Shown one piece after another: positions 1 through 28,116 of a DNA stretch of 28,116 nucleotides (its first letter is position 1; every line of letters starts with the position of its first letter). Under the pieces are notes generated by a model that worked only from the letters and a program-made list of their open reading frames with translations, had not been told where the DNA came from and made no database searches. The DNA comes from Bacteriovoracaceae bacterium (GTDB taxonomy: Bacteria > Bdellovibrionota > Bacteriovoracia > Bacteriovoracales > Bacteriovoracaceae): contig JBFGZE010000039.1 of the NCBI GenBank assembly GCA_041586955.1, positions 1 to 28,116 on the forward strand, in the 5' to 3' direction. The position numbers were made by a program, and so were the translations under genes.

Positions 1-180
1 AGAAAAACGATCTTAGACCATTGCCATGAACCTGACCTCGCACCCAAAGGAGATTAATGAATTCTTCGGTCGGAACCTTGTCTTTTAGACAAAGTCCCAT
101 ACGATTTCATTTGATTCTAAATTATGATTCCTTCTGAGTCACCCTTTTGAAGTTTATCTTTGTAATCCACTTAAACTTAG

Positions 181-210
181 AAAAGATGACGACCACGATG
201 ATACGACACC
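181..210 (-). terminator. Possible weak intrinsic terminator downstream of the 229..669 gene
   Basis: Minus strand reads GGTGTCGTATCATCGTGGTCGTCATC followed by TTTT: imperfect G-U-rich hairpin plus short U-tract, about 18 nt after the stop codon. Confidence 0.25.
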
Positions 211-228
211 TCTGCTAAGGTTTAAATA

Positions 229-669
229 TTAAGATCTCATTTTTCGTTGGAACTCATATACAGCAGTCATGAAAACAGCAATATCTTGTAACTTAGTCCG
301 TTGATCATCTCTGATATCCTTTAATGATAATTGTTCTATTCTTTTTAGCCATGATGCTCTTTTTACCACCAATTGACCCTTAATCATGATGAATGAAATT
401 AACTTACCACATTCTTTGATCAATTCTGGGGTATGATCAGGCCTACTAAAGTTACCAGACCAGTATTTTTCCTTTAAAGTAATCGCCTCCCCTAAATATT
501 CAAATTTCACACCAAAAATATCTTCGACTTCAACCATATGCTGCAGCCAATTATCAAGAAACAAATCCGCGACTTCTTCATCTGTTCTCTCTAAATGTTC
601 ATCTAATAATATATCAATATTCTCATAAATTAATGAACTATAATCCCTATTATTAAGATCCATTCTCAT
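229..669 (-). CDS. Hypothetical protein, 146 aa, no family recognised
   Basis: Non-overlapping ORF with a purine-rich AAAGGGGGG element just upstream of the ATG; acidic helical N-half and basic C-half; no motif recognised. Confidence 0.7.
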   Translation of the reverse strand: MRMDLNNRDYSSLIYENIDILLDEHLERTDEEVADLFLDNWLQHMVEVEDIFGVKFEYLGEAITLKEKYWSGNFSRPDHTPELIKECGKLISFIMIKGQLVVKRASWLKRIEQLSLKDIRDDQRTKLQDIAVFMTAVYEFQRKMRS

Positions 670-675
670 AAACCC

Positions 676-756
676 CCCTTTCTAAATAAATCCAGCTCCA
701 AATAAACACCATTTATAAACAAAGCCCATTTCCAAACAAGGTTTATTTCTAAACAC
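676..756. repeat. Five degenerate direct repeats, consensus about CCATTTCYAAAYAA, period 16-17 bp
   Basis: Units CCCTTTCTAAATAA (676-689), CCAGCTCCAAATAA (692-705), CCATTTATAAACAA (709-722), CCATTTCCAAACAA (726-739), TTATTTCTAAACAC (743-756). Confidence 0.6.
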
Positions 757-947
757 GAGCTATTTAACCATTCTAGGAGGAGATACAGGAATTGATAGTG
801 GCCGTAAAATATTCCGATAATTCAAAAAATTGGCCTATTTATCCAAGAAACCTTGGAAAAACTAATATGGTTTTGATTGAAGGGCATACCTATTGCCCCT
901 AGTAGGGGTCAAGATGGCCTAATTAATAAAATAATCGGTCTTATTTT

Positions 948-1592
948 TTATGAGTCATTATTATCGATTTTGAATTTTTCTGGAATTTGTTCACCTGAAT
1001 CAAGAGTCACCGCTAAATCGCGCAGGAGCCCATCTTTTAAACTATAGACCCAACCGTGAAGGTTAAGTTCCTGACCTCTTTTCCAAGCATCCTGAACAAT
1101 GGTGGTATAACCCAAATTATCGACTTGTTTCATAATATTTAATTCTGTTAGACGATTCAATTGCTCTTCAGAGCCTGCGGGAAACTTATCCAGTTCCTCT
1201 GCGTGGCGTGAGAAAGTAACTTTAATATAACGTAACCAATTGTCAATGAGGCCAAAGGATTCATTAGACATGGCGGCCTTGACTCCACCGCAACCATAAT
1301 GGCCACAAATAATAATATCCGTCACCTTTAAAACTTCGACAGCATATTGGACAACTGAGAGACAATTAAAATCTGTGTGGATCACAAGATTGGCGACATT
1401 ACGATGGACAAACATTTCACCGGGTTCAAGCCCACATATCTCGGTTGCGGGAACCCGGCTATCTGAGCACCCAATCCAAAGATATTTAGGGCTTTGCTGC
1501 TTTGAGAGGCGGTCAAAAAATTCATGATCGCTATCAACAATTTTCTTGGCCCATTTTTTGTTTGATTCAAATAATTGAGGTAAACTTTTCAA
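948..1592 (-). CDS. can: Beta-class carbonic anhydrase
   Basis: Zinc-binding motifs GCSDSRVP and CGHYGCGG, plus FVHRNVAN and QYAV; TTG start preceded by SD AGAGGAG. Confidence 0.96.
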   Translation of the reverse strand: MKSLPQLFESNKKWAKKIVDSDHEFFDRLSKQQSPKYLWIGCSDSRVPATEICGLEPGEMFVHRNVANLVIHTDFNCLSVVQYAVEVLKVTDIIICGHYGCGGVKAAMSNESFGLIDNWLRYIKVTFSRHAEELDKFPAGSEEQLNRLTELNIMKQVDNLGYTTIVQDAWKRGQELNLHGWVYSLKDGLLRDLAVTLDSGEQIPEKFKIDNNDS

Positions 1593-1666
1593 TGACTCTC
1601 CTCTAAGATCAGAAATATTTCAATCTCTAAATTGGATCATAATATTAATAATTTGGCACTAAAAAA

Positions 1667-2920
1667 TTACTTTTTAGGACTCTTTTTTTTATACCGAGAT
1701 CGATCATTAGTGCGATTACTATTGCGGTTACCACTCCTATTAGGAATTTTTTCTCCTTGAGGATTTTTTGAAAAATGGGCGGGAACACCGTGATACGGGT
1801 GTGTCTTATCCACAATTAATTCACAATTAATCACTTTCTCAATTCCTTTTAAAAGCTTTAATTCACTTTCATCGCAAAACGAAATAGCAACTCCCTCACG
1901 ACCGGCCCTGGCAGTCCGACCGATACGGTGGACATAACTTTCAGGTTCACTCGGAAGATTATAATTAATAACATGGCTGACGTGCGGTACATCGATACCA
2001 CGGGCCGCAATATCCGTCGCGACGAGAACTCTAATTTTCCCAGAGCGAAAATGACCAAGAGCACGCTCTCTCGCCCCTTGAGACTTATTGCCATGAATGG
2101 CAGCAGCAGGAATAGAAACTTGATCCAAATGTCTCACGACTCGATCTGCCCCATGCTTAGTACGTGTAAAAACAAGAATACTTTTAATGGCCTTATCTTT
2201 AAGAATACTTTTTAAGAGTAAAGGCTTATTAGAGCGCTCCACCATATTCACTTTTTGGTCAATCTTCTCAACAGTAGTTGCCTGGGGAGTGACTTCAACT
2301 CGCACCGGCCTATTTAAAAGTGAACCCGCAAGACTCTCAATCGCCTTAGGCATAGTGGCGGAAAATAAAAGAGTTTGCCTTTGTGCGGGTAATTGGGCGA
2401 TGACCTTCTCGATATCTTTGATGAACCCCATATCGAGCATTCGGTCAGCTTCATCCAAAATAAGGACTTCTAATTGTTCAAATAAGACGTGTCCATCATT
2501 CATTAAGTCTAATAAACGACCAGGAGTCGCCACGAGAATATCAACACCTTTGGCCATCGCTGTAATCTGATTACGATAACCAACACCACCAAATACCACA
2601 GCACAAAAAAGGTTTAGGCCTTTACTATAATTTTTAATATTGGCCTCAATTTGAGAAGCGAGTTCCCGTGTCGGCGTTAAAATAAGTGACCGAACTCTTG
2701 CTGGCCTTGTTTTAATTTTATTTTTGGCCAAACGATTAAGCAGTGGTAATGAGAAGGCGGCAGTTTTACCGGTTCCTGTCTGGGCGATACCGAGTATATC
2801 TTTTCCCTCTAATAAATGAGGTATGGCCTGTGATTGAATGGGTGTGGGAGTGTTGTAGCCTTTTTTTTCGAGAGCATTAATAATAGAAGGTAACAAATTC
2901 AGCGATTTGAAATCTGACAT
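1667..2920 (-). CDS. rhlE: ATP-dependent DEAD-box RNA helicase, RhlE-like
   Basis: Q motif PTPIQ, AQTGTGKT, PTRELA, TPGRLLD, DEADRMLDMGF, SAT, ARGID, HRIGRTARAG; basic C-terminal tail. Confidence 0.93.
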   Translation of the reverse strand: MSDFKSLNLLPSIINALEKKGYNTPTPIQSQAIPHLLEGKDILGIAQTGTGKTAAFSLPLLNRLAKNKIKTRPARVRSLILTPTRELASQIEANIKNYSKGLNLFCAVVFGGVGYRNQITAMAKGVDILVATPGRLLDLMNDGHVLFEQLEVLILDEADRMLDMGFIKDIEKVIAQLPAQRQTLLFSATMPKAIESLAGSLLNRPVRVEVTPQATTVEKIDQKVNMVERSNKPLLLKSILKDKAIKSILVFTRTKHGADRVVRHLDQVSIPAAAIHGNKSQGARERALGHFRSGKIRVLVATDIAARGIDVPHVSHVINYNLPSEPESYVHRIGRTARAGREGVAISFCDESELKLLKGIEKVINCELIVDKTHPYHGVPAHFSKNPQGEKIPNRSGNRNSNRTNDRSRYKKKSPKK

Positions 2921-3047
2921 GGTTTATATTCCATTTGTATCATTACTGCTTAATCTTAGCACCAGCAGCAAGAGATCAATATAAAGCGTGCTCAGATAAA
3001 CATCTTGTCTCTTAATACGGGATTAAAGTCAATGATAACGGAGCTAT

Positions 3048-3497
3048 TTACTTCATCATCTTAGTGATAATGCGATTAAAGGAGTTCGCGAAACGTTCTT
3101 TATCCTTGGGCCCAAGAGGTGGCGGGCCGCCAGTGTCCACTCCACTGTCCCGTAATCCTTGCATAAAATCACGCATCGAAAGCCGTTCCCGTACATTTTC
3201 CTCGGTGTAAAGCTCCCCTCTAGGATTAATGGCGATGGCGCCTTTTTCCACAATAAGGGCGGCCAATGGAATATCGGCCGTAATGACAAGATCCTGTTTT
3301 TCCAAGTTTTCTACTATATAGAAGTCTGCAACATCAGCTCCTTTATCCACTTGAATGGATGTGATTAGGGATTCAAGTGGTACGGCCATGTAACTATTGG
3401 CGACGAGACAAACTGGGACTTTTAAGCGAAATGAGGCCTTAAAAATGATCTCTTTGACAATCTTGGGACAGGCATCGGCATCTATCCATATCTTCAT
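3048..3497 (-). CDS. yaiI: YaiI/YqxD family protein (DUF188, PIN-like fold)
   Basis: MKIWIDADACP N-terminus, ADFYI, VITADIPLAA, NPRGELYT, GGP motifs; start placed at MKIW (ORF track extends to 3515). Confidence 0.92.
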   Translation of the reverse strand: MKIWIDADACPKIVKEIIFKASFRLKVPVCLVANSYMAVPLESLITSIQVDKGADVADFYIVENLEKQDLVITADIPLAALIVEKGAIAINPRGELYTEENVRERLSMRDFMQGLRDSGVDTGGPPPLGPKDKERFANSFNRIITKMMK

Positions 3498-3716
3498 TTG
3501 CGAGCTTTCTCTCATTCTTCTATCCTATTAGCTAAGCGGCCATCATATCCTGCGCCCCAATAGTTGTAAAACTTGAAATTACAACTACTTAGTGAATAGT
3601 TAGGCCAGCTCAAGTTGCTCATTACCCTATCCTTTCAACCCGTTTTCCAGATAACGGTAGAAATTTTTCACTTATGGTGTTAGCTTCGGCGCAGTGAGAG
3701 ATTATTCTCAAAATAA

Positions 3717-4214
3717 ATGAAGAAGACGATTATGGAAAATAAAAGATTTAAAAGGGCCAGTACCCCAAGGCCCCAATCACTTGGTAAACCAAAGTCTTTT
3801 ACCAAACCAAAAGGCCCTAGAAAACCTCATGATCGGGGGAAAACAGTTTATATTGGTAACCTTCGTTACAAGAGAGATGAAAAGGGTATCATTTATCTTT
3901 TTGCTAAATACGGGCATGTTAAATCCGTTGAAATTGTAACTGAACCGGGAACAGATAAAAGTAAGGGCTATGCCTTTGTAAAAATGTCCAATTCAGATGA
4001 CGCCATAAAAGCAATCGCAGCGCTCAATAATCAAGTTGTTGATGGCCGTACATTAAAAGTAAGTGAGGCCCTTGAGCGGGATAAAGACAAAAGGCCTTAT
4101 TCCTATAAAGCTCCATCTTTTAATGACGGCAACGAGAAAAAAGTAGAAAAGAAAAAGAAACCTAGTAAAAGGAAAAAGGGCCTTAACGTCCTTTTTGATT
4201 ATCTCAAGGCCTAA
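3717..4214 (+). CDS. Single-RRM RNA-binding protein with Lys/Arg-rich N- and C-terminal extensions
   Basis: RNP2 VYIGNL and RNP1 KGYAFVKM, GRTLKVSEA; basic low-complexity flanks. Confidence 0.9.
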   Translation: MKKTIMENKRFKRASTPRPQSLGKPKSFTKPKGPRKPHDRGKTVYIGNLRYKRDEKGIIYLFAKYGHVKSVEIVTEPGTDKSKGYAFVKMSNSDDAIKAIAALNNQVVDGRTLKVSEALERDKDKRPYSYKAPSFNDGNEKKVEKKKKPSKRKKGLNVLFDYLKA

Positions 4215-4235
4215 TCCAATCTAGAAAAAGATTTT

Positions 4236-4272
4236 AAAAAAAAGGGAGCTATTAAGCTCCCTATTTTTTTTT
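4236..4272. terminator. Bidirectional intrinsic terminator between the convergent RRM genes
   Basis: A-tract, AGGGAGCT-ATTA-AGCTCCCT perfect 8-bp stem, then T-tract, so there is a U-tract on both strands. Confidence 0.9.
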
Positions 4273-4288
4273 CTTTTTTGTAAGAGAT

Positions 4289-4582
4289 TTAGTAGCGACT
4301 ACGTCCACCACCGAAACCACCACCATTACGAGGCTCCATTGGCTTGGCTTCATTAACTCTCATTGGACGACCTTCGCATTCTTGACCATCAAATTTCTCG
4401 ATAGCTTCTTGAGCTTCTTCATCGTTAGACATTTCAACAAAGCCAAAACCTTTGCTTCGTCCAGTATCACGGTCCGTAATAACTTTAGCAGAATCAACAG
4501 TTCCACATTGTGAAAATGTGTTTTTTAACGTTTCTTCAGTTGCTGAAAATGCAAGATTTCCTACATATAATTTTCTACCCAT
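4289..4582 (-). CDS. Single-RRM RNA-binding protein with Gly-rich tail (RbpA/CIRBP-like), 97 aa
   Basis: RNP2 LYVGNL, RNP1 KGFGFVEM, GRPMRVNEAKP, C-terminal GGGFGGGRSRY; start at MGRKL with SD AGGAG (ORF track start 4615 is upstream of the SD). Confidence 0.94.
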   Translation of the reverse strand: MGRKLYVGNLAFSATEETLKNTFSQCGTVDSAKVITDRDTGRSKGFGFVEMSNDEEAQEAIEKFDGQECEGRPMRVNEAKPMEPRNGGGFGGGRSRY

Positions 4583-4798
4583 TCTAATTCTCCTGTCTAG
4601 TAAATGGTCTGGCACCTGGCCCTGGAGAAGTTCGACACAAAAGCGGGGAAAATCTCGGTTCAGTTCCTTAATGATATATGCCCTTAATTAACATACGATT
4701 TTGGCCATTGCAATTGAAATCAAAACTAAATAAACTTTATTACACACTCGTTCAAATCTACTTATTTTAAGAAGAGAGACAGCATCATTAGATCGTTC

Positions 4799-5707
4799 TT
4801 AGAGTGGAAACTTATGCTGCTCCGTCGCCCTCAAAATATCGCTCGCCCGCCAGTTGGGAAGATCGTAGGTTAATTCAGCGAGAAGGCCATCAAATTGATC
4901 GATTGCTTGATTGAAAAGCTCAGTATCGGTGACAAAATCTGCCGTCCCGCGCCATTCAGGGGATTGTGCCAAGCGACCTCTGAGGGCGGCCGTTAAAATA
5001 TCAATCCAAGTGGGAGCGCCAAAGGTAAAATTGAGAGAGAGAGCGTCCGTCTGCGCCAGAGTTTTATGCCAGGACCCACGGGGAACAAATAGCATTGTGC
5101 CAGGCCTTAGAACGTATGAGGAAGCATTTTCGGGCATCTCATCGGGCATCCCATGATGACTATAACTTTCAAGCTCGGGGCAAATCGGCCGTCCTATTGT
5201 ATGCCTAGTCATGGGATTTACCACATGCTCATTGGGTGCGACCCACCACGTTTTAGTGCCATGGATCTGAAGGACAAAATTAATATTTTGATCAAAATGA
5301 GCAGCGTTTCCCTTATTAGAGGGAGTGGCATAAATTAAATTTCGGGCATATGTCATGGTGGAAAGACCGAGCTGAAGTTTAAGCGCCTCTAACCATTCAC
5401 TTAAAATAGGAGAAATACGATTGACGTCATTAAAAAGCAGCCCCATGCCATTGGCAAAAAGTTTTCTTGCGTCCTCAGTGTTCGTCTCAATGGAACTGGC
5501 CTCGTCTGAGACATCTGGCAAATGGACGTCGACCGTATGCGGCCATAAATTAAGCAGAGCTTCCAAAGATTCCAAAAAAGGAAGATTCAGAATCTCACCT
5601 ATACTCTCCCCTAAATCGTGCACAATAACAGACCTATTAGACAGGTATGATTTAAGAAAATCGGTTTTTGATAGGGGTAAAATGAGTGATTCTAATGGTT
5701 TTTGCAT
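4799..5707 (-). CDS. JmjC/cupin-4 family Fe(II)/2-oxoglutarate oxygenase
   Basis: Facial triad H-x-D (AHFD) ... H (GSWHKT); NFVLQIHGTKTW and LRPGTMLFVPRG match the YcfD/RoxA-type JmjC pattern; substrate unknown. Confidence 0.85.
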   Translation of the reverse strand: MQKPLESLILPLSKTDFLKSYLSNRSVIVHDLGESIGEILNLPFLESLEALLNLWPHTVDVHLPDVSDEASSIETNTEDARKLFANGMGLLFNDVNRISPILSEWLEALKLQLGLSTMTYARNLIYATPSNKGNAAHFDQNINFVLQIHGTKTWWVAPNEHVVNPMTRHTIGRPICPELESYSHHGMPDEMPENASSYVLRPGTMLFVPRGSWHKTLAQTDALSLNFTFGAPTWIDILTAALRGRLAQSPEWRGTADFVTDTELFNQAIDQFDGLLAELTYDLPNWRASDILRATEQHKFPL

Positions 5708-5863
5708 ATAAGGCTTATAGCATAGATCCAGACGTGCTTATATGAAGTGTAATATTTTTAAGGGGGTTCCATCGTCCTATTATATGGATCACTGAGTATT
5801 ATCAGGTTAACAAACCGTAAAAAAATATCTAGAATGCCCCAACTTTATGCCGTGGAGCGCATT

Positions 5864-6328
5864 ATGAAATGGGCGTTGATTTTTATTTCTTTAATTTTTA
5901 TTAGTTGTGGAGGCAAAGGAAGTATGCCGATCACTGACTGCCTGGAAAAAGATTGTCGTATTTCAAGACAAAGGCAACAAACGGCGGGGCCAAATAGAAC
6001 CCCGGTCCTTTTTAGCACGATTCAAAATAAAATCTTCACCCCAAAATGTACCATGTGTCATGGCAAAGATTTTGGTGCGGCAAATCTCAAACTCGATAAA
6101 GACAATGCCTATAATATGCTGGTTAATGTAGCGAGTGTCGAAGATAGCGGAAGGATGAGAGTACTACCCTTAAGACCTGGGCCAACAAGTAGTTATATCA
6201 TTGCCAAAATCATTGAAGACAAATCCACTCGATTCGCCGCCCGTATGCCCCAAGGCGGCCCCTATTTAAGTGACTCAGAAATCCAAATGATTAAAGATTG
6301 GATCGATCAAGGTGCCCAAAATAATTAG
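5864..6328 (+). CDS. Monoheme c-type cytochrome lipoprotein (planctomycete cytochrome C-like)
   Basis: SD GGAG before ATG 5864; signal peptide with lipobox-like FISC; heme motif CTMCH; distal RMPQGG Met ligand; C-terminal EIQMIKDWIDQGA. Confidence 0.85.
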   Translation: MKWALIFISLIFISCGGKGSMPITDCLEKDCRISRQRQQTAGPNRTPVLFSTIQNKIFTPKCTMCHGKDFGAANLKLDKDNAYNMLVNVASVEDSGRMRVLPLRPGPTSSYIIAKIIEDKSTRFAARMPQGGPYLSDSEIQMIKDWIDQGAQNN

Positions 6329-6337
6329 GATTCAATA

Positions 6338-7522
6338 ATGAAGTTTTTGCTCGTTCTTTTTATTACCTTTTCTCATGATCTTATGGCGCGACCTGAATAT
6401 GCCAATCGAGAAAAACAACGTTGTATTTCCTGTCATGTCTCGCCCTATGGCTCCGGTGCTCGTCGGTCCTATGGCAAAGTCTATGCCAATGAAGAATACG
6501 AAGGGTCGCAAACCTCAGATAACGAATTGTATTTCGCCGATTTTAGAACAGTCTATTTAAAGAAAACGAATATCTCCAATAGCGATAAAATGGATGGGTT
6601 TACAGTGATGATGGCCGCCTTAACCGCCAATATTCCCATTGTTAAGCAAGAGAAGGGTTTTGATACCCGAATTGTTTTGACCCACGATTTGGGAACCTTG
6701 GCACCAGGCACCCGAGAAGCTTATGCCCTTTTTGAAAACACCAATAACGAATCCCTTCTCAGTTCTATTAAAATTGGTAAATTCATCTCCCCTTTTGGAC
6801 TCTTAACAGACGACCACCGCACTTATACAAAAATGCTGACGATGAGTTCGATGCGGGAGTTTGAAGCGGGAGCAGTTTTTTCAGGAGAAGTCACCGACTC
6901 TCTTCATTATGACGTGGCGATAACTAACGGTTTCCAAAATAAAGGAAATTTTTCAAGTAATGATAGCACTTACGCTGTCGTATCAAATGTTCAATATATG
7001 CCTGAGACATGGCCTATCTTTTTGGGTAGTAGTTATTCCCGTCATATGGCAAAGAAGGATAGACCTCTACCTTGGGCCTATTCTCTCTACTTTGTCATTG
7101 ATGGCCATACTTTAACGAAAGAATGGCTCGATATGGACTTTTCCTTTGAATATACCCAGGCCCGCTACCTTAATAGCTCAGGCCATAATACTTATATCTC
7201 TAGATTTGTAGATAGTTCTAAATTGCCTAATTACGCCAGCGCCATTGAATCATCCATCTCAAACGCCATTATGGCCAAGGCCTTATGGAGTCTTACCACC
7301 AATACAGAATTGGCCTATAAATACAATATGGCCTTACCTGACAATGACTTTCGTGATGATCAATTTAGCCGGCATGCTTTATGGTTACGCTATAGGCTTA
7401 ACTCAAATACTTATCTGACTTTAAGAGGTGATTTAACGAAGGTTAAGCGGCAAGGAATAAAAGAACTAGGTTCGTGGTCAGTTGATAATGACGTTTTGTT
7501 ACTTCTTCATGTCTGGCTTTAA
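6338..7522 (+). CDS. Outer-membrane monoheme cytochrome c-porin fusion (Cyc2-like architecture)
   Basis: Short signal peptide, then ARPEYANREKQRCISCH; remainder rich in alternating aromatic beta-strands with porin-like IKIGKFISPFG and YDVAITNG segments; ends LLLLHVWL; 9 nt after the lipoprotein stop, SD AGGA. Confidence 0.75.
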   Translation: MKFLLVLFITFSHDLMARPEYANREKQRCISCHVSPYGSGARRSYGKVYANEEYEGSQTSDNELYFADFRTVYLKKTNISNSDKMDGFTVMMAALTANIPIVKQEKGFDTRIVLTHDLGTLAPGTREAYALFENTNNESLLSSIKIGKFISPFGLLTDDHRTYTKMLTMSSMREFEAGAVFSGEVTDSLHYDVAITNGFQNKGNFSSNDSTYAVVSNVQYMPETWPIFLGSSYSRHMAKKDRPLPWAYSLYFVIDGHTLTKEWLDMDFSFEYTQARYLNSSGHNTYISRFVDSSKLPNYASAIESSISNAIMAKALWSLTTNTELAYKYNMALPDNDFRDDQFSRHALWLRYRLNSNTYLTLRGDLTKVKRQGIKELGSWSVDNDVLLLLHVWL

Positions 7523-7613
7523 TCCGATAAAGTCAAAACGAATCGTCTATTGATTATTCCGTTATCAGAAATGCTATTGTATGATAGGCCTTTACTTATA
7601 TAAAAGGGATCCT

Positions 7614-8150
7614 ATGGCGCTCGGTGCTGCAATTTATAAAGTTAATCTAAATTTATCGAACCTTAATACCCATTATTATAAGGACTTTAATTTAACACTC
7701 GCCAAACACCCTTCTGAAAATGAATCGCGTCTGATGTTTAGACTTTTGGCATTTCTTTACTGTTATCATGAAGATTTACAATTTTCTAAAGGCCTTAGTA
7801 GTACAGATGAACCAGAATTATGGCAGAGAGATCATAGTGGGGATATCATCCAATGGATCGAGTTAGGCCTCCCCGACCTTAAAAGAATTCGCCAGGCCAG
7901 TGGAAAATCACAAAGCGTTAAAGTTTTTACCTATCATCAGAATAAAGCTGACGAATGGTATGAAAAAATCAAAAGCAACCTCGCCCAAAATAATAAAGTG
8001 AAGGTCTACCATTTTAATAATATCGAAAATGGCCCACTCGAAAAAATTGTCACTAAGAATATGAAACTAAGCTGTATGATCGAAGAGTATCAAATGCACC
8101 TTAGTGATGACGAGCAAAGAATAACAGTCGATGTGAATGAAGCGAAATAA
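7614..8150 (+). CDS. yaeQ: YaeQ family protein
   Basis: MALGAAIYK start, LAKHPSENESRLMFRLLAF, FSKGLSSTDEPELW, WIELGLPD motifs; AAGGGA upstream of ATG 7614. Confidence 0.93.
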   Translation: MALGAAIYKVNLNLSNLNTHYYKDFNLTLAKHPSENESRLMFRLLAFLYCYHEDLQFSKGLSSTDEPELWQRDHSGDIIQWIELGLPDLKRIRQASGKSQSVKVFTYHQNKADEWYEKIKSNLAQNNKVKVYHFNNIENGPLEKIVTKNMKLSCMIEEYQMHLSDDEQRITVDVNEAK

Positions 8151-8156
8151 GAAGTG

Positions 8157-8759
8157 ATGAAACAGTCTTATAATATATTAGATTTTGAGACCACAGGTTT
8201 TTCGGCCGATTACGACCGCGTAATAGAAGTCGGTATTGTTAAGGTTAAAGATAATAAGATTGTCGATCAATTTGAATCCTTGGTTAATCCTGGGATTCGC
8301 GTATCAAGCACAATTACTAATTTAACGGGAATCACAAATGATATGGTGAAAAGTGCCAAGAGTAGCGCTATCATTATGCCTCGATTAAAGAAATTTGTTG
8401 GTAATGAATTGATCGTCGCTCATAACGCCTCCTTTGACGCTCGTTTTTACCAGGCGGAGATGCGCCGATTTGGTCTCAACTCTTCCAATGATTTTCTCTG
8501 TTCGCTATTACTTGCGAGAAGAATGTATCAAGATCTTAATTCCCATAAATTAGGTCATCTATGCCATCATTTGGGATTCATTAACAAGGCCTCTCACCGC
8601 GCCTTAGGCGATGCTCGGGTAACTTTTAAGGTGTTTCATCAAATTTGTGAAAAAGTGAAGCAGAGAAGTGGAATGGAAGAGATTGACCTTCAATATTTGG
8701 CGGCCTTATCAAAAGTCCCTAAGAAGAAGGTTCCAGATTGGCTGCAACGGCCCCATTAG
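8157..8759 (+). CDS. DEDDh 3'-5' exonuclease (DNA polymerase III epsilon/PolC exonuclease-like)
   Basis: ExoI LDFETTG, ExoII VAHNASFD, ExoIII HRALGDA; starts 6 nt after the yaeQ stop (GTG 8154 is an alternative start). Confidence 0.9.
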   Translation: MKQSYNILDFETTGFSADYDRVIEVGIVKVKDNKIVDQFESLVNPGIRVSSTITNLTGITNDMVKSAKSSAIIMPRLKKFVGNELIVAHNASFDARFYQAEMRRFGLNSSNDFLCSLLLARRMYQDLNSHKLGHLCHHLGFINKASHRALGDARVTFKVFHQICEKVKQRSGMEEIDLQYLAALSKVPKKKVPDWLQRPH

Positions 8760-8875
8760 TCCATACCTACAAAACGAACTGGCCATTACTTAAAGCTTTT
8801 CAGTAACGAGTTTCATAAATCCCTAATCTGGATCCATCTGAAAGTGACCATACCCTAATTTAAAAAATTAGTTTT

Positions 8876-11800
8876 TTATGCGCTCTCTTTGAGGGGTATT
8901 TTTCCGATCAATACTTTTTTAATTAAATCACACAATTTCTTTGGAGTTAACGGTTTTTGCAACAATATGACTTCTTTTTCTTGGACACCTTTTCGAATCA
9001 GCTCGTCATTCGTATAACCTGACATAAATATAATTTTCGCACTAGGGTGGATTTTTTTCGCTTCTTCGGCAAACACTCTGCCGCTCATTCTTGGCATAAC
9101 CACATCAGTGATTATAAGGTCCGGAATAGGCCCTGAATTTAATTCATCAAGGGCATCATGGGCATTAGAGAAAGTAAATACTTCAAACCCTTCGCTTTCC
9201 AAAACAGTCTTAATAAAATCCCTAAGTACATCTTCGTCCTCAACGACCAAAATTTTCTCTTTTGCCACAAAGTTATTTATATTGTCGGTTTTATTAATCA
9301 AATGTGTGTTCGTTGTTGAAATTTGTTTTGGCAATTGAATGGTAAATGTTGTGCCCACGCCGACTTGGCTTGTTACTGAAATTTCTCCTTTATTTTGTTG
9401 AACAATCCCAAGGACAGTTGCCAGGCCAAGGCCTGTGCCCTTTCCCTCTTCTTTGCTAGTATAAAAAGGTTCAAATATTTTATCCAATTTATCTTCAGGA
9501 ATCCCCTCTCCAGTATCACTAACAGTCATCTTGATGTAGTCATCCCCCTCTTTTGTCGAAATGATGATATCCCCTCCATTTGGCATGGCATCTTTCGCAT
9601 TGATCACGAGATTCATGATAATTTGATCAAGCTGGCCTTCATCAAAAATAATATTTGATTTCTCATTTTCCAATTGAAGTTCGAAATTGATATCCTCTCC
9701 AACGAGGCGTCCTAGCATTAAATGAATATGCTCAAGCATCTCATTAAGGTCGATACTTTTGGGTGCTATGATGTCCTTTCGTGAAAAAGTGAGAAGTTGC
9801 TTTGTTAATTGTGAAGCTCCATCTGCGGCCCTCAAAATATTGTTAATGTGAACTTCCACCTGTGATGTGTCCTTGATCCTCTTGCGTAATATATGGAGCC
9901 CCATGATAATGATTGCAATCTTATTGTTGAAATCATGGGCGATTCCGCCAGATAATTGTCCAAGGGCCTCCATCTTCTGTGCTTGTCTAAGCTGATTTTG
10001 CGTCTCTTGGAGCTCATCACTTCTTTGTTTTACCCGTTCCTCAAGATGAAGATTGAGTTCTTCTAATTGGTCACTAGTATTCTTTTTATCAGTTATATCA
10101 ATAGAGATTCCTAATAAATATTGAGGTACTCCTTTGTCATCCAAAATTGGGACTTTAAGAGTATGCAGCCACTTTTGACCATTTAATGAGTCTAACCGCT
10201 CCTCTGCTATTTTGAGATTTTTTTTACTTTTAAGAACTTCCCTATCTTTTTTAACAAAGAAAGTAGCTTGTTCGCTCGCAAAAAGATCATGATCATTTTT
10301 CCCAATTAATTGGTCCCTTGACAGGCCCAGAAGTTCTTCTCCGGCACGATTCAACAATTCAAAACGCAGATCCTTTGCATCTTTGAGAAAAATCATTGCC
10401 GGAATATTTTCGACTATTGATTCCAAGAATTTACGGGTTAAAGCATGATCCTTAACATGCCTATTGATTTCTTCTTTGTTTCTCTTTCTTTCCAAAACCC
10501 TTCCAAGCTGAATCCCTAGATTCTTAACGGTCAACAGCAATGATTCGTTTGGAAAAACCTCCTCTTCTGAGTAAAATTCTAAAACCGCCACGACATCATT
10601 GTTCAATATGACGGGAAAAGCAAAAGCACCTTTGAGGTTACGATCTTCGAAAACTTTATTGCGATGATAATTATGATCTTCCTGTATATTAGATATCCAT
10701 AATGGGCATTTTGTTTCGAGAATCCTTCCAGGCAGCCCCTTTCCAATTAAAAAGTTGGTTTCTGAGGTTATATTGACAAATTCTTGATGAGAAAACTTAT
10801 CCTTTAGAGACCAAATATCACTAGAGACTAGTAAATCACCATTTTGAGTATCTCGCAGATAAATATGACCAATAGGCCAATTGGTTAGTTCACAGACTAT
10901 ATCAAGACAATGCTGTAATGCCTCTTCAAAAGAGAGCGACTCCTCGGCCGTTTTTGTCACCTCATAAAGAAGGGTTGCCTCCAACTTTTGATTTTGTAAT
11001 TCTTCTTTGGTCCGCACAATCTCGGTGATATCGTAACGTAGGGAGATGAATTTAACGATTTCACCATCATCGCCAAAGATGGGAGCGATGGTCGTATCGA
11101 CCCAGTAAAAGTCTCCATTTTTGGTTTTATTTTTTATTTCTCCATGCCAGGGCCTCCCTGCAAGAATGGTGCTCCACATATTTTTGATGAACTCTTTTGT
11201 GTGATGGCCGGAACTCAATATCCTATGATTCGATCCAATAAGTTCTTCCCTTGAATGGCCAGAAATTCGACAAAATGCATCGTTGATATAAGTTATAATC
11301 CCCCTGGGGTCTGTTTCTGCCACAATAACAACCGAGTCGATTGCCTTTCTTTGGGAGGACAAAGTATTAGTTGCCTCAAAAAGTGAACTTTTAATTTTGA
11401 TGTAATGGTTTCTAAAGACTTTAACCCAGAAAAGAAAACCCAAAAAAGCAATAAGTAGATCTAGTAAGAGAAAATCTACAATTAACTCTTTTATTTTTCC
11501 TGATGTTGATTTTTTAATGACCTTGACGACTTCACTGCAGACTGCCAAACTCTCGGCAAATTTTCTTTTATTCTTATTATAATCCTCGCTGAAAAGAATG
11601 TCTTTTGCTTTGGCGTACTCTCCCGCTTGAACAAGCTCGAAACTCTCCTTTTCCATCTTAACAAGTATGTCATTCGCTAAAACAGTTTGAAAGAAGGAGT
11701 GTAAATTCTTTTTATTGGCCACAAGTTGGCCTAGTTTCTCTAATTCCGAATTAAGTAATTTTTCAGTTTGTTCATATTTATTTTTCCACATTTGATCTTT

Positions 11801-12004
11801 TTCAAGGATGTTCATTCGTGATGACATCGTCAACACTTCGTCAAAGTACTCAATTTTGGAAATAGATTTTTCGATTTGATTATATGTATGATCATTATTT
11901 GAAATAGGTCGAAATAAAAAAAAGGACACCAATGATCCGATCATTAGCAATGAAAAAATGGAAAGACATAGTGTAAAGTTATTTTTTTGACTATCGTTGG
12001 CCAT
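8876..12004 (-). CDS. Membrane-bound hybrid sensor histidine kinase (2 TM, periplasmic sensor, PAS-GAF-PAS-HisKA-HATPase-REC)
   Basis: H-box GGIAHDFNN, N-box NLVINAKDAM, DTGEG, FEPFYTSK, GTGLGL; PAS/PAC WHGEIKNKTKNGDFYWVDTTI; GAF GKGLPGRI; receiver VVEDE...TDVVMP...SGY...KP. Confidence 0.95.
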   Translation of the reverse strand: MANDSQKNNFTLCLSIFSLLMIGSLVSFFLFRPISNNDHTYNQIEKSISKIEYFDEVLTMSSRMNILEKDQMWKNKYEQTEKLLNSELEKLGQLVANKKNLHSFFQTVLANDILVKMEKESFELVQAGEYAKAKDILFSEDYNKNKRKFAESLAVCSEVVKVIKKSTSGKIKELIVDFLLLDLLIAFLGFLFWVKVFRNHYIKIKSSLFEATNTLSSQRKAIDSVVIVAETDPRGIITYINDAFCRISGHSREELIGSNHRILSSGHHTKEFIKNMWSTILAGRPWHGEIKNKTKNGDFYWVDTTIAPIFGDDGEIVKFISLRYDITEIVRTKEELQNQKLEATLLYEVTKTAEESLSFEEALQHCLDIVCELTNWPIGHIYLRDTQNGDLLVSSDIWSLKDKFSHQEFVNITSETNFLIGKGLPGRILETKCPLWISNIQEDHNYHRNKVFEDRNLKGAFAFPVILNNDVVAVLEFYSEEEVFPNESLLLTVKNLGIQLGRVLERKRNKEEINRHVKDHALTRKFLESIVENIPAMIFLKDAKDLRFELLNRAGEELLGLSRDQLIGKNDHDLFASEQATFFVKKDREVLKSKKNLKIAEERLDSLNGQKWLHTLKVPILDDKGVPQYLLGISIDITDKKNTSDQLEELNLHLEERVKQRSDELQETQNQLRQAQKMEALGQLSGGIAHDFNNKIAIIIMGLHILRKRIKDTSQVEVHINNILRAADGASQLTKQLLTFSRKDIIAPKSIDLNEMLEHIHLMLGRLVGEDINFELQLENEKSNIIFDEGQLDQIIMNLVINAKDAMPNGGDIIISTKEGDDYIKMTVSDTGEGIPEDKLDKIFEPFYTSKEEGKGTGLGLATVLGIVQQNKGEISVTSQVGVGTTFTIQLPKQISTTNTHLINKTDNINNFVAKEKILVVEDEDVLRDFIKTVLESEGFEVFTFSNAHDALDELNSGPIPDLIITDVVMPRMSGRVFAEEAKKIHPSAKIIFMSGYTNDELIRKGVQEKEVILLQKPLTPKKLCDLIKKVLIGKIPLKESA

Positions 12005-12156
12005 ACTTACTATTCGGACACAATTGTTACTCTCTTTAAAATGTAAAATTTATTATCAACAAGAAAGACAATCATTATTATTTAAGCGACAACTCTAAAT
12101 AGTAGAAAAAGTGTTTTATTTTGAACTCTAACAACTAAAAGTATTTTTAAATTTTT

Positions 12157-13344
12157 TTAAGGAAATACATAGTTGCAAGATTGTATCACAGTAGTATCTT
12201 TATAATCTTTAGAATTTACAGCACAGGACTCACCAGGAGTGTCCCAAATACGTTGGGTATATTTACAAATAGGCTTTGACTTACCTTTAGTACAACTACT
12301 CGAGACAATACCGTCCACCTTTTGTCCAGCGTTACAAACTGTTGTAACTAAGACTATAGGACAGACAAACCCAGGACCACTCTTTGTACAACTTGTTTCA
12401 GAAAAAGAGCCAGACCATGAACCCCATACTCCGTCATTACAACTCCTGGTTTGCACTTCAAATGGGCAATCAGGTGAACTAAGGCTTTGATAGCGGATAC
12501 GCGAATTTATCCCAGTACAGGTAGCAGGAGAGGCCGCTGGAGTCATCGCCGTAATACAAACGGCCGTTCCGTTAATAATTGACTTAATGACCTTTCCCGC
12601 TGGGCAAGTAATTGGAATATCTTTGCGTATATATAATGTGGCCACTTCTTTATCCAATTCTATAAACTTAAGCTCTAATTGATTCTTGAGCTCTTGCTGA
12701 AAGTAGAATTTGGAAACTGCATGGTTATTTTCATCATTAATATCATTGGATAGAAAACAGCTTTTACCACCGCCATTATAGGTGCCACCAATCCCCTGAC
12801 ATGCCTCATCCATGATATTCTCAAGACCTGTTGAAGGCCTAGAAAAACAAGAGACAACCTTACCAGCATTATCAACATTCACGATGAGATCTAACTTATT
12901 AGTGATATTACGAGATCCATGTCCTTCCTTAAGGCGCTTAAAATCAACATGCAACTCAAAGAAGCCTGGCCCAGGTTTAACCGGTACTGTTTTTTCGATT
13001 AAACGCATTGCTGAAATTTCCAAAGATCGATTCGCGACGGAATCATTAATACCAAAAACTTCTGCTCCAGATGACAACTCCAGCGTAGAAATCGTAGAAT
13101 TATGCCCTTTTCCTTGAAAGTTATGAGCGCAATTGGCCCCACTGCTCAAACTTAAGTTAATAATACGCATGATGCCCGACTCTTCATAGAGAGACTGTCG
13201 ATAGGAGGTTGACGCACTTTGATGTTTAAATATCTTCATTCCAGCTGCGGACATAGCTCCCAAAATTGCGACAATTAACATCAATTGCGTAATGGAAATC
13301 CCCAGCTCATTTCTCAACAACCTCAAATATTTAAACTTCATCAT
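12157..13344 (-). CDS. Large prepilin-like protein with Cys-rich C-terminus, non-canonical class III signal (G|ISITQ)
   Basis: Basic leader, G|I-S-I-T-Q then hydrophobic helix; paralogous to the two upstream genes (PG.G.F.L.V.F.R, YIRKD..CPAGK..SIING, QTR.C..G.WG.W). Confidence 0.8.
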   Translation of the reverse strand: MMKFKYLRLLRNELGISITQLMLIVAILGAMSAAGMKIFKHQSASTSYRQSLYEESGIMRIINLSLSSGANCAHNFQGKGHNSTISTLELSSGAEVFGINDSVANRSLEISAMRLIEKTVPVKPGPGFFELHVDFKRLKEGHGSRNITNKLDLIVNVDNAGKVVSCFSRPSTGLENIMDEACQGIGGTYNGGGKSCFLSNDINDENNHAVSKFYFQQELKNQLELKFIELDKEVATLYIRKDIPITCPAGKVIKSIINGTAVCITAMTPAASPATCTGINSRIRYQSLSSPDCPFEVQTRSCNDGVWGSWSGSFSETSCTKSGPGFVCPIVLVTTVCNAGQKVDGIVSSSCTKGKSKPICKYTQRIWDTPGESCAVNSKDYKDTTVIQSCNYVFP

Positions 13345-13414
13345 TTGATATTCCTTCCCGCAAAACCAATCTCAATTAAACATTAGTACAGGCCAAAATT
13401 TACTCAATTAAACC

Positions 13415-14602
13415 TCAAAATATATTTTTACATTGGTGAACGATAACCACGTCTTTATAAGCACTAGGATTAAGGCTACAGAGCTCACCTGGAGTATCCC
13501 AAACCCTCTCGGTCGACTCACAAGTAGGATAAGGGCCCAACAAACGGCTCAAACAATTAGATTTAATAATACCGTTAACTTTATTTTCGCTAGGTTTACT
13601 ACAGGGTTTACTACTCATAAGTAGAGTAAAAGGGCATTGATTTAATCCTCCAATCTTGGCACAACTCGTATAGCTATAGCTACCGGACCATGGCCCCCAG
13701 GAACCAGCAGAACAAATTCTCGTTTGAGTTTCATAGGGACAGGATTTTCCACTACTGTATTGGTACATAAGACGCGAGCTATTTCCAGAACAGCTGATTG
13801 GTGCCGCGGTCGTTCCAGCGTCGACACAGATAGCGTTGCCATTAACAATAGATTGTAGAACTTTCCCGCCCGAGCAACTAAGAGGAACATCTTTACGCAA
13901 ATAATTCCGCAACATTTCCGCGCGGAAAGCATCTTTGCGCGCTTCGATAATTTTCGTTAAATTATCATCAAAATAAAACTTAGAAACCGCTTCATCTTGT
14001 GCCAACGTAAAGGGAGTGGAGAGAATACATTGTTTGCTGGCGAGGTTATAAGTGCCGCCAATTGAAGAACAACTTTGATCGACAGGGATTTCTGTATCAT
14101 TTAAGCACTTAATTACTGCGCCTGCAGCATCCACTTGAGCGACAATAAGAAGCTCTTTTATGATACTTTTAGCTCCACTCGCCTCTTTTTTAGTTCGAGA
14201 AAAGGCCACTTCTAAAGTAAAAATTCCCTCACCTGGCGTGACGGGGACAGATTTTTCTTTCAAGGTCAATCCATCAATTTGAATCGTGCCATTTGCTAAG
14301 GGTGTGCCAACATCATAAAGTGTCGCTCCTGACTCCAATTCAAAAGAGAGAATAGTGTCACCATTTTTTTTTCCCTTAAAATTATGGGTACAAATGTTTC
14401 CCTCATACAATTTAAAGGATAAGTTGCGGATAATTTCAATTTCTTTATTATGAACTTCAATAAAAGAAGCAGATTGATTTTGAATTTTCATCATGCTTAA
14501 TCCGCCAAGAGCTATAATTCCTAAAATTCCGAGTGAAATTACAATCTCGATAAGAGTGAAGCCCATCTCGTCAGTATTAAATTTTTGTCCATTCCTGTTC
14601 AT
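13415..14602 (-). CDS. Large type IV prepilin-like protein with Cys-rich C-terminus
   Basis: Canonical N-methylation motif G|FTLIEIVISLGILGIIA; shares all modules with 12157..13344 including WDTPGE.C..N...YKD; SD AGGA. Confidence 0.88.
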   Translation of the reverse strand: MNRNGQKFNTDEMGFTLIEIVISLGILGIIALGGLSMMKIQNQSASFIEVHNKEIEIIRNLSFKLYEGNICTHNFKGKKNGDTILSFELESGATLYDVGTPLANGTIQIDGLTLKEKSVPVTPGEGIFTLEVAFSRTKKEASGAKSIIKELLIVAQVDAAGAVIKCLNDTEIPVDQSCSSIGGTYNLASKQCILSTPFTLAQDEAVSKFYFDDNLTKIIEARKDAFRAEMLRNYLRKDVPLSCSGGKVLQSIVNGNAICVDAGTTAAPISCSGNSSRLMYQYSSGKSCPYETQTRICSAGSWGPWSGSYSYTSCAKIGGLNQCPFTLLMSSKPCSKPSENKVNGIIKSNCLSRLLGPYPTCESTERVWDTPGELCSLNPSAYKDVVIVHQCKNIF

Positions 14603-14651
14603 AAAATCCTAAAACACCTGTTAAAAGGTTTTCTTATTATAAATACATTTC

Positions 14652-15665
14652 TTAGGGAGTACTCCCGAATAAGGAAGACTTGCATTTGGTATAATTATAT
14701 CCAGGGAAAGTAGGCCTCCAGGATCCCCATTTTCCATTCGAGCAAATCCTAGTTTGAGTTTTTGATCGGCAAGCAAATGGCCAGGGGTTTTCGCTTTTAT
14801 AAACAAGACGACTGTTAGAACCAGAACATACTAAGGTTGGGGTCGTCGGAGGGGCCGCCGTGATGGCATCAACGCAAATTGGTTGTCCGTTTATAATAGA
14901 TTTAGGTGCTTTACCTGCAGGACATAGCATCGCCACATCCTTGCGAATATAATCCCTATCTATCTCGGCTCGCATTTCATTGATCGCTTCTTCTGTTGAA
15001 ATCTGCACCTGCCTATTTAAATAAAACTTAGAAACTGAATGCCAATGTTCTTTATTGAAATCGGGAGACAGATTACATTTTTGATTGCCCGGATTATAAA
15101 CACCTCCAATCGAAAGGCAATGTTCAGATAAAAATCGATCCTTAGTCTGAGCAGGGTCGCCAAGGCAGGAGGTTATAGTCCCACTCGCGTCCAAGTTGGC
15201 CAAAATCATAATTTCTCTTTTAGAAATTTTAGCACCAGGTCCTTTTTTGATGCGACGAAAATCAACTTCGAGGGTAAAGACACCAGCACCAGGTCTAGAG
15301 GGTGCGCTCTTTTCGATGAGAGTCAATCTTTCAATTTGAATTTTGTGGTTCGGAATAGCGACTCCAATAGGAAAAATTGGTGCTCCTGAGGTTAGCTCAA
15401 TCCCACTGGTAAGAACATCTCCACTTTGGAGACCTTTAAGGTTGGCAGTGCAAAGAGATATATCACTTAATCTTTCACTCATGCCTTGAAGAATCTCTGT
15501 TTCTTCGTATCGCGTGTTTACGTAATTCTTTATACCATTTTGATTAGTCAGTAATTCGATACCACCAAGTGCAACCATGCCAACGAGGCCAACAGAGATT
15601 AATAATTCCATCATTGAAAAGCCTGATTGCGGAAAATGAATAAACTTTTTCCACAAAAAATTCAT
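14652..15665 (-). CDS. Large type IV prepilin-like protein, shorter paralog lacking the terminal domain
   Basis: G|FSMMELLISVGLVGMVALGG; shared middle and Cys-rich modules; SD AGGGG. Confidence 0.88.
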   Translation of the reverse strand: MNFLWKKFIHFPQSGFSMMELLISVGLVGMVALGGIELLTNQNGIKNYVNTRYEETEILQGMSERLSDISLCTANLKGLQSGDVLTSGIELTSGAPIFPIGVAIPNHKIQIERLTLIEKSAPSRPGAGVFTLEVDFRRIKKGPGAKISKREIMILANLDASGTITSCLGDPAQTKDRFLSEHCLSIGGVYNPGNQKCNLSPDFNKEHWHSVSKFYLNRQVQISTEEAINEMRAEIDRDYIRKDVAMLCPAGKAPKSIINGQPICVDAITAAPPTTPTLVCSGSNSRLVYKSENPWPFACRSKTQTRICSNGKWGSWRPTFPGYNYTKCKSSLFGSTP

Positions 15666-15769
15666 TGTCTAAAACCCCTTTTTAAAAATAGTATTTATTT
15701 AAGTTTAACCGAGAAAGAGAACAGTTCCTAATATTATGTCACTGCGCCTGTGTAAGGTACTGAAAATAG

Positions 15770-15786
15770 ATCAAAAAAGGGGCCAG
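15770..15786 (-). promoter_or_regulatory. Candidate sigma54 (-24/-12) promoter for the pilin-like operon
   Basis: Minus strand CTGGCCCCTTTTTTGAT = GG-N10-GA versus consensus TGGCACG-N4-TTGCW; about 105 nt upstream of ATG 15665; the -12 C is replaced by A. Confidence 0.35.
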
Positions 15787-15947
15787 ACCTTTTGAATTTG
15801 TCACTTTGAGGCGCTATTATTCAAGCACATTTTGATGAGACCCTTTTAACGTTAGACGACACCGCTCGAGGTTAGTAAATTGAAAATATGACGAATAGAT
15901 TCTTCCCTTTGTTCGATGCAATCTAGCTATAGTAAATTGTATTTCTT

Positions 15948-15986
15948 AACAAAACAGGAGTTTTTAAGGCCGGATAAAACCTCTCC
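15948..15986 (-). terminator. Possible intrinsic terminator after the DmpA-like gene
   Basis: Minus strand GGAG-AGG-TTTTA...TAAAA-A-CTCC imperfect hairpin directly after the stop, followed by TGTTTTGTT. Confidence 0.3.
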
Positions 15987-17081
15987 TTATTTTATAATTT
16001 TCTTGGTAATACTGTCATATTGTAAGTAATACTTTTTAAGCAGGTCATGCCTTATTGCTGGAACAAAACGGTCATCCGCCCCTTTCATATCCTCAGAATG
16101 GATTAATGAATTAAGGATACTCTCCTCTGTCGCCTCAATAACTGCCTGATAGGCCAAATTAAGATGATTATCAAATATTAGATGAATTCCATGTTGATAT
16201 TTCTTTGAAGCATGCTTAATTTTATTTGCTGTTGAAAAGCCGACAACAATTTCCCCACTGCCATGAGCAGCATAGGATCCCATTCGACCAATACCAAGTG
16301 CTGCACGTTTACAAAGTCGATTAATTTGATGAGTGGACAAAGGCATATCAGTTGCAACAACAGTAATTATTGAGCCGTAATTTTCAACACGCCTTTGATA
16401 GTTTCCCTGGTCTTTAGCAAGACATAATCCAATTGGATAACCATTAACTCTCAACTCCTCCATATCGCCAAAATTACTTAAAACCAAAACCCCAACAGTA
16501 TAGTTTTTATCGTGTATTTTGAATATTCGACTAGAAGAACCTATCCCTCCTTTTAAATCACTGCAGACCATTCCTGTGCCAGCTCCGACACTTCCTTGCT
16601 CAATTATCCCAGATTTCGTGTTTTTAATCGCATCAAAAACGTCTTCATCAGTAATATGGAATTTAACACTATTATTTAAAAAGCTATCATCACACTCACC
16701 AACAACAGGAATCACAACATCTCTGTAATTCCAAATCTTTTCATACTTCTTACTCATCCACTTACTCATAGCTTCGGAAACTTTCCCTACGGACATAGTA
16801 TTTGTTAGAGCAATTGGTGTTTCTAAAAGGCCCCATTCAGTTAGCTGAGTAAGGCCTGATACCTCTCCGGCGCCATTTAAAATGAATTTACCACCAATAA
16901 ATTTATTATAAAAAATTTGATCATTAGGTTTGATAACGGTTACCCCCGTCCGTATATCATCACCTTCAATCAAAGTTTTATGGCCAACTTTAACACCTTT
17001 TACATCGGTAATATTATTGTTTGGCCCCTGTTCAAACTTTCCAATTTTAATTCCGAGGTCTTTAAGATCACTCTTCTTCAT
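15987..17081 (-). CDS. dmpA: DmpA/BapA-family (peptidase S58/P1) aminopeptidase, 364 aa
   Basis: GPNNNITDVKGVKVGH, RTGVTVI, NGAGE, PVVGECDDSFLN, GSVGAGTGM, KGGIGSSSR, self-cleavage G|SIITVVATD, HGSGE, ATEESILNSL; start at MKKSD with SD AGGTG overlapping the upstream stop. Confidence 0.92.
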   Translation of the reverse strand: MKKSDLKDLGIKIGKFEQGPNNNITDVKGVKVGHKTLIEGDDIRTGVTVIKPNDQIFYNKFIGGKFILNGAGEVSGLTQLTEWGLLETPIALTNTMSVGKVSEAMSKWMSKKYEKIWNYRDVVIPVVGECDDSFLNNSVKFHITDEDVFDAIKNTKSGIIEQGSVGAGTGMVCSDLKGGIGSSSRIFKIHDKNYTVGVLVLSNFGDMEELRVNGYPIGLCLAKDQGNYQRRVENYGSIITVVATDMPLSTHQINRLCKRAALGIGRMGSYAAHGSGEIVVGFSTANKIKHASKKYQHGIHLIFDNHLNLAYQAVIEATEESILNSLIHSEDMKGADDRFVPAIRHDLLKKYYLQYDSITKKIIK

Positions 17082-17088
17082 ATGACAC

Positions 17089-19110
17089 CTATCTAATGAC
17101 TGCCTGACGCCATCTTTTGATGGCCGGTCGTATAATTTTTCCAATCAATTGATTATAAGTTACTCCATTTTTATCAGCAATAATCGAAAGATCACTAAAA
17201 CCTGGAGAGAGTCCTGGCAGAGGGTTTATCTCAATAAAGTAGACTTCCTCATCTGCGGTGACGCGAAAATCAACTCTCGCGATATCACGGCATCCAGTGA
17301 TGATAAAAATATCCTTTGCGGCCTTACTTAGCTTACGAGTAAGTTTTTTGGAAATTTTTGGGGGACTTTGAAGCTTAAAGTATTTATTATCAAGTGGATT
17401 ACTCTCTTGCTTTGCCTCGAAAGAGTAAACAGGAAGAGAATCCATGGCGCCCTTAAATACAATCTCTGAAATCCCGAGAATAGATGGTACATTATTTCCC
17501 CAAACTCCAACCGTAAATTCTCGGCCAACAACATACTCTTCGCAAAGAATGGGTCCCATCTTCTCTTTAAAACTAAGCTGAATCCTTTCTCTAAATTCTT
17601 GATCATTACGGACAACTGAATTGTCGTAGATTCCTTTCGACGTCCCCTCTAAGTTTGGTTTCAAAATAACGGGGTATCGTAAATCGTGATTTAAATTTTT
17701 TGTGCCTACCTCAAATACCTTGGACCTTGGTGCGGATAGGCCTTCAGAGAGAACAAGCTTTGTTGAGAGTGATTTATTTAAGGTTATTGAAAGGCACGCG
17801 GCATCACTGCCGGTATGCTCAATATTAAGCAGATCACAAAGTGCTGGCACTTGTGCCTCCCGAGATCTTTTATGAAGACCTTCAGCAATATTGAAAACCA
17901 CATCAATTTTATTATCTTGTAAATTTTTTGCCAAATTTCTATCTGCTTCAATCAAGGTGATATTATGCCCATTGCTCCTAATGGCATCCCCAATAGCATT
18001 GATTGTCTCTTTACTGTCAAATTCTGCTTCATCTTCATAACCAATTTCACCAGGTTTTTTTCTTTTAACATTAAAAACTAGCGCAACATTTGGTTTTCTA
18101 AGTTCTAGCGCTCTCGATTTTTTAACACTTGGGCCAGCGATATGTTGCCTCTGTGTCGCAGAATTAATGATGGCCCCCAAGGTTTCGGAATAATTTTTAC
18201 CAGCAACATTCGCAGCGCTAAAAAGCCCTGCATCTTTTTGAAGTGATGGGAGAGCATTAACCTCGATAAAGTAAACCTCTCCTGAAGATGTCACACGAAA
18301 ATCCGCTCTGGCCATATCGAAAATCCCCAACCCCTCTACAACCAGCTTCATTTGCTCTATTAGTAAATGCTTTACTTTATTCCCAATATCAGCGGGACAT
18401 TTAACTCCGACAAGATCTCCATTAATATTTTTTAGATCATAATCATAAATAGTGACTCCGTCCTTCTCAATCCCACAGTACTCAACAGGTTCCAGTACTC
18501 CTTCGTTACCGAGTCCACTCACATAAGGAACAGTAATGTCCCTTCCTTCAATATATTTCTCAACTAAAAGACCTTCTGGAAACTGATCTAAAACTTCCCT
18601 TGCATAAATTAAAAAAGAATCTGCATCATCACACTTTGACCGTTGAGTAATCCCCTTACTAGAGCCTTCAAAGTTTGGTTTAACAAAAACAGGGTAACTT
18701 AACTCTCTAGCAAGAGACTCAATCTCTAAAGGTGTTGAAATAAAATAACTCCCTGGAGTCATGACCCCTTTTCTCTCCAGCACCTTTTTAGTGAGATATT
18801 TATCAAGGGTTAAGAAACATGCATAGGGTCCGCTCCCTACGTATTTTAAATTCACTTGTTCAAAAATAGTAGGAGCAAGCGCCTCCCGCCCGATGCCTGA
18901 AAAACCTTCGGCAGTGTTAAAGATGATATCTGCTTTTGAATTAATTAACTGATCAATCCACCGGCCATCTTTTGTCATTTCAATTTTTTCAACCTGGTGA
19001 CCAGCTTCTGTAATCCCACTCGAGATTTCTTCTATAACTTCAGGGGTATCAAACTCGGCTTCTTCGATTGCGGAACTTTTCTTCAAATTGTGTACAAATG
19101 CTACCTTCAT
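17089..19110 (-). CDS. Tandem two-domain D-Ala-D-Ala-ligase-like ATP-grasp protein, 673 aa
   Basis: Two homologous halves: EAEFD, FN(T/I)AEG, REA, (F/L)xKPNxEG(S/T)SKGI, E(K/E)Y(I/V)xGR, AR(A/V)DFRV, EVNALP and EINPLPGL; start MKVAF with SD GAGGG. Confidence 0.9.
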   Translation of the reverse strand: MKVAFVHNLKKSSAIEEAEFDTPEVIEEISSGITEAGHQVEKIEMTKDGRWIDQLINSKADIIFNTAEGFSGIGREALAPTIFEQVNLKYVGSGPYACFLTLDKYLTKKVLERKGVMTPGSYFISTPLEIESLARELSYPVFVKPNFEGSSKGITQRSKCDDADSFLIYAREVLDQFPEGLLVEKYIEGRDITVPYVSGLGNEGVLEPVEYCGIEKDGVTIYDYDLKNINGDLVGVKCPADIGNKVKHLLIEQMKLVVEGLGIFDMARADFRVTSSGEVYFIEVNALPSLQKDAGLFSAANVAGKNYSETLGAIINSATQRQHIAGPSVKKSRALELRKPNVALVFNVKRKKPGEIGYEDEAEFDSKETINAIGDAIRSNGHNITLIEADRNLAKNLQDNKIDVVFNIAEGLHKRSREAQVPALCDLLNIEHTGSDAACLSITLNKSLSTKLVLSEGLSAPRSKVFEVGTKNLNHDLRYPVILKPNLEGTSKGIYDNSVVRNDQEFRERIQLSFKEKMGPILCEEYVVGREFTVGVWGNNVPSILGISEIVFKGAMDSLPVYSFEAKQESNPLDNKYFKLQSPPKISKKLTRKLSKAAKDIFIITGCRDIARVDFRVTADEEVYFIEINPLPGLSPGFSDLSIIADKNGVTYNQLIGKIIRPAIKRWRQAVIR

Positions 19111-20201
19111 GGAACCCTCACTTTCCAATAACTTTTAACAATTAAAAGAATGGTTTATCTTCTCACTTTTGTATATAACTTCTAGAATCCTAGCATCAAT
19201 TTCCTATATGCTTGTGCCTATAAAAGAGATAACCCCATTCTCACGTTTTTCAACCATTAGCAGGTATGTCATTTTAAGAGCAAAGGCAATTAGATTACAA
19301 TTGATTTCAAGCGATTAGCGCAAGGCAGAATAAAAAGTGAGCTATCGCTATAATGAGCTCTCTTAATACCACAACTACTCTTTGACATTAACCTCTTAAA
19401 ATCAGTAAAGAACCATTTTTAAAGCGCACGACTTGCTATTATCATTGACAAAATATCAATAATAACAACTGGTTAATATATTTAATCCGCTTCATATGAG
19501 CTTAAGGAAGTCGTTCCCCTTGGCCCTACGGAGATAATAATGCTTCCTTTTATTGTAATAGAATTAACTAAATGGAGAGACGGCCCTTTCTATAAAAGCT
19601 CTCGTTTTTGTCATATCTTTTGTCGCTGGATAAACCAAGCTGACTGGAGCTTTCTTCGTTCACCTTTTCGTTAAGGGCAATGATCACTTTTTAAGAAGGC
19701 TATCGACTTTAAACTTTTTCTTTATTCTCATACAATTTCCCCTATCAATTTTTTCAAAGAGCATGACCTCGTGTTTTTTAAACCTTAAAGGTTAGTAGGA
19801 CGAGTGTAAATTTGAAGACTTTTTTTATGCGATCGAAAAAAGACTTGGCCTCCTAGTTCGTTTTACAAATGAGAAGTAACCTAACTTGCCTTATCCTTGG
19901 TTAGCTTAAGCTCCTTGAAAATTTTGATAAAGCTCTCTCACACCATCAGGTTTCTGATTTTTATTTATAATACTAGGACCCACATTTTTCATCTATGAAA
20001 TAGTAAGCTTTATTTAGGCCCCCTTTTGAAACACCTTTAAAACAAATTAAATTGATAATGACATAAGCGCATAACTATTAACGATTGGATTCGGTTTAGG
20101 CCTTTCTCTTCCCACTATAAATAGTGTTCTTAAGATTTTTTTTAAAAAAGGAACAAAAGTTTTTTCATTGACGATACAGGAAACTTCTCTAAAAACTTTA
20201 G

Positions 20202-20230
20202 TGGCAAGATGACTCATGATGAAGTATCTT
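20202..20230 (+). promoter_or_regulatory. Candidate sigma70 promoter for the DOPA-dioxygenase-family gene
   Basis: TGGCAA - 17 bp - TATCTT, about 73 nt upstream of the GTG start. Confidence 0.3.
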
Positions 20231-20303
20231 AATGCCTTAAATTATTAGCTGGCCTTTAGTATTTAGGCCAAATAGATGTTTGACCCATTAAAGAGAGGAA
20301 GCT

Positions 20304-20630
20304 GTGATTAATAATTTCCATATTCACCTATATTACGATGAAACAAATATAGAAATTGCCAAAGATCTAGCGAAAGAGGCAAAAAAAATATACCCCATCG
20401 ATGTAGGAACTTTTCATGAAAAAAACGTAGGGCCACATCCTCGCTGGAGCGTTCAACTTGCAGTTCCAGTTGATATATTTGGAGATGTTCTAACTTTTGT
20501 TGCGCTAAACAGAAAAGGGCTAACCGTTTTTAGCCACCCAACCACAGGTAATGGTCTAAAGGACCATGTAGACCATGCCATCTGGATGGGCGAAGTATTA
20601 GATCTAAATGCTGGTGCCTTCACAAAATAA
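20304..20630 (+). CDS. DOPA 4,5-dioxygenase family protein
   Basis: FHIHLYYD, VGPHP, LNRKGLTVFSHP, DHVDHAIWMG motifs; GTG start with SD AGAGGA. Confidence 0.9.
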   Translation: MINNFHIHLYYDETNIEIAKDLAKEAKKIYPIDVGTFHEKNVGPHPRWSVQLAVPVDIFGDVLTFVALNRKGLTVFSHPTTGNGLKDHVDHAIWMGEVLDLNAGAFTK

Positions 20631-20675
20631 TTTATAGGGAGAAACAATCCTTTTTAGTGAAACGAGACATTGGGA

Positions 20676-20715
20676 TTATCTTATAGTGGATCCATCCGGC
20701 TCCACTAAAAGATAA
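20676..20715. terminator. Long inverted repeat between convergent genes, probable terminator or mRNA-stabilising hairpin
   Basis: TTATCTT-A-TAGTGGA / TCCACTA-A-AAGATAA arms (one mismatch) around a 10-nt loop; no clean U-tract. Confidence 0.5.
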
Positions 20716-20799
20716 ACTCATTTTAAAAGGTCAATCAAATGAAAAATGTTGCTATTCCCAATTTGAGTTATAAAAGTTTAATAACTTAAAAATTTAGTA

Positions 20800-21603
20800 T
20801 TATTTGATTTTATTGTGACTCAAGAATGGCAACATTAAAATTGGAACGACCGTAAAACAGACAACAAGTATCGCTCCCGCTGGGAAGTCTAATTTATAAC
20901 TCAAGGCCATACCAAGGACACAAACAAAAAAGCCAAAAATCCAGCCGAATATGAGTTGGGCCTTTATTTCACTTCTAAAAAGCGTACTTACCAATGCAGG
21001 GACGATTAAAAATGAAAACACTAATAATATTCCGGCAACTCCCACTGAAGAAGTTATAACCACACCAAACAGAGCAAAAAAAACAAAATCCCATAATACT
21101 CTATTAGCAACATTGCCCCCAAAGCTCACTGCAATAATCTGCTTTCTAAAATAATAATGAACACCTGCGACGATCGAATATATTATACTTGTTTTAATCA
21201 CATCATCCCATGATACCCATAAGATTCTCCCGACTAATATTTCTTTAATATGCTCAGACCCGTGAGAAAGGTTATTGACAACTAATATGACAAGCGCCGA
21301 GGCCAAGGCATAAACAATACCAATCAATATTTCTTGTGAAATTTTATTTTCAACTCTTCTGGCCCATGCAAAAAGTCCTGCAACGGCAAATGTATGGCCT
21401 AAAGACATAAAATAGCTTCCTGTAGAATGGTGTTCAATACCAAAAAGAAGGGCAACAGTCGTTCCAAGCCCGGCAACTTGTGCTAAACTTAGGTCAACAA
21501 AGATGACCCCTCTTTTTAAAACATGAAGTCCCATGTAACAATGAATTCCAACTAAAATAAGACACATAAAAAAAGGAGGTAGAAAAAACGTCAATACTTC
21601 CAT
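20800..21603 (-). CDS. ABC-3 family metal (Zn/Mn) transporter permease
   Basis: Multiple TM helices; GLHVLKRGVIFVDLSLAQVAGLG, LVGRILWV, GILLVFSFLIVPA, DFPAGA motifs; SD GAGGAG. Confidence 0.92.
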   Translation of the reverse strand: MEVLTFFLPPFFMCLILVGIHCYMGLHVLKRGVIFVDLSLAQVAGLGTTVALLFGIEHHSTGSYFMSLGHTFAVAGLFAWARRVENKISQEILIGIVYALASALVILVVNNLSHGSEHIKEILVGRILWVSWDDVIKTSIIYSIVAGVHYYFRKQIIAVSFGGNVANRVLWDFVFFALFGVVITSSVGVAGILLVFSFLIVPALVSTLFRSEIKAQLIFGWIFGFFVCVLGMALSYKLDFPAGAILVVCFTVVPILMLPFLSHNKIK

Positions 21604-21605
21604 GT

Positions 21606-22505
21606 CTATTTCTCCTCAACTGCGGAAACTAAACTCTCATATAGATCAAACAAGTTTAAGATTTTTGGTTCACCAGCAACTGAAACAGGAACAATCTTAA
21701 CTTTCAAACCCGCTACATCTTTTGCGACTCTTTTAGCAACAGTAGGATCAAAATAGTTTTCTACAATAGCTAACTTAACTCCCTCACTTCTCGCTTTTTT
21801 CATTACTCCTAAAATATGTCCCACTGAAGGAGGTATCCCGGGTTTAGGTTCAAGTAACGATACATTGATAATTCCAAAGCGATGGTAAAAGTACGTTAAG
21901 GTTTTGTGGTAGGTAATCACTTTTGTCCCAACTTTTATTCTTTTTTTCCACTGTTCTAACTTTAAAGTTAAATTGCTTGAAAACTTATTGAAGTTGCCCT
22001 CATATTCACGAGCATTCTCGGGATCAAGTTTTTTAAGTTTATCTCTTAACTTTTCTGCGATTTTTAGAGCATTAAGAGGATCCAGTAAAAAATGTGGATT
22101 TCCCTCTGGATGCACATCACCATCTGCCCTTGATATGGCCGCACTAGGTTTCTCTAGTGTTTCGATATACTCACCGGCAATAAAGCTTCCTGCTCCTCCT
22201 TCCCTTAACTTAGGGTTCCGAGAGCCTCTTAAGATAAGAGGGAGCCAACCAACTTCGAGCTCCAGACCAATTGAAACTAATAAATCTGCTTTGGAAGCTT
22301 TTAACATGTATGATGGTTTTGCCTCTATATAATGTGGATCTTGCGTTCCTTTAGAAAAGGACTCCACATCAACTTTTTCACCAGCAACCATCTCAACTAG
22401 ATTTTTAAGATTATTGGTTGTCGTTAAAACTTTCAATTTTGCATGCCCGGTGAAGGGCAATAAGCAAGCAAGTACAACAAATGGTATCTTAAAATATTTT
22501 TTCAT
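21606..22505 (-). CDS. Cluster A-I metal-binding protein (ZnuA/TroA/AdcA family), 299 aa
   Basis: Signal peptide ending GHA; QDPHY, GLELEVGWL, DVHPEGNPHFLLDP, TYHKTLTYF, EPKPGIPP; start MKKYF with SD AAGG. Confidence 0.93.
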   Translation of the reverse strand: MKKYFKIPFVVLACLLPFTGHAKLKVLTTTNNLKNLVEMVAGEKVDVESFSKGTQDPHYIEAKPSYMLKASKADLLVSIGLELEVGWLPLILRGSRNPKLREGGAGSFIAGEYIETLEKPSAAISRADGDVHPEGNPHFLLDPLNALKIAEKLRDKLKKLDPENAREYEGNFNKFSSNLTLKLEQWKKRIKVGTKVITYHKTLTYFYHRFGIINVSLLEPKPGIPPSVGHILGVMKKARSEGVKLAIVENYFDPTVAKRVAKDVAGLKVKIVPVSVAGEPKILNLFDLYESLVSAVEEK

Positions 22506-22515
22506 TGGTTTACCT

Positions 22516-23550
22516 TTAATACGCGTGTGCAGGGTGAGCACCAATACTTATATTTAATTGCAGACTTAAGCGTTTTTCATCTTTCTCTTGGCCATCATTA
22601 GTTGTTTCGTATTGCAATCGGATACTGCTAAATTCTGACGGGAGAAATGCTATTAATCCTGTATGTCTTTGACTCGGACTTCCAGATTTTGATTTGTTTA
22701 GGCCAAGGTAATCATAACGGTATTGAGCATACCATCTTTGGGCCATTTGATATTTCAAATGACTCACCACACCTGATAGCTTGCCATCAGAAGCTCCCTT
22801 TCTATCTTTTTGTAAATACTCACTACCCCATTCAAATGAACGATACTTTCCACCTTGAGATGGCCTCCATTTAAGGGTTAAGTCTGCACCATAAAGATGA
22901 GTATCCAAATGATCTGAATTTTTCCCTTGTGCCCCTGAAAAACCTAACTCAAGAGTTGTCGAATCAGAAAAATCCCAGAGATTTTTAAACCTTGCCACAA
23001 TCGCTTTGTTATCATTAAGATCACTATTGAATAAATCCTCATTTTCCCCCTGTATATAACTCAAGTTCACTTCACTAAACCAAGGTAGCGGGATTAAAGC
23101 GCTTGCTCCAACTCCTGTTTCATTTAACCCTTCCTCACCTAGAATTGTCTCATTTACTAATGGAGCATTAATAAAGGGAAAGGCATGAGTATGAAGTTGA
23201 TTATGCTTCCCTAACGCCATTTTGAACTTTCCGGCCATCAGTGTCACATAAGGAATTGCAATTGTTTCGACATAGACCTCTTCTGGTTCAATACCATAGG
23301 CACCATCTTCTTTAGCAACAGCAAAAAGGGCCTTGGCAGAAAAATAGGCATCGACATCAGAACTGAATTGAAGCTCAGCTTCCTGTAGCTTGACTCCATC
23401 CTCATCACTATCACGATCCGAATTTTGATTTAAAAACAGTACGTTAATCCCAATATCCGGATTAAAAGAATTGCCCCTCGACTTTTGTTTTTGGGCATGG
23501 GCGATAGTACTCACTAATAAAATTAACAATATGTAAAATGTTTTCATCAT
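22516..23550 (-). CDS. Outer-membrane beta-barrel of the metal-uptake-associated family with C-terminal GAHxAHx(Y/F) motif
   Basis: Signal peptide AHA|Q, FNPDIG, EAELQFSSDVDAY, EEVYV, GKHNQLHTHAFPFI, SEFSSIRLQY, IGAHPAHAY; 344 aa is too short for a TonB plug plus 22-strand barrel; SD GGAG. Confidence 0.82.
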   Translation of the reverse strand: MMKTFYILLILLVSTIAHAQKQKSRGNSFNPDIGINVLFLNQNSDRDSDEDGVKLQEAELQFSSDVDAYFSAKALFAVAKEDGAYGIEPEEVYVETIAIPYVTLMAGKFKMALGKHNQLHTHAFPFINAPLVNETILGEEGLNETGVGASALIPLPWFSEVNLSYIQGENEDLFNSDLNDNKAIVARFKNLWDFSDSTTLELGFSGAQGKNSDHLDTHLYGADLTLKWRPSQGGKYRSFEWGSEYLQKDRKGASDGKLSGVVSHLKYQMAQRWYAQYRYDYLGLNKSKSGSPSQRHTGLIAFLPSEFSSIRLQYETTNDGQEKDEKRLSLQLNISIGAHPAHAY

Positions 23551-23633
23551 TTAGACTCCAAGTAAAATTCTTCAATAAAACGACTGACTTCAACTAACAG
23601 TCAGAAGGGTTTCAAAAATAAAATAAACTGATG

Positions 23634-23909
23634 CTAAACGCTGGGAGGTGCCCGAGGGCCAATACTTTTAGAAAAAAAAGGTTTGAGTATAAGATCATTC
23701 TCAGTAATAGGAATTACTCTGATTAAAGCTAAATTAGAATCAAAACTTGTATCTATTGTCATGGGAACAAGTCCCGGTTGACGAGATAATAACTTACAAA
23801 CGACACAATAATGATCTCTATTATCGTGATCAGATTCAGAGTGGCCAAATCCATGGACCTGAATTAAAAACAGCGACAATAGAGTAATTAATGATAGATA
23901 CTTTTTCAT
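23634..23909 (-). CDS. DUF2946/CruR-like leader protein with His-rich CxxC and C-terminal RAPP arrest motif, 91 aa
   Basis: MKKYLSLITLLSLFLIQVH signal-like N-terminus, HGFGHSESDHDNRDHYCVVC, C-terminal GPRAPPSV; lies 83 nt upstream of the barrel gene in the same orientation. Confidence 0.8.
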   Translation of the reverse strand: MKKYLSLITLLSLFLIQVHGFGHSESDHDNRDHYCVVCKLLSRQPGLVPMTIDTSFDSNLALIRVIPITENDLILKPFFSKSIGPRAPPSV

Positions 23910-24222
23910 AAGCAAAAAGATAATTACATACTTATTAAAAATGGTCGATAAAAAACATATTGTTTTTTGCAGGAGTGCGGCATTATAGCAATAATCACAA
24001 TCTCGTTTCGCCCCTGAAGCATAGCGCAAAAACGCCGCAGAAGCTCCTGATTTCTATTTTGAGTAAAGGACTCAAAAATTGTCCGGATCCAATGAGAATG
24101 TGTTATCTTTTCCAGCGCTTAGAGAGCAAAAGTTGCCAATTTTAGTAATTAGAATGACTACCACTGACTAAAGGTTTTACCCTAAGCATAAAATTGAACC
24201 AACTTAAGAGGTTAAAAGACAA

Positions 24223-25038
24223 ATGCCCGAATTACCCGAAGTAGAAACAATTAAGAATCAAGTTAAAGACATTCTTCCTCTTAAGATTGAGAGCGTGGAA
24301 TACTCACCATTCTCTCGCTCCATTATTAAAGGCCAAGATTTTGATCCCCTTGGGAAGACAATTAAAGATGTATGCCGTCAGGGAAAAGTCTTACGGTTTC
24401 TTTTTTCAAATCAATTGCGGATGATCTCGGGACTGGGAATGTCGGGATCTTGGCGAATTTCTGAAAAGAAGATTGAGGTCAAGCATACTCATATTCTTTT
24501 TAAGGGAAAGAAGGGAAAAAAGACCTTTTATTTGGGCTACGTGGACCCACGGCGCTTTGGAAATATTCATTTCTTGACGGCGAATAATGAAGAGCAATGG
24601 CTGAAGCGCTTAGGCCCGGATGTCAGCTCGGATAATTTTAATGAAGAGTATCTATGGTCATTGCGGCAGCAAAAACCGACAAAAGTATTAAAGCCCTTCC
24701 TTCTAGATCAGCAATTTTTTGCGGGCATAGGCAATTATATGGCCTCTGAGATATGTGCTCGTGCCCACGTAAGACCAACGCGTAAGATGGGTAAACTCAC
24801 TCGTAAAGAGTGCCAACTTTTGGTTGAGGCCACCAGGTCAGTTCTCGAAGATAGTATTAAAAATAATGGCACCACTTTTTCTGGAGGCTATGCGGATGCT
24901 TTTGGAGAGAAAGGTGAAGGCGTGAAAAACCTGGTGGTCTTCTACCAGAAAAACTGTGGTATTTGCCAAAAAACAGAAGTCAAAAAAATCATTCTCGGTA
25001 ATCGCGGGACTTATTATTGTCCTCATTGCCAGAAGTAA
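24223..25038 (+). CDS. mutM: Formamidopyrimidine-DNA glycosylase / AP lyase (Fpg)
   Basis: MPELPEVE, LGMSG, DPRRFG, LGPD, H2TH LLDQ..AGIGNYMASE, C-terminal CxxC...RGTYYCPHCQ zinc finger; SD GAGG. Confidence 0.96.
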   Translation: MPELPEVETIKNQVKDILPLKIESVEYSPFSRSIIKGQDFDPLGKTIKDVCRQGKVLRFLFSNQLRMISGLGMSGSWRISEKKIEVKHTHILFKGKKGKKTFYLGYVDPRRFGNIHFLTANNEEQWLKRLGPDVSSDNFNEEYLWSLRQQKPTKVLKPFLLDQQFFAGIGNYMASEICARAHVRPTRKMGKLTRKECQLLVEATRSVLEDSIKNNGTTFSGGYADAFGEKGEGVKNLVVFYQKNCGICQKTEVKKIILGNRGTYYCPHCQK

Positions 25039-25101
25039 TAACTATCTGGCGAAAGGGCTATTTTGAGGATAGGAAAAACATTATTAAGATTGCTTTAATT
25101 T

Positions 25102-26439
25102 TTAAAATGAGTAATTAAGCTTGGCCTTGAGATAATCTTGAGTGCGGTAATTACTCCAATATGAGCTGCTTCGAGGCGCCTTTATCATGCCCAATTCGAC
25201 GCCTGTATGCCAACCTTGTGCCAATCTTATCCGCATGGATGCGTTTAATAATTGATCATTCTTAACGAGGTCAAAACGATAGGACCCAGACATCGAAAAT
25301 TGACGCCCCGGTTTCCAACTCAACTTGCCACCCACAGCAGTATCCCATTTGATTAAATTAGAGTAAAAATCATCAGTGCCCAATTCATGGTCCGTAAAGT
25401 ATTTAATAAGACCAAACTCATAAGAAAAATCTTTGCGATGCCCTTGAAAGTTCAGAGAGCCAATGACCTCTTTTTCATAGCGCGGCTCAATCTTGAAATA
25501 GTCAGAAAGAAAAGTGCGATTACTTTCCTTTAATTGGAGTGGATCAAGAATAGAAAAATCTTGACCATAAGATGCCTGCGGGTCCACCAACAAAAAACCT
25601 AAACTGAGACGGCCATTTTTCTTCCCCAGATAGGAGTTGAGCCCATAAACCATATGATGATTCACAATTGGTGAGGCGTTAACAACAACCCGATCAATGG
25701 CCCCATCATAATAGGCTTCAGCATTAATACGGATCCGCGGCTCAGGCTTATAGATCACAAAAGCATCAACACCATAGTCTTTCCCTTTATGCCCCAGACT
25801 TAGGCCCAAGCTTTTTTTAAGGGCATATTTATACCACTTATCCATTTCAAGGGTATAATGAATGGGAATCACCCGTCCTAAAATAGTTGTCCTCGTTGGC
25901 GGCAAACTTTCCCAATAAGAGTTAGTGACCACCTTGCCATCCTCAATATCCAGCCCAGGGTTACGCTCTGGTTGATAAAGATAAGAGACGAAAAATTTGA
26001 AATGAAGTGCACCCTGTCGTCCTTTAAAATGAAGACCCCAATGACCGTTAGACTTTTCATCAAGCAGATCAAAATTACGACGCCCGCTTAATTGACCTAA
26101 GAGCCAAAAATCTTCTTGAGAAAACCAACTAAGTCTTTTCCGGCCAATGGCCACAGAGGCCTTTTTGCTCTTAACCGATGTATAGAGTTCACTTATTTCC
26201 CACTCGATGTTTTTTTTATGATTTAAATAGCGAAGATCAATATCTGTGGAAGATCTAAATTCACGAAAGCGGTATTTGCCATAATGGCCTAGACTAACCC
26301 CTCCACCATTGAGTGATTTATTATCTTGATTGAGCTCATTAATATTAATTAAGGAGAGATCAGCAGCTGCAAACGCCTGAAAAGACATCAATAAATTTAT
26401 TAAAGTTAGCACTCTCGCTATTAGTTGATAATGACTCAT
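25102..26439 (-). CDS. Putative outer-membrane beta-barrel protein, unknown function
   Basis: Signal peptide ending AFA, EISELY..., AIGRKRLSW porin-like segment, alternating aromatic strands, C-terminal beta-signal LKAKLNYSF; start uncertain (ATG 26439 or GTG 26508). Confidence 0.72.
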   Translation of the reverse strand: MSHYQLIARVLTLINLLMSFQAFAAADLSLININELNQDNKSLNGGGVSLGHYGKYRFREFRSSTDIDLRYLNHKKNIEWEISELYTSVKSKKASVAIGRKRLSWFSQEDFWLLGQLSGRRNFDLLDEKSNGHWGLHFKGRQGALHFKFFVSYLYQPERNPGLDIEDGKVVTNSYWESLPPTRTTILGRVIPIHYTLEMDKWYKYALKKSLGLSLGHKGKDYGVDAFVIYKPEPRIRINAEAYYDGAIDRVVVNASPIVNHHMVYGLNSYLGKKNGRLSLGFLLVDPQASYGQDFSILDPLQLKESNRTFLSDYFKIEPRYEKEVIGSLNFQGHRKDFSYEFGLIKYFTDHELGTDDFYSNLIKWDTAVGGKLSWKPGRQFSMSGSYRFDLVKNDQLLNASMRIRLAQGWHTGVELGMIKAPRSSSYWSNYRTQDYLKAKLNYSF

Positions 26440-26538
26440 GGCCCCTAGTATTCCAAAACTGAAGCATTTAGGCCATGAGAAAGGATTAATCGGGAAAACT
26501 TTAGTCACTCCGCGTCAAAACCTCCCATATTCGAAACT

Positions 26539-26566
26539 TTGTGATATAGTTCTCGAATCTTATAAT
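26539..26566 (+). promoter_or_regulatory. Candidate sigma70 promoter for the large lipoprotein
   Basis: TTGTGA - 16 bp - TATAAT (26561-26566); an extended -10 TGnTATAGT at 26542-26550 is an alternative. Confidence 0.35.
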
Positions 26567-26586
26567 CAAGTACTTAGGCAGGTTGA

Positions 26587-28116
26587 ATGAGATTTAAAAA
26601 TATTTTAGCGATCCTTGTGATCTCTACTCTATTTTTCAGTTGCGGCTTTACTAAAGACAAGGCCAAGAAAAACGACGATATTTTTCGGACAAAAAACCTT
26701 TTAGGGAGTTGCTCGTTAGATGTTGACCAACTTAAGAACATTCTTAGTAAGGACGTGCGCCAGCAAATTAATTGTCTGGAGCAAAATATCTTTGCCTTTA
26801 CTAAATATGTCAGACGTTCCGATCGTGGCGGTATCTCTAATAGAGAATTAGGTGGGTTTGTTCGACGCTTTTTTCAAGAAAATGGCGACTTCGTCATCAA
26901 AAACCTCAATCTTATCTTTGAACTTAATATGATCTTCCTCAATGACCAGGCCGATCAAATATCTCAGGCCAATATCCGGCCCTTTTTTGAATTATTAATT
27001 ACAGCGAATCAAGAGTCCGTCAATTTAACAAATGCTTTTCAAGACTTTGATCAAAAACAGGCCTCCTTTTGGGATACCCGTATCAAGCTTGAATCAAGTC
27101 TTAAGAATTTATCAAGAGTCTTTATTTCTGTAATTAATAGTCGTACTAATAATGGTAGACGTAACTCTCATATTAATTTGCGCAATTTTTTAAGTAATCT
27201 CTATAAACCGCTCGGTACGAAGCCTCTAACTGAAGAGCAAATTCGCCTGGTCCTTAATACTAAAAAGATATTTTTAGGAGGGAACCGTGAAACGCTTAGT
27301 ACTTTGGAATTAAAGAAATTATTAAAAATAACACCCGAGCTCTTGCTTTTAGGTTTTGATGTTGCGAATGCCAATAGTGATTATTTTAAAACGGATAGTG
27401 ATCTTCACTCCTTTTATTTACAAAAAATTGGTCAGTTTAAAAATCTTATAACCCCCTCAGCATTTGATGAGATCCTTTTCACCAATAAAGATTTGTTTTA
27501 TATCGCTCGCTCACTTTTCAAAAAAGATGCTGATTTTAAATTGGCAAAAGACCTCATTTTGGCGGCGAAAAAGCACCTGATTTATACGGAAGGGCTCTCA
27601 GTAGATGAATATAATTACCGCAGTCTCCATATGGTTTTTACCTATGTCTCTCTCTTTTTAGAGGGCAGGATTCTTTTAGATCGAGAGATTCTCACTCCTA
27701 AGTTTCCCGCAAACTGGAGCTATGAAAGACTTATGGCGCAAAAGGAGTTTCTTCTTGATGAAATTTCAAATGCTTCTCACAACTTAAATATCTTGTTGAG
27801 TTCACCTTATTCTTTCCCACGCCAAGCAGACCTTCAAGGCTTTGCTCTTTTTATTAACGCTAATTTTAAAGGGCTTAATTATCCAGAAAAGTTTATTCGC
27901 TCCATTTTCAAAATCAAATCGATTTTTGCTGGTGGACACGCCGATAAAATCAATAAAAAAGAGCTCGTCACTCTCCTAGATAAACTGAGGCCTTTATTTG
28001 AAGTTTATTTTCATTCAACTCTTATTCCCGCGGAAAAGATAACAAAAGTACAGCGGGCCGAATTAATGGTCAAAAATGCTCACGCCATTAAGAAACTCAT
28101 TATTCAAGATAACCTC
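26587..28116 (+). CDS. Large helical lipoprotein of unknown function, 3' end beyond the window (missing from the ORF track)
   Basis: Hand translation gives 510 stop-free codons from ATG 26587 to the window end: MRFKNILAILVISTLFFS-CGFTK lipobox-type signal; internal K-x-I-F-x-G-G repeats. Confidence 0.88.
   Translation, partial: MRFKNILAILVISTLFFSCGFTKDKAKKNDDIFRTKNLLGSCSLDVDQLKNILSKDVRQQINCLEQNIFAFTKYVRRSDRGGISNRELGGFVRRFFQENGDFVIKNLNLIFELNMIFLNDQADQISQANIRPFFELLITANQESVNLTNAFQDFDQKQASFWDTRIKLESSLKNLSRVFISVINSRTNNGRRNSHINLRNFLSNLYKPLGTKPLTEEQIRLVLNTKKIFLGGNRETLSTLELKKLLKITPELLLLGFDVANANSDYFKTDSDLHSFYLQKIGQFKNLITPSAFDEILFTNKDLFYIARSLFKKDADFKLAKDLILAAKKHLIYTEGLSVDEYNYRSLHMVFTYVSLFLEGRILLDREILTPKFPANWSYERLMAQKEFLLDEISNASHNLNILLSSPYSFPRQADLQGFALFINANFKGLNYPEKFIRSIFKIKSIFAGGHADKINKKELVTLLDKLRPLFEVYFHSTLIPAEKITKVQRAELMVKNAHAIKKLIIQDNL

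Follow-up and report, generated by a model that had tools for sequence, protein, structure and literature searches.

A putative CruR/CutF-type arrest leader at the head of a probable zinc-uptake operon in a marine Bacteriovoracaceae bacterium

What is the role of a small gene that stands ahead of a probable zinc-uptake operon in a marine, predatory-type bacterium and, if it encodes a sensor, which metal would that sensor detect? The locus lies within a 28,116-nucleotide stretch of a Bacteriovoracaceae contig, the whole of which is referred to here as the window. Bacterial zinc uptake is generally held to be under the control of the transcriptional repressor Zur. No metal-sensing arrest peptides are known to have been studied experimentally besides CruR of Bordetella pertussis and CutF of Rhodobacter capsulatus. 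Both respond to copper (PMC9426467, PMC9973294). It is likely that the small gene analysed here is a cis-acting regulatory leader of the CruR/CutF type, serving a module composed of leader, porin, ZnuA-family binding protein and ABC-3 permease; judged from the sequence, its probable role is that of a metal switch built into the operon. The coordinates of all features are collected in Table 1.

Table 1. Positions in the window of the leader, its motifs, the candidate promoter, the spacer and the genes of the module
Feature	Position	Strand	Remarks
Candidate promoter	23920..23948	minus	TCGACC at 23948-23943, 17-nt spacer with TG, AATTAT at 23925-23920
Leader ORF P0001, CruR/CutF-like arrest-peptide candidate	23909..23634	minus	91 codons plus stop; ATG at 23909, stop codon 23636-23634
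Putative export signal or signal anchor, leader residues 1-20	23850..23909	minus	read from translation
His19-x3-His23	23841..23855	minus	both His columns invariant in 25 of 25 leaders (alignment A2)
CxxC (Cys35-Val-Val-Cys38)	23796..23807	minus	His33 just before
RAPP (Arg86-Ala-Pro-Pro89), proposed stall site	23643..23654	minus	codons CGG GCA CCT CCC
Spacer between leader and barrel, 83 nt	23551..23633	minus	hairpin (arms 23604-23599 and 23589-23584), U-rich run, barrel Shine-Dalgarno sequence (GGAG at 23559-23556)
Barrel, outer-membrane porin-like, 344 aa	23550..22516	minus	no Pfam or NCBIfam match
Cluster A-I (ZnuA-family) substrate-binding protein	21606..22544	minus	PF01297, E 5.5e-45
ABC-3 family permease	20800..21603	minus	PF00950, E 3.2e-27

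A preliminary description of this DNA had placed the feature at 23551-23909. The reading frame is real, but it lies on the minus strand and the interval comprises the frame together with the spacer that follows it; the 91-residue product with a signal-like N-terminus, a CxxC motif and a terminal RAPPSV is present as claimed when the translation is read. The peptide begins with MKK, followed by a hydrophobic stretch of 13 residues and then VHG, and has histidines near its N-terminus at positions 19, 23, 28 and 33. His19 falls at -2 of a plausible signal-peptidase site and may be cut off the mature peptide. RAPP lies 47 residues beyond CxxC and two residues from the end, being followed by Ser-Val-stop, and the codon for its arginine is the rarest Arg codon of the genome (7.9%). 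Such motifs are scarce: the 10,749 six-frame ORFs of at least 50 residues in the whole 3.46-Mb genome hold 11 R[AG]PP motifs, and in just two of these ORFs, one of them the leader, is the motif C-terminal (within eight residues of the end). The rarity of the motif in the genome, together with the conservation of orthologues set out below, rules out a chance reading frame.

Orthologues of the leader are 29-55% identical to the window's peptide and keep its length (91, 92 and 91 residues) as well as the positions of CxxC and RAPP. An alignment of 25 leaders (A2), selected for a terminal RxPP, has a mean column identity of only 23% and the invariant positions M1, H19, H23, C35, R86, P88 and P89. 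The N-terminal hydrophobic segment is present in all 25, and in this RxPP-selected set the RxPP lies 2-5 residues from the end in every case. Cys35 is likewise found in all 25 and the complete CxxC in 21, each of which has a gap of 43-47 residues from CxxC to the arginine; four clade leaders are without CxxC.

The surroundings of the leader are conserved too. Among 28 loci found via the barrel protein there are 17 R[AG]PP leaders, two RSPP and one RRPP, while two loci are cut off and six have no leader. A terminal RxPP leader thus precedes the barrel in 20 of the 26 assessable Bdellovibrionota/Nitrospinota loci, and also in a further genome, G001; the module can evidently exist without a leader, since six of the 26 lack one. 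A search that began from the leader, in 301 Bdellovibrionota genomes, gave eight further leaders, all of them followed by the barrel and seven by a visible binding-protein gene. The leader is patchy in the phylum, being present in nine of the 301 genomes. In G001 the orthologue has 91 residues (34% identity by tblastn, 29% in A2) and is followed by the barrel and binding-protein genes, and this gene order is conserved there and in 20 further loci. The proposal that orthologous operons would keep the leader and its motifs is therefore borne out in these loci.

The preliminary description had also likened the leader to CruR (Bp2923), the prototype of DUF2946 (PF11162; PMC9426467), and suggested a profile search against that family. 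PF11162 is indeed the sole Pfam match of the leader, but with E 0.0059 and 17.8 bits it falls under the cut-off of 23.7 bits; the alignment spans profile positions 52-117 of 117, that is, to the end of the profile. When the window's genome was searched with this profile the leader ORF alone was matched, again below cut-off (15.8 bits), and a word-based homology search with the 91-residue peptide returned nothing besides the leader itself, the sequence being too diverged and too short for a search of that kind. Five of the 25 clade members match PF11162 at E < 0.1. A clade profile built from the 25 orthologues retrieves 625 representative proteins at a threshold of E <= 0.001. Among the best 150 of these, 13 match PF11162 at E <= 0.001, five are above its cut-off and no other Pfam family is found; P0091, one of the five, is a close relative of the barrel-linked leaders in loci L026 and L028. 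Within the same best 150 of 625, a terminal RxPP is found 1-7 residues from the stop in 142 and CxxC in 138, the gap between the two is 42-47 residues in 137 of these 138, and HxH or HxxxH stands no more than 30 residues ahead of CxxC in 132. For comparison, CruR has its RAPP three residues from the end and a CxxC-RAPP gap of 45 residues, a gap reported to vary by no more than 1-2 residues among more than 2000 DUF2946 proteins; an export signal is reported in over 95% of them (PMC9426467). With a CxxC, a RAPP near the stop, the spacing between them and first place in an operon of metal genes, and with profile searches that reach bona fide DUF2946 proteins, the leader appears, on the evidence of its sequence, to be a diverged member of the DUF2946/CruR-CutF-type family, as had been proposed.

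What the leader would control was considered next to what CruR controls. The AlphaFold2 model of the barrel (pLDDT 83.7, pTM 0.79) has 16 strands and no plug domain, and its Foldseek matches, VhChiP, OmpT, OprP and OmpC/OmpF (TM 0.60-0.66, E 3.5e-11 to 1e-8), are general and specific porins; the Atlas neighbours are also porin-like. A motif, GKHNQLHxH, is invariant among 28 aligned sequences (A3) and sits on the long loop that joins strand 5 to strand 6 (residues 111-142 in the model), and from the topology of porins this His-rich loop would lie inside the pore. A second motif, GAHPAHAY, is found at the C-terminus of the barrel. The transporter class is thus unlike the TonB-dependent receptor of CruR, as the preliminary description had it, consisting of a plug-less 16-stranded porin fold with a cluster A-I binding protein and an ABC-3 permease. 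Because the gaps are short and the genes overlap, we infer that leader, porin, ZnuA and ABC-3 genes form one transcript.

A nearly invariant Met14 makes the ATG at 22505 the probable start of the binding protein. Its best solved-structure match has E 1.4e-15, and its best NCBIfam match, AztC, scores 86.9 bits, far under the cut-off of 350. Alignment to MntA/PsaA gives His71, His151, His213 and an Asp as putative ligands, so that the third ligand is a His where Mn-type proteins carry Glu, and Asp occupies the fourth site. The three histidines are invariant or nearly so (A5); at the fourth site a reading by eye gives Asp or Glu in the rows inspected, and its column is not listed as conserved by the tool. 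Of the Zn/Mn-type uptake originally proposed, the zinc type agrees with this His-His-His-Asp set, which is that of the Zn/TroA/AztC proteins, whereas the manganese type does not. With three His and Asp/Glu in the binding protein and a His-rich inner loop in the porin, the cargo looks zinc-type and not copper-type.

The ORF next to the permease is on the opposite strand and encodes a DOPA-dioxygenase-family protein, and no ATPase gene follows the permease in the window or in G001. Among 22 downstream ORFs scanned in related loci, the sole ATPase belongs to a second, complete ZnuA-ZnuC-ZnuB set that directly follows the module in L044. With the ZnuC of L044 as query no ZnuC-like ATPase was found in G000 or G001, the matches being generic ABC ATPases at 29-35% identity only. 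With no ATPase gene in the operon, the claim of a working importer is itself incomplete. A second ABC-3 permease fragment occurs at the edge of contig C64, and a canonical znu locus may therefore have been split by the assembly.

How might such a leader control the module? It would be translated and, because the N-terminus is signal-like, targeted to the Sec translocon. From the behaviour of the family, the ribosome would then arrest on RAPP, Pro88 occupying the P site and Pro89 the A site, an assignment borrowed from the CruR toeprint (PMC12992588). The arrest of CruR was demonstrated in vitro, and uORFs with RAPP or RGPP ahead of metal-homeostasis genes are a recognised class (PMC12992588). 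In this family of behaviours, arrest is not known to have been shown beyond CruR, ApdA and ApdP. Since the spacing of 43-47 residues is constant, CxxC would at the moment of arrest stand some 50 residues from the peptidyl-transferase centre, just out of the ribosome and translocon, where it would adjoin the HxxxH, which is invariant and placed at the signal segment's outer end. While metal is scarce, the arrest would persist and the operon would be expressed; once it is plentiful, the two His and two Cys would bind it, the nascent chain would fold, the arrest would be released and expression would drop. The direction of this response, in which metal releases the arrest, is proposed because the cargo is an importer, as it is for CruR.

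As to the coupling between arrest and expression, the arrested ribosome in the window would cover the last codons of the leader, which are otherwise predicted to pair with the porin start region. In the minimum-free-energy fold the last codon and the stop of the leader are paired with the region of the porin start codon, and when the footprint of the arrested ribosome is held single-stranded the mean unpaired probability of the porin Shine-Dalgarno/start goes up from 0.26 to 0.52; among shuffled footprints, only 7% mask this site equally well. Over 22 loci, accessibility gains more than 0.15 in just seven; in G001 it hardly changes and in L025 it falls. Unmasking of the ribosome-binding site was therefore rejected as a family-wide mechanism. 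A coupling through blocked Rho, as in CruR, is equally possible. The spacer hairpin, which precedes the U-rich run and has a counterpart in the equivalent position in L022 and L023, was considered as an intrinsic terminator or attenuator and discarded: it is of 6 bp, some 30 nt past the stop, it failed the terminator scan, and the fold z-scores of the spacer are not significant (-0.4 to -1.6). It lies outside the footprint of the arrested ribosome.

It remains to ask which metal would be sensed. Zinc is the likeliest, at about an even chance, copper is unlikely, and nickel, cobalt or a mixture account for the remainder. A more far-reaching proposal, possible but doubtful, is that the leader is a zinc-sensing arrest leader in which HxxxH and CxxC together form a Cys2His2 site, where folding induced by zinc would pull on the chain and release the arrest, and that it is the sole sensor of a self-contained route for zinc from outer to inner membrane without Zur. 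Along this route zinc would pass a porin whose constriction loop is lined with His and then a ZnuA/ZnuB pair borrowing an unlinked ATPase, in Bdellovibrionota and Nitrospinota.

CxxC is a classic Cu(I) motif. The leader could accordingly be an orthodox copper sensor, that is, a CruR orthologue that represses a copper-import module on copper, in which case the cargo of both the Znu-like binding protein and the porin would be copper. The conservation of CxxC in 21 of 25 clade leaders would suit such a sensor, His-rich sites bind Cu(II) too, and the binding protein is so far from characterised ones (E 1.4e-15; AztC at 86.9 against 350 bits) that its specificity may differ from theirs. Its ligand set of His-His-His-Asp, on the other hand, is that of Zn/TroA/AztC proteins, a canonical ZnuACB set adjoins the module in L044, the additional invariant HxxxH completes a Cys2His2 set of a kind typical of zinc, and the conserved porin and binding-protein motifs examined are His-based, a reading of those motifs rather than a systematic count of Met and Cys. 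We know of no copper-specific cluster A-I binding protein. Both characterised members of the family, CruR and CutF, sense copper, and do so via Cys motifs (PMC9426467, PMC9973294); on balance, an orthodox copper sensor is unlikely.

Alternatively, the product could be a small exported metal-binding protein, a metallochaperone or scavenger that feeds the binding protein, in which RAPP is structural or incidental and non-regulatory. The putative export signal, the conserved His and Cys and the probable co-transcription with transport genes would all be compatible with this, and arrest of the window's leader is itself a prediction. Beyond the seven invariant positions, however, the peptide is barely conserved (23%), which fits a spacer better than a folded domain, and the fixed placing of RxPP both from the stop (1-7 residues, 142 of the best 150 of 625) and from CxxC (42-47 residues, 137 of 138) is intelligible as a distance from the ribosome but not as part of a fold. 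Furthermore, bacterial proteomes are described as depleted of RAPP on account of the translational arrest that it causes (PMC12992588), and CruR and CutF are reported to be undetectable as proteins in vivo (PMC9426467, PMC9973294). A metallochaperone is thus quite improbable. Least probable of all is a secretion-monitoring arrest peptide of the SecM/ApdA/ApdP type, released by translocation pull alone and independent of metal, for although a signal peptide with a C-terminal RAPP is the exact architecture of ApdA and ApdP, the downstream genes encode a porin-like barrel, ZnuA and ABC-3 and no Sec or YidC component, the invariant His/Cys and the fixed CxxC-RAPP spacing would be left without a role, and it is DUF2946, rather than the Apd peptides, to which the leader is linked by family.

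The metal-responsive leader favoured here resembles CruR in being a small and, to judge by its N-terminus, exported protein whose gene opens a metal-uptake operon, with a non-coding spacer after it and an outer-membrane uptake protein after that, and in the expected logic by which arrest keeps uptake on and metal releases arrest. It differs from CruR in falling below the Pfam cut-off, in being shorter (91 against 145 residues) and in having an invariant HxxxH beside the signal segment. The spacer here, of 83 nt, is AT-rich, whereas that of B. pertussis has 162 nt, is GC-rich and includes a Rho site; a porin with ZnuA/ABC-3 forms the cargo, in place of a TonB-dependent receptor with a PepSY protein; and the metal here is probably not copper. 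The hosts, Bdellovibrionota and Nitrospinota, are phyla outside the list given in the CruR paper (PMC9426467).

CutF and the CutF-like leaders (PMC9973294; preprint 10.1101/2025.02.05.636593) are of the same family and share with the leader what in its sequence would be a Sec signal, a Cys/His metal site and a C-terminal proline stall motif, as well as a short spacer whose RNA structure over the next ribosome-binding site can be opened when a ribosome stalls, as is predicted for the window. The target of CutF is a detoxifying oxidase, and its stalling is brought about by copper, whereas an importer would call for the opposite sign here. CutF-like leaders with His-only motifs upstream of HupE/UreJ are considered probably not copper-specific (PMC9973294); as regards a ZnuA/ABC-3 class of neighbours, the words "zinc" and "ABC" occur zero times in the main text of that paper. 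A literature search of main texts and abstracts found no publication describing Znu-linked CruR-like leaders. With ApdA, ApdP and other RAPP peptides the leader has in common that a small uORF, its product exported or targeted to the membrane, carries RAPP close to its C-terminal end (PMC7897499, PMC10951233, PMC10987492); those peptides precede protein-localisation machinery (Sec/YidC) and are not known to have a conserved Cys/His sensor, whereas the cargo here is for metal transport.

The binding protein and permease are of the same Pfam families as those of ZnuABC and AztABC, and the putative site of three His and Asp, obtained by alignment, is like that of AztC and TroA. The loci examined differ from these systems in that there is no module ATPase gene, that a dedicated porin gene stands ahead of the binding protein, that the binding protein is far below equivalog cut-offs, and that no Fur/Zur-family domain was found in the 64 upstream ORFs of at least 110 residues in 24 related loci.

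A branch of the leader family is fixed ahead of what looks like a zinc-type importer, with about 625 representative clusters in public data, and, if the reading proposed here is true, nascent-chain metal sensing would come to include a second metal and two more phyla. The natural variation in ligand set and copy number would give a handle on how a metal signal passes from outside the ribosome to the peptidyl-transferase centre. The cargo is noteworthy in itself: the porin, whose loop between strands 5 and 6 bears an invariant His motif, represents an undescribed family, and the binding protein and permease form a conserved pair without an ATPase gene.

Some smaller observations concern the branch and the DNA ahead of the leader. 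The ligand set varies within the branch, being either HxxxH with CxxC or His with single Cys residues, and tandem leaders occur in Nitrospinota. The candidate promoter, which is of low confidence, would give a nearly leaderless mRNA; no Shine-Dalgarno sequence is found ahead of the leader ATG. A consensus promoter scan did not report this candidate (8 of 12 matches), and the blocks ATCGAC(C/G)A and TGTAA(T/A)(T/A)AT are common to the window, L022 and L023. At 23950-23968 there is a perfect 8-3-8 palindrome, which was considered as a repressor operator and rejected, as it is not conserved in L003, L022 or L023. No RNA data sets are listed for the region 20800-24100, which is present, whole or in part, in four marine metagenome DNA runs from one study.

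The leader ORF, its motifs and the barrel, binding-protein and permease genes that follow it are all present in the window, as the preliminary description had observed, and their positions are collected in the table. The interval first assigned to the leader (23551-23909) does contain the ORF but also takes in the 83-nt spacer on its 3' side. Translation gives an N-terminus of MKK followed by a 13-residue hydrophobic stretch with VHG at its end, four histidines (His19, His23, His28 and His33) that precede Cys35-x-x-Cys38, and a C-terminus reading Arg86-Ala-Pro-Pro89-Ser-Val. A six-frame translation of the window's own genome (assembly of 3.46 Mb, 39% G+C) yields 10,749 ORFs of 50 aa or more; these hold only 11 RAPP/RGPP motifs, and in only two of these ORFs, the window leader being one, does such a motif lie within 8 residues of the end. 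The other (contig C10, 59022-59366, minus strand; 6023-6367 in the fetched region L053) encodes a 114-aa product whose N-terminus is signal-like and which has a terminal RAPP. This ORF gave no Pfam match, its same-strand downstream neighbour is an 87-aa ORF likewise without a Pfam match, and it may encode a further candidate arrest peptide. Arg86 of the RAPP motif is encoded by CGG (23652-23654), the rarest arginine codon of this genome (in long ORFs it accounts for 7.9% of Arg codons), and the codon nucleotides of P-R-A-P-P are nearly invariant across the four closest loci.

Features of the leader module in the window, and tandem leaders in related loci (L numbers)
Feature	Coordinates	Strand	Remark
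Leader ORF, 91 codons	ATG at 23909, stop 23636-23634	minus	translation
Leader-barrel spacer, 83 nt		minus	AT-rich; directly 3' of leader
Barrel gene, 344 aa	23550..22516	minus	first gene 3' of leader
ZnuA-family binding protein		minus	same strand, after barrel; PF01297, E 5.5e-45
ABC-3 permease		minus	same strand, after binding protein; PF00950, E 3.2e-27
Tandem leaders, Nitrospinota	L038:2868-3170 and 3382-3684
Tandem leaders, Nitrospinota	L044:3232-3516 and 3627-3923
Tandem leaders, Nitrospinota	L046:29-280 and 392-688
Tandem leaders, Nitrospinota	L047:2983-3267 and 3380-3676

The suggested membership of DUF2946 holds in part: the window leader matches no Pfam family other than PF11162 (DUF2946), and relatives pass its cut-off, but the leader itself scores 17.8 bits (E 0.0059) against a cut-off of 23.7, in an alignment that extends to the final profile position. 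Five of the 25 clade leaders match PF11162 at E < 0.1. A leader profile searched against 1.84 billion representative proteins gave 625 matches at E <= 0.001. Among the best 150 of these 625, RxPP lies within 8 residues of the end in 142 (RAPP in 90, RGPP in 39, RSPP in 12 and RPPP in 1), CxxC is present in 138, with a gap to RxPP of 42-47 residues in 137 of the 138, and HxH or HxxxH stands shortly ahead of CxxC in 132. PF11162 is matched at E <= 0.001 by 13 of the same 150, five of them above its cut-off, and no other Pfam family was found among them; P0091, one of the five, is clearly a close relative of the leaders that precede the barrel in loci L026 and L028. The traits of the family of CruR, the copper leader of Bordetella pertussis, include CxxC with RAPP three residues from the end, a distance of about 45 residues between the two motifs, an export signal in >95% of members and a gene placed first in metal operons (PMC9426467). 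Because these features are all found in the window ORF, its export signal as a signal-like N-terminus read from the sequence, it is filed here as a putative diverged member of the CruR/CutF family whose own HMM score is sub-threshold.

In an alignment of 25 leaders chosen for terminal RxPP, mean column identity is only 23% and the invariant positions are M1, H19, H23, C35, R86, P88 and P89. All 21 CxxC-bearing leaders have 43-47 residues between CxxC and RxPP, and the window leader has 47; the other four, from Bdellovibrio-like genomes, lack CxxC and retain the two His and one aligned Cys.

Orthologous operons mostly keep the leader with its CxxC and RAPP, which was one of the proposed checks. 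In G001, a relative that belongs to a different genus of the same family, the orthologue is also 91 aa long, 34% identical by tblastn and 29% in the alignment, and both motifs occupy the same residue numbers; 80 nt further on comes the barrel homologue, then the ZnuA homologue. With the well-conserved barrel protein as the anchor, 28 loci were fetched from genomes of Bdellovibrionota and Nitrospinota. A small ORF upstream of the barrel gene ends in R[AG]PP plus 2-5 residues in 17 of the 28, in RSPP in two and in RRPP in one; two loci reach a contig edge before the leader region, and in six a leader-type ORF is absent upstream of the barrel. The barrel gene is followed by genes for a binding protein (~300 aa) and a permease (~270 aa) in almost all 28. 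When the leader profile was instead run against 301 sampled Bdellovibrionota genomes, nine, including the window's own, had a leader, with the barrel downstream in 8/8 of the others and a binding-protein gene visible in 7/8; this set overlaps the barrel-anchored genomes, so that it confirms the direction of the association and does not count as independent sampling. In Nitrospinota loci two leader genes stand in tandem ahead of the porin-ZnuA-ABC-3 module, and HxH, CxxC and R[AG]PP are present in both. In locus L038 an ArsP_2 gene (5967-7028; putative 10-TM heavy-metal exporter family) lies between the binding-protein and permease genes.

The barrel matched no Pfam or NCBIfam model. Its structural model (pLDDT 83.7, pTM 0.79) has 16 strands with a long strand 5-6 loop and matches VhChiP, OmpT, OprP and OmpC/OmpF porins at TM 0.60-0.66, and a protein-language-model atlas places it among porin-like clusters; the earlier reading of a plug-less barrel is thus upheld. 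In general porins the strand 5-6 loop forms the constriction. Across 28 homologues a GKHNQLHxH motif on this loop is invariant, and the alignment gives GAHPAHAY as the barrel C-terminus.

The binding protein is remote from characterised ones (best solved relative E 1.4e-15; AztC model 86.9 bits against a cut-off of 350). Alignment to MntA and PsaA places His, His, His and Asp at its ligand positions, the third being His where Mn-type proteins have Glu. Across 26 binding-protein sequences the three ligand His show little or no variation, and the fourth site is by eye Asp/Glu. As aligned, this is the Zn/TroA/AztC ligand set, and together with a complete ZnuA-ZnuC-ZnuB operon directly downstream of the module in L044 (6983-9119) it would favour zinc as cargo. 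The ORF after the permease gene is on the opposite strand, and therefore the operon is without an ATPase gene: none follows the 20800-22544 pair in the window or the permease in G001, and among 22 downstream ORFs of related loci the only ATPase belongs to the separate L044 set. G001 (95% complete) has a single ABC-3 permease, the module's own, and in the window's genome a further ABC-3 fragment lies at the edge of a contig. The L044 ZnuC used as query matched only ABC ATPases of a generic kind, at 29-35% identity, in these two genomes.

In the minimum-free-energy fold of the window, the barrel start region pairs with the last sense codon and stop of the leader. Keeping the stretch covered by a ribosome stalled at Pro88/Pro89 single-stranded raised the mean unpaired probability of the barrel SD/start region from 0.26 to 0.52; among shuffled footprints, only 7% gave equally good masking of the start site. 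This predicted behaviour fits CutF/SecM-style unmasking of the ribosome-binding site in the window, CutF being the Rhodobacter capsulatus copper leader. The accessibility rise exceeded 0.15 in only 7 of 22 loci, was around zero in G001 and was negative in L025, and the folds were not significantly more stable than shuffles. A mid-spacer hairpin (23584-23604; 6 bp, 9-nt loop, U-rich tail), also not significant against shuffles, lies outside the footprint of the arrested ribosome and recurs among the three closest loci, at the equivalent position in L022 and L023. Rho-dependent coupling, as in CruR, is an equally possible route across this AT-rich spacer.

No conserved operator was found upstream of the leader. 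A perfect 8-3-8 palindrome (23950-23968) sits immediately upstream of the leader's candidate -35 box and is not kept in the three closest orthologous loci. The 64 ORFs examined upstream in 24 loci include no Fur/Zur-family gene; these negative operator and Fur/Zur results are compatible with the leader being the main sensor of the module. There is no Shine-Dalgarno sequence ahead of it, and the conserved upstream blocks weakly point to a promoter whose transcript would be nearly leaderless.

The interpretation of a metal-responsive arrest leader gating an uptake operon is supported as far as the sequence reaches, which establishes architecture, family link, synteny and cargo type. The leader would be exported co-translationally and the ribosome would arrest at RAPP, as in vitro translation and toeprinting have demonstrated for CruR (PMC12992588). 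At arrest, the constant 43-47-residue spacer would put CxxC just outside the ribosome-translocon assembly, beside HxxxH; on binding metal through two His and two Cys, the chain would fold and the arrest would be released. The stalled ribosome would keep the operon on, and release would shut it off. Metal is taken as the off signal because the cargo is an importer, as in CruR; CutF, of the same family, has the opposite sign (PMC9973294). Zinc has about an even chance of being the metal sensed, copper is a possible but distinctly less probable choice, and the remainder falls to nickel, cobalt or a mixture.

Metal-sensing RAPP leaders are already known in CruR (PMC9426467) and CutF (PMC9973294), RAPP/RGPP uORFs upstream of metal-homeostasis genes have been catalogued (PMC12992588), and some CutF-like leaders have been argued not to be copper-specific (PMC9973294). 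A CruR/CutF-type branch tied to a ZnuA/ABC-3 importer and a His-loop porin is apparently new: among the main texts searched, none ties ZnuA to a RAPP uORF or names CruR together with ZnuA, and the words 'zinc' and 'ABC' are absent from the body of both PMC9426467 and PMC9973294. In Caulobacter, two DUF2946 proteins are listed without comment among zur-affected genes, and one of the genes adjoins czr efflux genes (PMC4176598).

Elsewhere in the window, an fpg-type glycosylase (Pfam) is the divergent upstream neighbour of the leader. A 468-aa ORF (25102-26508, minus strand) whose N-terminus is signal-like and which ends in ...NYSF matched nothing in Pfam or NCBIfam and may be another outer-membrane barrel. 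At 15987-19128, also on the minus strand, lies the gene of a 679-aa protein composed of two ATP-grasp / D-Ala-D-Ala-ligase-type halves; the gene after it, which overlaps its end, encodes a peptidase S58 (DmpA-type).
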